Below, one piece after another: positions 1 to 64,000 of a stretch of DNA of 64,000 bases. The translations under genes and the position numbers were made by a program. Every line of letters begins with the position of its first letter. The first letter of the stretch is position 1. The notes under the pieces were generated by a model. That model was not told the origin of the DNA and made no database searches. It saw only the letters and a program-made list of their open reading frames with translations. The DNA is from Anaerohalosphaeraceae bacterium (GTDB taxonomy: Bacteria > Planctomycetota > Phycisphaerae > Sedimentisphaerales > Anaerohalosphaeraceae): the NCBI GenBank assembly GCA_963675525.2, contig CAXXSL010000001.1, positions 64,001 to 128,000 on the forward strand, in the 5' to 3' direction.

Positions 1-1145
1 TCCCGTGCATCCTTACGGTCTATTTTGAGGGTATAACAGGCATTCCCGTCAATGATACCTCGACCGGAAATGGTTATATTCGAGGAATTCCAGATACCGA
101 TAGCCGGTTCCATGGCTTGCTTGCATTCCTGGAGCCGATTTACCAACAGCGCATCTTCATCCAGGTAGATGTTCAGTTCGCCGTCTGCCCCGTTGCCATT
201 CCAATCTTTGATACATAGACCGGACCAGATGTAAGTGCCTGCGGGAAAGTAGATCGTGTCTAATTCAGAACGTGTTCTTACTTTTTCCAACGCTGCCTGG
301 AATGCCTCAGATAGATCAATTTTAACCCTCACACGCTTATTGGGGAACTGTACGTTTCTTCCACTCTGGCTCACATATTTACCCGCTTCATAATGCCATG
401 TGAATTGCTCGTTGGTGTTTCTGCTTGTATCGGTAACTGTTCCCGGGGGACGACACTCCTGGCCCTCTTGATCAGTGATAGGTTTATTTTTCAGATAGGT
501 CGCGGCGAACTTCTTGAAGTTAAGAACATTGCCGGCATTCAAATCAGGTTTGCCTGTTTCCGGCGGGTCGTTGATGATAGCCAGCATTGGGATGCCTGCC
601 ATCTTCTTATCCGTTAGGCTGCCGTTTATATTGATGATGCAATACGGCAGCTTTTCGGACATGGTAAAGGTCAATGTCTTTTTGTCGCTGCTAACGCTCA
701 GCGCTTCCTGAGGATAGTAACGTTCCGGGTAAATTTCAATACTGTTGATTATCGTATCGTCCTTTAATGTGATCTCGAACTTAGGAGTTCTGTCTTCCGA
801 AGAAAACCGTGCAATATCAAAATTGTAGAACTTGCTGCCATCCGGACCTTTCTTGTACATGTAAACAGAAACAGATGTATCATTTGCAGTCATTTCAAAC
901 TTGGTAGATTCCGGGTACTGTGTGTTCTCTGTAATGTCATCGCTGGCCAGAATGGCAGACTCATCTATCTCTGTTGTGGCAGGATCGTCCCCCGATTTGC
1001 CGTAGTCGTGTACCGCGCCACCCTTACCTTCTGCGGCAAGGTGATTAGCAGGAAATATAGCCAATACGATAAGCGTGGCAATCAGCAACACAAACGCCCT
1101 GGTTTCAGGATTTATGTTCTTTTGAGTTGTATATTTAGTCATCAT
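1..1145 (-). CDS. Secreted right-handed beta-helix glycoside hydrolase-like protein (pectin-lyase fold; GH28/49/87-like), running off the window edge
   Basis: Manually translated open frame not in the ORF track. Signal-like N-terminus (AFVLLIATLIVLAIFPA), motifs DLSEAFQAALEK..TIYFPAGTY and NITISGRGIIDG, AAGGAG RBS upstream. Confidence 0.7.
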   Translation of the reverse strand, partial: MMTKYTTQKNINPETRAFVLLIATLIVLAIFPANHLAAEGKGGAVHDYGKSGDDPATTEIDESAILASDDITENTQYPESTKFEMTANDTSVSVYMYKKGPDGSKFYNFDIARFSSEDRTPKFEITLKDDTIINSIEIYPERYYPQEALSVSSDKKTLTFTMSEKLPYCIININGSLTDKKMAGIPMLAIINDPPETGKPDLNAGNVLNFKKFAATYLKNKPITDQEGQECRPPGTVTDTSRNTNEQFTWHYEAGKYVSQSGRNVQFPNKRVRVKIDLSEAFQAALEKVRTRSELDTIYFPAGTYIWSGLCIKDWNGNGADGELNIYLDEDALLVNRLQECKQAMEPAIGIWNSSNITISGRGIIDGNACYTLKIDRKDAR

Positions 1146-1215
1146 TATAAAGCTCCTTGATTCATAGGTCGCCGCTTTTCAGACAGCGAAGAGACTTGCC
1201 GATGACACATTAATA

Positions 1216-1237
1216 CCCCAAGGGGACTCGAACCCCT
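1216..1237. repeat. att core, left copy (displaced tRNA-Glu 3' fragment)
   Basis: Identical to 9243-9264 inside tRNA-Glu. Confidence 0.95.
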
Positions 1238-1433
1238 TGAACGAGGTATACAAGGAACTTATAACAAAGAACTTACGGAAAGTCAAGCATCTGTCTTGTC
1301 CACTGGCTTGGACAAAACCCTGCAAAAATACCCCGAATTGGGGCATATCATAGCCGCTTGGCCGGAACTGCCCGAACACACCAAAGAAGCAATTACATCA
1401 CTTATTCAAGCTCATAATCAGGAGGTCAAGTAA
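1236..1433 (+). CDS. Displaced C-terminal 65 codons of the integrase (no start codon; in frame with int across att)
   Basis: Stop-free frame LERGIQ...VLSTGLDK...YPELGHIIAAWPELPEHTKEAITSLIQAHNQEVK*, continuing from PRGLEP in the same register as int. Confidence 0.8.
   Translation, partial: LERGIQGTYNKELTESQASVLSTGLDKTLQKYPELGHIIAAWPELPEHTKEAITSLIQAHNQEVK
1292..1317. promoter_or_regulatory. Palindromic putative arm-type recombination site (left)
   Basis: TGTC-TTGTCCA-N6-TGGACAA-AA; near-identical copy at 9124-9149. Confidence 0.65.
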
Positions 1434-1621
1434 TGCTTAATATCAGCAGACGATTAGGTAAAGCTGAAAAGGCACTGAATCTAAGCGGAGAACATATTAC
1501 CGTTAAAATGGTCTGTTATGGTGGTGAATTACCACCTGACCGGACACAAGGCAATATAACTGTTCAATATGTTATGTATGATAAAAAGGAAAATCAATGC
1601 GAAACATTAGCAGGCGAATAA
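1433..1621 (+). CDS. Small element protein (NISRRLxxxE N-terminus)
   Basis: GGAGG RBS, TAATG overlap with the upstream stop, N-terminus similar to the next ORF. Confidence 0.7.
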   Translation: MLNISRRLGKAEKALNLSGEHITVKMVCYGGELPPDRTQGNITVQYVMYDKKENQCETLAGE

Positions 1622-1797
1622 ATACTATCGAACAAAAAATGAATATAGTCTGTCATAGAAAGATGCCAAGGCGGGTTCTTTATCTTTCAAGTAAACAATG
1701 GCAAGAGGACGGGTGTCCAAGGAATTGTGTAATTTTGGGCAAGAAAAACAACAAAAGGCAACCAAAAACAACCAATTCCCCGAAAGTTGAGCGATAA
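1597..1797 (+). CDS. Small element protein, N-terminal paralogue of 1433-1621
   Basis: MRNISRRINTIE vs MLNISRRLGKAE; AAGGA RBS. Confidence 0.55.
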   Translation: MRNISRRINTIEQKMNIVCHRKMPRRVLYLSSKQWQEDGCPRNCVILGKKNNKRQPKTTNSPKVER

Positions 1798-1798
1798 C

Positions 1799-2173
1799 AT
1801 GAGCGAAGCAAAACTTACAGCCCGACAGCTTAAAGCGATACCGCATATCGTCAGCAGTCCTACATATACCGATGGCTGTAAAAAGGCTAAAATCAATAAG
1901 ACCACATTTTATAAGTGGCTAAAAGAGCCTGAGTTTAAGGCCGAACTCGACCGGCAGCGGGACGAGATAGCCGCTGAGGCGTTCGGTGTGCTATCACAGA
2001 GCCTTACTCAAGCGGTTGAGGCTCTTGTGGGCTTGCTGGACAACAAAGACGACCGGCTGAAAAGACTGGCCGCTAAAGACGTAATCGACTTCATTATCCG
2101 GCATAAGGAAAATGAGGACTTGGACGAACGGCTAAAAGAAGTCGAAAAGCTTTTGGCAGATAAAAGACTTTAA
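1799..2173 (+). CDS. phBC6A51-type HTH protein (terminase small subunit-like)
   Basis: LTARQLKAI..CKKAKINKTTFYKWLKEPEF HTH followed by AVEALVGLL..RLAAKDVID helical tail. Confidence 0.7.
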   Translation: MSEAKLTARQLKAIPHIVSSPTYTDGCKKAKINKTTFYKWLKEPEFKAELDRQRDEIAAEAFGVLSQSLTQAVEALVGLLDNKDDRLKRLAAKDVIDFIIRHKENEDLDERLKEVEKLLADKRL

Positions 2174-2485
2174 GACCTACCACAGTGAACCTCTTTTGCA
2201 TTAGTTACTTTGATTGCCAATTGATTTATCTACAGTGAAAGCAGAAAATGGATCAGTCTGATTGAAAACAAAAACGACTTAAGAAAATTGAAGCACAGGC
2301 CGGAACCGAAGAAGACTGGGTAAAACTTCCCGACCCGAACAATCCCGGCAAAATGATTGTGTAATGGTTTCAATTTGGAATTTTATAGTTCTTATTCTGT
2401 ACATGCTAAAAGAACATTTGTGACTATATTTTAAATGTAATATCGTTCTTTGACAAGTTAAAAGGTCGGCTGGGGGGAAGTAAAA

Positions 2486-3196
2486 TTAGTCAAAAGGATT
2501 TTGGTAAAGCTCTGATTCTTTCACTTCAAAGTTATGCCCATATTTTTTGCTTACACCTTCAATTAATTTCTTGAGCCACATAGAAGTCTTTGGCGCGATA
2601 TACACTTTTTGGATAAGAATGTCGAGGTCAATTTTTATTTTTATTCCATTGGAACCCTGGTTTTCTATGATTATCGACCGGAGTTCTTTTTCGTGGCTGA
2701 AAGATGGATGTTTTAATCTTGCCGCATCTAAGGTACTGTAAGATTTTCCTGTTTTGTGAGTGGGCGTACCAACATGGTTGTTACTATATGCTACTTTGGC
2801 GATATACACTTCATGCGGACACCCGGCAAGAGCTTTTTTGAGCCTTCCAGATATAGATTTAATGGCAATTCCTTCATTGCTTTTAAGGTACAATTTCCAT
2901 AAAGCAGCAGATTCTACTTTGTTCATATGCCAGCAGTTAGCATATGTTATGGCTTTGTTGACATTGAAGAGATTTTCGATACCTTTAGGGATAGATGGGT
3001 CTTTTTCTTTTATCAGCTTACGAAGTGGTTTACTTGTGACATTCCAGAAGGAAGAATCGAGGGGGTCTTCAAACCGCATCGAATTGCAAAAAAACAGTGT
3101 CTTGGTGTGCAGTAAATCCACATATTTGGTGAAATCCATATATCGCCAAATCGTTATATTGTCGGACACATCTGATATTATATTACTGTTTATCAT
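2486..3196 (-). CDS. DUF2971-like cargo protein
   Basis: IWRYMDF..FEDP..CWHMNKVESAALWKLY..K...FSHEKELR..VYIAP motif series. Confidence 0.75.
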   Translation of the reverse strand: MINSNIISDVSDNITIWRYMDFTKYVDLLHTKTLFFCNSMRFEDPLDSSFWNVTSKPLRKLIKEKDPSIPKGIENLFNVNKAITYANCWHMNKVESAALWKLYLKSNEGIAIKSISGRLKKALAGCPHEVYIAKVAYSNNHVGTPTHKTGKSYSTLDAARLKHPSFSHEKELRSIIIENQGSNGIKIKIDLDILIQKVYIAPKTSMWLKKLIEGVSKKYGHNFEVKESELYQNPFD

Positions 3197-3258
3197 ATTT
3201 AGAGATTGTATTGTTTCGGAAATTATAGCCTGGCGGCTGGATTAGGCAAGGGAAAAAC

Positions 3259-3798
3259 CTATCGGCTCCGTTTGAGCCTAAGGGCTAAACCGCCTAAACC
3301 CAAAAGTAAAAGTGTGCAGGGTTCGGGGACAAGTATCCAATTGCCCGGTTCATCAGGTCCAACTTTGGCTAATGTAGAGCTGACAGGTGGGAAAATTCCT
3401 ACTAAGTCAATAGATGCTGTATGAGATGGTAAATGGTTATCGTCAAATGTTGTCTCAATGAATATTTCATCGCTAAGAAAAATATAGAAATTCCATAAGG
3501 TAAATGTTGAATAGTCATTTGATAGTGTGGCAGATAAAGGTATTGTTTCAATATTTGCAGTATTTGAACTTAATGTTGTTGGTCCTGCTGTAAATGACCA
3601 GTTCAAAAAATCTGTTACAATTAATCCCTCTAAGGGTATATCTATTTCGACAAAACCCGTTATTCTGAAACCCTCATATAACGGAGTCGCATCGGTAAAA
3701 ACATTTCCTGTGTATTCATATATAAGAGATGAATGTACAACATTTGTTGTTAAACTCAATATTGAGAAAAGTACAATTAGCTTTTTCATCTTCCCCAT
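3259..3798 (-). CDS. PEP-CTERM sorting-domain protein
   Basis: Signal peptide; C-terminal VPEPCTLLLLGLGGLAL + RLKRSR. Confidence 0.92.
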   Translation of the reverse strand: MGKMKKLIVLFSILSLTTNVVHSSLIYEYTGNVFTDATPLYEGFRITGFVEIDIPLEGLIVTDFLNWSFTAGPTTLSSNTANIETIPLSATLSNDYSTFTLWNFYIFLSDEIFIETTFDDNHLPSHTASIDLVGIFPPVSSTLAKVGPDEPGNWILVPEPCTLLLLGLGGLALRLKRSR

Positions 3799-3811
3799 CC
3801 TCCATTAAATG

Positions 3812-4480
3812 TTATCGTTTTCTAATCAATATGCCACTCATGCCCAACAGCAGAAGTGTGGTAGGTTCTGGGACAGCTATTACTGCTGCTGAGAGGTCGT
3901 TCTCTTCAATAGGTATCGCAAAGCTTGTATTGTCAAGCCACCTGCCCGTCAACGTGCCCGTGCCCAATATTGTTTGGCCATCAATATCCCATGAAAGACC
4001 ACCAAATAGTTCAAAGTCAGAACCTTCTATAATAACAGTGCTGTTACTGTGAGCGTGGAGACCGGCCAAGCTACCGCCGGAAATATTTAGCTGGCTGTTG
4101 CCATAAGTCACCCAAGCACCTACCGAACCACTGGATATTGTTACTTGGCTATTCTGATCCGATGATGAAGCTCCAATTACTGAACCCCCGGATATTGCTA
4201 CCTGGCCGTTATTTTGGGCTCTCAAATAGCTTACTGAACCAGATATTGTTGCCTGGCTTGTATCGTTTATCCACAAATAGTATATCAAACTTCCGGGTAA
4301 GATTTCGACTGTTGTTGGAAATCCAGAAGATGAGTTTCGCACCACGACATCATCATCAATCGAATAGCCAATATTGTGTGCTCCGCCATCTTCAAAATAA
4401 ATAACCGCCCTTGCTTCTGGAAAACAAACACATAAAGCCACTAGCATTGATAATAGAAATGTTCTTTTCATCTTCCCCAT
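3812..4480 (-). CDS. PEP-CTERM sorting-domain protein with ISGGS beta-repeats
   Basis: Signal peptide; VPEPTTLLLLGMSGILIRKR. Confidence 0.92.
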   Translation of the reverse strand: MGKMKRTFLLSMLVALCVCFPEARAVIYFEDGGAHNIGYSIDDDVVVRNSSSGFPTTVEILPGSLIYYLWINDTSQATISGSVSYLRAQNNGQVAISGGSVIGASSSDQNSQVTISSGSVGAWVTYGNSQLNISGGSLAGLHAHSNSTVIIEGSDFELFGGLSWDIDGQTILGTGTLTGRWLDNTSFAIPIEENDLSAAVIAVPEPTTLLLLGMSGILIRKR

Positions 4481-4570
4481 CCTCCAAAATATGCGTTTCC
4501 TTCAATTTTCTCCGATGGTTTGATTATAGCGAATCAGGATACGGATAATCAACGAAAAAGGGGGGAATCC

Positions 4571-4598
4571 TTGTAATACTGCCCAAATCCGGTATAAT
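4571..4598 (+). promoter_or_regulatory. Putative sigma70 promoter
   Basis: TTGTAA-16nt-TATAAT upstream of the structured leader and the 4722 gene. Confidence 0.5.
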
Positions 4599-4623
4599 TA
4601 CGGGTACAAACAAGCTTTTTATG

Positions 4624-4706
4624 TCGGGACGGCAGGCCGTACACCTGCCAAGCAGCACAATCGGGGTAATGTACACCTGTCCGTTATCCTGCTTGTGCCG
4701 ACCCGA
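4624..4706 (+). ncRNA. Candidate structured RNA (c4/CI antisense-like)
   Basis: Closing stem TCGGGACGGCA/TGCCGACCCGA, inner hairpins GGCAGG/CCTGCC and GGGTAATG/CGTTATCC, GTACACCTG present twice. Confidence 0.45.
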
Positions 4707-4721
4707 AGAAAGACAGGTAAA

Positions 4722-5375
4722 ATGACGAATCCATCATTACTTGACTATATGCAACTTGCAAAACGTTTCTATGCAGACCTCAATGTTTATACTCAAACAC
4801 AAACTGAAACTGATTTATATAAAAAATCAGATAAGGTAAATACAACATATCTGAAAGCCAACATTGATTCGTTGGGGGATGTAGTCTTTGGTCTTCAACA
4901 GGACGGCTATGCAGACAAAGCAACAGCTTTGGTAATAGCTGTTGAGAATGTTCGTAGGGCCGTAAAAAATCACGACAACGGGAAGACTACAGGGACAGAG
5001 GTGAAAGTACATGTCGCTCATCTTATCAAACAATTAACTGCTTTATGTCGTCCGACAGCACCCCAAATATCTACAGAACCAATGCAAAATAAGCAGACTG
5101 CAATAGAAAATAAACAGTGTTGGCATAATCCAGATTTTACGTCGGTCGTTTGGTACGGCATTGAATATTGCTTTAACAAAACACAAGGGAAAATCATCAA
5201 TTACCTTTGGCAGAATGAAACTGCAACAGAAATAAAGTTGGGTGAAATTATCGGCACAGCGGCAGGAATCTATCGGCTAAAAGATACTTTCCGAAACAAA
5301 GAAGGCTATCATTGTGCTTGGGGAAAAATGATAGTAAAAGCAGGAAAAGGCTGTTTCATGCTAAATAAATCATAA
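4722..5375 (+). CDS. Putative regulator with C-terminal winged-helix domain
   Basis: C-terminal DFTSVVWYG.EY.F.KTQGKII.YLW...RLKDTF...GKG.F pattern is wHTH-like; ACAGGT RBS-like sequence. Confidence 0.55.
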   Translation: MTNPSLLDYMQLAKRFYADLNVYTQTQTETDLYKKSDKVNTTYLKANIDSLGDVVFGLQQDGYADKATALVIAVENVRRAVKNHDNGKTTGTEVKVHVAHLIKQLTALCRPTAPQISTEPMQNKQTAIENKQCWHNPDFTSVVWYGIEYCFNKTQGKIINYLWQNETATEIKLGEIIGTAAGIYRLKDTFRNKEGYHCAWGKMIVKAGKGCFMLNKS

Positions 5376-5383
5376 AGACGGCC

Positions 5384-5418
5384 CCCCACAAAACCCCACT
5401 AAAACCCCACAAAACCCC
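5384..5418 (+). repeat. Four phased CCCCAC-AAAA direct repeats
   Basis: CCCC starts at 5384, 5394, 5405 and 5415. Confidence 0.85.
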
Positions 5419-5458
5419 TTTTTGTTTTTCAACGACTATATGATTTACTATAGTCATA

Positions 5459-5659
5459 ATGAAAGATGAAAACTCGAATCTGATAAATTTACTTGGCTTA
5501 GCCGGAGAGCTTCAACTTCCTGCCGTATGGCTAAAAGAGCAAGCATTAAAGGGCTTTATTCCCTGTCTGTTCATCGGCAAAAAAATCCGATTCAATGTAG
5601 ATGCTGTCAAAACAGTATTAGCAGACTTGGCAGCAAAGGGGGCTAACTATGAAGACTGA
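5459..5659 (+). CDS. Small excisionase-like DNA-binding protein
   Basis: LAGELQLPAVWLKEQA..G.IP.L.IGKKIRFN resembles a Xis/HTH_17 wing. Confidence 0.65.
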   Translation: MKDENSNLINLLGLAGELQLPAVWLKEQALKGFIPCLFIGKKIRFNVDAVKTVLADLAAKGANYED

Positions 5660-5894
5660 AGCCCCCACAATCCAGCCTGCACTTTTGACGATTCCACAAG
5701 TCTGTCAATACCTGAATATCGCACGTCCAACATTCTACAAAATCAATCAAACGGGGGCTTTTGGCCTGTTACCTATTAAGCTGGGAACTTGTCGTAAAGT
5801 TTTGTACTCACGCGCGGAACTTGAAGCATTTTTGCGGGCGGGCTGTCCGCATAGAAAAATATGGCAAACACAAAAAAAGGATTTTATGAAATGA
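5649..5894 (+). CDS. Excisionase/AlpA-like HTH protein
   Basis: LLTIPQVCQYLNIARPTFY..PIKLG.RKVLYSRAELEAF. Confidence 0.8.
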   Translation: MKTEAPTIQPALLTIPQVCQYLNIARPTFYKINQTGAFGLLPIKLGTCRKVLYSRAELEAFLRAGCPHRKIWQTQKKDFMK

Positions 5895-6112
5895 GGCTAA
5901 AGATGATTCCAGAAAAAGAAAAAGCCGTTGCGATAACAACGGCCATGAACAACAAACTACAACTTAAAACATACAGCAAAACCGCATTTCTGTCAAGCCA
6001 AAAAGAGCAGATGGGCCAATTATTGTTTGCACTTGTAGGGGATACTGCCGACCGGCAAGGATGGGTTCTATTTGAGCGGTTCTTGGGTGGATACTACAAA
6101 GGGGCGCGATAA
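5891..6112 (+). CDS. Hypothetical element protein
   Basis: Coupled to both neighbours by ATGA and TAATG overlaps. Confidence 0.55.
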   Translation: MRLKMIPEKEKAVAITTAMNNKLQLKTYSKTAFLSSQKEQMGQLLFALVGDTADRQGWVLFERFLGGYYKGAR

Positions 6113-7338
6113 TGAGTAATCCTTTGTTGAATGAAGCTCTGGAATGCCACGGGCGCAAGTGGTGTATTATCTCTGTGCCTTATGGCAAAAAGAAGCCGGT
6201 TATTAAATGGGGCATTTATCAAAAGACCCGCCCGGATGAAAATACTATCCGGCAATGGTTTTCAGGCGATAAGGCGAATATAGCGGTCTTATTGGGTGAA
6301 ATCAGCGGCGGTCTTACCTGTCTTGATTTTGACGATATGCAGGGCTATGAACAGTGGAAACAAGCCAATCCTTCACTTGCCGCTAAATTGCCGACTGTTA
6401 AAACATCTCGTGGTATGCATGTTTATTTTCAGTCAACACTAACAAAAACCCAAAAGATGGAAAAACTTGATATAAAAGCGTCTGGATATTGTATGCTGCC
6501 CCCATCGCTTCACCCTGACGGAAAAACCATTTACAGGTGGTTGATTCAGCCAAACGGGGATATACCTGAACTGACTTTATCTGAATTAGGTATAGACCAT
6601 TTAACAGAAGAAACAGACGCTATTGCTTCACTTTCTTCACTGTCATCACATTCCTCACTGTCTTCACATTCTTCACCTTCTTCTGTAAAGTCAATCAATA
6701 AAGAAATAGTTATCTTTGAAAAACTGGATGATAAGATTCAACATTATGTAAATATGGCCGTAAAATGTACTTTGCCGAGCAAAACAGGTTATCGCAATTT
6801 CTTGATTTTTCAGTTTTGCCGATGGTTAAAAGGACATTCTGAATTTGAAAAGCTCACTGCCGGACAACTAAAGCCACTGGTTAGACTCTGGCATGGACGG
6901 GCATTGCCTTTTATCGGTACTCAGGAATTTGACGTAACATGGGCCGATTTTGCTTATGGATGGAAACGAGTCAAATATCCGAAGGGAAACGGAGCATTGA
7001 AAACAGCGGTAGAAACAGCATTGAACGCAGAAAATCTTATCCCTGCCGAGGAAATATATGAAAAGCCCGAAATGAGATTATTGGTAAGGATTTGCTTTGA
7101 ACTCCAGAAATTACAGGAAAAAGAGCCGTTTTGGTTGTCTTGGAATGATGCGGCTTTGATATTGGGGGTATCTACACCAACGGCGGGGAAATGGCTCTGT
7201 ATGCTTGAGGCTGATAGTGTAGTTCAAAAGGTTGAAGGGCACACCCATATAAAAGCGGCAAGATATATATATTTATTGGAGATTGAAAATTTTATTGAAA
7301 AAGAACTTGACAGAAATACGGAATACCGTACAATATGA
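6112..7338 (+). CDS. Bifunctional DNA primase/polymerase (Prim-Pol) replication protein with C-terminal HTH
   Basis: KKP.IKW..YQ, NIAVLLG..SGGLTCLDFD, VKTSRGMHVYF, YCMLPPSLHPDG motifs. Confidence 0.88.
   Translation: MSNPLLNEALECHGRKWCIISVPYGKKKPVIKWGIYQKTRPDENTIRQWFSGDKANIAVLLGEISGGLTCLDFDDMQGYEQWKQANPSLAAKLPTVKTSRGMHVYFQSTLTKTQKMEKLDIKASGYCMLPPSLHPDGKTIYRWLIQPNGDIPELTLSELGIDHLTEETDAIASLSSLSSHSSLSSHSSPSSVKSINKEIVIFEKLDDKIQHYVNMAVKCTLPSKTGYRNFLIFQFCRWLKGHSEFEKLTAGQLKPLVRLWHGRALPFIGTQEFDVTWADFAYGWKRVKYPKGNGALKTAVETALNAENLIPAEEIYEKPEMRLLVRICFELQKLQEKEPFWLSWNDAALILGVSTPTAGKWLCMLEADSVVQKVEGHTHIKAARYIYLLEIENFIEKELDRNTEYRTI
7307..7334 (+). promoter_or_regulatory. Sigma70 promoter with operator palindrome
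   Basis: TTGACA-16-TACAAT with TACGG-AATA-CCGTA in the spacer, just before ATG 7343. Confidence 0.7.
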
Positions 7339-7342
7339 GTAT

Positions 7343-7558
7343 ATGACAATGATTAGAAAAGCAATTCTGAAACGCATGGGTGAACTGAAAATGAACCCTA
7401 ACCAGTTATCCGAAATACTCAAGGGCAGTATCCCCCGTATGACAATCTATGATTTCTTATCTGGTAAAAGTGATGCACGTTCGGAAGTTGTGGGGGAAAT
7501 AATGAAAGCCCTTGGGCTTGAAATTGTGTCCAAAAGTGCTAAAAGAAAAGGCAGGTGA
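7343..7558 (+). CDS. XRE/Cro-like HTH regulator
   Basis: MNPNQLSE..IPRMTIYDFLSGKSDA..IMKALGL. Confidence 0.8.
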   Translation: MTMIRKAILKRMGELKMNPNQLSEILKGSIPRMTIYDFLSGKSDARSEVVGEIMKALGLEIVSKSAKRKGR

Positions 7559-7561
7559 AGC

Positions 7562-7900
7562 ATGACGAACAGAGAAATTGAGAACAAAAAAAATGAGTTG
7601 ATTAGAATTGTTAATATGTCAAGCGGGACGGAAAATCAACGCATGAAGGAACTACGTAAGTTGGCATTAGATGTAGGAGCAAGTCATAAAACTGTAGATG
7701 GCAACCGGAATGCTAATGAAGCAGAATTGGTTGTCGGTATTCAAACCGCATTGCAAACAGCGTTGATGCTTAATTCCTGTAAGAGTTCAACAATGGCTTG
7801 GATTATAGCAATAATTTCTGTGGGCATAGCTCTAATCTCTACATTAGTTTCAGGACTTAGTGCGGTTGCAGCTTGGGTTGCGGTTTTTGTGAATGAATGA
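7562..7900 (+). CDS. Hypothetical protein with C-terminal transmembrane segment
   Basis: Hydrophobic C-terminus; GCAGGTG RBS. Confidence 0.7.
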   Translation: MTNREIENKKNELIRIVNMSSGTENQRMKELRKLALDVGASHKTVDGNRNANEAELVVGIQTALQTALMLNSCKSSTMAWIIAIISVGIALISTLVSGLSAVAAWVAVFVNE

Positions 7901-7923
7901 TAAAACGAAAAGGCAGGTGAAAA

Positions 7924-9277
7924 ATGAGAGTTTACAAACCTACATACAAGGACAGGAACGGTCAAAAGCAAAAAAACCGCTGCTTGGTATGTCGATATTT
8001 TCGACCATAACCGACTTCGGCATAAAATACCGGCTTTTGCCGATAAGCGGTTGTCCGAAGCATTAGGGCGGAATATTGAAAGCCTTATCAACTGCCGGAT
8101 TGCAGGGCTTGAACCCGATGTTAAACTTAACCAGTGGATAGAAACCCTGCCTGACAGTTTGCTAAAGAAATTCGTGTCTTGGGGGCTGATTGACGGACAG
8201 CGGGCAGAGATTACAAAGCCACTGAAAGAGCATATAGACGATTATATCAAAATTCTCAAAGCCAAAGGATATTCCAAGGACTATATCACTCGGTCTAAAA
8301 ATCGTCTTAAAAAAATCACGTCTGATTGCAGATTCACTTATTTCAGGGATATTACACAATCAGCGGTTGAAATTTATTCAGGTAAACTCAAAAAGGATGG
8401 TTATGGCGATACCAGCAGGGCGCATTATCTTGATGCTCTGAAAACTTTCCTGAATTGGGCAGAAACAGACCAACGGATTATTCGCAACCCTATTTCAAAG
8501 ATGGGGAAACCGGCAAGGGATTCAGAGAAAAAGGGGATTTTGACACCGGAGCAATTTATTCGGCTGATTCAGACGACAATCAAAAAGAATATCATCATTC
8601 AGACAACAACCGGCGTAGATCGTGGGATTTTATATTTTCTGGCAGGGGTTACGGGGCTAAGAAGAAGGGAATTATTGCTCTTGACGTGGGACGATCTGCA
8701 CCTTGCCGGAGAAAGCCCCTTTGTACTTGCAAGGGCGGATACTACTAAAAATGCACAGGAAGCCCACCAGCCGATACCTGCAACGCTGGCAAGGCTTCTG
8801 GAAGCCCTACAAGGCCATAGGAAGCCCGAAGGAACGGGCAGGCTATTCGAGGGCTTTGCTATGTCGATCAATACGGCTATGCTAATCAGAGAGGATTTGG
8901 CGGTTGCTAAGATAAAGCCCAAGGACAAGGACGGGAACGAGGTATGTTTTCATTCGCTACGAAATTCCTATATCAGTTATTTGGCCAACGGTGGCGCACC
9001 GGCCAAGATCGTTCAAAAACTGGCCAGACATTCAGACCCCCGCTTGACTTTCAACACTTATGCCAGAGTCTTTGAGGAAACCGAACAGGAAGCCATTGCA
9101 TTACTGCCGAATGTCGGAAATTTTGTCTTGTCCAACTGCTTGGACAAAAACTGGATAAGGCAGGAGATTTGCATAGACAACCAGAGACACAAAAGCAGCC
9201 AAGACACGATAGAAACCGCATTCTTGGCTGACAGGAAACTACCCCCAAGGGGACTCGAACCCCTGTTACCGGGATGA
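7924..9277 (+). CDS. int: Tyrosine recombinase/integrase; apparent +1 frameshift at the A7 run 7970-7976; 3' end overlaps att/tRNA
   Basis: TGLR, TTKN, FHSLR, ARHS and NTY catalytic motifs. N-terminus MRVYKPTYKDRNG..WYVDIFDH lies in two frames. Confidence 0.92.
9124..9149. promoter_or_regulatory. Palindromic putative arm-type recombination site (right)
   Basis: TGTCTTGTCCAACTGCTTGGACAAAA, matching 1292-1317. Confidence 0.65.
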
Positions 9278-9312
9278 GAACCCGGCGTCCTAGGCCGCTA
9301 GACGATGGGGGC
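9240..9312 (-). tRNA. tRNA-Glu(CTC)
   Basis: Acceptor GCCCCCA/TGGGGGT, anticodon arm CCGGG-TTCTCAT-CCCGG, GGTTCGAG T-loop; CCA not encoded. Confidence 0.95.
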
Positions 9313-9390
9313 CTTTGGAATTTTCAATTGATCATTGTCAATTGTAGAATAAAACCAAAAACAAGCTCATCGAGAGCTTGTTTTCGGCAA

Positions 9391-9464
9391 TAGCGGCGGG
9401 TGGATTCGAACCACCGACCCTGGGCTTATGAATCCCATGCTCTAACCAACTGAGCTACGCCGCC
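9391..9464 (-). tRNA. tRNA-Met(CAT) (elongator-type or Ile2 not excluded)
   Basis: GGCGGCGTAGCTCAGTTGGTTAGAGC...TTCATAA...GGTTCGAATCC. Confidence 0.92.
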
Positions 9465-9609
9465 CTGAAAGCTTATGGCTTACGTAAAGCCGGGTATTTT
9501 ATCCAAAAATCCAATCATAACAAGTAAAATCTTGAATTTCAATGTGATTTTCAGTTGTTTTGAACACAAGCGAGTTGGAAAAATCCACAATTAACAGCTG
9601 CGAAGGTTT

Positions 9610-12282
9610 TTAAGGGCCCAGTTTGATCAAAATGGTATTTTCGGTATTGGGTTTGGTTAAAAAGGGTGTCGCTTGGACTTGTATGACTTTTTCTTGGGTT
9701 TCCGACCCCGGCAGGGCCGCGAACAGGGAGTATTCACCGGGGGGAACAGCCAAAAATGCGCCTCGGCCGGTGGATTCGGTCGTGATAACCTCCGCGTCTC
9801 CGGTCACCCAGACTCGTGCCCCCTCGACGAGCAGATTTTGCGCATCGGTGACGACAACATACAGCGGACTGTAGTCGGCAACCAGTTGCAGGGGGGCAAT
9901 ATCAAGTACCTGTTCGGGTTCGTTCAGCAGGTCGATCTCCATCAGGTCCAGTTTCAGATTATTGACAAGGATTGCCAGTGAATACACGTCAGGGGGAACA
10001 GATGTGAGAGAATAGAAGCCGTCCGCATCCGGCAGCAGATCAAACCGAATCCGCTGGTCGGTATTGTACAGGAAGAATGCCAGCGGGCTTTTCCCTGAGA
10101 ACTGTCCGCTCAGATCGGAAGAACCCTCCGGTACCGTGACAGCGAGTTGACGGTCCTGGTTTATCTCGACCTGCTGCTGCAGACGCATTCCATTTTCAAA
10201 GCGCATTATCAAGGTATAGCTGCCCAAAGGCACATTTCCCGTATAGGTTCCGTCTTCCTGCGGCTGCAGTGCGAACTGCTGCAATTCACCTGAAACGTCG
10301 ATCCCATAAGTCAGCATGGCCCGTGTGACGGCCGGAGCGTTTTCAGGTTGTTCGAGTTGGATCGTTATTGCCGCCTGACTGACATCAACCTGCCAGTCGG
10401 GGATATCCTCGCCGGCGACCTCAAGGCTGCTGATCCATACGATACGGTTCGATTCGGTGTTATTCAGCAGGTAATAAGTTCCCGCCGGGATCCCGACGAA
10501 TGTAAAATGGCCATCGGCAGACGTGATGGTTTCGGAGCGAAACGATGCCTCAGACGGATCCAGGGTGTCGCTGAGGTAAAGGATCTGATTCGAAGACGGC
10601 AGCGGCGTCAGGTTCAGCGTCCCGAAGATCGTCCGGGGGCCGCCGAAATTTACCTGAACGGGTTTTTCTTTTTTATACCAAAGCGAACGGGTTATCGACA
10701 TACTATTATCGCCTGCGGACTGGCAGATCAGAAAAACCGGTCCGTCAGGTATTTTGACAAACTGGTAGTTGCCTTGCTGATCCGTTTGGGCTTCCTGGAG
10801 AATGCGCATGTCAGCGACTTCGGCGTACAGCGGATTTCCGGCCAGTGTGACGCGTGCGTTCGGTATCGGTTGTCCCTCGAAGTCTGTAACGGTTCCGGCG
10901 ATAGCCGGCGGGGCGGCAGGAAGCGTTGGTTGTTCGACCGACTCGATGGCGGTTGTGTCTGGTTGTTCATTGGGCTCCGTTTGCTCGACTACTTCGACGA
11001 CAGTGTTTGTCAGCTGCCGGTTCTGAATTTGGATGATCGCCTCGGCAAAGGGGTTGTCATCCGGACCGTTGGGATACCACTTCGCTTCCGATTCTTCCAA
11101 AAGCCCGATGGCGGATTCATCTCCGAGGTTTCCGATGAAGTGTGCCGCGGCAAGTTGACTGGTAAACTGTCCGTCTTTAAGAATTTGAAGCAATCCCGCC
11201 AGGTCACCGACCTGTCCCATTTCGAAAACACGTCTAAGTCTGAGCTGATCCTGATCGATCTGCTCGGTGTCATCTTCAGGGGCGTTTGGTGAAGCTTTAG
11301 CCGTATCCGGCATCGCTGTATTATCCTGATCCTGTTTGGGACTATCCGGAGTTTGTGCCTGTTCAGGTTCATCCAGCAGAATCGGGTACAGGAATCCGAT
11401 GCATCCTAAAACCAACAGAACAGCCGCGGCGATGATCAAAATCCGCCGACGAGAATGATTTCCTGAAGCAGCATTTCTGGTTTGTGCTACATTCAGGACG
11501 GCCCGCGTCAGAGCTTTGTTGATAATCGCCAGATGATTATCGCTGATCGGCCGGTACATGGCGGTTGAACTGAGAAGTTTTTCGAGATTACTGTCCAATC
11601 GTTCGAGTGTCCCGGTTGCAGAGGCTTCATTGAACCCGAGGTTTTCCGACTGGACCAACTGGATCAAAGCCCTGCGAAAAAAGTGCCGACAGCGATAAAG
11701 CCGGTCATCGACCTGTTCGATGCTTAAGCCGACTTCTTCGGTAATATGCTCAGGGGTATCCAGATGATTATAACGATGCATCATCAATGCACGGTCGGTT
11801 TCTTCCATTTCCGCCAGCGTCGCCTGTACCATCTCCTGGACAGCCGGATTACTGACCGCCTCATCGGACAGCACTTCATTCCGCAATGTTGACAGTCCTG
11901 ACAGAACATCGGCAGGGAGTTGTGACCAGGCCCAGGGCCGTTGGCGTTTGGTCTGCCACTGCTGCAGGCCTTCATCAAGTGCCTGTTTGGCACAGGCTCG
12001 GAGCCATTGGAACATGGTTTGCTGCGCCGGCTGGAATTGCTCGATCTGCTCTAAGGCACGCGTAAAGGTACGGATAGTCAGGTCGACCGTGGTATCGCTG
12101 TCGGAGGCGACCTGAAAATACAGCCAGGTGTAAATAACATTGACATACTGCTCCAGCCATGTCTGAATAGCCTGCGGTTCAGCGGCAGTCAGCAGGGCGA
12201 TCCGTTTTTTTGTCCAATATCCTTCCATGCCTTCGTTCATTCCCAATAGGGTCTGTTTGTTCTTAGACACTGCATGCGGCAC
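9610..12282 (-). CDS. ECF-type sigma factor fused to TM segment, HEAT-like repeat and carboxypeptidase-regulatory-like beta domains
   Basis: Sigma2-like and sigma4-like (EEVGLSIEQVDDRLYRCR) regions, TM IIAAAVLLVLGCIG, GTVTDFEGQPIPNARV repeats; start may be 12240 or 12228. Confidence 0.75.
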   Translation of the reverse strand: MPHAVSKNKQTLLGMNEGMEGYWTKKRIALLTAAEPQAIQTWLEQYVNVIYTWLYFQVASDSDTTVDLTIRTFTRALEQIEQFQPAQQTMFQWLRACAKQALDEGLQQWQTKRQRPWAWSQLPADVLSGLSTLRNEVLSDEAVSNPAVQEMVQATLAEMEETDRALMMHRYNHLDTPEHITEEVGLSIEQVDDRLYRCRHFFRRALIQLVQSENLGFNEASATGTLERLDSNLEKLLSSTAMYRPISDNHLAIINKALTRAVLNVAQTRNAASGNHSRRRILIIAAAVLLVLGCIGFLYPILLDEPEQAQTPDSPKQDQDNTAMPDTAKASPNAPEDDTEQIDQDQLRLRRVFEMGQVGDLAGLLQILKDGQFTSQLAAAHFIGNLGDESAIGLLEESEAKWYPNGPDDNPFAEAIIQIQNRQLTNTVVEVVEQTEPNEQPDTTAIESVEQPTLPAAPPAIAGTVTDFEGQPIPNARVTLAGNPLYAEVADMRILQEAQTDQQGNYQFVKIPDGPVFLICQSAGDNSMSITRSLWYKKEKPVQVNFGGPRTIFGTLNLTPLPSSNQILYLSDTLDPSEASFRSETITSADGHFTFVGIPAGTYYLLNNTESNRIVWISSLEVAGEDIPDWQVDVSQAAITIQLEQPENAPAVTRAMLTYGIDVSGELQQFALQPQEDGTYTGNVPLGSYTLIMRFENGMRLQQQVEINQDRQLAVTVPEGSSDLSGQFSGKSPLAFFLYNTDQRIRFDLLPDADGFYSLTSVPPDVYSLAILVNNLKLDLMEIDLLNEPEQVLDIAPLQLVADYSPLYVVVTDAQNLLVEGARVWVTGDAEVITTESTGRGAFLAVPPGEYSLFAALPGSETQEKVIQVQATPFLTKPNTENTILIKLGP

Positions 12283-12369
12283 ACAAGTTCCGCAAAATAC
12301 TATTATATCGGATATTTACCTGTTGAACAGTTAATTTCTTGATGGGAATATCGGTCCGAGAAAGCAATT

Positions 12370-13212
12370 TCAATGGTTGCTTTTCCATTCAAGCGGGTCG
12401 AGTTTGTAATAGCGTTTCAATTCCTCATAAAGTTCCGGGCTGTGGTTGTGCATCTGTTTGGATTTTTCAAAGAAGGCTTCGGTGGCGACCGCAAAAAACT
12501 CCGCCGGATTGGTTGCACCATATTTGTTCAGCACGGACCGGCGCCGTCCCTGCTCTTTTTGGCATAGCCGTTCATATTCCCGGCCCAGCACCGCCGCCCA
12601 GCTTCGGTAGCAGGAGCGGCTGTCAAGGATCGGGGCCCCGTCGGCTTCGCCATCTTCCTGATCGAGCTGGTGGGCGAACTCATGAAGCACGACATTCTGT
12701 CCATCCTGTACATTGCGGGCGCCGCCGGTAACGCTGTCCCAGGTCAGCACAACCGGCCCGTTCTGCCAGGACTCGCCGAGACGGACGCTTTTGCCTTCGA
12801 CAATAAGGCCGCCGTCATTTTGAAGTCCCTTGGCGACATAAGTGTGCGGATAAACATAGATGGTTTTCAGTTTAGGATAAAATCTGCTTTTTCGATTCAA
12901 TAGTAACATACACGCCTGTGCGGCGATGGTGACTTTGATCTCATCGGTAATTTCCAATCCGCCACAACCGACAAACTTCTTCTCAACCAGAAATACATTT
13001 ACAAGCCCGTGCAATTGCTGTTTCAGGTCTTCGGGCAGACGATGATACAGGGGTAAATATTTGGTCAGCGGGGCGATATGTTCCTTGCCCAATCCGGCGG
13101 CCATTAACGCGGCGCGTCGCCGATTACGCTGTTGCTTCTTGAGAAATAAAAAAAGTAACAGACCTGTCAATATGCTGCCCAGAGCGGCCAGGGTGATCCA
13201 GACGGTCGGCAT
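12370..13212 (-). CDS. mtfA: MtfA-like zinc-dependent peptidase (M90)
   Basis: IAAQAC, NVVLHEFAHQLD, YGATNPAEFFAVATEAFF. Confidence 0.88.
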   Translation of the reverse strand: MPTVWITLAALGSILTGLLLFLFLKKQQRNRRRAALMAAGLGKEHIAPLTKYLPLYHRLPEDLKQQLHGLVNVFLVEKKFVGCGGLEITDEIKVTIAAQACMLLLNRKSRFYPKLKTIYVYPHTYVAKGLQNDGGLIVEGKSVRLGESWQNGPVVLTWDSVTGGARNVQDGQNVVLHEFAHQLDQEDGEADGAPILDSRSCYRSWAAVLGREYERLCQKEQGRRRSVLNKYGATNPAEFFAVATEAFFEKSKQMHNHSPELYEELKRYYKLDPLEWKSNH

Positions 13213-13214
13213 GA

Positions 13215-14045
13215 TTAATCGCTCTCCATGTGCTGTAGATTGTGTCCGCATTTTTTGCAGAATATTGCGTCGGCGTCGTGTTGTGTGTGGCCGCAGGCGG
13301 GGCACGGGGGTTTCTGTTTGGGGGGCGTCTGTACGATTTGCGCGGTGACGATGCCGGTTGGTACGGCGATAATGGCATAGCCCAGTAACATGACCATGGC
13401 GGCGAGTATTTTGCCCAGCGGGGTTTGCGGTGAAATATCACCATAGCCAACCGTCGTCAGTGTAACGATCGCCCAGTAGATGCTCTGCGGGATACTGGTA
13501 AAGCCTTTGTTGGTTGGGCTTTGACTTTCAATCGAATACATCAAGGCGCCGATAATGACTACCAGCGTTAGCACAAAACACAGGAAGACGAGAATTTTTT
13601 CCCGGCTGGCATATAATGCGTTTTTGAGTAAATTGGCCTGTTTCATGTGATTGCCGAGTTTCAACACTCGAAACACTCGCAGTACCCGAAGAATGCGGAA
13701 TACCGTCAGGAATCGAACTGCACTCAAATACGTCGGCAAAATTGCCAGCAGGTCAATAATACCGAAAAAACTGGTTGTGTACCGTTTTTTGGACGGCACG
13801 CAAATCAGCCGCAAAAGGTATTCGACGGTGAACAGCGCGGTGAAAAACCACTCAAGCCCGTAAAGTAATTGATGATGTTCGGCACGGATATTTTCGATGC
13901 TGTCGAGCATGACGACACCGATGCTGAGCAGAATGCAGACGATGAGAACGACATCAAAGACCTTGCCGGCGGGGGTATCGGCCTCAAAGATGACCTGATA
14001 TAAAAGAGTCTTCCAATTATCGGTATTTTTGGGCTGTTTACTCAT
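13215..14045 (-). CDS. Voltage-gated potassium channel-like ion transporter with C-terminal Zn ribbon
   Basis: TTVGYGD filter, S4 RILRVLRVFRVLK, CxxC..CxxC. Confidence 0.92.
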   Translation of the reverse strand: MSKQPKNTDNWKTLLYQVIFEADTPAGKVFDVVLIVCILLSIGVVMLDSIENIRAEHHQLLYGLEWFFTALFTVEYLLRLICVPSKKRYTTSFFGIIDLLAILPTYLSAVRFLTVFRILRVLRVFRVLKLGNHMKQANLLKNALYASREKILVFLCFVLTLVVIIGALMYSIESQSPTNKGFTSIPQSIYWAIVTLTTVGYGDISPQTPLGKILAAMVMLLGYAIIAVPTGIVTAQIVQTPPKQKPPCPACGHTQHDADAIFCKKCGHNLQHMESD

Positions 14046-14312
14046 AATTACGGTATCTTAAAGAGAAGTCGGAAAATGTGCAATAACGATCTGTTTTAAT
14101 TCGTTATTGGGAATATAATTGGAATAATATTCCTGAATTTCGAGACAGGATGTAACTTTTTTTTTCCGATTGCTACTATACTATTGTGTCTGTTCCTTGG
14201 GGGGCGGTCTGTATTTACGTTGTCAAATCGATGAGGACAACCGTTGATAAGGCGTTAATACTGTGATATAACTATCAAAATTGTAAGAAGATACGGTTTT
14301 TGAGAGGGATTC

Positions 14313-15932
14313 ATGTCCTTTTTCGTTGAAAAATTGAGATTAATTGGTTTTATGCTGGTTGTCGCCGGACTGCTGGTGCTGTCGGGGTGTAAAAACCCGG
14401 ATGAATTTAAGCGGGAAGCTGACGCAGAGGTCTACAAAATATTGGACCAAAAGTGGCAGGATAAATTTGGCAATAAGGCTAATTATAAAGTAAACGATGA
14501 TCCAAACTCGCTTGAAGCGATAAAAATGATTCCACCGTCAGGGGTTCTCCGTCTGGCCGATGCGGTCGCGATAGCAACCCGATTTAGTCGCGATTATCAG
14601 AGCCAAAAAGAATCCCTCTATGAGTCTGCCCTTAGCCTGACATCGGTCCGTCACCAATACGCGCCGCAATGGTTCGGCACCATCGACGCTTCCTATAATT
14701 ATGACAACGGCATCGAAGACACGACACTGCTTACCGAGGGCGGCGTTGACCAGCAGATCCTTGTGGGAGACATGATGTTGATCAGTGCAAACCTGACAAC
14801 GGATTGGTTTCGTTACTTAACCGGTGATCCCCAGACATCACTGACATCGGTATTAAGTGCCACCTTATCCGCACCCCTCTGGGGGAGAGGTGCTGCTAAA
14901 GTGGCACGCGAAGAACTCACTCAGGCCGAACGCAGCGTATTGTATGATGTCAGGTCTTTCAATCGCTATCGTAAGAATTTTGTGGTATCGATCATATCGA
15001 ATTATTATCGTGTTTTACAGCAAAAAAACAGAGTTGAAATTCAGAAAGCAAGCTATAGCCGGCTCGTCGACTCGACCAACCAATTACGTATGGAAGTGGA
15101 GGTCGGAAAACGCCCGGCATACGATCTGGGGGAGGCGGAACAAAGATTGCTCACCGCCGAACAAAATGTGGTATCAGCCGTTCAAAGCTACGAACAAGCA
15201 CTCGATACGTATAAAATTACACTGGCTTTACCAACCGACATTGATGTCGCGTTGGATCCCAACGAATTAATTTTATTAGCGGATATTGGTGTCAGTCGGC
15301 CGGATTACTCGGATCAAGAGGCGGTCGAGATGGCCCTGGTCCAGCGATTGGACCTGGCTAATATCTGGGATGGACTGGATGACGCCGAAAGAAAATTGAT
15401 ACTGGCTGCCGAGGGATTGGGCCCGCAGGTGAATTTTGTTGCCTCAGCCGATGTGCAATCCTATGGGACAACCCCGGACACTCAGGTGACTCGGTTGCGA
15501 TTTCATGATGGCGCATACATGGCCGGTATTACGGCGGACCTGCCGCTGGATCGGACGAGTGAACGGAATGCCTACCGAAGAGCATTGATTGACGTGCAGC
15601 AGCAGCAGCGTAATTATGATGAACAGATTGACAGAGTTAAACTTCAGGTCAGGGATTCGTATCGAAATCTCGTACAGACCGCCGAGAGTTATCGGATTCA
15701 GAAGATTGGACTGGATTTGGCTGAAAAACGCGTGGAAGTTGAAAAACTTTCACTCCAATACGGCCGCGGAACCGTTCGGCTTCTGCTGGATTCGGAAGAT
15801 GCCCTGGTGCAGGCGCAGGACGATGTCATCGGGGCGTTAGTGGACCATATGATTGCTAAATTAAGTTTTTTCCGGGATGTCGGTATCCTGCGCGTACAAC
15901 CGGATGGAATGTGGGAACAGGCGAAACCATGA
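14313..15932 (+). CDS. TolC-family outer membrane efflux lipoprotein
   Basis: LSGC lipobox, two OEP-like halves, first gene of the exporter operon. Confidence 0.85.
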   Translation: MSFFVEKLRLIGFMLVVAGLLVLSGCKNPDEFKREADAEVYKILDQKWQDKFGNKANYKVNDDPNSLEAIKMIPPSGVLRLADAVAIATRFSRDYQSQKESLYESALSLTSVRHQYAPQWFGTIDASYNYDNGIEDTTLLTEGGVDQQILVGDMMLISANLTTDWFRYLTGDPQTSLTSVLSATLSAPLWGRGAAKVAREELTQAERSVLYDVRSFNRYRKNFVVSIISNYYRVLQQKNRVEIQKASYSRLVDSTNQLRMEVEVGKRPAYDLGEAEQRLLTAEQNVVSAVQSYEQALDTYKITLALPTDIDVALDPNELILLADIGVSRPDYSDQEAVEMALVQRLDLANIWDGLDDAERKLILAAEGLGPQVNFVASADVQSYGTTPDTQVTRLRFHDGAYMAGITADLPLDRTSERNAYRRALIDVQQQQRNYDEQIDRVKLQVRDSYRNLVQTAESYRIQKIGLDLAEKRVEVEKLSLQYGRGTVRLLLDSEDALVQAQDDVIGALVDHMIAKLSFFRDVGILRVQPDGMWEQAKP

Positions 15933-18028
15933 ATACAACTATAAATAAAAATTCTGTTATGTCGGATAAAAATGGAAAAAAGACCTTCCTGAACTTGCGC
16001 GGCAAACAAAAGGGACGTTGGATGATTCCGGCGCTGATCGGCGTGATCGTTGTCATATCCCTTTTATTGCTGACCACCCGAAGCGGAACTTCGGATGCCG
16101 CCGGCGAACAGACAGTAAAAGTTCGCCGCGGTGATTTGGTTGTCACCGTGACCGAAAGCGGCAGTATCCGCGCCAAGGATTCCATACAGTACAAATGCCG
16201 GGTCGAACGAAGGCGGGGTAGCGTTGATGTGACCATTCTGGACATTGTGCCCCCGGGGACCTATGTGACCCAGGAAGATGTCGATGCGGGAATGGTTCTG
16301 GTGGAGTTGGATTCCTCCAGTTTGAAGGACCAACTCCAGGAAGAAGAGATGGAACTGGCCGGCAATCAGGAAGATTTGACCGCGTCCAGGGAAGCTTATG
16401 ATATCCAGATGATCCAGAACGAAAGTGATGTTGCTACCGCCCAGCTTAAAATGCGTTTTGCATTGATGGATCTTGAGAAATATCTTGGCAAAGACCTGGC
16501 ACAACGGATGATCGCGGATATTAGCGATGCAGTCGACTTGACGGAGCATGTTACTCCGTTCCTGCTGCAGGTCAGAAATGAACCGAACCTGTTAGAAGGC
16601 TCTTCGGCCGGTCAGGATCTCAAAAAGCTGCGGGATGAGATCATTCTGGCAGAGGGCAATCTCAAAACCGCCGAGGACACACTGGCCGGTTCGGAGAGGC
16701 TGCATAGCGCAGAATACGTCTCTGACCTTGAGTTGGAAAGGGATCGGCTCAATGTTACCAGCCGGCAGTTTTCGCAGCAGAATTCCCGGGTGAATCTGGA
16801 TTTGTTCCTCGGTTATGATTTTCCCAAGAATGCCGAACAATATCTCAGTGACTATATCGAGGCGGGTCGTGAACTGGAACGGACTTTTGCCGAATGCCGC
16901 TCCCGACTGGCTCAGGCTCAGGCCCGGCTCAATAATGCCGAAGAAAGGTTCAGATCCCAGAGCAATTATGTCGCAGATCTTAAGCAGCAAATCGAATACT
17001 GCACGATCAAGGCTATCGCACCCGGCCTGGTGATATACGGCGAGGGCGGAAGTGGTGATGCGTTTCGGGCCATGCGTCGAGGTGGCGGCGGCGGCATTAT
17101 TGCCAAAGGCGAAGTGGTGTACGAAGGCCAGACCATTATCTCGATGCCGGATACGGCGGCGATGATTGCTGAGGTGAGCGTACATGAGACGGAGGTCGAC
17201 AAGGTCCGACCCGGCCAGCCGGTACAAATTGTCATGGATGCATTTCCCGATAAGATTCTGGAAGGTGAAGTTCTGGAGGTGGCTCCACTGCCCGATCAGC
17301 AGCGAGGCTGGATGAACCCCGACTTGAAGGTTTACCAGACACTGGTCAGCATCAATGGACAACACGACTTCCTGAGAACCCGCATGTCGTGTAAGGTTGA
17401 AATTCTTGTCAGAAGACTGAACGATGTTTTGTTGGTGCCCATTCAGGTCGTGGCCAATCGCGGCGGTCGTAAGGTTTGTTATGTGGACGCCTCGTCGGGA
17501 CCGCAGGAACGCGAGGTAATGACGGGAGCCTTTACGGACACACTGGTACAAATTCTCAGCGGCCTGAAAGTGGATGAAGAAATTCTGTTAAATCCTCCGT
17601 TGTTTGAAGAAACCTCCGGCCAGCCTGCATTTGAGCGGCAGCAGCAGGGGTGGGACAAGAATAGCGGAGCAGCCACGGAGACGAGTGACGATACGGCCCC
17701 GGCCGCTCCAACCACTCCGTCATCCAACCCTATGAGCGACCGATTTAAACAAATGGATAAAAACGGCGATGGGAAAATCAGTTTGTCGGATGAAGTACCT
17801 GAACAGGCAAAACAGTTTTTAGGGCGCTTAGATACTAACAGCGATGGATTTATTGACACGGAAGAAATGGCCAAAGCATCCGAACGAATGGGCGGCGGCC
17901 CCGGCGGTGAGCAAACAGGACGACCCAGACAACGTCCGGAAGGCGGCCAAAGACCACAGGGCGGCGACTCCGGCGGCGGCAGGAGACGAAACCGGCCCGC
18001 AGCGACGGAAGGAACATCGACTGATTAG
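15929..18028 (+). CDS. Efflux periplasmic adaptor (MacA/HlyD-like) with C-terminal EF-hands
   Basis: TM anchor, IKAIAPGLV, VHETEVDKVRPGQ, DKNGDGKIS and DTNSDGFID. Confidence 0.85.
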   Translation: MNTTINKNSVMSDKNGKKTFLNLRGKQKGRWMIPALIGVIVVISLLLLTTRSGTSDAAGEQTVKVRRGDLVVTVTESGSIRAKDSIQYKCRVERRRGSVDVTILDIVPPGTYVTQEDVDAGMVLVELDSSSLKDQLQEEEMELAGNQEDLTASREAYDIQMIQNESDVATAQLKMRFALMDLEKYLGKDLAQRMIADISDAVDLTEHVTPFLLQVRNEPNLLEGSSAGQDLKKLRDEIILAEGNLKTAEDTLAGSERLHSAEYVSDLELERDRLNVTSRQFSQQNSRVNLDLFLGYDFPKNAEQYLSDYIEAGRELERTFAECRSRLAQAQARLNNAEERFRSQSNYVADLKQQIEYCTIKAIAPGLVIYGEGGSGDAFRAMRRGGGGGIIAKGEVVYEGQTIISMPDTAAMIAEVSVHETEVDKVRPGQPVQIVMDAFPDKILEGEVLEVAPLPDQQRGWMNPDLKVYQTLVSINGQHDFLRTRMSCKVEILVRRLNDVLLVPIQVVANRGGRKVCYVDASSGPQEREVMTGAFTDTLVQILSGLKVDEEILLNPPLFEETSGQPAFERQQQGWDKNSGAATETSDDTAPAAPTTPSSNPMSDRFKQMDKNGDGKISLSDEVPEQAKQFLGRLDTNSDGFIDTEEMAKASERMGGGPGGEQTGRPRQRPEGGQRPQGGDSGGGRRRNRPAATEGTSTD

Positions 18029-18046
18029 AATACCGGCAGGAAAAGC

Positions 18047-18778
18047 ATGAGTGATATGAATGATAACCCAAAGCCCTCCAACGGCGACGCTATCCTCGTC
18101 ATGGATAAATTGTGCAAGAATTATCAATTGGGAACGGTTGAACTGCGCGTGCTGCGAGAGATCGACATCACCATCAACAGCGGCGAATATGTGGCCATCA
18201 TGGGCCCCAGTGGCTCCGGCAAATCGACCCTGCTTAACATGATCGGCTGCCTGGACCGCCCGTCCGGCGGAAGCTATCACCTCGGCGGCCAGGATGTCTC
18301 CCAGCTCGAAGACGACGAACTGTCGGCCATTCGTGGTGCCCGCATCGGATTTGTTTTTCAATCGTTCAATCTCATCGCTCAACTGAACGTCATTGAAAAT
18401 ATCGAGATTCCAATGTTCTATCAGAGCTATGGCGAGGCCGAAAGTGCCGAGCGTGCCATGGAATTGGCAACGATGGTAGGGCTGGCCGACAGAATGAAAC
18501 ATCGCCCTGCAGAACTGTCCGGCGGCCAGCAGCAGCGTGTCGCCATTGCCCGCGCATTGGCCAATGATCCGCTGATTATTCTGGCCGATGAGCCGACCGG
18601 TAATCTGGATTCCGGCAGTGGTGCAGATATCCTCGGCATACTGGACCGCCTGCATGAAGAGGGAAAAACGCTTATCGTTGTTACACACGACGAGAATATC
18701 GCCACTCATGCCCAGCGCGTTATCCGCCTGTTCGACGGATGCATTGCAGAAGATACCTATAACTATCACAAAGGTTAA
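18047..18778 (+). CDS. ABC transporter ATP-binding protein (MacB/LolD family)
   Basis: [25 protein letters not shown]. Confidence 0.95.
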
Positions 18779-18784
18779 AACAGA

Positions 18785-20086
18785 ATGTTTTTGTTTCGGT
18801 TTAAACGAACATTAAAACTTGGTGTCAAGAGCCTATGGATGCATCGCCTGCGGTCAACGCTGACCATGCTGGGCATCATCTTCGGCGTCTCGTCGGTCGT
18901 CGCCATGCTGGCGATCGGCGAAGGTGCCAGCCGCGACGCACAGGAAAAAATATCCCAGCTCGGCAGCCGCAACATCATCATCAAGACGGTCCCGCCGCCG
19001 GAAGACAAATCCTCCGTCGGTCAGCAACAGACCCTCAAGGAATACGGCCTCACCTATGCTGATGCCGAACGCTTTCGCGGCGCGATTCCCAACGTCCGTG
19101 TCCTGGTGCCGAACCGTCTGATTTCTGAACAAGCCCTGTATCGCAACAACCGCGTCTCCATTGAAGTTGTTGGAACGGTTCCCTGGTATACGGAGATTTC
19201 GTCATTACGAACCACCTATGGCCGTTTTATCACCAGCATCGACACCCATTACAAGCAGGCCGTATGCGTCATCGACGAACTGGTCCGCAAGGACTTGTTT
19301 TCCTTTGACGACCCTCTCGGGCAGATGGTCAAGATCGGTGGAGACTACTACCGTGTCATCGGCATCGTCACCGCAAAGAAAGCAACCACCTCTGCATCTC
19401 AAGTGCAGGGACAGCAAAATAGCAGCAAGGGCGGCTCCGGGGCAAACACGGGCAAAATCTATATCCCCCTGACCACGGCACGCACTCGCTTCGGTGAAAT
19501 GTCGGTCCAGATCGGCACCAGTGGTGCCACCCTGGAACGCGTCGAGTTGCAGGAGATCATCGTCCAGTCGCAGACGATTGACCAGGTGCTCTCCACCCGC
19601 CGCAGTGTCATGACGATATTGTCGCGCTTCCACAAGAAAAATGACTACGAGATCGTGGTTCCCCTCGAACTGATGCAGCGGGCCAAGGATGTGCAGCGCA
19701 TTTTCACCATCGTGCTTGGCTCGATTGCTGCGATTTCGCTGCTCGTGGGAGGCATCGGCATTATGAACATCATGATGGCCACCGTCAGCGAACGCACGCG
19801 CGAGATCGGCATCCGTCGCGCCCTGGGTGCCAGGAAAAGGGATATCGTCATGCAGTTTCTTTCGGAAACGCTTATCCTGACGTTGTGCGGCGGCATCCTG
19901 GGCATGGCCGTCGGATCGCTCGTTCCGGCCCTGGTCACCTACTTCGGCCAGATGCGCACCGTCATTACTCCCGGTTCGCTCATCATGGCATTCGGCATCA
20001 GTGCCGCGGTTGGAATTGCCTTTGGTATCTACCCGGCCTACCGCGCCGCCAACATGGATCCCATCGAATCCCTCCGCCACGAATAG
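18785..20086 (+). CDS. MacB/FtsX-family ABC permease
   Basis: RSTLTMLGIIFG, VGGIGIMNIM..ERTREIGIR.ALGA. Confidence 0.95.
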   Translation: MFLFRFKRTLKLGVKSLWMHRLRSTLTMLGIIFGVSSVVAMLAIGEGASRDAQEKISQLGSRNIIIKTVPPPEDKSSVGQQQTLKEYGLTYADAERFRGAIPNVRVLVPNRLISEQALYRNNRVSIEVVGTVPWYTEISSLRTTYGRFITSIDTHYKQAVCVIDELVRKDLFSFDDPLGQMVKIGGDYYRVIGIVTAKKATTSASQVQGQQNSSKGGSGANTGKIYIPLTTARTRFGEMSVQIGTSGATLERVELQEIIVQSQTIDQVLSTRRSVMTILSRFHKKNDYEIVVPLELMQRAKDVQRIFTIVLGSIAAISLLVGGIGIMNIMMATVSERTREIGIRRALGARKRDIVMQFLSETLILTLCGGILGMAVGSLVPALVTYFGQMRTVITPGSLIMAFGISAAVGIAFGIYPAYRAANMDPIESLRHE

Positions 20087-20154
20087 GCAAGAGCAGTAAG
20101 CATCTCAGGGTGTTTTTTTCGTAAAATGTGCATTACATGCTCATCTGGATGCCA

Positions 20155-20553
20155 TCAAAACGGCCACCAGAGATAAACGGTCGGTTCGTAGTATTGCCAC
20201 CCCCAGAGATTATACCACGCGGCCCAGGTCGACAGGGTAATCGCTACCAGCAGTATGATCCATGCGATGCGGCGCCAGTAAATCGCGACAATGATCCCGG
20301 CGAAAAATTTCCCGATGACACCGATGATCGGCCCCCAGACCGGTCCGGCGACCCTGGCGGCGAAACTGACAGCCGGGTGCAGCTCCGTTCCATCAGTTCC
20401 GTCACCCAGCATGAAATAAATCGTACTGAGGCCGTCGGCAAGAAGAGCGGTCAGGAACAGTATCAGAAGCAACCAATAGGTTTTCCAGAATCCTTCGGCG
20501 TTTTTTGCGAAGCGGTCTTTAGTTTGCTGCAGCATCGTCTTGGTCCCATTCAT
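20155..20553 (-). CDS. Small membrane protein (DUF5658-like)
   Basis: D..ST..E.HP..K motif with TM helices. Confidence 0.6.
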   Translation of the reverse strand: MNGTKTMLQQTKDRFAKNAEGFWKTYWLLLILFLTALLADGLSTIYFMLGDGTDGTELHPAVSFAARVAGPVWGPIIGVIGKFFAGIIVAIYWRRIAWIILLVAITLSTWAAWYNLWGWQYYEPTVYLWWPF

Positions 20554-21322
20554 AGGTATCAGGCATCATGTCATCATCATATTCATAGACGTCATTGAAA
20601 TCGCTGCCGTAATACGGAACCGTTTCGGGTTTGGCGCCGAACGGCAGCGTAAAGGTTCCGAGTATCCAAAATTTCAGCACAACCAGTATCAGCAAGTGCC
20701 CCGGGTAAAAATAACGATACAGATATTTATTCGGACGGGGGGCTTTGATGCCTTGAATAAACGGAACGCAGGCGGCCAGCAGTTGGCGAGGGTGCACGCC
20801 GGAGAGCATGACGTAAATAACCGTTGCCATCCAATACAATCCCCGCTGGAAGGTTTTATCCCGAAGCCAATAAAAGATCGCAAGCGTAGCATACAGATAC
20901 CACCCGTACGAAACCGGGATGCACATCATTAAAAATCCCGTAACGATTTTCAGCCAATGTCGCTGGTGCACGCCCTCGGCGGTCCACGCAAAGATCGCAA
21001 ACCCGAAAATGATATTCAGTTGCGGCAGCCGGAAAGAATACACATCGAACGATTGTTGGAACATATACATGTACTGAACTTGCGAAAGCAGTCCCAGCAG
21101 CAGCACCCGCTTGAGATGAAGTTGGTTTTTCTGAAGGGTGATCACAAACAGGATCGCATACAGCGGCATCCCCAGCCGCCCGACATACCGCAGCGGTTCG
21201 ATGTTGTATAAATACCAGATGTGATCCAGAAGCATGGTAATGATCGCCAGCCATTGCCAGGCGTTGCGAAGCCCCGGGTCCATCACGGCCGGTCGGTCTA
21301 TTTGAAGCGGTTGTTCAGCCAT
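20519..21322 (-). CDS. TraX-family membrane acyltransferase-like protein
   Basis: AIITMLLDHI, GRLGMPLYA, NII, FYPGHL. Confidence 0.8.
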   Translation of the reverse strand: MAEQPLQIDRPAVMDPGLRNAWQWLAIITMLLDHIWYLYNIEPLRYVGRLGMPLYAILFVITLQKNQLHLKRVLLLGLLSQVQYMYMFQQSFDVYSFRLPQLNIIFGFAIFAWTAEGVHQRHWLKIVTGFLMMCIPVSYGWYLYATLAIFYWLRDKTFQRGLYWMATVIYVMLSGVHPRQLLAACVPFIQGIKAPRPNKYLYRYFYPGHLLILVVLKFWILGTFTLPFGAKPETVPYYGSDFNDVYEYDDDMMPDTYEWDQDDAAAN

Positions 21323-21554
21323 GCTCTTTCCGAAGACCCTTTTTAATGTAACGATATTTTGAATTTTGGCTTTGAAGCAGATTCTAACGCAAACGTCAGG
21401 TTCATGGAAGCATTTTTATATCGAGATCGATTATTCTTATTCTTTTGAAACATCTCGAACTTCAAGCGATCACCGGCGGAATCGAAAGAATTCTTAGTTG
21501 ACGTGCGGGGGTGTCTGTGTTACTTTTAAATGGGCCTTAAGAGGGAGACAAAAA

Positions 21555-22733
21555 ATGAAGACAAATCAGGAACATTCGTCGGATATCACCCGCTGGCTTC
21601 AGTTGATCGGCGCCGAGGGTGTCGGTCCGACGCTGTTTAAACGTTTGTTGGAACAATTCGGCGACATCGAACGGGTGTTGGGCGCTTCGGCGGTGCAATT
21701 GACAAAGGTCGCCGGCATCGGCCAGAAGACCGCCGACCGTATACTAAGAACCCGCCGGGATTTTGACGCGCAAAAGGAACTCGCGCTGGCGGATAAACTG
21801 GGGGTCTGGGTCATACACCTCAATGACCGGCGATATCCGGCGGCTCTCAAGGCGATCTATGACCCGCCGCCGGTGTTGTATGTCAAAGGCACCTTAACGC
21901 GCGCCGATAATCTGGCACTGGCGATCGTGGGTAGCCGGCGGTGTACGCACTATGGGACCGAGCAGGCCAACCGGTTTTCGCACCTGCTTGCCTCGGCGGG
22001 TTTTACGGTTGCCAGCGGCCTGGCACGCGGGATCGATTCGGCGGCCCATCGCGGTGCGCTGGCGGCCAACGGTCGGACGATCGCCGTTCAGGGGTGCGGT
22101 CTGGCGACTGTTTTTCCGCCGGAGAACAAAAAACTGTTTGAGGAGATCGCCGAAAGCGGGGCGGTGATCAGTGAGCTGCCATTGACGTATGAACCGCTGG
22201 CCGAGAATTTTCCCGGCAGGAACCGTATCATTGCCGGACTGTCGATGGGAGTTTTGGTGATTGAGGCGGCTCCCCGCAGCGGTGCGCTGATCTCGGCGCA
22301 GGCGGCCCTTGACAACAACCGCGAAGTCATGGCCGTGCCCGGGCGGATCGATTCGGCCTGCAGCGTGGGCTGTCATCGGCTGATCAAGCAGGGAGCCCGG
22401 CTGATCGACAGTGTCGAGGAACTCATGGATGCGCTGGGACATATCGGCGGCGACCTGAAGGACCATGTCGGGGCCGCTGCCGTCGATGCCGATCGCAAAG
22501 CTCAGTCAGGCCTGTTTGACCTGACGCGCCTGAATCTAAGCACCGATGAACAGGCCATTATCGACCATCTGGACTGTGAACCAGTACATCTGGAGGACCT
22601 GATCGCCCAGACCCGATTGCCCGCTGGTGCGGTGCATTCGGCCCTGATCCATTTGCAGTTGAAAGGCCTGATCAAGCAGCTTCCCGGTAGCGTTTTTACC
22701 AAACGGAATGTATCAAATCCTGTACAGTCTTGA
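21555..22733 (+). CDS. dprA: DNA-processing protein DprA
   Basis: DPPPVLY.KG, AIVGSR, SGLARGID, FPGRNRIIAG, C-terminal wHTH. Confidence 0.96.
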   Translation: MKTNQEHSSDITRWLQLIGAEGVGPTLFKRLLEQFGDIERVLGASAVQLTKVAGIGQKTADRILRTRRDFDAQKELALADKLGVWVIHLNDRRYPAALKAIYDPPPVLYVKGTLTRADNLALAIVGSRRCTHYGTEQANRFSHLLASAGFTVASGLARGIDSAAHRGALAANGRTIAVQGCGLATVFPPENKKLFEEIAESGAVISELPLTYEPLAENFPGRNRIIAGLSMGVLVIEAAPRSGALISAQAALDNNREVMAVPGRIDSACSVGCHRLIKQGARLIDSVEELMDALGHIGGDLKDHVGAAAVDADRKAQSGLFDLTRLNLSTDEQAIIDHLDCEPVHLEDLIAQTRLPAGAVHSALIHLQLKGLIKQLPGSVFTKRNVSNPVQS

Positions 22734-22956
22734 ATCTATCTGCTTTACCGGCTATTGGTTACGGACTTTTTCGGACAATCCCGATAAAATCCTAATTATT
22801 AATATCAGCCTGAACCGATTTAATATTGTACCGTAAAAATACCTATGAATTCATTGGCAATAGGAGATTTATTATCTATATTTTACATGGAACGGGCGAG
22901 AACTCTGCAGAGTTATAACAACAGTGAGAATTGGCAATTACGAGAGGAATATTAAC

Positions 22957-24744
22957 ATGAGTCCTAAACCGACAGTTGTGCATGTCACCCATGAAGCGAC
23001 AGGAAAGATCGGAGGCATCGGTGCCGTTCTGGAGGGAATGTTTACCAGCGGCGCCTACCAGAAGGAAGTTGACCGCACGATTTTGATCAGCCCGCTATTC
23101 TCTACCGAAGGCGATGTCAAAAGCCGTCTTGGTCAGGGCAGCGATGTTTTGTATTCGTCATTGGATAAACTCAGTCACAGCGGATACAAATCCAGTTTCC
23201 GTCGGATCGAGGAGCAGTTCAATGTCGATATTATTTACGGCCGCCGCGAGTTTGTCGATCCGATGAACGGCAACACCTACCGTCCGGAAATTCTGTTGAT
23301 CGATGTGACCCGTATGGACATCGGTCCGATGGATGCCTTCAAGGGGGCGTTGTTTAGCGAATACGGTATTCGAAGCGACCGCTATCAGAACCAGTGGGAC
23401 TACGAACAATGGGTTCGCCTGGGTCCCCCGGCGGTCGAGGTACTCAAGGCCATCGGCGCCGCCGAACAGAACAAACCGACGATCATCGTCGCACACGAAT
23501 ATATGGGCATGCCGACGGCACTGGCGGGCATTCTGGATCCGTACGATTTCAAGACGGTCTTTTATGCCCATGAAGTGGCGCCGGTCCGCCGGATCGTGGA
23601 AGGGCACACCGGCCATGATACGATGTTTTACAACGTGCTTCGCAAGGCGCACGAAAAAGAGCTTTATGTCAACGATGTCTTCGGGGACCAGAGCGATTTT
23701 TACAAGTTTGCGCTGGTTGACGCAGCGCGGCATTGCGACAATATCCTGGCGGTCGGCGACTGTGTGGTTGATGAGCTGCGGTTCCTGGCGCCGGAGTTTG
23801 AGCTGGCCGATATCGACCTGACGTACAACGGCATCCCGTTTTACCAGGTTGGTCTGGCGGAAAAATATGAATCCCGCGACAAGCTGCGCCACTATTGCAA
23901 GAATCTGCTCGGCTGGAAGCCGGATTTTATCTTCACACATGTAACGCGGCTGGTGCTCAGCAAAGGGCTCTGGCGTGACCTGCGTGTGCTGGAGCACATG
24001 GACGATGAATTCGCGACCATGAACCGCACGGGGGTGCTGCTGGTGTTGAGCACCGAAACGCATAAGCGGCGTGATAAAGATATCTATAATATGGAGGCGG
24101 CGTATAACTGGCCGGTGGCCCATCGTGAGGGCATGCCGGATCTGTCCAACGGCGAAGCGGTGTACTATGCGGGCGTTCAGGAGTTCAACGCCAAAAGCCG
24201 GAACATCAAAGTGGTCTTCATTAATCAGTTCGGGTTTACCCGCCAGGCCTGCGGTTCGCGGATGCCGGCGGATATGGAATTTATGGATATCCGCAAGGGC
24301 AGCGATGTCGAGTTCGGCCAGAGCATTTATGAACCGTTCGGTATCGCTCAACTGGAACCGCTGACGTTTGGCGGGCTGTGTGTCATGACCAATATCTGCG
24401 GATGTGCGGGGTTTGTCAAGGATGTCGCCGGCGTGCAGGCCGTGCCCAATGTGATTTTCGCCGACTATACGGACCTGAACGGTGACGGCGGCAAAGACAT
24501 CGAACAGATGTTGAAGATCGAGAAAAAATCACGTGACCAGATCGAGCATAAGATCAGCGAAAAGATCGCGCTGGAGATCTGTGCCCGGCTGCCGAAAAAT
24601 GATGATGAGTTCAACCGCATGCTGCAAAGCGGATACGAATTGGCCCGGCATATGGGCTGGGAGAGCGTTGTCGAGAACTATGTGCTGAAAAGTCTGCACA
24701 AGGCCGTCGGCAAAAAACATGCCAAGCAGCACGTGGCGGTGTGA
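22957..24744 (+). CDS. Glycogen-synthase-like glycosyltransferase (GT3-like)
   Basis: HEATGKIGGIG N-terminal motif; YEPFGIAQLE E-X7-E motif. Confidence 0.65.
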   Translation: MSPKPTVVHVTHEATGKIGGIGAVLEGMFTSGAYQKEVDRTILISPLFSTEGDVKSRLGQGSDVLYSSLDKLSHSGYKSSFRRIEEQFNVDIIYGRREFVDPMNGNTYRPEILLIDVTRMDIGPMDAFKGALFSEYGIRSDRYQNQWDYEQWVRLGPPAVEVLKAIGAAEQNKPTIIVAHEYMGMPTALAGILDPYDFKTVFYAHEVAPVRRIVEGHTGHDTMFYNVLRKAHEKELYVNDVFGDQSDFYKFALVDAARHCDNILAVGDCVVDELRFLAPEFELADIDLTYNGIPFYQVGLAEKYESRDKLRHYCKNLLGWKPDFIFTHVTRLVLSKGLWRDLRVLEHMDDEFATMNRTGVLLVLSTETHKRRDKDIYNMEAAYNWPVAHREGMPDLSNGEAVYYAGVQEFNAKSRNIKVVFINQFGFTRQACGSRMPADMEFMDIRKGSDVEFGQSIYEPFGIAQLEPLTFGGLCVMTNICGCAGFVKDVAGVQAVPNVIFADYTDLNGDGGKDIEQMLKIEKKSRDQIEHKISEKIALEICARLPKNDDEFNRMLQSGYELARHMGWESVVENYVLKSLHKAVGKKHAKQHVAV

Positions 24745-24796
24745 TCGAACGGCACTTGGTCGGCGTGGCCGGTGCCGCAACCAATTTCTGAAACGG

Positions 24797-24823
24797 GGAA
24801 CGTTGAAAAACGTTCCCTTTTTT
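24797..24823 (+). terminator. Rho-independent terminator
   Basis: GGGAACGTT-GAAA-AACGTTCCC followed by a T-run. Confidence 0.75.
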
Positions 24824-24849
24824 CATGCGCCGGTCAGGTTAATCGTCCA

Positions 24850-25225
24850 TCACCGCGAATGCGTTATTTCTTTCCCCATCAAGGACAACCTGTGCGTCGA
24901 GCCGGAGGCGATGGAGTTTACGATTACCGCGGGGCAGATCCAATTCGGAAAGTCGCTGTCGGCCGGACAACTAAACGCCGCACTGAACCCCGAAAAAACA
25001 CCGGCGCAAAGACTCACCAAAAAAGAACAAGCCAAAAAATTGATCTTAGAATTATTAAAACAAGGCCCCACCGAATCCGATAAACTAATAGCGGCAGTTG
25101 TCGCCAATGGTATCAGCGAAAAGACGATTCGGAATGCACGTAAAGAATTACGGGATGCTAAGAAGATTGATTGTGAGAATTTGAGTGGAGATGGTTATGA
25201 ATGGTTTTTAGTGGAACGGTTATAG
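24850..25225 (+). pseudogene. C-terminal remnant of a mobile-element AAA/RepA-like helicase (wHTH tail)
   Basis: RYFFP(I)KDNL..MEFTI.. then AKKLILELLKQGP..GISEKTIRNARKEL; no N-terminus. Confidence 0.5.
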
Positions 25226-25601
25226 AAAAGGGATACCTTACCTTTCTTGTCTTTCTTGCCAAGCAATACTTATTTTTAGCTTAATAATCAGGAAGGCAAG
25301 AAAAGCAAGGTTGGCAATGCTTCACCTTGAAAACTCAGGACTGAGGATTAAAGACTGGATCTCTTTGACATGTGAATAGAGAAAAAAGCCCTTTTCAGAC
25401 AAACTGCTGTCGGGTATAATTGTGCTCGGCTACGAGGCAGAAAATGCATTCGATTTCATATAACTGAGCGATATTCTAACGAAAAACGGCCTTAGTTGTG
25501 TTTTTTGAGTCGAAAAAAAACAACACAATGTGTTTTCGTAACTCTATTATATAGAATAAGATACAGATGTTAGTGTCTTTTTTTCTATAAATAACTTGAG
25601 T

Positions 25602-25625
25602 TAATATCGCAAATATGCGATATTA
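25602..25625. promoter_or_regulatory. Operator palindrome over the TA promoter
   Basis: Perfect TAATATCGCA-AATA-TGCGATATTA. Confidence 0.8.
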
Positions 25626-25654
25626 TATAAGGCGGCCAGCAGAAGGGAAAAGGG

Positions 25655-26029
25655 ATGCCCCGAACAGACATTACGATTTACAAGGACGATGACGGCTCTG
25701 TACCGTTGTATGAATGGTTGGATTGTCAGTCAGAAAAAGTTCAGAGTGATATGGCGGCAAGAGTGAAACTCCTCGCCGAAAAAGGCCATGAACTGCGGCG
25801 GCCGGCGTGTGATTTTCTAAGAGATGGGATTTATGAGCTTCGCAAGCGGCGGCTGAATATCAACTATCGTATTCTGTATGCTTTTTGCGGAGAACATGCC
25901 GTTTTGTTATCACACGGCTGCACGAAAGAAGATAAAGTGCCGGACAAAGAAATTGACAAAGCGATCAGTCATCTTAAGAAGTATCGACAGAATCCGGACA
26001 TGCATGCTTATGCGGGAAAGATTGGATAA
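25655..26029 (+). CDS. Type II toxin, RelE/ParE (HigB/Gp49-like)
   Basis: G..P..EWL, LRDGIYELR, RILYAF, LLSHG..K. Confidence 0.88.
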   Translation: MPRTDITIYKDDDGSVPLYEWLDCQSEKVQSDMAARVKLLAEKGHELRRPACDFLRDGIYELRKRRLNINYRILYAFCGEHAVLLSHGCTKEDKVPDKEIDKAISHLKKYRQNPDMHAYAGKIG

Positions 26030-26358
26030 TGCGTAAAAATCAAAAAAAGACAACGGATGCGGTAACGCTGCTGTATGACCGCTATATCAAGGGTGATCCT
26101 GAAAAGCTGGCGGCGATTGAGGCCGAACGCGAGAAGATCAAAATTGCCGAACAGGTTTATGCGTTGCGTACGGAGCGGGGCCTAACGCAGCGGCAGCTTG
26201 CCGAACTCATCGGAACGACCCAGTCGGTCATCAGCCGGATCGAAAATACCGACTACGAAAGCGAACGCCTCGACACCCTGCAGAAACTGGCCGCGGCATT
26301 ACACTGCCATCTGGAAGTGAGGTTTGTTTCGGAAGATAACCTGATGTCCGTTAAATGA
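26029..26358 (+). CDS. XRE-HTH antitoxin (HigA-like)
   Basis: GLTQRQLAELIGTTQSVISRIE; TAATG coupling to the toxin. Confidence 0.88.
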   Translation: MRKNQKKTTDAVTLLYDRYIKGDPEKLAAIEAEREKIKIAEQVYALRTERGLTQRQLAELIGTTQSVISRIENTDYESERLDTLQKLAAALHCHLEVRFVSEDNLMSVK

Positions 26359-26413
26359 GATCAGATAAAAAAACGGTGTCAGGAACCGTTGTTTCCTGCT
26401 TTTGAAAATTCTC

Positions 26414-26524
26414 TCACTGCATCCCGGCAGGGGGGACATAAAACGCTATCCGATACACCAGTATCGCCAGCACCGTCAAAAACACACTGTACAAAACCAT
26501 TCTTCCAATGGACCATTTTTTCAT
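26414..26524 (-). CDS. Putative 36-aa single-TM small protein
   Basis: MKKWSIGRMVLYSVFLTVLAILVYRIAFYVPPAGMQ*, AAGGA upstream; below the ORF-track cutoff. Confidence 0.5.
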   Translation of the reverse strand: MKKWSIGRMVLYSVFLTVLAILVYRIAFYVPPAGMQ

Positions 26525-26644
26525 CGTTCCAATTCCTTACTCAATCCTTCATTTCCAGCCGCTCCTTCCTGCGGCTGCGGGTGTATTATAGCCTGTCGGC
26601 GTGGTGTTGTAAAAGGCAAAATTATCCGCGTGGGCACGGCCTTC

Positions 26645-26768
26645 TTGTCACCCCCGCTCTAATTGTCACCCCCGCGAAGGCGGGGGTCCAGAGTGAATAA
26701 ATAAGCCGTCGCTTTGTGAAACGCTGGATTCCCGCCTTCGCGGGAATGACAAAGCAGCGGGAATGACA
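26645..26768. repeat. REP-like palindromic doublet (GTCAYYCCCGCGAAGGCGGG family)
   Basis: Inverted pair 26663-26691 / 26724-26752 plus partial flanking copies; related copy at 40793. Confidence 0.85.
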
Positions 26769-26921
26769 GAAGAGGTTGTATTAGGTGCCTTCGCGCCTCT
26801 TGTCAGCGTTTAAATGAAAAATCTTAGACAAAAAATCATTTTTACGTGTGCCGAATCCGCTCCGGTTCGTATACAATCTATAATTAAAATCCTGTTCTAT
26901 TCATGGAATGGAGAATATAGA

Positions 26922-27536
26922 ATGTCTATACAAAAGTATCAAAACCGTTTTGTTCATTGGATCGTCTGGGTGTTCTGTATGGGTCTGCTGGGTTGCAGCA
27001 CCGGGGTGCAGTTGGATCACGACCAGTTCAAGCCGAAGGCGGATTCAGAAAGCACATTTTACTCCTTTACGTTAAAAGATATTGACGGGTGGCCCGTTGG
27101 GCTGTCCCGATATGAGGGCAAGGTCGTGCTGGTGGTCAATGTCGCCAGTGAGTGCCGTTATACTTATCAGTATCGAAACCTGCAGCGGCTGTATTGGAAA
27201 TACAAAGATCAGGGATTGGTCGTGCTGGGTTTTCCGGCCAATAACTTCGGCAAGCAGGAACCGGGAACCAATGCCCAGATTAAGGAGTTCACCACCCACC
27301 AGTTCAACATTACGTTTCCCCTGTTTTCAAAGATTTCCGTCGCAGGCCAGGACATGCATCCTTTGTACCGGTACCTGACCAGCCGCCAAGCCAATGGCGA
27401 GTTTGGCGGACCCATTACCTGGAACTTCAACAAATTCCTGATTGATAAAGATGGGACAACGATCGCGCGTTTCGGCTCCGAGGTCGATCCCTTAGCCCCT
27501 CAGATTACTGAGGCCATCGAGGCGGCATTGCAATAA
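26922..27536 (+). CDS. Glutathione peroxidase family lipoprotein
   Basis: VNVASEC, GFPANNFGKQEPG, WNFNKFLID. Confidence 0.93.
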   Translation: MSIQKYQNRFVHWIVWVFCMGLLGCSTGVQLDHDQFKPKADSESTFYSFTLKDIDGWPVGLSRYEGKVVLVVNVASECRYTYQYRNLQRLYWKYKDQGLVVLGFPANNFGKQEPGTNAQIKEFTTHQFNITFPLFSKISVAGQDMHPLYRYLTSRQANGEFGGPITWNFNKFLIDKDGTTIARFGSEVDPLAPQITEAIEAALQ

Positions 27537-27694
27537 ATCATCCAACGGATCTGTATTCAGCTCATGGCGATTGCGATCGAGCCAAAAAAACAGAAAATTT
27601 ACACTTGATCGGAGCCAACTGCCGAAGGTAAGGTAGGCGACGTATTCTAACGCAGCGGTCGCATTCTGTTATTATTAAAACGAAAGGACGCGAA

Positions 27695-27865
27695 ATGGAG
27701 AAGAACGATAAGAGTTCATGGGCCACCGGCGGCGGCTTGCTGATGGGTATGGGGGTTGGATTTTTTTTCCTGCAGACATCGCCTTTGGCATTCGTCGGAT
27801 GTATCCTGGCAGGTTTGGGCCTGGGCCTTATGGCTACGGCCCTGATCTCAAAGATCAACGGCTAA
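27695..27865 (+). CDS. 56-aa Gly-rich two-TM small protein
   Basis: MEKNDKSSWATGGGLLMGMGVGFFFL...GLGLGLMA; AAGGA RBS; not in the ORF track. Confidence 0.7.
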   Translation: MEKNDKSSWATGGGLLMGMGVGFFFLQTSPLAFVGCILAGLGLGLMATALISKING

Positions 27866-28023
27866 GCGCCAAATCGACTCGTTTTACAGATAAAGGCCTT
27901 CCGGCCATAGGTTCATCAGAAAATCAGAATCGCTGTTATCTGCCGGACGACCAGATCGACACACAGGCCAAAGCGTTCAAAGCCGCACGTCAAAACGATG
28001 AAAAATATATTGCCGGTTCTCGG

Positions 28024-28728
28024 TCAATGCGATGATGACGCTATGACAGCGGTCATCATGGCCGGCATGAGGCAGGCGACCATGACGGCCGCTTGCATCG
28101 CTTCGATGGCTTCCTTGGTCGCCTTCCCCGCGATGTCCCCATTGACAACTCGCTCAATTCTCCTTTTACGTTCTTTGATTTCTTTCTTGCCGAAGATGAC
28201 CGGCAGGATCGTAGCACTTTTTGCCAGCGATAAAAGAATCACGGTACGCGCGTCGACCTCGTCCGTCTCGGTAAAGATCGCCTGGTACAGACGGTCGATG
28301 ATCTCCCGTTCCGGGGTGGGGTTGATCTCCGGATAGATGCGTTGGGTAAATAACAGCAATATCTTCTTTTCATCCATTTTCAGGATTCCCCGTTGACAGA
28401 GTTGCAGGGCGATCCGGTGCTTGAGGTCTTTGGTATTGGCGATTCGAGCGACCCAGTCCTGAAGCGTTTTGAGCCGTTTGGCACGGTGCATTTTGATGAG
28501 CCATTCATCGATCAATGCGTCATTGAGCGGTTCAGGTGTGAGAACAGAAAGAAATTTCTTTTTCCCGGACGGGTCCGCCGCAATCCGTCGGCTCAACAGC
28601 AATTCCGCGATGATCGCGCCGCCGACGGCATAGTTGTAGAGCGCCCCCGAGGCAATCGTCCCCTCTTCATCTTTGAGCGACAATAACATGATCTCTTCAT
28701 GCAGAAACAGGTCGTTTACGCGTTCCAT
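28024..28728 (-). CDS. GPP34/GOLPH3 family protein
   Basis: L.EEIMLLSL.DE.G, GAIIAELLL..RI, L..RGIL..KILLLF..YP. Confidence 0.82.
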   Translation of the reverse strand: MERVNDLFLHEEIMLLSLKDEEGTIASGALYNYAVGGAIIAELLLSRRIAADPSGKKKFLSVLTPEPLNDALIDEWLIKMHRAKRLKTLQDWVARIANTKDLKHRIALQLCQRGILKMDEKKILLLFTQRIYPEINPTPEREIIDRLYQAIFTETDEVDARTVILLSLAKSATILPVIFGKKEIKERKRRIERVVNGDIAGKATKEAIEAMQAAVMVACLMPAMMTAVIASSSH

Positions 28729-28900
28729 TTCATTCTCCTTTCGGGAACAATCAATGATTTCCTGCGATTTCACATGTTAAGACGCCGAGAACCGAATGGT
28801 GTTTCAATAAATCGTTATAAAAAGGGCGGGGGTATTATAGACCGCCGGCTTCGGGATGTAAAACGGAAAAAACCCACGTGTACCCTGCACGGTTGCGGCT

Positions 28901-29617
28901 TTATTTTCCGAAGATTCCCTTCCAGAGGCTTACGGGGAATTTCGCCATTCCGATGGCCACGCCGTAGATCGACCACTTCAACCCTCCCCGGACGGTATAT
29001 TTCCACTGGTCCTTTTCGTTTCCGAGAAAGCGTATCCAACCCCGTTGTTCCATATACCCCAGCCGTTGATATCGCAGCCGCCGGAGGTCTTCGAGTTCCT
29101 GTCCGGCAGTGAACGGTTCGAACGCCCAGTCGTGGGCGTTGATCTTGTCGATATGATGCCGGTAGGCTTTTTTGACATCGGTCGTGAGGATCAAATTGTT
29201 TGTTGTCATGCCCGACAGGTCGTATTCGTCTGCGGATTGATTGGTGATAGTCACAAAGGCATGACCGTCCGGCGTTTTGGAGAACAGCCAGGCTCCCTTG
29301 ATCCGGATCTTATAGAGGGCCCCGGCCCCCAGCAGGGCCAGCGTATATCCGTCTTTGGAGATCAGAAAGTCATAGACGATGCGATAGGATGGCCCTTTGT
29401 TGTCGTAGCCGCGTTCCAAAAACGTAAAACCATATTCCTGTGCCTGTGCCCGGGCATATTCGAGAAATCGGTCATGTTCGGCTGAAAGCTCAAACGGCTC
29501 GAACGGGAAACCCCGACTGTACGGCCAGACCTTGCGTTTTTCAATAATGGCAGTGATAAACGGCAGTATCGCCGAGACCAGGAAGACGACCGGGATAATC
29601 AGGATAAATTGACACAT
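28901..29617 (-). CDS. Hypothetical membrane-anchored protein
   Basis: N-terminal TM; AGGAGG RBS before ATG 29617. Confidence 0.7.
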   Translation of the reverse strand: MCQFILIIPVVFLVSAILPFITAIIEKRKVWPYSRGFPFEPFELSAEHDRFLEYARAQAQEYGFTFLERGYDNKGPSYRIVYDFLISKDGYTLALLGAGALYKIRIKGAWLFSKTPDGHAFVTITNQSADEYDLSGMTTNNLILTTDVKKAYRHHIDKINAHDWAFEPFTAGQELEDLRRLRYQRLGYMEQRGWIRFLGNEKDQWKYTVRGGLKWSIYGVAIGMAKFPVSLWKGIFGK

Positions 29618-29943
29618 AACAGTAAAACCTCCTTTTTTGTTATCGTACGGCACATAATATAGCCCGCCGGCTTCAAGATGTAAAATATTTAATGTGGCAG
29701 GCAGCGGTCGAATGGGCATTTTGGTCCGATAAGGGAGGTTTTGGAGGTACAATGCACCTGGTTTTGGGCGGGAGGGAAGTTTATTTTATTTTTTCGTTGT
29801 ATTGGGCGGCTTTTTGCCGATAATTAATAACAGTACAAATAGTACAAGAAGTATATTTTTTCATCTCTCAGAAATATCCTTCCAAATGAATTTAATCGAG
29901 AGATATTGTTTAAGCGGTCTAAAAAGGCCAAGGAGTAGTTAGT

Positions 29944-30147
29944 ATGAGCACAGGTACAGTAAAATGGTTCAATGCAAGTAAGGGTTTTGGTTTCATCACT
30001 CCGGATGACGGCGGCAACGATCTGTTCGTTCACCATACGGAAATCAAGACGGGTGGCTATGCGACCCTCGATGAAAATCAGAAAGTCACCTATGAAGTCG
30101 GCGAAGGCAAAAAAGGCCCATGTGCAAACAATGTGGTTCCTGCCTAA
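29944..30147 (+). CDS. csp: Cold-shock protein, copy 1
   Basis: GTVKWFN..KGFGFI, LFVH. Confidence 0.97.
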
Positions 30148-30169
30148 GTTATACAACACGCTAAGAATC

Positions 30170-30202
30170 GAAAAGGCTCTGCTTCGGCAGGGCCTTTTTT
30201 TT
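30170..30202 (+). terminator. Rho-independent terminator
   Basis: GGCTCTGC-TTCG-GCAGGGCC + T-run. Confidence 0.85.
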
Positions 30203-30519
30203 GTCCTCCTTCCTGCGACGGCGGGGCCTATCATAGAATGTTCAATATAGAAGGTAAAATATTAAATATGGCAGGCAGGGGCAAATCGGCCTTTTGACGC
30301 GATAAGGGTGGTTTACAAGGAGCGATGGGTCCGGTTTTGAGCGGGCGGCAAAGTTTATTTTATTATTTCGTTGTATCGGCCCGGCTTTTCACCGATAATA
30401 ACCAACAGTACAAATAGTACAAGAAGTGTATTTTTTCATCTCTCAGAAATATCCTTCCAAATTTATGTAATCGAGAGATACTGTTTAAGCGGTCCGTTAC
30501 GGACCAAGGAGTAGTTAGT

Positions 30520-30723
30520 ATGAGTACAGGTACAGTCAAATGGTTCAATGCAAGTAAGGGTTTTGGTTTCATCACTCCGAATGAAGGCGGCAGCGATCTG
30601 TTCGTCCATCATTCAGAAATCAAGACAGAGGGCTATGCCAGCCTCGATGAAAATCAGACCGTCACTTATGAAGTCGGCGAAGGCAAAAAAGGCCCGTGTG
30701 CAAACAATGTGGTCCCTGCCTAA
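30520..30723 (+). CDS. csp: Cold-shock protein, copy 2
   Basis: Near-identical to copy 1. Confidence 0.97.
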
Positions 30724-30759
30724 CGATACAACACGATAGACAACATGCTAAGGAATCGA

Positions 30760-30791
30760 AAAGGCCCTGCTTCGGCAGGGTCTTTTTTTTT
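30760..30791 (+). terminator. Rho-independent terminator
   Basis: GGCCCTGC-TTCG-GCAGGGTC + T-run. Confidence 0.85.
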
Positions 30792-30831
30792 GTTCTCCCG
30801 CTTGGGCGATTCAGTGGTCCGCATCCCCGCA

Positions 30832-32205
30832 TTATTCGATGGTGACGGCGAGGCTGTCGCCAATTTTGAGGCCTTTGGCGTGGGCTGAGACATCGACCAT
30901 GAAGTAACGGCTGCAGCGGCCGCGGAGCGGACGGTTTTTTTCGATGAGTACGTTTTCGGTCAGGCCCGCACAGGACTTGCGGAACCTTTGCTGCAAGATA
31001 TAGTCTAATTCCTGCAGGGCCCCGCAGCGGCGTTTCAGCTCTTTGCCATCGATCTTACCGAATAATTTTGCCATCTTCACCGCGGCGGTGTTTTTTCGCA
31101 GGCTGAAGGGGAACACGTGGATCTTCGCAAAGCCGACCTGCTCGGCGACCCGCAACGTCTGCTCGAAATCCGCTTGGGTTTCGCCGGGAAAGCCGACGAT
31201 GATATCGGTGGTGATGGCGGGGCGGTCAAAGGCGGCCTTAACCCGCTTGACGACACGGATAAAATCCTCGATGCGGTACTGCCGGGCCATTTTCCGCAGA
31301 ACAGTGTCCGAACCGCTCTGCAGCGACAGGTGCAGATGCGGCATAATAGTAGGATGTGCACTCATCACATCCAGCAGTCTGTCGGTGACATCCAGCGGTT
31401 CCAGCGAACTTAACCGCAGTCGCTGAAGACCGTCCAGCCGCGCGACCGCGTCCACCAACCCAGCCAGCGCATCGCGGTTCTTGGCGTCCCATCGCTTCCG
31501 TCGCGCGGTCGTCTGCCCATAGGCCCCCAGAAAGATACCCGTCAGCACGATTTCCCTGTGGCCGGCGGTAATCAGGTTTCGGGCCTCATCCAGGACACTT
31601 TTTACATCCTTGTTACAAACATTCGTGCGGATTTTGGGTATAATACAATAGGTACACGAGGCATCGCAGCCGTCCTGAATTTTCAAAAACGCTCGACACT
31701 GACCGGCAAAACGATGCAGCGGGTCCATGAATTGCCCCTGATATCCCGCATCAGGGCTGATCAGGGGGCTGCCAGAGGCATTATTCTGTGATAAGCTACC
31801 GTTTTTATCCTTGATTTTGGGGATATTTGCTGGTTTACTACGGATGTCTGTATGCCGGACGGGGGTTTTATTTGCGAATAGACGGTTCAGAACCGCCGGC
31901 AGCGTGGTCTTATCTTTGACAATATGAATATCGGAAAGATGCTGCAGTTCGGCCCTGTCGCCGCCGGTCAGACAGCCGGTGACGATGATGGCTGCGTCCG
32001 GGCGAGCCCTGTGGGCCCTGCGGATGGCCTGACGGCTCTTGGATGAGGCGATGTGCGTGACACAGCAGGTGTTGACCACGACCACGTCCGCCGGATGGGT
32101 ACGCGACGATATCGCCAGCCCGGATCGTTCCATCGCCTGACGAATTTGCTGGCTTTCGTACTGGTTGACTTTGCAGCCGAGAGTATGGATCGCATAAGTC
32201 TTCAT
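30832..32205 (-). CDS. mtaB: tRNA methylthiotransferase, MtaB-type radical SAM
   Basis: TLGCKVNQYES, NTCCVT, KIQDGCDASCTYC, HLSLQSG, HVFPFS.R. Confidence 0.88.
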   Translation of the reverse strand: MKTYAIHTLGCKVNQYESQQIRQAMERSGLAISSRTHPADVVVVNTCCVTHIASSKSRQAIRRAHRARPDAAIIVTGCLTGGDRAELQHLSDIHIVKDKTTLPAVLNRLFANKTPVRHTDIRSKPANIPKIKDKNGSLSQNNASGSPLISPDAGYQGQFMDPLHRFAGQCRAFLKIQDGCDASCTYCIIPKIRTNVCNKDVKSVLDEARNLITAGHREIVLTGIFLGAYGQTTARRKRWDAKNRDALAGLVDAVARLDGLQRLRLSSLEPLDVTDRLLDVMSAHPTIMPHLHLSLQSGSDTVLRKMARQYRIEDFIRVVKRVKAAFDRPAITTDIIVGFPGETQADFEQTLRVAEQVGFAKIHVFPFSLRKNTAAVKMAKLFGKIDGKELKRRCGALQELDYILQQRFRKSCAGLTENVLIEKNRPLRGRCSRYFMVDVSAHAKGLKIGDSLAVTIE

Positions 32206-32306
32206 CGGGTCGATATGGTAGCAGATGCGGCAATTTTGATTCAAGTATTTTTATGAAATAATCAAGAAATCATTATTTTTATTATTCCGTATCACGGGAG
32301 ATTGTT

Positions 32307-34643
32307 ATGGCAGCAAATGGATTTTGGGCAATTGATATCGGGACCACGTCTCTGAAGGCACTGCGGATGCGTCACGGAGACGAAGGACTGGAAGTTGTCG
32401 GATTCAGTCACATTGAGCATTCCCGGTCGCTGACGAGCATGGGGGTTGAGCATGACCAGCGCGAGCAGATCGTCGCGGAAACGCTCCGGCGATTCATGGA
32501 AGAATACGAGATCGCCAAAGATGAGGTTGCTATCTCCATTTCCGGACAGAACAGCTTTTCCCGCTTTATTAAATTGCCCCCCGTCGAACCGAAGAAGATA
32601 CCCGAGATCGTTCAGTTTGAAGCTGTCCAGCAGATCCCCTTTGACATTAATGAGGTGGAGTGGGACTGGCAGTTGATGGAGGACGAGAACAGCCCCGATA
32701 AAGAGGTGGGTCTGTTTGCCATTAAGAATGAACTGATCTCCGAAGTGATGGACCATTTCACACGGGAAAACCTGCGGGTCACCTGTGTGCAGATCGCGCC
32801 GATGGCACTGTACAACTATGCGTATTACGATCGCGACGACGTGGCCGCTTCGGCAGATAAGGCGACGGTTATTCTGGATATGGGCGCCGACAGTTCCACG
32901 CTGGTGATCTGTACGAAAAGCAGTGTCTGGCAGCGCAGCATCCGGATTGGCGGCAACACCTTTACGCAGGCGATTGCCGATGCGTTCCACAAAGATATGC
33001 GGACTGCTGAAAAACTCAAACGCACTGCGCCGATGAGCAAATACATGCGTCAGATCTATACCGCGATGAAGCCGGTCTATACGGACTTCGGCAGTGAGAT
33101 CCAGCGGAGCCTGGGTTTTTACAGCAGCAGTCCCGCCGGTCGAGGTAAGACGTTTACCAAAGTCATCGCCCTCGGCGGCGGCGTAAAGCTGCAGGGGCTG
33201 GCCAAGTATCTGACTCAGACCCTCGGGATACCGGTTATCAAGCCGGACTCGTTTGAGAAATTGAATTTATCGCCGGATGTTTCTGCGGCTAAGTTCCATG
33301 AAAACGTTTCCGACTTTGGGGTGGTGTATGGCCTGGGCGCCCAGTTGCTCGGCGAGGCCCGGATTGCAACGAACCTGCTGCCCCGGCGGATCGCTCGTGC
33401 CATGGCCTGGACCCGCAAGGCCCGCATCTTTACCATTGCCGCCAGCGTGCTGCTGGCCGTCATGGTGCTGGGGTTGGGCAAGGCCTTCAGTGACTTAAAG
33501 AAGATACAGGGACACAGTGCCATACAGAATAAAAACAAACAAGCCATCAACCAGACCCGTGACGTGATCAATCAGATCGATGAGCAAAAGGCGCGTCTGG
33601 AACCGCTGACCGCAACGGTCGAGAAAGAAAAGGGACGCTTTCAGTATCGTGACGCGGTTCCGGAACTGAATGCGACTATCTTAAAATGCCTGCCCGGCAA
33701 GGATTATGCCGCCTCGGAGGAAGAAGAGGCCATGTATGCGGCGTTTGAGGCCGGCAATGTTAAGGAATTGACGAAAGTGCCCCGGGCGGAACGGAAACTG
33801 CTGTTTATCACCCGGGTCGCTATGGACTATACCCAAGACGTGGAAACCACAGACTTTACCCAATTTAAAAACCAGGGCATGGGCATGGGCATGCGGTTTA
33901 CCGGCAGGCCAGGGGCGACGTCGACAATCGACATGGAGATGCCTGGCGGTATGCTGGGCGGTATGCCAGGTGGAATGCCGGGCGAAATGAGTCCCGGTGG
34001 AATGCAACCCGCCAATCAGGGAGCCGTCGAGGAGGAGACGGGCGGAGCCGGTTTCGTGGTCGTGATCGAAGGATACAGCCCGTATCGGGATCTGCCGAAA
34101 CTGCTGGATCCCTTAATGGCCGGGCAGGTTCAGAGCCGTTGGGGAGTTGTCACGCGGTTTGAAAATCTTCAAACCCTTTTCCCGGACAGTCCGTTCACAC
34201 TGTTCAATAAACATGAGATCACGCATTTTAAAGTGGAGACCGGACTGGTCGATCTGAGCTTGAAGGAGATGCCCGCAGGTATCGGTGTCCAAAAGGAGAT
34301 CGAACGGGTTTCCTCCGACCAAGCCGTCCCGACTGCGGTAGGTGTCAGAGGCGGCGGCGGGTCTCGGGGTACGGATTTTGTTTACAAAGAAACCGTTCTG
34401 CTGGACCCGATGACCGGCGAGGAGATCAGCAAAACGTATGATATTGTTACCCAGCGGGATGTGGATGCCGATTCGGACTTGACGGATCGGGACCTGGGCC
34501 GCAAGAAACGGACCCCTTTCGGCGAAGATATTTTTATCGAGCGCGATCAATGGTTCCGTATTCAGGCCAAGTTCATCTGGACCGGGGGGCCAAAAATCGA
34601 AAAGCCCGCCGCGTCAGGCTATGGTGATATGTATGATTTATGA
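32307..34643 (+). CDS. pilM: Type IV pilus assembly PilM with fused PilN-like TM/periplasmic region
   Basis: WAIDIG, EAVQQIPF, ILDMGA, GG..FT.AI, NLLP followed by a TM segment. Confidence 0.88.
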   Translation: MAANGFWAIDIGTTSLKALRMRHGDEGLEVVGFSHIEHSRSLTSMGVEHDQREQIVAETLRRFMEEYEIAKDEVAISISGQNSFSRFIKLPPVEPKKIPEIVQFEAVQQIPFDINEVEWDWQLMEDENSPDKEVGLFAIKNELISEVMDHFTRENLRVTCVQIAPMALYNYAYYDRDDVAASADKATVILDMGADSSTLVICTKSSVWQRSIRIGGNTFTQAIADAFHKDMRTAEKLKRTAPMSKYMRQIYTAMKPVYTDFGSEIQRSLGFYSSSPAGRGKTFTKVIALGGGVKLQGLAKYLTQTLGIPVIKPDSFEKLNLSPDVSAAKFHENVSDFGVVYGLGAQLLGEARIATNLLPRRIARAMAWTRKARIFTIAASVLLAVMVLGLGKAFSDLKKIQGHSAIQNKNKQAINQTRDVINQIDEQKARLEPLTATVEKEKGRFQYRDAVPELNATILKCLPGKDYAASEEEEAMYAAFEAGNVKELTKVPRAERKLLFITRVAMDYTQDVETTDFTQFKNQGMGMGMRFTGRPGATSTIDMEMPGGMLGGMPGGMPGEMSPGGMQPANQGAVEEETGGAGFVVVIEGYSPYRDLPKLLDPLMAGQVQSRWGVVTRFENLQTLFPDSPFTLFNKHEITHFKVETGLVDLSLKEMPAGIGVQKEIERVSSDQAVPTAVGVRGGGGSRGTDFVYKETVLLDPMTGEEISKTYDIVTQRDVDADSDLTDRDLGRKKRTPFGEDIFIERDQWFRIQAKFIWTGGPKIEKPAASGYGDMYDL

Positions 34644-34691
34644 TTGAATTGAGAGAGTAAACCGAAACAGAAATTATTTCAGGTCATAACG

Positions 34692-36098
34692 ATGAAAGCA
34701 AAGCTATCAATGGATTTTATGAAACCGGTTGCCGGCTTTTTCCGGAAATATACCGCACTGCTGCCGTCACTTATCCTTCTGGTGGTGGCCCTGCTGTTAT
34801 TTTTGCCGATTCTCTTCGTTGGTAATTCGGTCAAGGCGGAGATGAAAAAGAGTGTGGACACCGCCCGGAATGTCAGCAGTTTGTTGAACAACGTTCCTTC
34901 CAAAGACGATCCCCGGCGCGTCAAAAGCTATATGGATCGTCTGGCTGAGGAAGTGTCCCAGATCGAAACGCTGGCCATTCGCAGCAGCATGCGCGAGTTG
35001 ATCAGCTATAATATCTTTCCGCCCAAGGGCACTTCGGCACAGTTGTACGTTGAATTTGGCGAGAAGTACCGCCAGGCGGTCAACGGCCTGATCGAAAGCA
35101 TGAACGCGCTGGACGCACCCAGCGAAGCGGAGATTCGCGCTCAAAGCGGAACAGGCGAACCCCGCATGGCCGGCGGCGACATGATGGAATTCCGCATGCC
35201 GCCAGGTCGTATGCGTGGCCGCGGCACTTCTGCCCTTGCGACCAACCCGATGGTAGAAGCCCTGTGCCTGACACGCGCACGAGAGATTTCGGTGTATGCA
35301 AAACCGTCGATCTTTTCCTGGTATGATTTTTGGCAGACCTATGAATTTGCCGGTCAGGACCAGGGGCAGGAAGACTGTTGGGATTCTCAAGTGGCTTTCT
35401 GGATTTACGAGGATATTGTTGAAACGATCCGAAAAATGAACGAAGGTTCCGACAAGATTTCATCCTCGGCGGTGAAGCGGTTTGTCGGGGTCAGTTTTAC
35501 CATGCCGCTCACGATGGACAGTAGTGCGCAATCGTTTAACAACTCCGAGTTTTCCCGCCGAGGCACCACCACCACATCACGTGATAAGCCCAATTATATT
35601 GGCCAAAGCGCTGATACCGCCGGACAGGGGGTCAACCCCCGCACCAGAAGGAGGGCAACGACGATGACGACTCTGGTCAGCAATTTCGTGAACAATCCGC
35701 TGACCAATCGCAGCAGCGACAGCGATGTGGATATTATTCATTTCGCGGTTTCGGTACTGGTGGACAATCGTTCCGTGATGGCGTTCATGAAAGAACTCTG
35801 CAGTGAAAAGCCGCATACCTTCAGAGCGGAGTTTAAGGAAGACGGTCAAATAACAGATGCGGTCCATAATCAGATCACGATCTTGAGCAGTGATATCAGT
35901 GCGGTAGACAAACAGGCTCCCGAACATGCCCTGTATCGCTATGGGGACGGGGCCGTCATGCGGCTGGATTTGATTTGTGAGTATCAGTTTTATCGCAAGG
36001 GATATGACAGCATCAAACCTGAACCGGTAAAGGTGTTATTGGGGCAGGATCAACCCGCCGAAACTCAGGCGGTTCCCACAAACCCAATGTTTAATTAA
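34692..36098 (+). CDS. Membrane-anchored protein of the pilM operon (PilO-like by position)
   Basis: N-terminal TM; operon context only. Confidence 0.6.
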   Translation: MKAKLSMDFMKPVAGFFRKYTALLPSLILLVVALLLFLPILFVGNSVKAEMKKSVDTARNVSSLLNNVPSKDDPRRVKSYMDRLAEEVSQIETLAIRSSMRELISYNIFPPKGTSAQLYVEFGEKYRQAVNGLIESMNALDAPSEAEIRAQSGTGEPRMAGGDMMEFRMPPGRMRGRGTSALATNPMVEALCLTRAREISVYAKPSIFSWYDFWQTYEFAGQDQGQEDCWDSQVAFWIYEDIVETIRKMNEGSDKISSSAVKRFVGVSFTMPLTMDSSAQSFNNSEFSRRGTTTTSRDKPNYIGQSADTAGQGVNPRTRRRATTMTTLVSNFVNNPLTNRSSDSDVDIIHFAVSVLVDNRSVMAFMKELCSEKPHTFRAEFKEDGQITDAVHNQITILSSDISAVDKQAPEHALYRYGDGAVMRLDLICEYQFYRKGYDSIKPEPVKVLLGQDQPAETQAVPTNPMFN

Positions 36099-36161
36099 TG
36101 ACAGGTGTCAGTCGGTATTATCTCATAACGGTTATACAAATAACAGATCAGGAAGATTGCG

Positions 36162-38105
36162 ATGAGTAAAAAAAAGAATATTCTGTTGATTCTCGAAAGT
36201 CAGGTTGACAAGATTGTGTTGGGGGTGATCGTTCTGGTCAGCTTGGTTTTGTTATGGATGTACGTCATTGGCAATCCGTATGGTGAGAAAGTGAGATTGG
36301 GCGGACGTGAAGTCAGCGCCACCCCCGGCAACATTGACGAGAAGATCAAACAACAGGCGGAGCGTCTTTTGGATGAACTGGAACAGTCCAGCCAAATGGA
36401 AGATTTTCGCGTCTACGACAAGAACTATGCGACTGATTATATACGCCAGTTTCAGTGTGCGGTTTTGGATCTGCCCGCAAATCTGGTTGTTCCGTGTCCG
36501 GGCGTCGGCGATGTTCTGATCGAAGAGGAACGGCTCTATACGATTCCGGTGATCCCTTCGCTGGAAGAGGTTCAGATGGCCATTCTCCGCGGGGCCGCAC
36601 AGGTTCCGGTCGATGAGGTCAACCCCGGCAATCCGTACGAAATGATTGAGACCCAGATGACCGATCTCGATCTTGTGACGGTTTCGGCACGGTTGGATTT
36701 CCAGAAACTCTATTATAATTTCCAGTTGAGCTTCAACGGCCCCGGGCTGAAATCATCGTGGAAAGATGCCCGTTTGGCAAAGCCTGTTTTCGCACGGGTT
36801 GAACTGCAGCGCCGCGCCGTCAAACAAGACGGTTCCTACGAACCGTGGACCGTTGTGCCGCGGGCCAAAGTGGATATGTATAAAAAGCTGCTCGAGCAGT
36901 TGCCGCTGGAAGTCGATCAAATGCAGTTTGGCGCCAGTGTCTGGATATCGCAATTCGAAACCCAGGCCGTTCAGTTCGATATTCTGCAGCCTGCGCCCTA
37001 TTTCTTTGGTAGAGCGAGATCTGAATGGATGCCTCCGGAATATCTGACTGAGTCTCTTGGTATACTCAAGAAGCAAGCCGACGAACTGAAACGGAAACTG
37101 AGCGAAGAACGGAAAGCGGCTCGGGAAATGCAACGGGTCGGGGACCGGGGGGGCCGTACCCAACCGCGTCAACAGCCACGCCAACAGCCGCGTCAGCAAC
37201 CGCGTCAACAACCGCGTCCGGGGACAAGGCAGGATATGCAACCACAGACACCTACGCCCGCGGAACTGGCGGCGCGCAGAACGGAACGTGAGCGAACCAT
37301 CAAGGACATTCAGCGCGATATTGACAATGATACGCTGAAAACAGGGTCGCGTTTGGATGCAAACCGTGATCCCATACTGGTCTGGGCGCACGACGATACA
37401 GCTCAGCCGGGAAAAACTTATGAGTATCGTATGCGGGTGGGTGTCTTCAATCCCATTATGGGCAAGGACTGGTTCCGCAAGGAACAAGCCGGATTTAAAA
37501 ATCAGCTCGTTCTATGGAGCGATTATCTGAATGTTCGAAAGCCAGTTGAAATTCCTAAGATGCTGCATGTTTTCCCCATGGAAACACTGACGAAAAAAGA
37601 CGGTACCAAGGAGACTGAAGGCGTCAAGGTTGAGGTTGTAAAGTATTTTATGGGGCAATGGAGGACGGAAACGTTTGATGTTTATCCCGGCCAGGTCATG
37701 GGGAATCTGGTCGAACAGTCGCCTCAGGACGCTCAGGGACCGGGCGATATGAATTTTGGGGGTGATGCAATGAGACGGTTCGTGGATAATACCATACCAA
37801 CGCCGACTGAGATTGATTTTACGTCCGGGATAACGCTGGTGGATCTGATCAAAGAATTTACCTGGAACACGCGGCTTAAACGCAGTGATTACTATGCGAT
37901 CCTGTATTTCGATGGACAAGATTTGGGCCAGGTTGCGGTCGGCAAATCGAATTGGCCGTCGGATTATTCCAAAGCGTATCGAATGGTGCAGGAGGAAATG
38001 TCGCAGGATGCTACGGGAACGGAAGGCGAATTCATGACTCCGCGGGGTTTACCGGGCGGAGCCCAGCCCGGGATGCCGCCGATGATGGAGTTGGAAGGTG
38101 GTTGA
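36162..38105 (+). CDS. Membrane-anchored protein of the pilM operon with QQPR repeats and an FN3-like segment
   Basis: N-terminal TM; HDDTAQPGKTYEYRMRV. Confidence 0.65.
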   Translation: MSKKKNILLILESQVDKIVLGVIVLVSLVLLWMYVIGNPYGEKVRLGGREVSATPGNIDEKIKQQAERLLDELEQSSQMEDFRVYDKNYATDYIRQFQCAVLDLPANLVVPCPGVGDVLIEEERLYTIPVIPSLEEVQMAILRGAAQVPVDEVNPGNPYEMIETQMTDLDLVTVSARLDFQKLYYNFQLSFNGPGLKSSWKDARLAKPVFARVELQRRAVKQDGSYEPWTVVPRAKVDMYKKLLEQLPLEVDQMQFGASVWISQFETQAVQFDILQPAPYFFGRARSEWMPPEYLTESLGILKKQADELKRKLSEERKAAREMQRVGDRGGRTQPRQQPRQQPRQQPRQQPRPGTRQDMQPQTPTPAELAARRTERERTIKDIQRDIDNDTLKTGSRLDANRDPILVWAHDDTAQPGKTYEYRMRVGVFNPIMGKDWFRKEQAGFKNQLVLWSDYLNVRKPVEIPKMLHVFPMETLTKKDGTKETEGVKVEVVKYFMGQWRTETFDVYPGQVMGNLVEQSPQDAQGPGDMNFGGDAMRRFVDNTIPTPTEIDFTSGITLVDLIKEFTWNTRLKRSDYYAILYFDGQDLGQVAVGKSNWPSDYSKAYRMVQEEMSQDATGTEGEFMTPRGLPGGAQPGMPPMMELEGG

Positions 38106-38138
38106 TCAGGGCAGATTTTTTTGACCCGAAGATGTTTT

Positions 38139-38171
38139 GAAACGGACGGATTGAATGCCGTCCGTTTTTTT
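38139..38171. terminator. Terminator between convergent genes
   Basis: AAACGGACGG..CCGTCCGTTT + T-run. Confidence 0.8.
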
Positions 38172-38183
38172 ATGTCCTCATGT

Positions 38184-40697
38184 TCACAAACAGTTGGGTC
38201 CGTGGTTCAAGTTGGCCGAGAATATTTCCACCGGTGTCTGAAGCGAGGGCGCCTTGTTGTTGAATTCGATCCGGATCGTTTTGGCCCGCCCCGGCAGCAG
38301 CGTGAAAAAATTGTCACTGAGCTGCGACGCGCAGGGAGCGATCAACTGCAGGTCGCCTGCAACAACCTCCGATGTCAGAGAGACCTGCCAGGCGTTGGAA
38401 TGTTCGGGTGATACTTCCAATTCGATATCGCCGGGGACCCATTGCAGGTATTTGTCCGGTGCGAAGAAATGGACATTTTCCGCGATCGTCCTGTCGTCGG
38501 CCGACAGACACAAATGTAAAAACGCAGTACGCTGATATTCAGGGCGGCTGAACGACTTTGGCAGCGGGTATCGGCTTGAACTGGACATCGGTGATAGCGC
38601 CACCGGCAGTTGCATTTGATCCAGCAGCCTCCCGGAAAAATCCAGCAGACGGCAATCCAGCGTGGCCGTGATACGTTTGGAACTGTCATTGATGACCATG
38701 ACCTGACCGGCTCCGGCCAGCGTGACCAGCACCGGAGCGAAAAACCGTCGGGCATAGTAGTACAGCGCCTTAGGATTGCCGCGATTATCAATAGCCGAGA
38801 AACTAATGGCCGGAGCCGAATCGTTCAATGTCCAGAACAAACATCCGGTATTGATCGAAGAATGGGACCGCAGATGCTCCACATAGCGGCGAACAGCGCG
38901 TGCCTGTGTGACCTGGCTTTGCCAGACGGCTCGGGATATATGCTGCGATGGCGTAAACTCCTCGGCCATATACCGGGCCATCCGTTGTTGTCCGCCGGGC
39001 TGGTAGTTGTGTTTTTCAAGTTCCCATGAACCGGCTGAGAAATTGTATTTGCCGCTGAAGGATGAAATCGTTTCCATGCCCGGTAGCGACTGCAATCCGA
39101 ACTCTGTGACGAAGCGGGGGACCCTGTCGGCCGGTACCAGGTAATCCTGCGGCCCGGCATAATGATTCCAGACGTTCCAACTGTGGCTTGTGCCGGAACC
39201 GGGATCATGGCAGGAGTTTGACGATTCTTCGGAAAAGGGCGTGCTCGGGATGTAGTCACGGTTCGGGTCCATTTCGCTCAGCAGTCCGGGCAGAAGCGTG
39301 TGATAGATCCCCTTCCCGTAAAACTTCCGGCCGGTTCCCAGGCGGCCGTCTTCATGCAGCGAATCGATCCGGCTGTTGCCGCACCACAGCGCCAGGCACG
39401 GATAATTCCGAAGCCGCTGGATGACCGTCCTGACTTCCGTCGTAATCATGTTGGTAAACCACTGCCGGTCCGGGTAATAGGCACTGGCGAACATGAAGTC
39501 CTGCCAGAGCAAAATTCCCAGCCGGCTGCATTCTTCGTAGAACGCCGGGGACTCGTACAGTCCGCCGCCCCAGATGCGCAGCATGTTAAAATGTGCATCT
39601 GCTGCCAGTTTCAGGACGGGACCATAATCGGAAGCGGCTGCTTCGCCCGGCAAAACAGACAGCGGCATCCAGTTGGCGCCTTTGATATGGATCGGGACTT
39701 CGTTGACCTCGAATTGAAATCGGTTACCTGTTTCATCGGCGGTGCGGTTGATACGGATATTTCGGATACCGAAATTGGTCTCGACCGTATCCAGGTGACT
39801 ATCGTTGCCGAACAGTTCTGCTTTGAGATGGTATTGGTGCTGAACACCATAGCCCGCCGGCCACCAGAGGATCGGCCGTTCAATGTGGATCAGGGTCGAA
39901 TGCTGATCTTCATCGGCATCGAAATTCAGGTCCTGTGTGATGTCCAGCCCGCCGCCGGAAAGATGCATCCGGCACCGGAGCGGTGTTTGAATATGCCGGA
40001 TGCGATCCAGGGTGATCGCGATCCGAATATCCGCCGCATGCTGGTTACAGTCTACGGTACGAACATGCAGGTTGTCGATCTGTGCGATGCGGGCGGCCTC
40101 CAGACGGACGGAACGAAAAATCCCGCACCCGATCAGTGCCGGTCCCATCGCCGATCCGAATTGATACTGGGCCTTTCGGAGATACGAGCGGCGAATGTCA
40201 CCGAAATGATGTTCGCTCAGCCGGCCGTAACGTTGTATCAGCCGTTCGGCATGGATCAGAGCAGGTAGGAACTTGACACAGAGAACATTGCCCGACGGTT
40301 TCAGAAGATCGGTGACATCGAACGTATGCGGGATGAACATGTTTTCCGTTTTCCCGATGAGCTTATCGTTCAGCCAGACATGGGACACCGTATCCAGCCC
40401 GTCAAAGATCAAGTTGACCCGATCACTGTCTGTCATAGAAGGGCGGACATCAAATCGCTTTCGAAAGATCCAGCTTACCTGACTGACCCAGCCGAAATCG
40501 TCCGGGTTGGCATCCAGTTCGCTGCGATCGATCCGGCCCGCTTCGGCCAGGCAGGTATAGATCGAAGAGGGAACGGTTGCCCGCATCCATCCGCCGCCGT
40601 CCAGATCGCGCATGCGGCGGGCCGTTTCGGGAAACTCCTTAAACTCCCACGAACCGTCAAGTTGCAGAACATCCTTTTCCATACGCTCCAATCCCAA
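38184..40697 (-). CDS. GH2 beta-mannosidase-like protein
   Basis: FDGLDT, RKAQY, KGANW.P, NMLRIWGGGLYE, WQDFMFA, RFVTEFG.QS.P. Confidence 0.88.
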   Translation of the reverse strand: MGLERMEKDVLQLDGSWEFKEFPETARRMRDLDGGGWMRATVPSSIYTCLAEAGRIDRSELDANPDDFGWVSQVSWIFRKRFDVRPSMTDSDRVNLIFDGLDTVSHVWLNDKLIGKTENMFIPHTFDVTDLLKPSGNVLCVKFLPALIHAERLIQRYGRLSEHHFGDIRRSYLRKAQYQFGSAMGPALIGCGIFRSVRLEAARIAQIDNLHVRTVDCNQHAADIRIAITLDRIRHIQTPLRCRMHLSGGGLDITQDLNFDADEDQHSTLIHIERPILWWPAGYGVQHQYHLKAELFGNDSHLDTVETNFGIRNIRINRTADETGNRFQFEVNEVPIHIKGANWMPLSVLPGEAAASDYGPVLKLAADAHFNMLRIWGGGLYESPAFYEECSRLGILLWQDFMFASAYYPDRQWFTNMITTEVRTVIQRLRNYPCLALWCGNSRIDSLHEDGRLGTGRKFYGKGIYHTLLPGLLSEMDPNRDYIPSTPFSEESSNSCHDPGSGTSHSWNVWNHYAGPQDYLVPADRVPRFVTEFGLQSLPGMETISSFSGKYNFSAGSWELEKHNYQPGGQQRMARYMAEEFTPSQHISRAVWQSQVTQARAVRRYVEHLRSHSSINTGCLFWTLNDSAPAISFSAIDNRGNPKALYYYARRFFAPVLVTLAGAGQVMVINDSSKRITATLDCRLLDFSGRLLDQMQLPVALSPMSSSSRYPLPKSFSRPEYQRTAFLHLCLSADDRTIAENVHFFAPDKYLQWVPGDIELEVSPEHSNAWQVSLTSEVVAGDLQLIAPCASQLSDNFFTLLPGRAKTIRIEFNNKAPSLQTPVEIFSANLNHGPNCL

Positions 40698-40792
40698 TAA
40701 TGCCGTTTAAAACCGCATTTTACAGGGGCATCGAAAGGATTCAAGCAATTTCCGCCGACCTTTGCGGAAACGTCCGGGTATCGAACATGAAC

Positions 40793-40877
40793 TGTCATTC
40801 CCGCTTCCAACTGTCATTCCCGCGAAGGCGGGAATCCACTTTTCACACGCTGGACCCCCGCCTGCGCGGGGGTGACA
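40793..40877. repeat. REP-like palindromic doublet
   Basis: TGTCATTCCCGCGAAGGCGGGAATCCA...TGGACCCCCGCCTGCGCGGGGGTGACA. Confidence 0.85.
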
Positions 40878-40950
40878 TTGTTGAGGTTATATTCTATCGA
40901 GGGGCATCAAAAGGATTCAAGTCATTTTTGCAGACGCCGGTCAGAAGCCT

Positions 40951-41592
40951 TTAGGCAGTGACGTCCTGGGCGATGATCTCGTGGGCGTATTCGCTCCAGG
41001 CGCTGGGGCCTTGGTGTGTGAAGATATGGAACGATTCGTCGCTGGTCAGTCGGCCCAAAACAGCTTTACGCTGATTGGCATCGGCGATTTCGGTGAGAAT
41101 GTGCTGACGTGTTTTTTCGAGCTGTTCGACAAACCGGCCGTGCTCTTCGGTAAAGGATTCTTCCAGTTTACGCCGGACGTGACCGGAGTACGCCGGGCAG
41201 TTTCCATCCGTGCCGATTGCGATCTGCAGGTCGCCGCGTTTAACGATGGCAGGCATGTAGAAGTCGCACAGCTCGGGCTGGTCCACCACGTTGCACAGCA
41301 CTTCCAGTTCCTGGCAGTCGTGGAACACTTTTTTATTGAGAACCGGGTCATGGGTGGCCGTGACCGCCAGCGTGGCTCCGGCGAGATAATGTTTTTGATA
41401 GATCGCCAGGATCAGCTCGACATTGGGAAGGGAAAAGGCTTCTTCCATCGCGGGTTTGACATGCTCAGCAATGACGGTGACGCGTGCCCCGGCTTCATGC
41501 AGGGTCTGGACGATTCTGGCCGCGACGGAACCGGCCCCGATGACGACCGCCCGCCGATTACTCAGTTCGAGATAAATCGGGAATTTGGCCAT
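40951..41592 (-). CDS. Precorrin-2 dehydrogenase/sirohydrochlorin ferrochelatase (CysG-N/SirC)
   Basis: VIGAGSVA, NVVDQPELCDF..PA, IAIGTDG..P. Confidence 0.92.
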   Translation of the reverse strand: MAKFPIYLELSNRRAVVIGAGSVAARIVQTLHEAGARVTVIAEHVKPAMEEAFSLPNVELILAIYQKHYLAGATLAVTATHDPVLNKKVFHDCQELEVLCNVVDQPELCDFYMPAIVKRGDLQIAIGTDGNCPAYSGHVRRKLEESFTEEHGRFVEQLEKTRQHILTEIADANQRKAVLGRLTSDESFHIFTHQGPSAWSEYAHEIIAQDVTA

Positions 41593-41700
41593 GCTTCTAT
41601 TATACCTTTCGGCCGGAGGCAATGCAAAGCAATTCAGGAATCATTCTGATACCGGAATGTTTGTTTTTGGGGTTTAAATGCGGTTTTTTGGGGTATTTAT

Positions 41701-41805
41701 GACGCCAAACGTGTCCAAAGGTGCGCCAAAGTGCGCCCCAACGGCGCCAAAGTGTGCCATAAATGCGCCAAAGTTTGCCAAAAGGGCGCCAAGTTGCGCC
41801 TAAAG
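41701..41805. repeat. Ten-unit tandem repeat with alternating 10/11-bp spacing (TGCGCCAAAG consensus)
   Basis: CC core at 41705, 41715, 41726, 41736, 41747, 41757, 41768, 41778, 41789, 41799. Confidence 0.9.
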
Positions 41806-42397
41806 AATACAGGAATACAAGAACACATGGACTCAAGAATGTGGAATCTCGACGAGGCGGGGGGCTGTTTTTTGGTCGGGCGATGTGGTTTCGCACTCTG
41901 TTGAAATTTTCAATTTCAGTCTCGAGGCCTGAGACTCGAGACTTGAGGTTTTTAGGCCTCAGCGGGCGGTTTTCGCCCACACAAGTATTATAGCAAATCG
42001 GGGTGAGGATTGCGGCTGTTTTTTTGGAATTTTTTGACACTGATTTACGCAGATTTACACTGAATATTTTAGACGGGATTTACAGAATTGACGCGAATCA
42101 ATTTAACCATGAAGATAATGAAGGGCGGGAAGGTTTTTTGCCACAGAGAGCCACAGAGAAAACACAGAGGGAATCGTTGGGGCGTTTTCAACGCTCCACA
42201 GGTCAAGTCGGGCGGGCTATGCTCCAAACGCGTTTGTGCGCTACCCCACCAGCCTCGTCCTGCTGTCCTCCGGCCAGACGATTCCGGGAGGATTCTCCTA
42301 TTTTGCTTGATTTGCTTAAAACGGGCCGGAAGTGCTCGATGCAAGCGTCTGTGCCATCCGACCTATTTTAATCAGCCATCCTATCGCTGAGGCGATT

Positions 42398-42743
42398 CGG
42401 TGTGAATTAGCCTGGCGGGTTCCTTCGCTAAAGCTACGGAGGATGAGTTTTTTTGGGGTTTTTGGTTGTTGATTTGGAATATAAGGGGTAGAATTAGGGG
42501 GCATCATTTGTTTTTACACAAAACAGGGCAGGGATAATTTTTAATTCTTAATTTTGAGTTTTGAATTATTTGAAATCCGCCTACGCTAAAGCTTTGGCGG
42601 GACAAGATGGCGGGAGAGGCGGAAATTATGAAGAGGAACTTTTTTGTTTTACTATTCATGAACATTGCAAAGGAATGGATGGACGTTTTGACCAAAATGT
42701 TTTAGAGCGAGGAGAAAAAGGGAGATGATTTCTTGATTTATCT
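42398..42743 (+). repeat. Long direct repeat, copy 1 (~345 bp)
   Basis: Colinear high similarity to 43238-43558. Confidence 0.9.
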
Positions 42744-42767
42744 CAAATGGAATGACAGGGGTATAAT

Positions 42768-43220
42768 ATGAGTCTTATAGATCTCATAGAGGACGCAAAA
42801 ATGCTTTGGTGTGCTGGTCGCAAAGAGAGCGCATTTGTTCTTGTGTTGATTGCAGTTGCTGCAACTTCGAGAAAACGATTTCCCAAGCCAATTTCCGATA
42901 GAGATGCGTTTAAGAGATTTGTTTTAAGTGTAATGGACACAATTACTGGAGGCCCAAAATATAATGTTGCTTTTCCTTTTAAAGGGGTAAAAACTCCGCT
43001 GGAAGACATCCTTTATCACCATTTACGTTGCCAATTAGTACACGAAGGCGAAATGCCAGAAAGTATAGTCTTTACAGCACCTGTGAGGGGAAAAGGAAAA
43101 TCATTTAATGTACTCCGTTTGAATGATCCGCTAGGTTTTCCTGAGGGGTGGGTATTAAATTTACTTCGTTCTGTCGAAAGTGCCCCCGAAAATAACGGAA
43201 TAGGAGGAAAAGGTGTCTGA
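42768..43220 (+). CDS. HEPN-like helical protein
   Basis: R-X4-H motif RCQLVH; AT-rich. Confidence 0.6.
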   Translation: MSLIDLIEDAKMLWCAGRKESAFVLVLIAVAATSRKRFPKPISDRDAFKRFVLSVMDTITGGPKYNVAFPFKGVKTPLEDILYHHLRCQLVHEGEMPESIVFTAPVRGKGKSFNVLRLNDPLGFPEGWVLNLLRSVESAPENNGIGGKGV

Positions 43221-43237
43221 CCCCTTGGTAATTTATC

Positions 43238-43558
43238 CGGTGTCGAATTAGCCAATGGATGGTTCGTTCGCTAAAGCTACGTGGAATATAAGGGTTAGAA
43301 TTAGGGGGAATCATTTGTATTTACACAAAATAGGGCAGGGATAATTTTTAATGCTTAATTTTGAGTTTTGAATTATTTAAAATCCGCCTACGCTTGAGCT
43401 TTGGCGTGATCAAGATGGCGGGAGAGGCGGAAATTATGAAGAGGAACTTTTCTGTTTGACTATTCCTGAACATTACAAAGGAATGGATGGAGGTTTTGAC
43501 CAGAAGGTTTTCGAGAGAGAAAGGTCCGGAAGAAGGGGACTGATCCTTTAATTTATCT
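43238..43558 (+). repeat. Long direct repeat, copy 2 (~320 bp)
   Basis: As copy 1, with an internal deletion of about 33 bp. Confidence 0.9.
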
Positions 43559-43576
43559 GAAGAGCAAACAAGATAA

Positions 43577-44687
43577 TGAAAAAGTTTATTGTATTCGGGC
43601 TACTGTTGAATGTCGTAAATATTCTATGCTAATGACCCTAATCAAATAGTCTTGTTATATATGGCTCAAGATGTTTCTCAGTCAATTACTACTGATGAAA
43701 CAATTTCTGTAATTAAACGAGGCGAAATAGGACAACTTGAATAATACAAATCGCTCGATAATAAAGTACTTGCATTGGAGGAGAGCATAAATCAAACGAA
43801 AACAGAACTTTGACTCCGAGTTGGACTACCAAATCAAATGCAATGAGAAAGCTATAAATAGTGTCAACATCAGTATATCAGGCGCTTCTTGTGCTTTATC
43901 ATTTTGGGGGAATCTGATTACTGTGGTTGGGATAGTCGTTGGTATTCTGGCTATTGGTCTTGGGATTTCTATAACAAGACAAGTTGAAAAAGTGAAGAGT
44001 ATAGCAGAAGAAAGCAGAGTAATTTTTGATAGACATTTAAAAATCCGAAATGAGGTGAGATATCTTGACAAAAACATAAAGAGTAATATGAAGGGGCTAT
44101 ATAGTGATCTAAAGACAGAAGAAACAAGGGCATTAGTTGAAAGACTGGTCGAAGTGCCAGAGGATGTGGAGAATCTTTCTGAAAGCTTGTTAAGTCGAGA
44201 AATCTCGGGAGAATTATTTCCGAAAATTAAAAAAGCTTACCAATTTGTTTCAGAAACAGATACTGTGATGTTGGCAGGTTGCAAACAAAAATATCGTATT
44301 TTACTTTTTCAGCATTTTTCAGGTCAATCTCTTTTTGATAGAGATTTAGAGGATGAAATGGAAAACGACTATCCTACCTTGATGGATTGTAGCTTTAGTA
44401 ATGATATAATAAAAGCATCGGGAGATTTCATTGCAGTAACGATAGAAAAAGGCGATATTTTTAAGTATAGTGAAAAAATAAAGAAATTCCTGTTGCCGGG
44501 ATTCAACAAAGTAGATATAAAGATGATTTAAAGGTATTTAAGCACATGTATAACAGCTTGCGCACAAAGGAAAATAGATTCAATTTGAACTCGATTGTAC
44601 AACAGGGAAAAGGGGCGTTGGTAGTTGTTAACAAATTTCGTGAGTGCCTGATGGCTGATTACAAAGATAGTCCGGAAATTCTGTGAC
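43577..44687 (+). pseudogene. Disrupted AT-rich membrane protein gene
   Basis: MKKFIVFGLL signal-like start, then frameshifts and in-frame TAA/TGA; longest intact piece 43821-44531 has a TM segment. Confidence 0.55.
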
Positions 44688-44742
44688 ATAGAATGAAATA
44701 CTAACTGGTATTACAGAAACAATCGAGAGCGGAAAAAGAGAA

Positions 44743-45597
44743 ATGAATAAAGAAAAAGATCTTCTAGTGAATTATTACATAGTGGCTTGTATCGACCTTC
44801 TAGGGCAGCAAGAGTTATTGCGAGAACTAACTTCTTTACCAGATAAAAAATCAGCATAAGAAATACAGAGTTTCAAGCAGACACTCCGGGATACGTACGC
44901 TCGGTTCTAGAAATGCGTGAACTATTTAATTGCTTTTACAAGAGTTTTACTGAAAAACCAACTATAGTTCTAAGTAAACTCACAGCGGAACAGCAAATAG
45001 AATTTGAATCTAATAAGATGTACACCGATAAAATTCCAGCAATTTTCTGATTCACTAATTATATATATGAGCTTTAATGCAGACCATGTAAAATGTCCAA
45101 CTTGTGGAATTTATGGCATATTTTTAGCTGCAGCATCTACTTTTATAACATGTATGTCTCTTGGTCACCCTATCAGAGGAGGTATTGATGTTGGCTTAGG
45201 GATGGAGATTTCAGATGATGAAATTTATGGGTCAGCATTATCCCGTGCATTCACTTTAGAATCAACGATAGCAAATTATCCAAGAATTATAATTGGCGAC
45301 GAACTAATACATTATTTAAAGATTACAAAAAAACAAAAGGCTACAGAACCTTGTTCAATTGCAGCGAAAAGCTTTGCGAATGAATGCTTAAACCTTTTAG
45401 CGGAAGATGAGGATGGTTACCCTTTTATAGATTATTTGGGTGAAACGATGAAACCATTAATCTATACGGAAAATACGCCTGTTTCCTATATTCATAAGGC
45501 ATACGAAAAAATAGTAGCGTGTTCTGAAAAGTTTAAGAAAATCAAGAACAGCAAACTTGCATTTCGTTACACTCTTTTACGAAATTATTTTGAGTAA
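44743..45597 (+). pseudogene. Disrupted class III nucleotide cyclase-like gene
   Basis: VACIDLLGQ, then stop and frameshift, then QFSDSLII, IRGGIDVG, IYGSALSRAFTLES.IANYPRII. Confidence 0.6.
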
Positions 45598-45713
45598 CGA
45601 TTACCGCTTATAGAAAGATTGATGTTATCTGTTTCTCAATTTCTATTTCAAATTCTTGAAAGTTGGCCCTCGGCGGAAAAATCAGGGGGGGGGATGCATG
45701 ATTGGGCTTTCTA

Positions 45714-45903
45714 TCCACGCCCTCACGGGCGAGGCTACAACGTTGCGCCCGCTGCGCGGGCTTGTGGATGGGGATGCGATTTTTTTCCACGGGCTGACGG
45801 ACGAGGCTAGAACATGGCGCCCGCTGCGCGGGCTTGTCGATGGGGATGTGTTTTTGTTTCCACGGGCTGACGGGCGAGGCTACAACATGGCGCCCTGCGG
45901 GCT
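45714..45903. repeat. Three tandem ~72-bp REP-like units
   Basis: TCCACGGGCTGACGGGCGAGGCTACAACATGGCGCCCGCTGCGCGGGCT repeated with hairpins. Confidence 0.85.
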
Positions 45904-45918
45904 TCCCACCCTATGGTA

Positions 45919-48247
45919 TTAAATCCAGCGACGAATCCATGATCGTACGCCGATGTCGCTTTTTACCATTACGACTGGTTTTGGGGTTCTGGTGGCTATT
46001 TTTTCGGGGAGTGACATTTGGCCCATCTGGGCGAGGAGTGGTTTTTCGGTTGTTCCGAGGACGACGAGGTCGTAGTCTTTTGCTTCTTTCAAAATGGCCT
46101 TGACGACGGATTTTGCCTTGACGGTTTTTGTCCTGAGGGTGGCGCGGGGGATATCGAATTTTTTGGCGCTGGCTTCGAGGAACTCCTCGAAGTCCAGCGC
46201 GCCGCGGCCGGTATCGACGCTGAAGGCGGTGACGGTTCCTTCGTCGGGGGCGGTCAGGATCGAGGCGATCTCGAGGGCGAGTGCTCCGTTGGGGCCGCCT
46301 GCGATGGGGACGAGTGCGGTTTTGAAGACCTTGTTGCCGCCGCAGTCTTTGAGGACGACGACGTTGCAGGGGGACTGCTCGATGATGGGGTCGATTTTTG
46401 AGCCAAGGTTGAAGATCCGGTGATGGGTGGCGCCGTGCCAGCCGAGGACCAGCATCTTGGTTCTTTTTTCACGGATGGCGGTGACGATGCCGCGTGCGAC
46501 GTTTCGGCAGTAGCGTATGGTCGTGCTGATGGGGAAGTGCAGCGTCAGCGAGAGCATGACTTCGTAGAGGGCTTCTTTGCCGGTTTGGGTGTATTTTTCG
46601 GCATCATGCAGCGAGACCTGGTCGGGGACCTGTACCATGTGGATGAGTTCGAGCTGTGCATCCTTTGCCCCGCACAGACGGAAGGTGCTTTGTATGAGCT
46701 GGTTTGCGTTGGCGGGATTGGCGACGGCGACCATGATCTGGATATTTGTCTTTGAGCGGTTCTTGTGTAGTGCTGTATGCTCCTCGATGACGAGTATTTC
46801 GTCTTCGGTTGTGGTGGCCCGCGAGCGTGCATAGAACCAATAGATGCCCATGCCCGCTGAATATCCATAGGGGTGCGACGATCCAGGCGATCAGGCTCAT
46901 GTGGACCAGCCAGACGGCGAGGACGACCTGACAGATGATGGCGAGTATCGGGAACAGCGGAAACAGCGGCATCAGGAAGCCGTAGGTCAGCTCGTCGGCC
47001 ATGGAGCGGCGAATCTTGATGACGCAGAGGTTGACCAGGAAAAACAGGAACAGGAACATGATGGACGCGCTGGAGGCGACGTCTTTGGTCGGCAGCAGGG
47101 TTGTGACAACGAGGACGATGACGCTGGTTGCGATGAGCGCGCCGTAGGGGGTGTTTTTGGTTTTGTGAATCAGGGCGAAGAACTTCGGGAGCATGCTGTC
47201 GCGGCCGAGGGCGTAGGAGGCACGCGTCGCCGAGTAGATGGTGGCGTTGAGCGCCGAGGTTGAGGAGAAGATGACGGCCAGCGTTAAGATGAAGTGGCCG
47301 AAGGGCATCAGTCGCGACACGGCTTCGCCAAAGCCCTTTTCGTGAAAGCTGCCGATCCATTGCCAGGCGGGCCCTTCGACGCCTTGTGTGCCGGTCTTGA
47401 CCGAGACGACGGTCGCAAAGGCGACGAGAATATAGATTATCGTGACGATGCAGACCGAGTAGATCATGGCTTTGGGCAGATTGCGGCGTGGGTCGATGGC
47501 TTCGTCGCCGGCCTGCGCGATGACCTCGTAGCCTTCGAAGGCGACGTAGGTAAAGCCCATGGTGACCAGTAACTGTGACCAGCCCTTGGGCATGAACGGC
47601 GTGAAGTTGGCCAGACGCGATGGGTCCTTTATCACGGCGATAATGCCGACGATGCCGATGGTGACGACAAAGACCGTCTGGCCCATGGTGATGATGGCGC
47701 CGATCTTGCCGGTTTCGGACGCGCCGCGAAAGTTGATGTAGATGAACGTGATCACTGTGATGACGGCGACGACTTTGACGATGGTCATCTCAAGTGATTG
47801 TGCCTGGACGGAGCCGGGGGGCAATCCGGCCATATTGTATAAACCGTTGAGCCAGCCGAGTGCATTGATGAAATGAACGGTGTAGATGGCGAAGGTCAGT
47901 GCATACATGCTGCCGGCAACGGAGGAGGCGAACCATTCCATCCAGCCGGCCAAAAAGCTTGTGCCCCTGCCAAAGCCGATGCGTGCGAAATTATAGGCAC
48001 CGCCGGCGCGGGGGATGGCGGAGCTTAACTCGGCAAAACTCATCGCGGTGAACATCGCAAGCAGTCCGTTGAGGGCGAAGGTCAGGACGACTCCGCCGGG
48101 GCCTGCTTCGGCAATAGAGATTCCCATGCCGAGAAAGACGCCGGCGCCGATCATCATGCCGAGGCCCATCATGGTAATATGAAAGAGCGACAGTTCGCGG
48201 GAAAGTTCCGGTGTTGGTTGGGAAGAAGGGCGGGGGCTAGGTGCCAT
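45919..48247 (-). CDS. APC amino-acid permease fused to tandem universal-stress (USP) domains, with a single-base frameshift near 46855
   Basis: G.MIGAGVF, AELSSAIPRAGGAY; USP part LVPIAGGPN..DLVVLG; frames join at WIFSG/MGIYWFY. Confidence 0.82.
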
Positions 48248-48575
48248 TATTCTTGTCCTTCAGCGTTTCCCGGGCCGTCCGGTAGCCGTCAGACGCGATA
48301 CGCTCAATCGAAGCTCTTGACAGAAGGGTTATCACGATAACCGTCAATAAAGCCGCTGCGGTTAAAATAATGCCGATTAGAATGTCCTTTTCCATAACGC
48401 GGTTTTATACCAGAAACAGCGACAATATGCAATGGCGGCCTTGACAAAGTGAAAATATCCGATTCCGGTTCGGTATTCGTTTCACAATGGCTGTTTTTTG
48501 CTGGATTTAGGGGGCTTTCGCTATACAATGCGAGATTGATTTGAAGGCAAAGCAGATTAACGGGATTATGACGAA

Positions 48576-49112
48576 ATGGAACAGGAAAAACGCATTCAGG
48601 TGCCGCTAAGCGATGAGGTGGTGCGTCGATTACGGGCCGGGGACGAGGTGTTGATTTCGGGGACGGTGCTGACCGCCCGGGACCAGGCACACAAACGGTT
48701 GTGTGCACTGATCGAACAGGGACGTCCTTTGCCGGTTGAGTTAGCCGGCGCCGTCATTTACTTTGTCGGGCCCACTCCGGCAGCGCCGGGAAAAGTGATC
48801 GGTGCGGCAGGGCCGACGACGTCGTCCCGCATGGATGCCTTTTCGCCGATGCTGTTTGCCGCCGGCTTGAAAGGGACCATTGGCAAGGGCTATCGCGGAC
48901 AGGCGGTACGCGAGGCGATGGTTCGCTGCGGCGGTGTGCATTTCGCAACACTGGGCGGGGCCGGGGCACTGTTGAGCAAGCACATTGTGAAAAGTGAGAT
49001 CGTGGCGTATGAAGACCTGGGTACCGAGGCCATCCGCCGGTTAACATTAGATAAGTTTCCGGCAATTGTGGCCTATGATTGCCACGGCAACAGCGTTTAT
49101 CAAAATCAGTAA
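48576..49112 (+). CDS. Fe-S hydro-lyase beta subunit (class I fumarase/tartrate dehydratase)
   Basis: TARDQAHKR, GPTTSSRM, IGKG, DLGTEAI. Confidence 0.92.
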   Translation: MEQEKRIQVPLSDEVVRRLRAGDEVLISGTVLTARDQAHKRLCALIEQGRPLPVELAGAVIYFVGPTPAAPGKVIGAAGPTTSSRMDAFSPMLFAAGLKGTIGKGYRGQAVREAMVRCGGVHFATLGGAGALLSKHIVKSEIVAYEDLGTEAIRRLTLDKFPAIVAYDCHGNSVYQNQ

Positions 49113-49143
49113 TTTTTATTGATTATAATCAGGAGAAATTTCA

Positions 49144-50214
49144 TTGAAAGTTGCGTTGATAGGTTTAGTGCAGTCGGGGAAAAGTTCGGTGTTGTCCGCC
49201 GTCGGCGGCAAGGAACCGGCGATGGCGGGTTCGACGGATATTCACGAACAGGTGGTCCCGGTGCCGGATGACCGGCTGGACTGGCTGACGGGTCTGTACC
49301 AGCCGAAGAAAACAGTGCATGCGACGGTGGATTGCCAGGACCTGCCGGGGCTGTCGTTTCTGGATGAACACGGCCGCTCGGCGGCCCGCCGGTTGTTTAA
49401 TGATGTGCGTACGGTCGATATGTTTGTGATGGTGGTGCGGGCGTTTGACAATCCTTCTGTTCCGGCTTATCGCAATACGGTCAATCCGGCACGCGACCTG
49501 GAGGAGTTGAAGACCGAAATGCTTCTGGCCGATCTGGAGCTGGTAACCACGCGTATCGAACGGCTCGAAAAGCAGGTCCACAAGCCCACCAAGACGCAAA
49601 TGCGGGACAAGGCCGAATTGGAACTTCAGCTAAAACTGCAGGCGGCCATCGAATCCGAAAACCCCATCAGCAGCGTCATTGAAAATGATCTGCAACTGGA
49701 CCTGATCAAGCCGCTGAATTTTCTGACCCTTAAACCTGTGATGGTTGTTGTCAATATCGGCGAAGGCAAGCTCGATGAAACAGTCGATCTGAAAAAAGCA
49801 GTCGGTGATGAGGTCGAAGTCGTTCAATTGTGTGCGTCACTGGAAAGCGAACTGGCGCAACTGGATGAGGCGGACCGCGCCGAGTTTATGTCGGACATGG
49901 GGCTGACCGAGCCGGCGTCAAAGACATTTATTCAGTGTTGTTACCGAACGCTGGGACTGATCAGTTTTCTGACCGTGGGCAAAGACGAGGTCCGTGCCTG
50001 GACGATCCAGAAGGGCAACAGTGCGGTCGAAGCCGCGGGCAAGGTCCATAGCGATATCCAGCGGGGATTCATCCGGGCCGAAACGATGGCCTATGACGAC
50101 CTGAAAGAACTGGGCGATGAAAAAGCGGTCAAAGCCGCCGGCAAAATGCGGTTGGAAGGAAAGACCTACATCGTCAGCGATGGCGATATCATCAACTTCC
50201 GCTTTAATGTCTGA
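49144..50214 (+). CDS. ychF: Redox-regulated ATPase YchF
   Basis: VPVPD.RL, EVRAWTI, AAGKVHSDI.RGFIRAE, RLEGK.Y.V.DGD. Confidence 0.93.
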   Translation: MKVALIGLVQSGKSSVLSAVGGKEPAMAGSTDIHEQVVPVPDDRLDWLTGLYQPKKTVHATVDCQDLPGLSFLDEHGRSAARRLFNDVRTVDMFVMVVRAFDNPSVPAYRNTVNPARDLEELKTEMLLADLELVTTRIERLEKQVHKPTKTQMRDKAELELQLKLQAAIESENPISSVIENDLQLDLIKPLNFLTLKPVMVVVNIGEGKLDETVDLKKAVGDEVEVVQLCASLESELAQLDEADRAEFMSDMGLTEPASKTFIQCCYRTLGLISFLTVGKDEVRAWTIQKGNSAVEAAGKVHSDIQRGFIRAETMAYDDLKELGDEKAVKAAGKMRLEGKTYIVSDGDIINFRFNV

Positions 50215-50362
50215 GACAGAAGGGTTGCGTGCAGACTTTCGGAGATCATTTCTCTGAAAGGCCTTTTTCAATTAATTCATCGATATCAAGGTACTTGAGC
50301 ACGATATGGACACAAAAAGATAAAGCCTTGTAAATAATTGCATTTACAAGACTTTAAAGGAA

Positions 50363-50435
50363 TGAAGGTGTTGGGGCTCGAACCCAAGACCTACGGCTTA
50401 AAAGGCCGTTGCTCTACCAACTGAGCTACACCTCC
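50363..50435 (-). tRNA. tRNA-Lys(TTT)
   Basis: GGAGGTGTAGCTCAGTTGGTAGAGC..CTTTTAA..GGTTCGAGCC. Confidence 0.95.
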
Positions 50436-50653
50436 GGTCAAAGAATCCAATACTGTAAAGATTATATCGCCGATTTCAAGAAAAAACACCTGAATTCGAT
50501 GAAAAAAATCATTTTAACGGTTTCAGGCAGGCTTTGAGCTGGATTTTTGTGCTTATTTCCGTCCGGTTTTCAGTGGGGTTCAAAGTGATTGTTTTCCAAT
50601 CCTGTTTCCGGTACAATTTGATTGGCCATAACGGGTTTAAAGTGTGAGGTATT

Positions 50654-51730
50654 ATGACAAGGCCGTTACAATTGGACGAGTTGCGGAAGACCAAAAAGAT
50701 CGCGGTTCTGTCACCGGTGGCGTGGCGGACGCCGCCGCGGCAGTATGGGGCGTGGGAAACCGTGGCGAGCAATATTGCCGAAGGATTGGTCCATCGCGGC
50801 TGGGATGTAACCCTGTTTGCGACGGCTGATTCGGTCACAAAGGCTAAACTGCATTCTGTGATCGAGTGTGGTTATGAGGAAGACCCGACGCAGGAAGCAA
50901 AGGTGGTCGAGTGCCTGCAGATTTCCGAAATGATGGAGCATGCGGATGAGTTTGATTTGATTCACAATAATTACGACTTTTTGCCGCTGACGTACAGCCG
51001 CCTGATTCATACGCCGATGCTGACGACAATACACGGGTTTTCATCAGACAACATTCGCCGGGTCTATCACAAATATAAACATGATTCGTACTATGTTTCC
51101 ATCAGTGACTCGGACAGGGATAACCAATTACCATATCTGGCGACGGTTTATAACGGGATAGATATGTCGAATCTGACTTTCAGAGAAAAGGGCGGCGACA
51201 AACTTGTGTTTCTTGGCCGCATTCATCCGGATAAAGGCACGCACCTGGCTTGCGAAACAGCTAAAAAAGCGGGGATGCAGTTGATTATTGCCGGGATTAT
51301 TCAGGATGAGAACTATTTCAACGAAAAGGTTAAGCCGACTATTGATGATAAGCAGATTACCTATATCGGTCCGGTTGGGCCGAAAGAGCGGGACGCGTTG
51401 TTTGAACAGGCATACGCGGTATTGCACTTGAATGAGTTACCCGAGCGGTTCGGGCTGGTGATGGCTGAGGCGATGGCGGCAGGTGTTCCGGTGATTGCTT
51501 ATGACAGGGGTTCGTGCCGGGAGGTTGTGGCGGATAAGGAAACGGGTTTTTTGGTAACCAATGTGGATGAAGCGGTTGAAGCGGTTAAAAAGATTGATAC
51601 AATAGACCGTACTGCTTGCCGCAGGCGTGTGGAAGAGAATTTTTCGATTCCGACGATGATTGCGGCGTATGAAAAAGTGTATAGTGACATCTTCCAACTC
51701 GAAGAAGAAAAAACACATGCGAGGTATTAA
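50654..51730 (+). CDS. GT4 glycosyltransferase
   Basis: PP..YG..E, FLGRIHPDKG, ERFGLVMAEAMAAG.PVI. Confidence 0.93.
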   Translation: MTRPLQLDELRKTKKIAVLSPVAWRTPPRQYGAWETVASNIAEGLVHRGWDVTLFATADSVTKAKLHSVIECGYEEDPTQEAKVVECLQISEMMEHADEFDLIHNNYDFLPLTYSRLIHTPMLTTIHGFSSDNIRRVYHKYKHDSYYVSISDSDRDNQLPYLATVYNGIDMSNLTFREKGGDKLVFLGRIHPDKGTHLACETAKKAGMQLIIAGIIQDENYFNEKVKPTIDDKQITYIGPVGPKERDALFEQAYAVLHLNELPERFGLVMAEAMAAGVPVIAYDRGSCREVVADKETGFLVTNVDEAVEAVKKIDTIDRTACRRRVEENFSIPTMIAAYEKVYSDIFQLEEEKTHARY

Positions 51731-51732
51731 TG

Positions 51733-52256
51733 TTAGCCCTCGCAACTTTAGTTGCGGGGTTTGGAGAAGGAGAAAAATGATTGCGTATATGTTGACATGG
51801 ACGACGTATGGAACATGGCTTCAGGGTGATAAAAGAGGGTATGTCAAGGATGGAAAAACGTATGCAACCAATCCAGGACTTTACAACTCGAATCGAATGG
51901 CTCTCAAGCATCTGCCCGTTTATTTGTCGGAGGACCAAAGAAATCTTGTAAAGGTCCAAATCATCGAGGAAGCAGAACGGATCGGACAAAAAATTTATGC
52001 ATTGACGATCCAGGATAGACATGTACATTTGGTTGCTGAAAAAACAAATGAGACAATTGAGTCCGCGGTTCATCATTATAAGCGGACAGCGACGTATGTT
52101 CTTCGTCAAAATGGTTTTATCGGAAAAGTATGGACAAAAGGGTATGATAAGCGTTATTGTTTGAATCAGGGCCAGTTGAAGGCAAGGGTTGAATACGTGT
52201 TAAGGCATGATGTGAAAATTGAGAAAAGACCCCCGCAACTGAGTTGCAAGGGCTAA
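51733..52256 (+). mobile_element. REP-associated Y1 HUH tyrosine transposase (CDS 51777-52256) bracketed by inverted REPs
   Basis: LTWTTYGTWL.GD.RG, HVH, W.KG..Y motifs. Left TTAGCCCTCGCAACTTTAGTTGCGGGG; right end is its reverse complement with few differences. Confidence 0.85.
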
Positions 52257-52295
52257 ACGGGAATACGGTTGCGGGGTTTAAACGAGGAGAATAAC

Positions 52296-53234
52296 ATGCG
52301 AAAAGAATTTGTGACGCGGTATGAGGGCAATCCGATTTTGACGAAGGCGGATGTGCCGTATAAGGTGGAGACGGTTCATAATGCCGGCGTGGTCAAGCAC
52401 AACGGCCAATACATTATGCTGTTTCGTTCGCATCTGGATACGGGCCGCTCGATCATCGGTAAGGCCGTCAGCGATGACGGGTTTAACTTTACCGTCGAAC
52501 CGAGCCCCGTTTATGACTCCGTCCAAAGAGGGTGATTTTGCCGAGTATGAGGCGTTCGGCGTCGAGGACCCGCGCATCAATCCGCTGGAAGGGGCGTATT
52601 ACATCACCTACAGCGCCTATTCCAAGCACGGCGTGCGAATCGGGCTGGCGAAAACGACCGATTTTATCAGACAATTGAACGGATTGCCTTTATTACGCAG
52701 GCCGATTACCGCAATACGGTGATTTTTCCGGAAAAAATCAATGGCCGGTATGTCAAGCTGGACCGCCCGCATTCGGACATCAGCCCGTGGTCGATCTGGT
52801 GTGAGTATTCGCCCGATCTGCGGCACTGGGGCGATTCCAAGGTCATCATGAAGCCGGTCACCTATCACTGGGACGAGATGAAGATCGGTCCCGGCGCACC
52901 ACCGATCAAGACCGCCAAGGGCTGGCTGAATATCTATCACGGCGTGTACCCCACAATGGACGGCAGTGTGTACCGCCTCGGCGTCTGCCTGCATAAGCTG
53001 GATGATCCGGCGGCGATTCTGGGTGTATCGGACCGATGGATTCTAACGCCGGAGGACCCGTGGGAGCTGGTTGGTTATGTGCATAACGTGGTCTTTACCT
53101 GTGCCGCGGTCCCGGAGGACGACGGAACGCTGAAACTCTACTGGGGCGCCGCTGATACCGTCATGTGTGCCGGCACGGCGAATATTGATGAACTGGTCGA
53201 CCTTTGTCTGACTGACAGCCGCCCGCCGATGTGA
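52296..53234 (+). pseudogene. GH130 glycosidase/phosphorylase with two frameshifts (~52505, ~52668)
   Basis: NPIL, HNAGV, EDPRI, FPEKING, KIG.G.PP, YHGV, NVVF split over three ORFs. Confidence 0.82.
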
Positions 53235-53312
53235 TTTGAAACCGCAGATTTCGCGGATTGCACAGATTTTAATAAAAAGATAATTACAGGACCCGAGTAG
53301 AATGGAAAATAA

Positions 53313-54479
53313 ATGAAAACCATTAATGTTGTACTGCTCAGCATAATCATATCTATTGGCATCTTGCTGGCTGGTTATGCAGGCTTGATGTACCTTGGCG
53401 CCAAGATGTGGGAAAGTGGTTGGGTTAGAGGTGATTCGATTGAAGGGCCTGATGGATATACATATTGCCTAATGCTCGAAACTGGTTTGATGCAGGATCC
53501 ACATACAAAACTCATTAGAACAAAAGATATAAAAAACGAAGATACTTATGAAGTTTTAGGTTCAACAAATGATGAGTCAAGTTGGTTGCCAGTTATTCGA
53601 CCTTTAAACTCTCCAAAGGTTGAAGGAGACATGCGATATTTACCAACAAACAATGTTGTATACGGGGTTTCTCATTATAATAAAGTTTATTTTATATATG
53701 ATATTGATAACGATCAATATTATGAAGGTTACGAAAGCGGAGAAATGTCTCCATTTATACTAATTGAACATGAAGATACAAAGTTATATAAACCTGACAT
53801 ATTCCCAGTTCTTATGCGTGTTGTAAAGGAATATGATTTCTATATCGACACCAAAAAGTATCTGGAGCCAGATATTAAAGATTCAGAAATTGAAGAACAG
53901 TTAGGAAAGCAATATTTGGCTGACTGGCCTTCACCAGAGGCATTAAAAGGGGGAATGAGTCATCCAAATGAAGAAGTAAGGAAATTATCTAAGTGGATTA
54001 TGGCAATTCAAGAAAATGGATTGTCGCATGATTCCGAAGCCATTGATGAACTCATAACTTTCTTAATTGAAAACATAAATATTAAAGATGATTATGCTCA
54101 AGACTGCCTAATTTCAACATTGGGATATTTTAGAAATTCCTACATAACAAAAGCCATACCTTGTATGGAAGAGATTATATTGCGTAAAGACGAGAAAATT
54201 GCTTCTGATGTTGCAGAAAGTTTGGGAAGAATGGGTTCTCCTGCATATCCTTTTTTAGTTGAGTGTTTGAAGTCAGAAGATGAATCAATACGTCATTTAG
54301 GATTGGTGGGTTTTAGTAATGCTGATGCTGATGCCAGAATTTACGTAGAAGAAATTAAGTTATTATTAAATGACAGCAGTATAAATGTACGACAGCAGGC
54401 ATCAGAAGCGTTAGATCGCATTAAATGGAGTTGCGAGATGGTGCAACTCATTCAATTACATAGGCAACCCAATGAATAG
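53313..54479 (+). CDS. AT-rich membrane-anchored HEAT-repeat protein
   Basis: N-terminal TM; LL.D....VR..A..AL repeats. Confidence 0.75.
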   Translation: MKTINVVLLSIIISIGILLAGYAGLMYLGAKMWESGWVRGDSIEGPDGYTYCLMLETGLMQDPHTKLIRTKDIKNEDTYEVLGSTNDESSWLPVIRPLNSPKVEGDMRYLPTNNVVYGVSHYNKVYFIYDIDNDQYYEGYESGEMSPFILIEHEDTKLYKPDIFPVLMRVVKEYDFYIDTKKYLEPDIKDSEIEEQLGKQYLADWPSPEALKGGMSHPNEEVRKLSKWIMAIQENGLSHDSEAIDELITFLIENINIKDDYAQDCLISTLGYFRNSYITKAIPCMEEIILRKDEKIASDVAESLGRMGSPAYPFLVECLKSEDESIRHLGLVGFSNADADARIYVEEIKLLLNDSSINVRQQASEALDRIKWSCEMVQLIQLHRQPNE

Positions 54480-54993
54480 TACGATTGAAGTATATTATCG
54501 TTTGCGTGCTGAGGTGGACCGTCAGACTGCCGCGTTAGAGAGTGTGCATTCTGATTGGATGGCTTGCAAGAAGGGGTGCTGTGGGTGTTGTATGGACCTC
54601 ACGGTCTGGCCGGTGGAGTTTTATTCGATTGTTGAAGAAATAAAGCAGCTTGAGTGGGATAAACCCCAATTCAACGACGATGCAGCATGCGGTTTTTTGA
54701 AAGACGGTCTTTGTGTTATCTATCCATTCAGACCGATTATTTGCCGGACGCATGGATTGCCGCTGGTGTACTGGCACGAGGAAACCGACCCGCCGGGTTA
54801 CGGTGTGATGTTTTGTGAGAAAAACTTCAGAGATGCCGACGAAATTGAATTCGGCCCGGACAGCACGCTGAATATGGATAAGGTTAACGAGAAACTGGCC
54901 CGGCTCAATGTCGCCTTTGTCGAGGAAAAAAAAGACCTGTCACTGGAATCCGACACGCGAATAGAAATGCGAAAGTTATTGGATTATCTTTAA
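54472..54993 (+). CDS. YkgJ-family cysteine cluster protein
   Basis: CKKGCCGCC, C.FL..G.C.IY..RP.ICR. Confidence 0.88.
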   Translation: MNSTIEVYYRLRAEVDRQTAALESVHSDWMACKKGCCGCCMDLTVWPVEFYSIVEEIKQLEWDKPQFNDDAACGFLKDGLCVIYPFRPIICRTHGLPLVYWHEETDPPGYGVMFCEKNFRDADEIEFGPDSTLNMDKVNEKLARLNVAFVEEKKDLSLESDTRIEMRKLLDYL

Positions 54994-55118
54994 CGACTGT
55001 GTGTCTTAGAGATTATAGCACTATCTGACATCCCCAATAAGGAACCGCTTCGCGGGGCTATTTTTAATAGATTCCTCACATTTGTTCGGGATGACCCGAT
55101 GGGTTTTCTTAGACGGTT

Positions 55119-55796
55119 TTAGTGCATGATATTGAACAGCATTGCCATGTCAATTTGCGAAAAATCGTCATAAACGCCCTTTGCATCATGGGCTTCGGTC
55201 AGTTCATGCGGATCACCGCCGAATGTGATGACGATATACGGCATGCCCGCGGCACGTGCGGCTTTGAAACCGGAGGCTGAATCTTCAATAACCAGGCATT
55301 TTTCCGGCAGAACTGCCATTCCCTCGGCGGCTTTTAAAAACAGTTCCGGGTCCGGTTTTCCAACAGAGACAAGATCACGGTAGACAACAGCCTGAAAAAA
55401 TTTCCGAATCCCCAGTTCGTCCAGCACAAAATCGACATTTTCCTTGGGGGAATTTGATGCGGCCGCACAGGGGGTCTCTTTTTCGGCAAGCTGTTCCAAC
55501 AGGGCGACCAAGCCGGGCGTTTCTTTCATCACCGGCCGGAATGTTTGGCGATACAGGGATTCTTTCTCGATCTCGATCTTGCGGATAAAGGCTGCGTCCA
55601 CGTCCGGGCCGAACAGGTTTACTACGATCTGGTCGTTGCTGCGTGCGTGGATCTTCTCATGATACGATTGATGGTCCAGCGGAATCTCGTACCGGGCGCA
55701 CAGATCGAACCACGCCTGGCGGTGATAGCTGGTGTTATTGACCATCGTGCCGTCAATGTCAAAAATGACGCCGAACTGATATTTATTCTCTGCCAT
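55119..55796 (-). CDS. HAD-family phosphatase (beta-PGM-like)
   Basis: FDIDGT, KPDPE, IEDS..G. Confidence 0.92.
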   Translation of the reverse strand: MAENKYQFGVIFDIDGTMVNNTSYHRQAWFDLCARYEIPLDHQSYHEKIHARSNDQIVVNLFGPDVDAAFIRKIEIEKESLYRQTFRPVMKETPGLVALLEQLAEKETPCAAASNSPKENVDFVLDELGIRKFFQAVVYRDLVSVGKPDPELFLKAAEGMAVLPEKCLVIEDSASGFKAARAAGMPYIVITFGGDPHELTEAHDAKGVYDDFSQIDMAMLFNIMH

Positions 55797-55811
55797 TCTG
55801 GTTCCTTTACG

Positions 55812-55882
55812 TTGTCATCCCGGATATCGAGCCGAAATCCGGTCCGTCACCCTCTGGATGCCGGGTCAAGCCCGGCATGACA
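55812..55882. repeat. REP-like palindromic element
   Basis: TTGTCATCCCGG...CTGGATGCCGGGTCAAGCCCGGCATGACAA. Confidence 0.7.
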
Positions 55883-55939
55883 AGCGAAATAATACGAGCC
55901 GGATACCCTACACTAAAATCACAAAAAGTCAAGTACCGA

Positions 55940-56248
55940 TCAAAGGGCGGGGAGGTGATGGCCGGAGGTAAAGGTTTCGCGGTGTATCTGCCCGACGTAA
56001 AACCGGCCGTCATTGAGGATGAAATTGACGATCTTGTCCAGTTGTTCATCCAGATGCGAGCCTTCGTTGGAGATAACGCCCACACCGACAACGGCCAACC
56101 TGGTACTGTCCTGGGCGGCGATTTCCGCAACCGAAGCGTTGAAACGGTTGCGCAGACGCTCAACAAGGCTTTTGACGATGCTGCGCTTGCCTTTCAGCGA
56201 GCCGACGGCCTCCAGATGAAGATGAATTGTCAACAAACCGATAACCAT
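55940..56248 (-). CDS. DUF503 (YlxP-like) protein
   Basis: SLKGKRSIVKS...RFNASVAE..QD. Confidence 0.88.
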   Translation of the reverse strand: MVIGLLTIHLHLEAVGSLKGKRSIVKSLVERLRNRFNASVAEIAAQDSTRLAVVGVGVISNEGSHLDEQLDKIVNFILNDGRFYVGQIHRETFTSGHHLPAL

Positions 56249-56270
56249 AATTACAGTTACTGCTTTATAA

Positions 56271-57263
56271 TTAAACCTCCGTTACAGGTTCGATCAGGCA
56301 GGGCTTCAAATGCAGGTAGCTTGTTGTCCGGCGCTTCTGATCAATGTCCTCATAGACCCATTGTACCTGATCGGATTCCAGACCCACCGCCGGGGCAACC
56401 TGTTCGGGTGTAAAGCCGTTATTTTTGCCGTAGAGACACAGGTCCATTTTATCATACGGCAGGGAGAAATAGAATTCTTCCTGCGACTGCGGCATGGAAT
56501 AGGTGTCCGTAGTGGGGGGGCGGTTGCAGATATCGTCGGGCAGACCGAGATACCGGGCCATCGCGTACACCTGCGTTTTATACAGGTGTGCGATCGGCTT
56601 GATGTCCGCCAATCCATCGCCGCCTTTGACGAAGAACCCCTGGTCGTACTCAAGCCGGTTCGGTGTACCGGTAACGGCGTAGTTCAGCCGGTCGGCATGA
56701 TAATACTCAAGCATTTTACGGGTTCGCTGCTTGAAGTTGGTCGCGGCGACGATGCCCAGGTAAGCGGTTGGTGGGAGTCGTTTTTGGATCGTTTCACCTT
56801 TAGGCGACATGGCGACAACGGAGAAAAACCGCAGACTTTTGCTGTCCGTGACACTTGGCAGAACGATTTTGGATTTCCAGCCGGCCGACGAATCATATTC
56901 AGGGATGACTTCGCGAATCGCGTCGTCGCGGCGCTGATAACAGCCAAAAGCCTCAAGCATGGGCGTAATGATCTCCTTTTTGCTGTCAATGCCCAAATGG
57001 TCAGAAACCATTGTACTCAAGCGGATTGTTTCGGGTGAAGAGTCGACCTCCGGCATATGCAAACCGAATACCCGTTCTTTACCGATCGCCGCGACGCACA
57101 GGGCCGCGACGGTGCTGCTGTCAATGCCGCCGGACAGGCCGACAACCAGCCCTTTTCGCTTTAAATCGCCTCTTAATGATTTCTGAATAGCGGTTTTGAC
57201 TTTTTCCAGTTCCTGAGCGAAGTCCAACTCCAGAACATTTTCTGTTAGCATTTTCGAATTCAC
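56271..57263 (-). CDS. nadE: NH3-dependent NAD synthetase-like N-type ATP pyrophosphatase
   Basis: GLSGGIDS, N.KQR.R, GTPNRLE..GFFVK.GDG, HLYKTQVY. Confidence 0.82.
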   Translation of the reverse strand: MNSKMLTENVLELDFAQELEKVKTAIQKSLRGDLKRKGLVVGLSGGIDSSTVAALCVAAIGKERVFGLHMPEVDSSPETIRLSTMVSDHLGIDSKKEIITPMLEAFGCYQRRDDAIREVIPEYDSSAGWKSKIVLPSVTDSKSLRFFSVVAMSPKGETIQKRLPPTAYLGIVAATNFKQRTRKMLEYYHADRLNYAVTGTPNRLEYDQGFFVKGGDGLADIKPIAHLYKTQVYAMARYLGLPDDICNRPPTTDTYSMPQSQEEFYFSLPYDKMDLCLYGKNNGFTPEQVAPAVGLESDQVQWVYEDIDQKRRTTSYLHLKPCLIEPVTEV

Positions 57264-58861
57264 GGATTTAATTCCTCCCGTTTTTTTAATTGTTTTTTAT
57301 CAATTTTTCCATTCGGTGTTTTTGGCAAGGCTTCTACAATTTCGATATATTTGGGAACCATGTAGTTTTCCATTGTTTCCGAACACGATTTTAAAATCTG
57401 CTGATCGGTCAAAGGATATCCTTCGTTCAGGACTACAAACGCCTTAACGACCTGCCCGAAGATTTCGTCCGGGACCCCGATGACAGCGGTTTCGGAAATA
57501 CCGTCAATTTGTAACAGCAGGTTTTCCACTTCAAGCGGACTGACACGTTCTCCGCGTGTTTTGATCATATCTCCTTTTCGGCTGACAAAATAAAGAAAAC
57601 CGTCTTTATCGCGTCTGAAGAAATCCCCCGTGTAGAGGTGGACCTGTTCGGGCAGAGGTCCGGGGCGAAATACCTGAGCGGTCAGTTCCGGGTCCTTATA
57701 ATAGCCGTCCATCACATTGGCTCCGGTGACGACCAATTCACCGACCTCGTCGGGCCCGGTTTCATGGCCGTTTTCATCGGCGATCCAAACCTTGCAGTTT
57801 GGGATTTCAAAACCCACCGAATCCGGGCGTTCGTCGATAAATTCGGGTTTCAGGTAACAGGTTCGTACGCATTCTGTCAGACCGTACATCGGGTAAATCT
57901 TCACATGCGGGATCAGTTTTCGTAACTGTCGTGTGTAACGTACCGGAAGGGCGGCTCCTGCGTTTGTGATATATTTAAGGCTTGAGAAATCATACTCTTC
58001 GATGCCCTGAAGTTTGAGCATCATCGCCAGCACTGTCGGCACAACCGGCAAAGCGGTGACACAGTGTTCTGAGATTTTCCTCAGGGTATCATGCAAATAA
58101 ACAAACCCTTTTTCGAGAACAACGGTTCCGCCGAATATCGCGGCCATAAGGACCTGATAAAGACCGTACCCGAAGGACAGTGACAGGACATTTAATATGA
58201 CGTCATCATGGTCATTTTCGAGGTAATGGATTATGCTTTGGGCAACATTTATCATTTTATGATGCGGCTGCATGACCCCTTTGGGCTGACCGGTGGAACC
58301 GGACGTATAGATCAATGCAGCAAGGTCTTTTTCATCGGCCCGGGGCAAAGAGACAGATGCGACCGCTTTTTCCTGCGAGGTCAGTTCATTCCAGTTATAA
58401 GATACCATTGCGGTTTTTAATGCCGGGGGAATAGTGCCCGTTGGCGTGACCCAGATAACCGAGGGCTTTTCTTCACAAACGTCGATTGCCTGTAATACAA
58501 TTCGGGCCTTGGCCGTATGCGTAATGAGTATTTTGGCGTCGCTGTTATTGAGGATATAATTGAGCTTTCCGGCTTTGACGGTACTGTTGATAATAACGAA
58601 AGTTCCGGCAGCTTTGGAAATAGCATAGAGGGCTACGACTGTTTCAGCGGAATTATCCAGAAGGACGGCGACCTTGTCCTGAGGCCGAATGCCACGATCG
58701 AGCAATTGAAATGCCAGTGAGGTTGAGATGTCGTCCATTTCCTGAAAAGACACGTGTTTTGACCCGCAAATAATAAACGGCTTATCGCCGTGTTGTTTTG
58801 CGGCTTCCGTCAAATAATCATGTATGAGTGCAGGTTTTAACATATTTGCTTTATCGATCAT
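57260..58861 (-). CDS. AMP-dependent acyl/aminoacyl ligase (adenylate-forming)
   Basis: YTSGSTGQPKG, YGLTE, YTGD, PKTPNGKID. Confidence 0.93.
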   Translation of the reverse strand: MIDKANMLKPALIHDYLTEAAKQHGDKPFIICGSKHVSFQEMDDISTSLAFQLLDRGIRPQDKVAVLLDNSAETVVALYAISKAAGTFVIINSTVKAGKLNYILNNSDAKILITHTAKARIVLQAIDVCEEKPSVIWVTPTGTIPPALKTAMVSYNWNELTSQEKAVASVSLPRADEKDLAALIYTSGSTGQPKGVMQPHHKMINVAQSIIHYLENDHDDVILNVLSLSFGYGLYQVLMAAIFGGTVVLEKGFVYLHDTLRKISEHCVTALPVVPTVLAMMLKLQGIEEYDFSSLKYITNAGAALPVRYTRQLRKLIPHVKIYPMYGLTECVRTCYLKPEFIDERPDSVGFEIPNCKVWIADENGHETGPDEVGELVVTGANVMDGYYKDPELTAQVFRPGPLPEQVHLYTGDFFRRDKDGFLYFVSRKGDMIKTRGERVSPLEVENLLLQIDGISETAVIGVPDEIFGQVVKAFVVLNEGYPLTDQQILKSCSETMENYMVPKYIEIVEALPKTPNGKIDKKQLKKREELNP

Positions 58862-58865
58862 TTGT

Positions 58866-60857
58866 TCAATTGTTATCGGCGACGGCACGGCTTCTTTTAT
58901 CAACGAAAACGGTCAGATTGCTGACGGTTGAGGCGGCCCGAGGCCGGTTTTGAATAAACCGGTCATTGATTATTTGAGTCGAGAGAATGCCCGCCAGAGC
59001 CATTCCGTCGACTTCGCTGATGTTTTTTGAGGTTCGCAGTTTTTCAATAAGGCGTTGTGTTTTTACAGGATCAAAAATTCCCGCTTGTGCGATAGCGCTG
59101 GAACAGAGCATTTCCTCGATATATTCTGTGCTGTTATACAGCAGGGTTTGTGCAATCGGGGCCCGATACGGGTGTTTAGAGCGGTACGTGATCGAATCGG
59201 GAAGGAGATCGTTAAACACCTTTTTCAGTAAGAATTTTTCATTCAGGCCAAGAATTTTCCAGCGGGCCGGAACACAGCTCATGTATTCCATTAGACGATA
59301 ATCCAGATAGGGCAGGCGAATCTCCAGTGAATGCGCCATGGCCATTCTGTCGCCCTGAGACGAAAGCAGATAGTTGCTGAGAAAAACAGTCGATTCAAGG
59401 TACTGAGCCTTTGAAAGCCAGTGCCAGTGATTAAACCCTTCCGGCAGGGCTGATATAATATCCTGATAACAATCATAGGAACCGATCGATTCCTGAGTAT
59501 CTTGTGAGAAGAATCCTTTTATCTTACTGGTATTCATCCAGCGGATTTTGTGCGAATACAGCGGGTCAGATGTATTTTCAAGGTCCTTGGCGAAGAATGA
59601 TTTTAGTGTTCCGGCCAGGCGGGGATTGTTCAGGATGTAGGGGTACAATTCCTTTAACAGGTCCGCTCTTCGTGAAGAATTGGGCTGACGAGCCCAGAAA
59701 TGCCTTATTTTTGCTTCCCGGAAAATATTGTACCCTCCAAACATTTCATCGGCCCCCTCACCGGTCAGGACGACTTTGAGCCCGGATTCATTGACCTTTT
59801 TGGACAGCAGGAACAGGGGGGTGGGGGCGGTTCGAAGCTGAGGTTTTTCAGCATGATAGACCACGTCAGTAAACGATTCTGCGATGAGCTGATTGGTCGC
59901 CAGCATTTCCGTATGAGCGACATTCAGATGGGCGACCATTTGACGCTGATGTTGGCCCTCATCAAAGGCGGCCTCTTCGAAGCGAATGCCGAAGGTTTGC
60001 AGATTATTGTTGAAATGACGAGCGATTTTTGCCGTGATGCCGGAAGAATCCAGACCGCCGCTGAGATAGGAACCGACCGGAACATCGGCACGAAGCCGGA
60101 TACGGATGGCATCTGTCAGGATTTCATCGACCTTGTCCCGAATCCTTTCTACCGAATCGTGATTTTGATCCTGTGGAACGGCAAAATCAAGCTGCCAGTA
60201 TTTGTGAATGCTGATTTGCCCGTTTTTGGCAAGAAGATAATGTCCCGGCGGCAATTCATGAATATCTTTAAACATGGTACGTCCGGACAGAGTTGTCCAG
60301 AATGTAAAAATCTGGTCCAATGCAACGGGGTCCAGGTTATTCGGAATTTCATTAAGTGTTAATAAGGATTTTATTTCGGAAGCGAAATACAACGTATTAT
60401 TTTGAACAGTATAATGCACCGGACGAATCCCGATTCGGTCACGTGCCAGAAAGAGTTCCTGAGTTTGGTTGTTCCAGATGGCCAGTCCATACTGCCCATT
60501 CATATGCTTGAGACATTCGGGTCCATATTCCTCATATAAGTGCAGAATGACTTCGGTGTCCGATGTGGTATAAAATTGATGCCCGCAAGATAACAGCTTA
60601 TCTCTTAGTTCGGGATAATTAAACATCTCGCCATTATAGATGATCCAGAGGGTATGATCTTCGTTGTGAATGGGTTGGCCGCCGCCGCTTAAATCGATAA
60701 TGCTTAAACGCGCATGTCCCAAGCCTGCCCGGTCATCAATATAGATTCCCGCCTCATCGGGTCCCCGATGAAGCATGATGGAGATCATTTGCATCAGGGT
60801 TTTTGGGTCAGGCGGGTTGAGTGAATCCAGGGAACATATTCCGCTTATTCCACACAT
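58866..60857 (-). CDS. asnB: Asparagine synthase-like glutamine amidotransferase
   Basis: MCGI, HRGPD, RLSIIDL, NGE, SGGLDSS, GEGADE, DRM.MAHSLE.R.P. Confidence 0.93.
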   Translation of the reverse strand: MCGISGICSLDSLNPPDPKTLMQMISIMLHRGPDEAGIYIDDRAGLGHARLSIIDLSGGGQPIHNEDHTLWIIYNGEMFNYPELRDKLLSCGHQFYTTSDTEVILHLYEEYGPECLKHMNGQYGLAIWNNQTQELFLARDRIGIRPVHYTVQNNTLYFASEIKSLLTLNEIPNNLDPVALDQIFTFWTTLSGRTMFKDIHELPPGHYLLAKNGQISIHKYWQLDFAVPQDQNHDSVERIRDKVDEILTDAIRIRLRADVPVGSYLSGGLDSSGITAKIARHFNNNLQTFGIRFEEAAFDEGQHQRQMVAHLNVAHTEMLATNQLIAESFTDVVYHAEKPQLRTAPTPLFLLSKKVNESGLKVVLTGEGADEMFGGYNIFREAKIRHFWARQPNSSRRADLLKELYPYILNNPRLAGTLKSFFAKDLENTSDPLYSHKIRWMNTSKIKGFFSQDTQESIGSYDCYQDIISALPEGFNHWHWLSKAQYLESTVFLSNYLLSSQGDRMAMAHSLEIRLPYLDYRLMEYMSCVPARWKILGLNEKFLLKKVFNDLLPDSITYRSKHPYRAPIAQTLLYNSTEYIEEMLCSSAIAQAGIFDPVKTQRLIEKLRTSKNISEVDGMALAGILSTQIINDRFIQNRPRAASTVSNLTVFVDKRSRAVADNN

Positions 60858-61099
60858 GCAAGTTTCTTTTTAAGGAATTGTTCAATATTAACGATAGAGT
60901 CCAGATTTTCGGGAACCAGTTCATCGTCATGTATCTGGATGCCGTAAGTTTCTTCCATGAATGTGACGAGTTCAAGAATACCTGTAGAATCGATGATGCC
61001 TGATTCTAAAAAAGAGGCATCATTTTGTAGCCCCTGACCGTCCCCGAACATAAAGTTATTTATAATAAATTCTCTGATACTGGTAACGATTTCTTCCAT
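60845..61099 (-). CDS. Acyl carrier protein
   Basis: GIIDS phosphopantetheine site; acidic 84 aa. Confidence 0.92.
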   Translation of the reverse strand: MEEIVTSIREFIINNFMFGDGQGLQNDASFLESGIIDSTGILELVTFMEETYGIQIHDDELVPENLDSIVNIEQFLKKKLACVE

Positions 61100-61340
61100 A
61101 TTTTCTCCTTTTGAAATTCCTTAAATCATATATAATAATAATTTATTGACAATAAATCAAGGTCTTAGGGGGGAAATTTATCCAATTTTCATATCCCCAA
61201 GGCCTTTGTGTGTGTTTTTGTGGGCCAAGATGGTATACTATCAGGTTCTTGACAAGCTTTATTTGATAAAGATATAATAAACGGAAAAGAGCAAGGACAC
61301 TATTTGCTTTCAACTATCAGATAGATGGGTATTATTACCG

Positions 61341-62000
61341 ATGAGCACAAAGAGACGATTTTTTTTATTATCGGGACTGACCATTCTTTTTTTTCTGGGA
61401 TCAGGATGGTTGTATCAAAAATCTGCCCATTACTTAAATGCCTTAAGTGATATCAAAGTAATGCCGGCCATTCCCTTTGATCAGTTTCCCTATCAAATCG
61501 GTCCCTGGCAGGGGGTCGATCGTCCCTTGTCGGAAACAGTTTTGAAGGTGGCAGCCAATGATGATTATCTCAGCCGTTATTACGTAGACAACAACAGGCA
61601 TCTTCAGGCGACGCTTTATGTGGCTTATACCGCAGAGCCCAGAAAGATGTTAGGGCATCGTCCGCGTGTGTGTTATGTCAACAGCGGTTGGATCCATGAC
61701 GGAACCGAAGAGCAGCGTTTCGAAACAAGTGGAGTCCACAGAATTCCCTGCCAGATCCACCGTTTTCACAAGACCGGATTAGATTATCAGGACGTTGTTG
61801 TATTAAATTACTATGTTGTTAACGGGGAAACGACGTCAGATCACAAAGCGTTTTCCGGCCTGCGCTGGCGGCGGCCTAAAATGGGAAACGGCCGGCTCGA
61901 CTACGTGGCTCAAGTTCAGATCAGTTCCGCATCCGAGTCCAGTGCCCGGATATTAGCGGAAGAGTTATCGGATCTGATTCTTCAGTATCTTCCCGATTAA
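61341..62000 (+). CDS. epsI: EpsI-family exosortase-associated protein
   Basis: FP.QIG.W.G.D, R.Y, LYVAY, H.P.VCY...GW. Confidence 0.82.
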   Translation: MSTKRRFFLLSGLTILFFLGSGWLYQKSAHYLNALSDIKVMPAIPFDQFPYQIGPWQGVDRPLSETVLKVAANDDYLSRYYVDNNRHLQATLYVAYTAEPRKMLGHRPRVCYVNSGWIHDGTEEQRFETSGVHRIPCQIHRFHKTGLDYQDVVVLNYYVVNGETTSDHKAFSGLRWRRPKMGNGRLDYVAQVQISSASESSARILAEELSDLILQYLPD

Positions 62001-62003
62001 ACA

Positions 62004-63722
62004 TTACAACCCTTTTCGTGCATACCAGTCATCTCTCTTGGCACGGAGGACGTCAATAGAAACCAATTTGCTGGTTGTGGCTATTCCATCAGAGACTGTA
62101 AATAAAACCTGATAGTTTCCATATTCCCCGAAATTGGGAATCCATGAGAGTGTTGTTCCGTCAAAGATGGCCCCGGCAGGCAGGTAATCGGCCGTAATTA
62201 TGACGGAATCGCCGTCAGGATCGACGACTTGAGGCGTAATCAGCAGTTGTTGTTTCTCTTTGATCTGATTAGTATCTTCAATGACCAGGGCAGGGGCCGT
62301 ATTTTCTGATCTGACTAAAATCGAGATTGTATGGAAACATTCCAGTAAACCGTCTGTTGCGATAAATTTGACGGCATGTGTTCCTTCTTGTGTTTCGGTA
62401 GGGGTCCATGTGAAAGTGCCGTTTTCAAACACTGCCCCTTGTGGTAAACTTTCTGTAGATAAACTAACGGCATCTCCGTCGGGGTCACTGCCGGAAACGG
62501 CGAATGTTAAGGTTTTTGATACGGTGATAGTCTGGTTGGCAATGGCCCCTATCACAGGAGCCCGGTTTGTGGCATTGACAGCGATCAAAAAGGTTTCGCT
62601 GTCGAGGAGTGTTCCATCTGAAGCGGTAACAGTTAGAGGATAGTTGCCCGCTTGTTCGTAGCCCGGAGTCCATGTGAAGGTTCCATTGGTAAATGTGGCA
62701 CCGCTTGGCAACTCGACACAAGTGACGCTGACAAGGTCATTATCAGGATCAGTTGCCATTACACTAAACGTCAATAATTGGCCTTCAGAGACGGTTTTTT
62801 CACCGATGGCTACAAGGACAGGAGGTTGGTTCTCATTGAGAACGGTCAGTGTGACTGTTTGGCTGTCTGACAGGTCGCCATCGTCGGCTATAAAGGTTAC
62901 TTCATAAGTGCCGGATTGCTGGATTGTGGGTGTCCATATGAAAGTTGCTCCCGTAAAAACGGCTCCTTCGGGGAGGTTTGTTGCCGAATACGTTAAATTG
63001 TCACCGTCCGCATCTGTGGCGGATACGGAAAAGCTAATCGTTTCCATCTCATTGATGGTTACATCTATGATGGAATCTAATACGGGTGGTGAATTCAAAT
63101 TACCGGCGTAAAATGACAGTATCGTCGGAGGTATTATTTCTGTTGCCGACTGAATCGTCAGGTTCAGGCTGACGGCAGGGACGGATACACCGTCACAATC
63201 GATCCCAAAACCAAAGGATCGTCCCGTTCCGGCGTAATCCAGAAGAGTCAGCAAAGAGGAGGCGTTGAATTCAACGGTTGTAGAATCAGCCAATGATATG
63301 ACAGGGACTTGCGAAAAGATTTGCCAGACCCATGAATCAGGGTTGTCGATCTGCTTGAGATCGATCATGATATCCTGAGGTGCGGCCGTCAATTCCGTAT
63401 TACTAAGAGTCCTTAGGATCGAGCCATATCCCTCGAAATAATTACCGTGCTGCCCATCGTAAAATTCAACAATGTCTGGTTCAGGGTTATCGAGAAGATG
63501 GACCGACAGTGCGGTTTGCGAGTCGGAGCGAACTTTGCTGACATTGTGCAGTATAAGTGTCGCATCGGTTATAATGCTTCCGGACGGGATGGGTAATTCA
63601 CTGTTTGTGATTCCCCATGTACAGGCGTTTTCTTCATTAAGGATTTCAGCGTATGACAATGACTGAACTAAAACGATGAGAATGACGATTCGCAGTGTGG
63701 CTAGACAATGACTCCGTTTCAT
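62004..63722 (-). CDS. Secreted protein with four Ig/cadherin-like repeats
   Basis: Repeated N.PPV..I..T..E..F.V.A.D.D.D...LP.GA.F...FTWTP...G.Y..DG. Confidence 0.85.
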   Translation of the reverse strand: MKRSHCLATLRIVILIVLVQSLSYAEILNEENACTWGITNSELPIPSGSIITDATLILHNVSKVRSDSQTALSVHLLDNPEPDIVEFYDGQHGNYFEGYGSILRTLSNTELTAAPQDIMIDLKQIDNPDSWVWQIFSQVPVISLADSTTVEFNASSLLTLLDYAGTGRSFGFGIDCDGVSVPAVSLNLTIQSATEIIPPTILSFYAGNLNSPPVLDSIIDVTINEMETISFSVSATDADGDNLTYSATNLPEGAVFTGATFIWTPTIQQSGTYEVTFIADDGDLSDSQTVTLTVLNENQPPVLVAIGEKTVSEGQLLTFSVMATDPDNDLVSVTCVELPSGATFTNGTFTWTPGYEQAGNYPLTVTASDGTLLDSETFLIAVNATNRAPVIGAIANQTITVSKTLTFAVSGSDPDGDAVSLSTESLPQGAVFENGTFTWTPTETQEGTHAVKFIATDGLLECFHTISILVRSENTAPALVIEDTNQIKEKQQLLITPQVVDPDGDSVIITADYLPAGAIFDGTTLSWIPNFGEYGNYQVLFTVSDGIATTSKLVSIDVLRAKRDDWYARKGL

Positions 63723-64000
63723 GATACAGACCTTCCATGTTAGATTAAGCTAAATCGGCAACACTCTTAGCAGAGTGCAACAAAACCTTGGCGATTTGTA
63801 TTACTTACTCCCCCAAATCGCGGTCTTACAACTATATTGATTATGTCTGAAAAGACACAATCAATCTTGTTTTGAGCAGGAATAAATGCTTCCGGCTATA
63901 TATAGTATAATATTTATTTAGCCAGGATGTTAATTTCATCAATATAAATATCATCATAATTGCTGGATGCACTGCATACAAAGCGGATATTCATCGTTGT

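Follow-up and report, generated by a model that had tools for sequence, protein, structure and literature searches.

The window, the whole 64,000-nucleotide stretch of DNA analysed here, holds a 22-bp direct repeat, CCCCAAGGGGACTCGAACCCCT, at 1216-1237 and 9243-9264, whose copies are 100% identical (repeat family D16) and enclose an element of 8,027 bp inserted into the 3′ end of a tRNA-Glu(CUC) gene. It is quite likely, in our judgement, that 1216-9264 represents an integrative Prim-Pol element of 8.0 kb seated in this tRNA gene, whose int gene holds attP within its 3′ end, past the catalytic tyrosine, and whose integrase has a tail that is detached upon integration. The features of the element are, in order of position:

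1216..1237, no strand: left att core (attL), a displaced 3′ fragment of tRNA-Glu; 22-nt repeat D16
1236..1433, forward strand: detached int tail of 65 codons plus stop, doubling as the attP P′ arm; about 20 residues predicted to be disordered, then a predicted three-helix mini-domain with WPxLP
1292..1317, no strand: P′-arm copy of the palindrome (D10); encodes VLSTGLDK, helix 1 of the predicted tail domain
1433-1621, 1597-1797 and 1787-2173, forward strand: three overlapping small ORFs, the last of which matches HTH_Tnp_1_2
3259-3798 and 3812-4480, reverse strand: two putative PEP-CTERM cargo proteins, both just under the Pfam cut-off
5649..5894, forward strand: HTH_17 (MerR/excisionase-type) small protein, Pfam E 5.7e-8
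6112..7338, forward strand: Prim-Pol replication protein, Pfam E 2.7e-19
7924..9277, forward strand: tyrosine integrase int, prophage (short) form; ATG at 7924, apparent +1 frameshift, main frame 7976-9277 (P0001)
9041..9242, forward strand: post-tyrosine stretch of int (helix, then linker), doubling as the attP P arm; for the corresponding part of the homologue P0096, mostly disorder is predicted
9124..9149, no strand: P-arm palindrome TGTCTTGTCCA-N-TTGGACAAAA (7-6-7; repeat family D10); encodes VLSNCLDK
9240..9312, reverse strand: tRNA-Glu(CUC), its 3′ end supplied by the element and read in antisense by the last int codons
9243..9264, no strand: right att core (attR), within the int ORF and the T-arm/acceptor 3′ half of tRNA-Glu

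GC content runs at about 0.44-0.47 around and to the left of attL, 0.37-0.44 within the element, and 0.49-0.55 past the tRNA gene. The attL core has four C residues where the intact tRNA end has five, a 1-nt deletion, and the fifth C is present in one read-derived contig variant. A decayed older tail is also discernible about 3 kb left of attL in the same genome. Among the element's genes, the HTH_17 protein is, from its domain match, a candidate recombination directionality factor, and the ATG of the small ORF at 1433-1621 overlaps the stop codon of the tail (TAATG). A promoter and terminator scan of 1000-2300 returned counts at the level of shuffled sequence.

The integrase frame and its displaced continuation

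The int frame (7976-9277, P0001) crosses the right core, which is translated as PRGLEP about 60 codons past TYARV, and ends ADRKLPPRGLEPLLPG at a stop (9275-9277) inside the antisense tRNA, just as the initial annotation had read it. The Int encoded by the integrated copy is thus short, at about 450 aa, and its final residues, (G)LEPLLPG, are antisense tRNA. The Phage_integrase domain (PF00589) matches residues 189-367 of P0001 at 53.1 bits against a cut-off of 27.1 and lies wholly upstream of the core, in agreement with the earlier placement of all catalytic motifs before att; a SAM-like domain (PF13102) is matched as well, at 26 bits (cut-off 22.3). Six residues of P0001 (R229, K258, H326, R329, H352, and Y362), which we take to be the catalytic R...K...HxxR...H...Y residues of tyrosine recombinases, are invariant across 33 homologues. 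Because the catalytic domain is wholly upstream of att, both the short and the long forms of Int are probably active. In the post-tyrosine stretch (9041..9242), protein constraint is relaxed, with a pN/pS of 0.70. The N-terminus of the assembled int is frameshifted: from ATG 7924 the frame reads MRVYKPTYKDRNGQKQKNRCL and on to a stop over a 7-A run at 7970-7976, where homologues continue ...KQKTAAWY. One contig of run X1 is without one A at 7970 and hence without the frameshift.

The two copies of the repeat are spaced by 8,027 nt (mod 3 = 2), and therefore the int frame maps onto the left-copy frame HINTPRGLEPLERGIQGTYNKELTESQASVLSTGLDKTLQKYPELGHIIAAWPELPEHTKEAITSLIQAHNQEVK, which is flanked by stops on either side. 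In this register, 65 codons (1236-1430) follow GLEP at the left copy, versus four (LLPG) at the right copy. The 65 stop-free, in-register codons reported at the outset are thus borne out, as is their lack of a conventional start: neither ATG nor GTG occurs in 1236-1430, and of the common start codons only TTG is present, at 1296. A Pfam search of the tail returned no family.

Conservation, fused forms and predicted fold of the tail

The same split layout recurs across a large family of elements, the named records of which belong to Planctomycetota. Of the 120 top-ranking homologues, G.EP followed by at most four residues closes the protein in 112, five have other short ends, and three are long. 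An antisense tRNA is overlapped by 67 of 72 complete int 3′ ends, comprising Glu(ttc) in 30, Glu(ctc) in 21, Asn(gtt) in 15, and Leu(cag) in one; the targets are hence tRNA-Glu(UUC), tRNA-Glu(CUC), tRNA-Asn(GUU), and, at a single locus, tRNA-Leu(CAG), while 6 of 84 loci were left unclassified by the motif used. The relatives come mostly from metagenome contigs, and a close homologue (E ≤ 1e-60) occurs in 2 of 401 genomes sampled from the phylum, the window's own included. A protein atlas search recovered Planctomycetota clusters only, and a scan of IMG/VR with the int alignment recovered no relatives.

The initial annotation had singled out decay of the 65-codon frame in related elements as the outcome that would speak against its proposal. 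Instead, the same conserved tail stands in register behind the distal core in all nine integrated elements in which the distal repeat was located (that of the window, L002, L011, L025, L039, L050, L058, L001, and L003/L096). This includes an element in which the tail lies 14.9 kb upstream (L003/L096), and another (L039) which has a different core type (TPRVGFEPT, as seen at tRNA-Asn) and in which the tail is still in register. The tail frame contains no stops in 8 of 8 related tails, compared with 2 of 40 other frame-instances that are stop-free, so that its openness exceeds chance; indels in the tail of L054 keep the frame. In ten loci with at least 6.4 kb of upstream sequence, neither the distal repeat nor the tail was found within the available sequence. 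L001 bears, at its left junction, 25 codons of int that stem from a former neighbour.

Homologues that fuse the tail to an integrase, which the initial annotation had asked for, do exist. P0096, P0115, and L081 represent long Int proteins of about 511-516 aa with the same tail, and the Int of L074 (P0122, 528 aa) crosses the core into a divergent tail without WPxLP. The L074 contig is 6,275 nt long, its ends overlap by 127 nt, and it assembles as a circle (6.1 kb). No tRNA follows int in either long-form locus (L074, L081). A fused form in a contig or circular assembly could derive from tandem copies and not from free circles. A profile of the tail retrieves 1,654 cluster representatives at E ≤ 1e-3, and nearly all of the best 150 of these are free-standing ORFs of 37-170 aa with the tail at their C-terminal end. 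Several further candidates were set aside. The G314 homologues L009 and L010 both have long open frames, but in L009 the extension arises from reading through a different tRNA and is devoid of the tail motif, and the tail HMM has no match in either locus. P0258 (1,127 aa), with seven partial matches to the tail profile, is a helical-repeat protein whose resemblance looks generic. The N-terminal part of P0153, considered as the end of a different recombinase, has no Pfam match, and the tail of P0153 alone matches P0096.

In an AlphaFold2 model of P0096, about 90 disordered residues (pLDDT ≤ 50 across 399-462) precede a confident three-helix mini-domain (pLDDT 81-92 over helices 466-507), and the tail modelled alone yields the same three helices. 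Disorder is accordingly predicted for a stretch overprinted on attP that begins a little way beyond the tyrosine, spans the core and ends some 20 residues after it, whereas the last 45 or so residues of the tail are predicted to form a small three-helix domain (…VLSTxLD… YPEL… WPxLPExxKxAIxxLI). In ten aligned tails the W, P, and L of WPxL never change, and the second P of WPxLP varies. Comparison of the tail model with 48,161 PDB representatives gave a best Z of 3.8 and generic helical matches only; the fold search therefore offers no functional hint for the tail. A complex prediction pairing the Int body (P0096 residues 1-392) with the tail domain gave a score of 0.00, which, in a run without controls, is uninformative either way.

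The DNA of these stretches bears features of its own. The palindrome occurs in both attP arms, and its half-site variant (TTGTCCA / TGGACAA in both arms of the window) is common to the two arms within each element and co-varies between elements. Low pS over the palindrome (0.19-0.22) reveals DNA-level constraint there. Present once per attP arm, the palindrome is a candidate for the site at which Int or an accessory protein binds.

Readings of the tail

To what extent the tail is maintained as a protein can be gauged from its substitution pattern. Selection is weak overall (whole-tail pN/pS 0.76), the first 39 codons (about 0.9) are no different from the translated, disordered linker (0.70), and helices 2-3 (0.56, bootstrap 0.43-0.72, at a normal pS of 0.54) are the only part clearly below 1. 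The whole-tail and leading-codon values would suit a tail that is read-through without protein function, conserved through constraint on the P′-arm DNA and perhaps through ribosome delivery to the next gene; so would the depressed pS over the palindrome, a tail stop that in 4 of 10 elements touches or overlaps the ATG that follows, the L074 lineage with its unrelated tail end, and a fold without known match. We nonetheless consider this account unlikely, given the constraint on helices 2-3, the invariant residues of WPxL, the confident three-helix prediction, and a frame that is open in all tails examined and in which indels preserve the register.

The many free-standing ORFs called among the best 150 tail matches raise the prospect that the tail is a small gene in its own right, which the integrated element would express and which would be no part of Int; initiation at TTG 1296, for instance, would yield a 45-aa peptide holding the whole helical domain. 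The start is not conserved, however, the TTG position being TTT in L001, L050, and L058; most copies have stops immediately before the core; and the tail keeps to the int frame with each of three core types and exists in fused forms, all of which render a separate gene very improbable. That the left tail is instead a scar, belonging to an earlier or tandem element in this tRNA gene, seems to us scarcely credible. Scars do occur, as the decayed tail to the left of attL shows, and the former-neighbour codons at the L001 junction and the 1-nt deletion in the window's attL are in keeping with one. Yet the P-arm and P′-arm palindromes of the window agree in their half-site variant, as do those of all the other elements; the tail itself is intact, its end coinciding with the start of the first gene of the element; and GC content falls inside the element relative to the surroundings of attL and rises beyond the tRNA.

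Taking the tail as the detached C-terminus of Int, recombination itself may, by analogy with the IntP/IntX forms of Mx8, switch Int activity, stability or directionality, as initially proposed. Long Int, made only from circular (or tandem) DNA, would carry out or favour integration; short Int together with the HTH_17 excisionase-like protein would suffice for excision, as reported for Mx8; and excision would also place the three small ORFs (1433-2173) directly behind int. A more specific version, which we hold tentatively and which may well prove wrong, is that the tail acts as a sensor of the recombination state: a tethered three-helix module, present solely in the circular or tandem state, that licenses integration or blocks re-excision, with its coding DNA and that of the linker carrying co-evolving palindromic arm sites, and with excision hooking a small operon onto int. 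Logan contigs covering two runs of one sample contain neither the joint of 9264 to 1238 (attP) nor the empty-site joint; contigs drop rare forms, and missing junctions are therefore not evidence of absence. Should the sensor reading hold true, it would constitute a phylum-wide directionality switch inside a bacterial integrase gene, acting independently of or beside an excisionase.

Relation to known systems

Integrases that extend across attP have been described for phage Mx8 and SSV (PMC4383910), and integration of Mx8 is described as creating a new int 3′ end without inactivating the enzyme (PMC6070905). The att-split int is a design known from Mx8, and it is common in Planctomycetota. As the initial annotation had anticipated in naming Mx8 as an analogue, the likeness extends to the anatomy of att, with the core in the int ORF past the catalytic tyrosine: in both systems the int coding sequence contains attP beyond its catalytic part, and integration swaps the C-terminus of Int, here for target-derived codons, the displaced codons remaining in register at the far end. 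The target of Mx8 is tRNA-Asp, whereas the present family uses several tRNA targets. Furthermore, the carrier here is a Prim-Pol element of 6-16 kb as opposed to a tailed phage, and the part exchanged is predicted to be a separate mini-domain of three helices at the end of a long, disordered tether. A tblastn search of P0096 against 50,697 phage records produced 349 weak matches; the best 15 of these are generic integrases with at most 30% identity, and Mx8 is absent among those 15.

A design described for one bacterial phage appears to be normal among the small Prim-Pol elements that make up a large, uncultured family in Planctomycetota. Numerous tails, a choice of several tRNA targets, and arm sites that co-vary make this family a natural comparative set for asking how an integrase C-terminus changed by the enzyme itself controls directionality. 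It also explains an annotation artefact, in that the hypothetical small proteins retrieved by the tail profile are detached integrase tails which mark island ends and old scars.

The initial comparison with archaeal SSV1-type integrases is looser. In the 'suicidal' (type I) integrases of SSV1, pTN3, and pT26-2, as characterised in one review, att lies inside the gene and integration at a tRNA partitions it, parting Int(N) from the catalytic Int(C) and inactivating the enzyme, a member of family PF16795; the same review describes self-disrupting integrases as exclusively archaeal (PMC8371274). The position of att inside the integrase gene is shared; the loss of the catalytic part is not, as the catalytic domain here is intact when integrated and belongs to PF00589 in lieu of Phage_integr_3 (PF16795). 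The archaeal-only claim is qualified by this bacterial family, though the split spares the catalytic domain. A further parallel is afforded by mycobacteriophage BPs and its relatives, in which attP is reported to lie in the repressor gene, such that viral and prophage repressors differ in their C-termini and integration serves as the switch, the part removed being a proteolysis tag (PMC3694055). In the elements described here, the gene crossed is int, and the part removed is a predicted folded domain.

Att cores, element content and the split integrase gene

The integrated element is bounded by a perfect 22-nt direct repeat, CCCCAAGGGGACTCGAACCCCT (repeat family D16), and its right copy lies within the 3' part of a tRNA gene. 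The int frame crosses this right core and ends in ...ADRKLPPRGLEPLLPG*, with its stop four codons on, in the antisense tRNA; the Pfam integrase domain (residues 189-367 of P0001, the window's Int) is upstream of the core. The core-to-core distance is 8,027 nt, and as 8,027 mod 3 = 2, the int frame matches the left-copy frame that reads TPRGLEPLERGIQGTYNKELTESQASVLSTGLDKTLQKYPELGHIIAAWPELPEHTKEAITSLIQAHNQEVK*. In this register, the left copy continues for 65 codons beyond GLEP (the tail), in a frame with a stop ahead of it at 1203-1205, without ATG or GTG, and with a TTG at 1296. The anatomy proposed in the initial annotation, namely the repeat, the read-through of int to an antisense-tRNA stop, the in-register 65-codon frame, and the placement of the catalytic part before the core, is correct.

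Features of the integrated element
1216-1237: left core (attL)
1236-1433: detached tail
Between the repeats, plus strand: three small overlapping ORFs, the last matching HTH_Tnp_1_2
Between the repeats: DUF2971-like gene (weak match)
Between the repeats, minus strand: two PEP-CTERM proteins
Between the repeats, 5649-5894: HTH_17 protein, excisionase-type
Between the repeats: Prim-Pol protein
Between the repeats: HTH_3 protein
Between the repeats, frame 7976-9277: int (P0001)
9243-9264: right core (attR)
9240-9312, minus strand: tRNA-Glu(CUC)

The GC content of the element interior is 0.37-0.44, compared to 0.49-0.55 right of the tRNA, and the genome holds a single close int copy. The PEP-CTERM cargo genes stand in tandem with 90% identical 29-nt start regions (3783-3811 and 4465-4493), which looks like a local duplication inside the element.

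As assembled, int from ATG 7924 reads MRVYKPTYKDRNGQKQKNRCL...*, as opposed to ...KQKTAAWY in homologues: a seven-A run (7970-7976) puts this ATG out of frame, and the main int frame picks up at 7976. Of the two sequencing runs containing this stretch, X1 has a contig with one A fewer (depth 9.24 of 9.24), and the X2 contigs break at 7971-7975. Rather than marking a fixed pseudogene, the frameshift thus probably arose in assembly or varies within the population, with the caveat that the run carrying the shorter A-run may be the window's own source and is then not independent support.

At attL, the displaced part of the tRNA carries four C (1214-1219), one fewer than the five of the functional tRNA end (9240-9246), resembling the small deletions near the discriminator reported for displaced tRNA fragments in the Islander paper (PMC4383910). 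A 676-nt X1 contig (depth 5.7) has its left flank in common with window 1190-1233, runs into unrelated sequence beyond 1233, and has the fifth C absent from attL; a population subset or related strain may thus carry a variant junction. On a 140-kb contig of higher depth in X1 and X2, a tRNA-Glu with five differences is followed by tRNA-Met (vs window 9236-9421), and the sequence to its left differs from the window's. This contig is from a related, more abundant organism without the element at that site.

The detached tail in related elements

A word-indexed search retrieved 250 Int homologues. Identity is 59-93% for the best 120, several of which are labelled Planctomycetota. Among these 120, 112 stop no more than four residues after G.EP, five have other short C-termini, and three (P0096, P0115, P0122) carry more than 100 residues beyond the tyrosine motif. 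In P0003, which shares 93% identity with the window's Int, the C-terminus diverges after ...ADRKL and ends RLGGRLSNCFICPTN (vs PPRGLEPLLPG in the window); this may be due to another junction or target, or to chimerism of its 3.4-kb contig. In a set of 84 sources (three genome loci, 80 metagenome loci, and the window), a tyrosine-motif pattern recognised int in 78, missing L003, L051, L052, L067, L068, and L080. Antisense tRNA overlap was found at 67 of the 72 complete int 3' ends.

Int 3' ends among the 78 recognised genes
Overlapping antisense tRNA-Glu(ttc): 30
Overlapping antisense tRNA-Glu(ctc): 21
Overlapping antisense tRNA-Asn(gtt): 15
Overlapping antisense tRNA-Leu(cag): 1
Short form, tRNA not detected: 3
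Long form (continuing past the core) without tRNA behind: 2 (L074, L081)
Off contig: 6

The proposal that the 65-codon frame belongs to int withstood comparison with relatives, as an in-register tail follows the distal core in all nine elements where that core could be located. Seven of these are the window, L002, L011, L025, L039, L050, and L058; L039 keeps the register with a core (TPRVGFEPT) of the type found at tRNA-Asn. The eighth, L001, has a 56-nt repeat in which 25 int codons derive from a former neighbour, and the ninth, L003, has its tail 14.9 kb upstream, so elements beyond 10 kb occur. The tail is also present in L054, where the contig end cuts off the int end, and partially matched in L067. 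Another ten loci (L019, L020, L049, L053, L059, L070, L073, L076, L085, L090) gave neither repeat nor tail in the upstream DNA scanned, which spans 6.4 kb or more in each.

Fusion of this tail to an integrase, which the initial annotation had also anticipated, occurs in three homologues: P0096 (513 aa) and P0115 (516 aa) have the window's tail after the core, reading ...NKALTEN..PVLATSLD...PDLEQIISAWPKLPEHTKQAIKSLAQT..., and L081 carries the same fusion. The contig L074 (6,275 nt) has ends that overlap by 127 nt and so assembles as a 6,148-nt circle, and its 528-aa int spans the core into a divergent tail without WPxLP. A fused gene and a circular assembly are equally expected from a tandem pair of elements, and so do not prove free circles. 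The fused form in L081 sits in a mosaic context, not a clean element: by eye, what resembles part of another recombinase lies behind it, together with a transposase-like ORF (843-2999).

Against 1.84 billion cluster representatives, the tail profile gave 1,654 matches at E<=1e-3, of which 113 reached E<=1e-10. Nearly all of the best 150 of the 1,654 are 37-170 aa long with the tail C-terminal, and the short tail-bearing proteins among them are gene calls at attL; within these 150, P0136 and P0159 have 46-48 int residues ahead of the core, and P0127 has 17. Because this library is clustered at 50% identity, long forms would disappear into the clusters of the short integrases. In the window's own genome, a decayed second tail, …QKYPDVQQILEVWETLPKHVKQAIMAQI… (G000:C1:62169-62261, equal to L092 1501-1593), with stops ahead and without a core, lies ~3 kb left of attL and ~1.8 kb outside the window's left edge. 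An older element at this site left it behind as a scar.

Selection, palindromes, and predicted fold of the tail

Frame 0 is open in all eight tails compared, just two of 40 other frame-instances are stop-free, both insertions in the L054 tail are in frame, and WPxL keeps its W, P, and L in all of ten tails. Region-wise pN/pS values indicate that ~125 int codons are overprinted on attP and undergo near-free protein evolution. Purifying selection in the tail is moderate and limited to the last helices.

pN/pS by region
N-terminal and core-binding part: 0.30
Catalytic domain: 0.26
Linker, tyrosine to core: 0.70
Whole tail: 0.76
Tail, first 26 codons: 0.91
Tail, 13 codons over the palindrome: 0.88 (pS only 0.22)
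Tail, helices 2-3, 27 codons: 0.56 (bootstrap 0.43-0.72, pS 0.54)
Tail, C-terminal end: 0.74

A second repeat, TGTCTTGTCCA-N-TTGGACAAAA (family D10), is a 7-6-7 palindrome, TTGTCCA N6 TGGACAA in the window, located in the P arm at 9124-9149 (~95-120 nt ahead of the core) and in the P' arm at 1292-1317 (~55-80 nt past it). It codes for a duplicated peptide, VL(S/A)TxLD, in the linker and tail helix 1. The half-site variant is identical in both arms of nearly every element examined and differs between elements: TTGTCCA in the window, L002, and L039; TTGGCCA in L011 and L081; TTTGCCA in L001, L050, and L058; and TTGGACA in L054, with L025 matching exactly in the right half only. This pattern suggests a candidate protein-binding site of attP, where the two palindromes would offer four half-sites, which could fit either the N-terminal domains of Int or an accessory protein acting as a dimer. 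Alternatively, the likeness of the two copies could be kept by gene conversion.

An AlphaFold2 model of P0096 (88 aligned rows) has a confident integrase body, pLDDT below 50 for most of residues 375-462, and three helices (466-477, 480-490, 493-507) with block-mean pLDDT of 81-92. When the window's tail is modelled alone (10 rows), these three helices recur with pLDDT of 81-87. The tail matched no Pfam family, and its fold no solved structure (best Z 3.8). By manual count it is slightly acidic, which argues weakly against DNA binding.

Proposed mechanism and known systems

The gene architecture, its conservation, and both int forms are directly observed as DNA. In the mechanism we propose, short Int, ending in the antisense tRNA, would act with the HTH_17 protein as the excision enzyme, while long Int, present only after excision or on entry, would act in integration, its tail domain modulating assembly or directionality via some contact. 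In the circular form, the tail stop and the start codon of orf 1433, the first small ORF behind the tail, share bases (TAATG), and in four of ten elements an ATG adjoins or overlaps the tail stop, suggesting that excision would also place small downstream genes behind int.

A literature search returned nothing on attP and the integrase C-terminus in Planctomycetes. Judged by title among the matches listed, work on attP within integrase genes included no bacterial family like this one, and a broader search included nothing on this integrase family. The window's Int is not one of the SSV-type suicidal integrases. A review (PMC8371274) describes self-disrupting integrases as exclusively archaeal. 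Integrases of both SSV and the Myxococcus phage Mx8 reach across attP, according to the Islander paper (PMC4383910). Mx8 is the closest documented case: as described in PMC6070905, its attP lies inside int, integration makes a new int 3' end, and the integrase is thereafter altered in behaviour, not inactivated. The window's element would work like Mx8 in design; as for kinship of the Int proteins, a tblastn search of phage records with P0096 gave 349 weak matches at 30% identity or less, and Mx8 is absent from the 15 listed. A functional cousin of this design is integration-dependent immunity, in which attP lies inside a repressor gene (PMC3694055).
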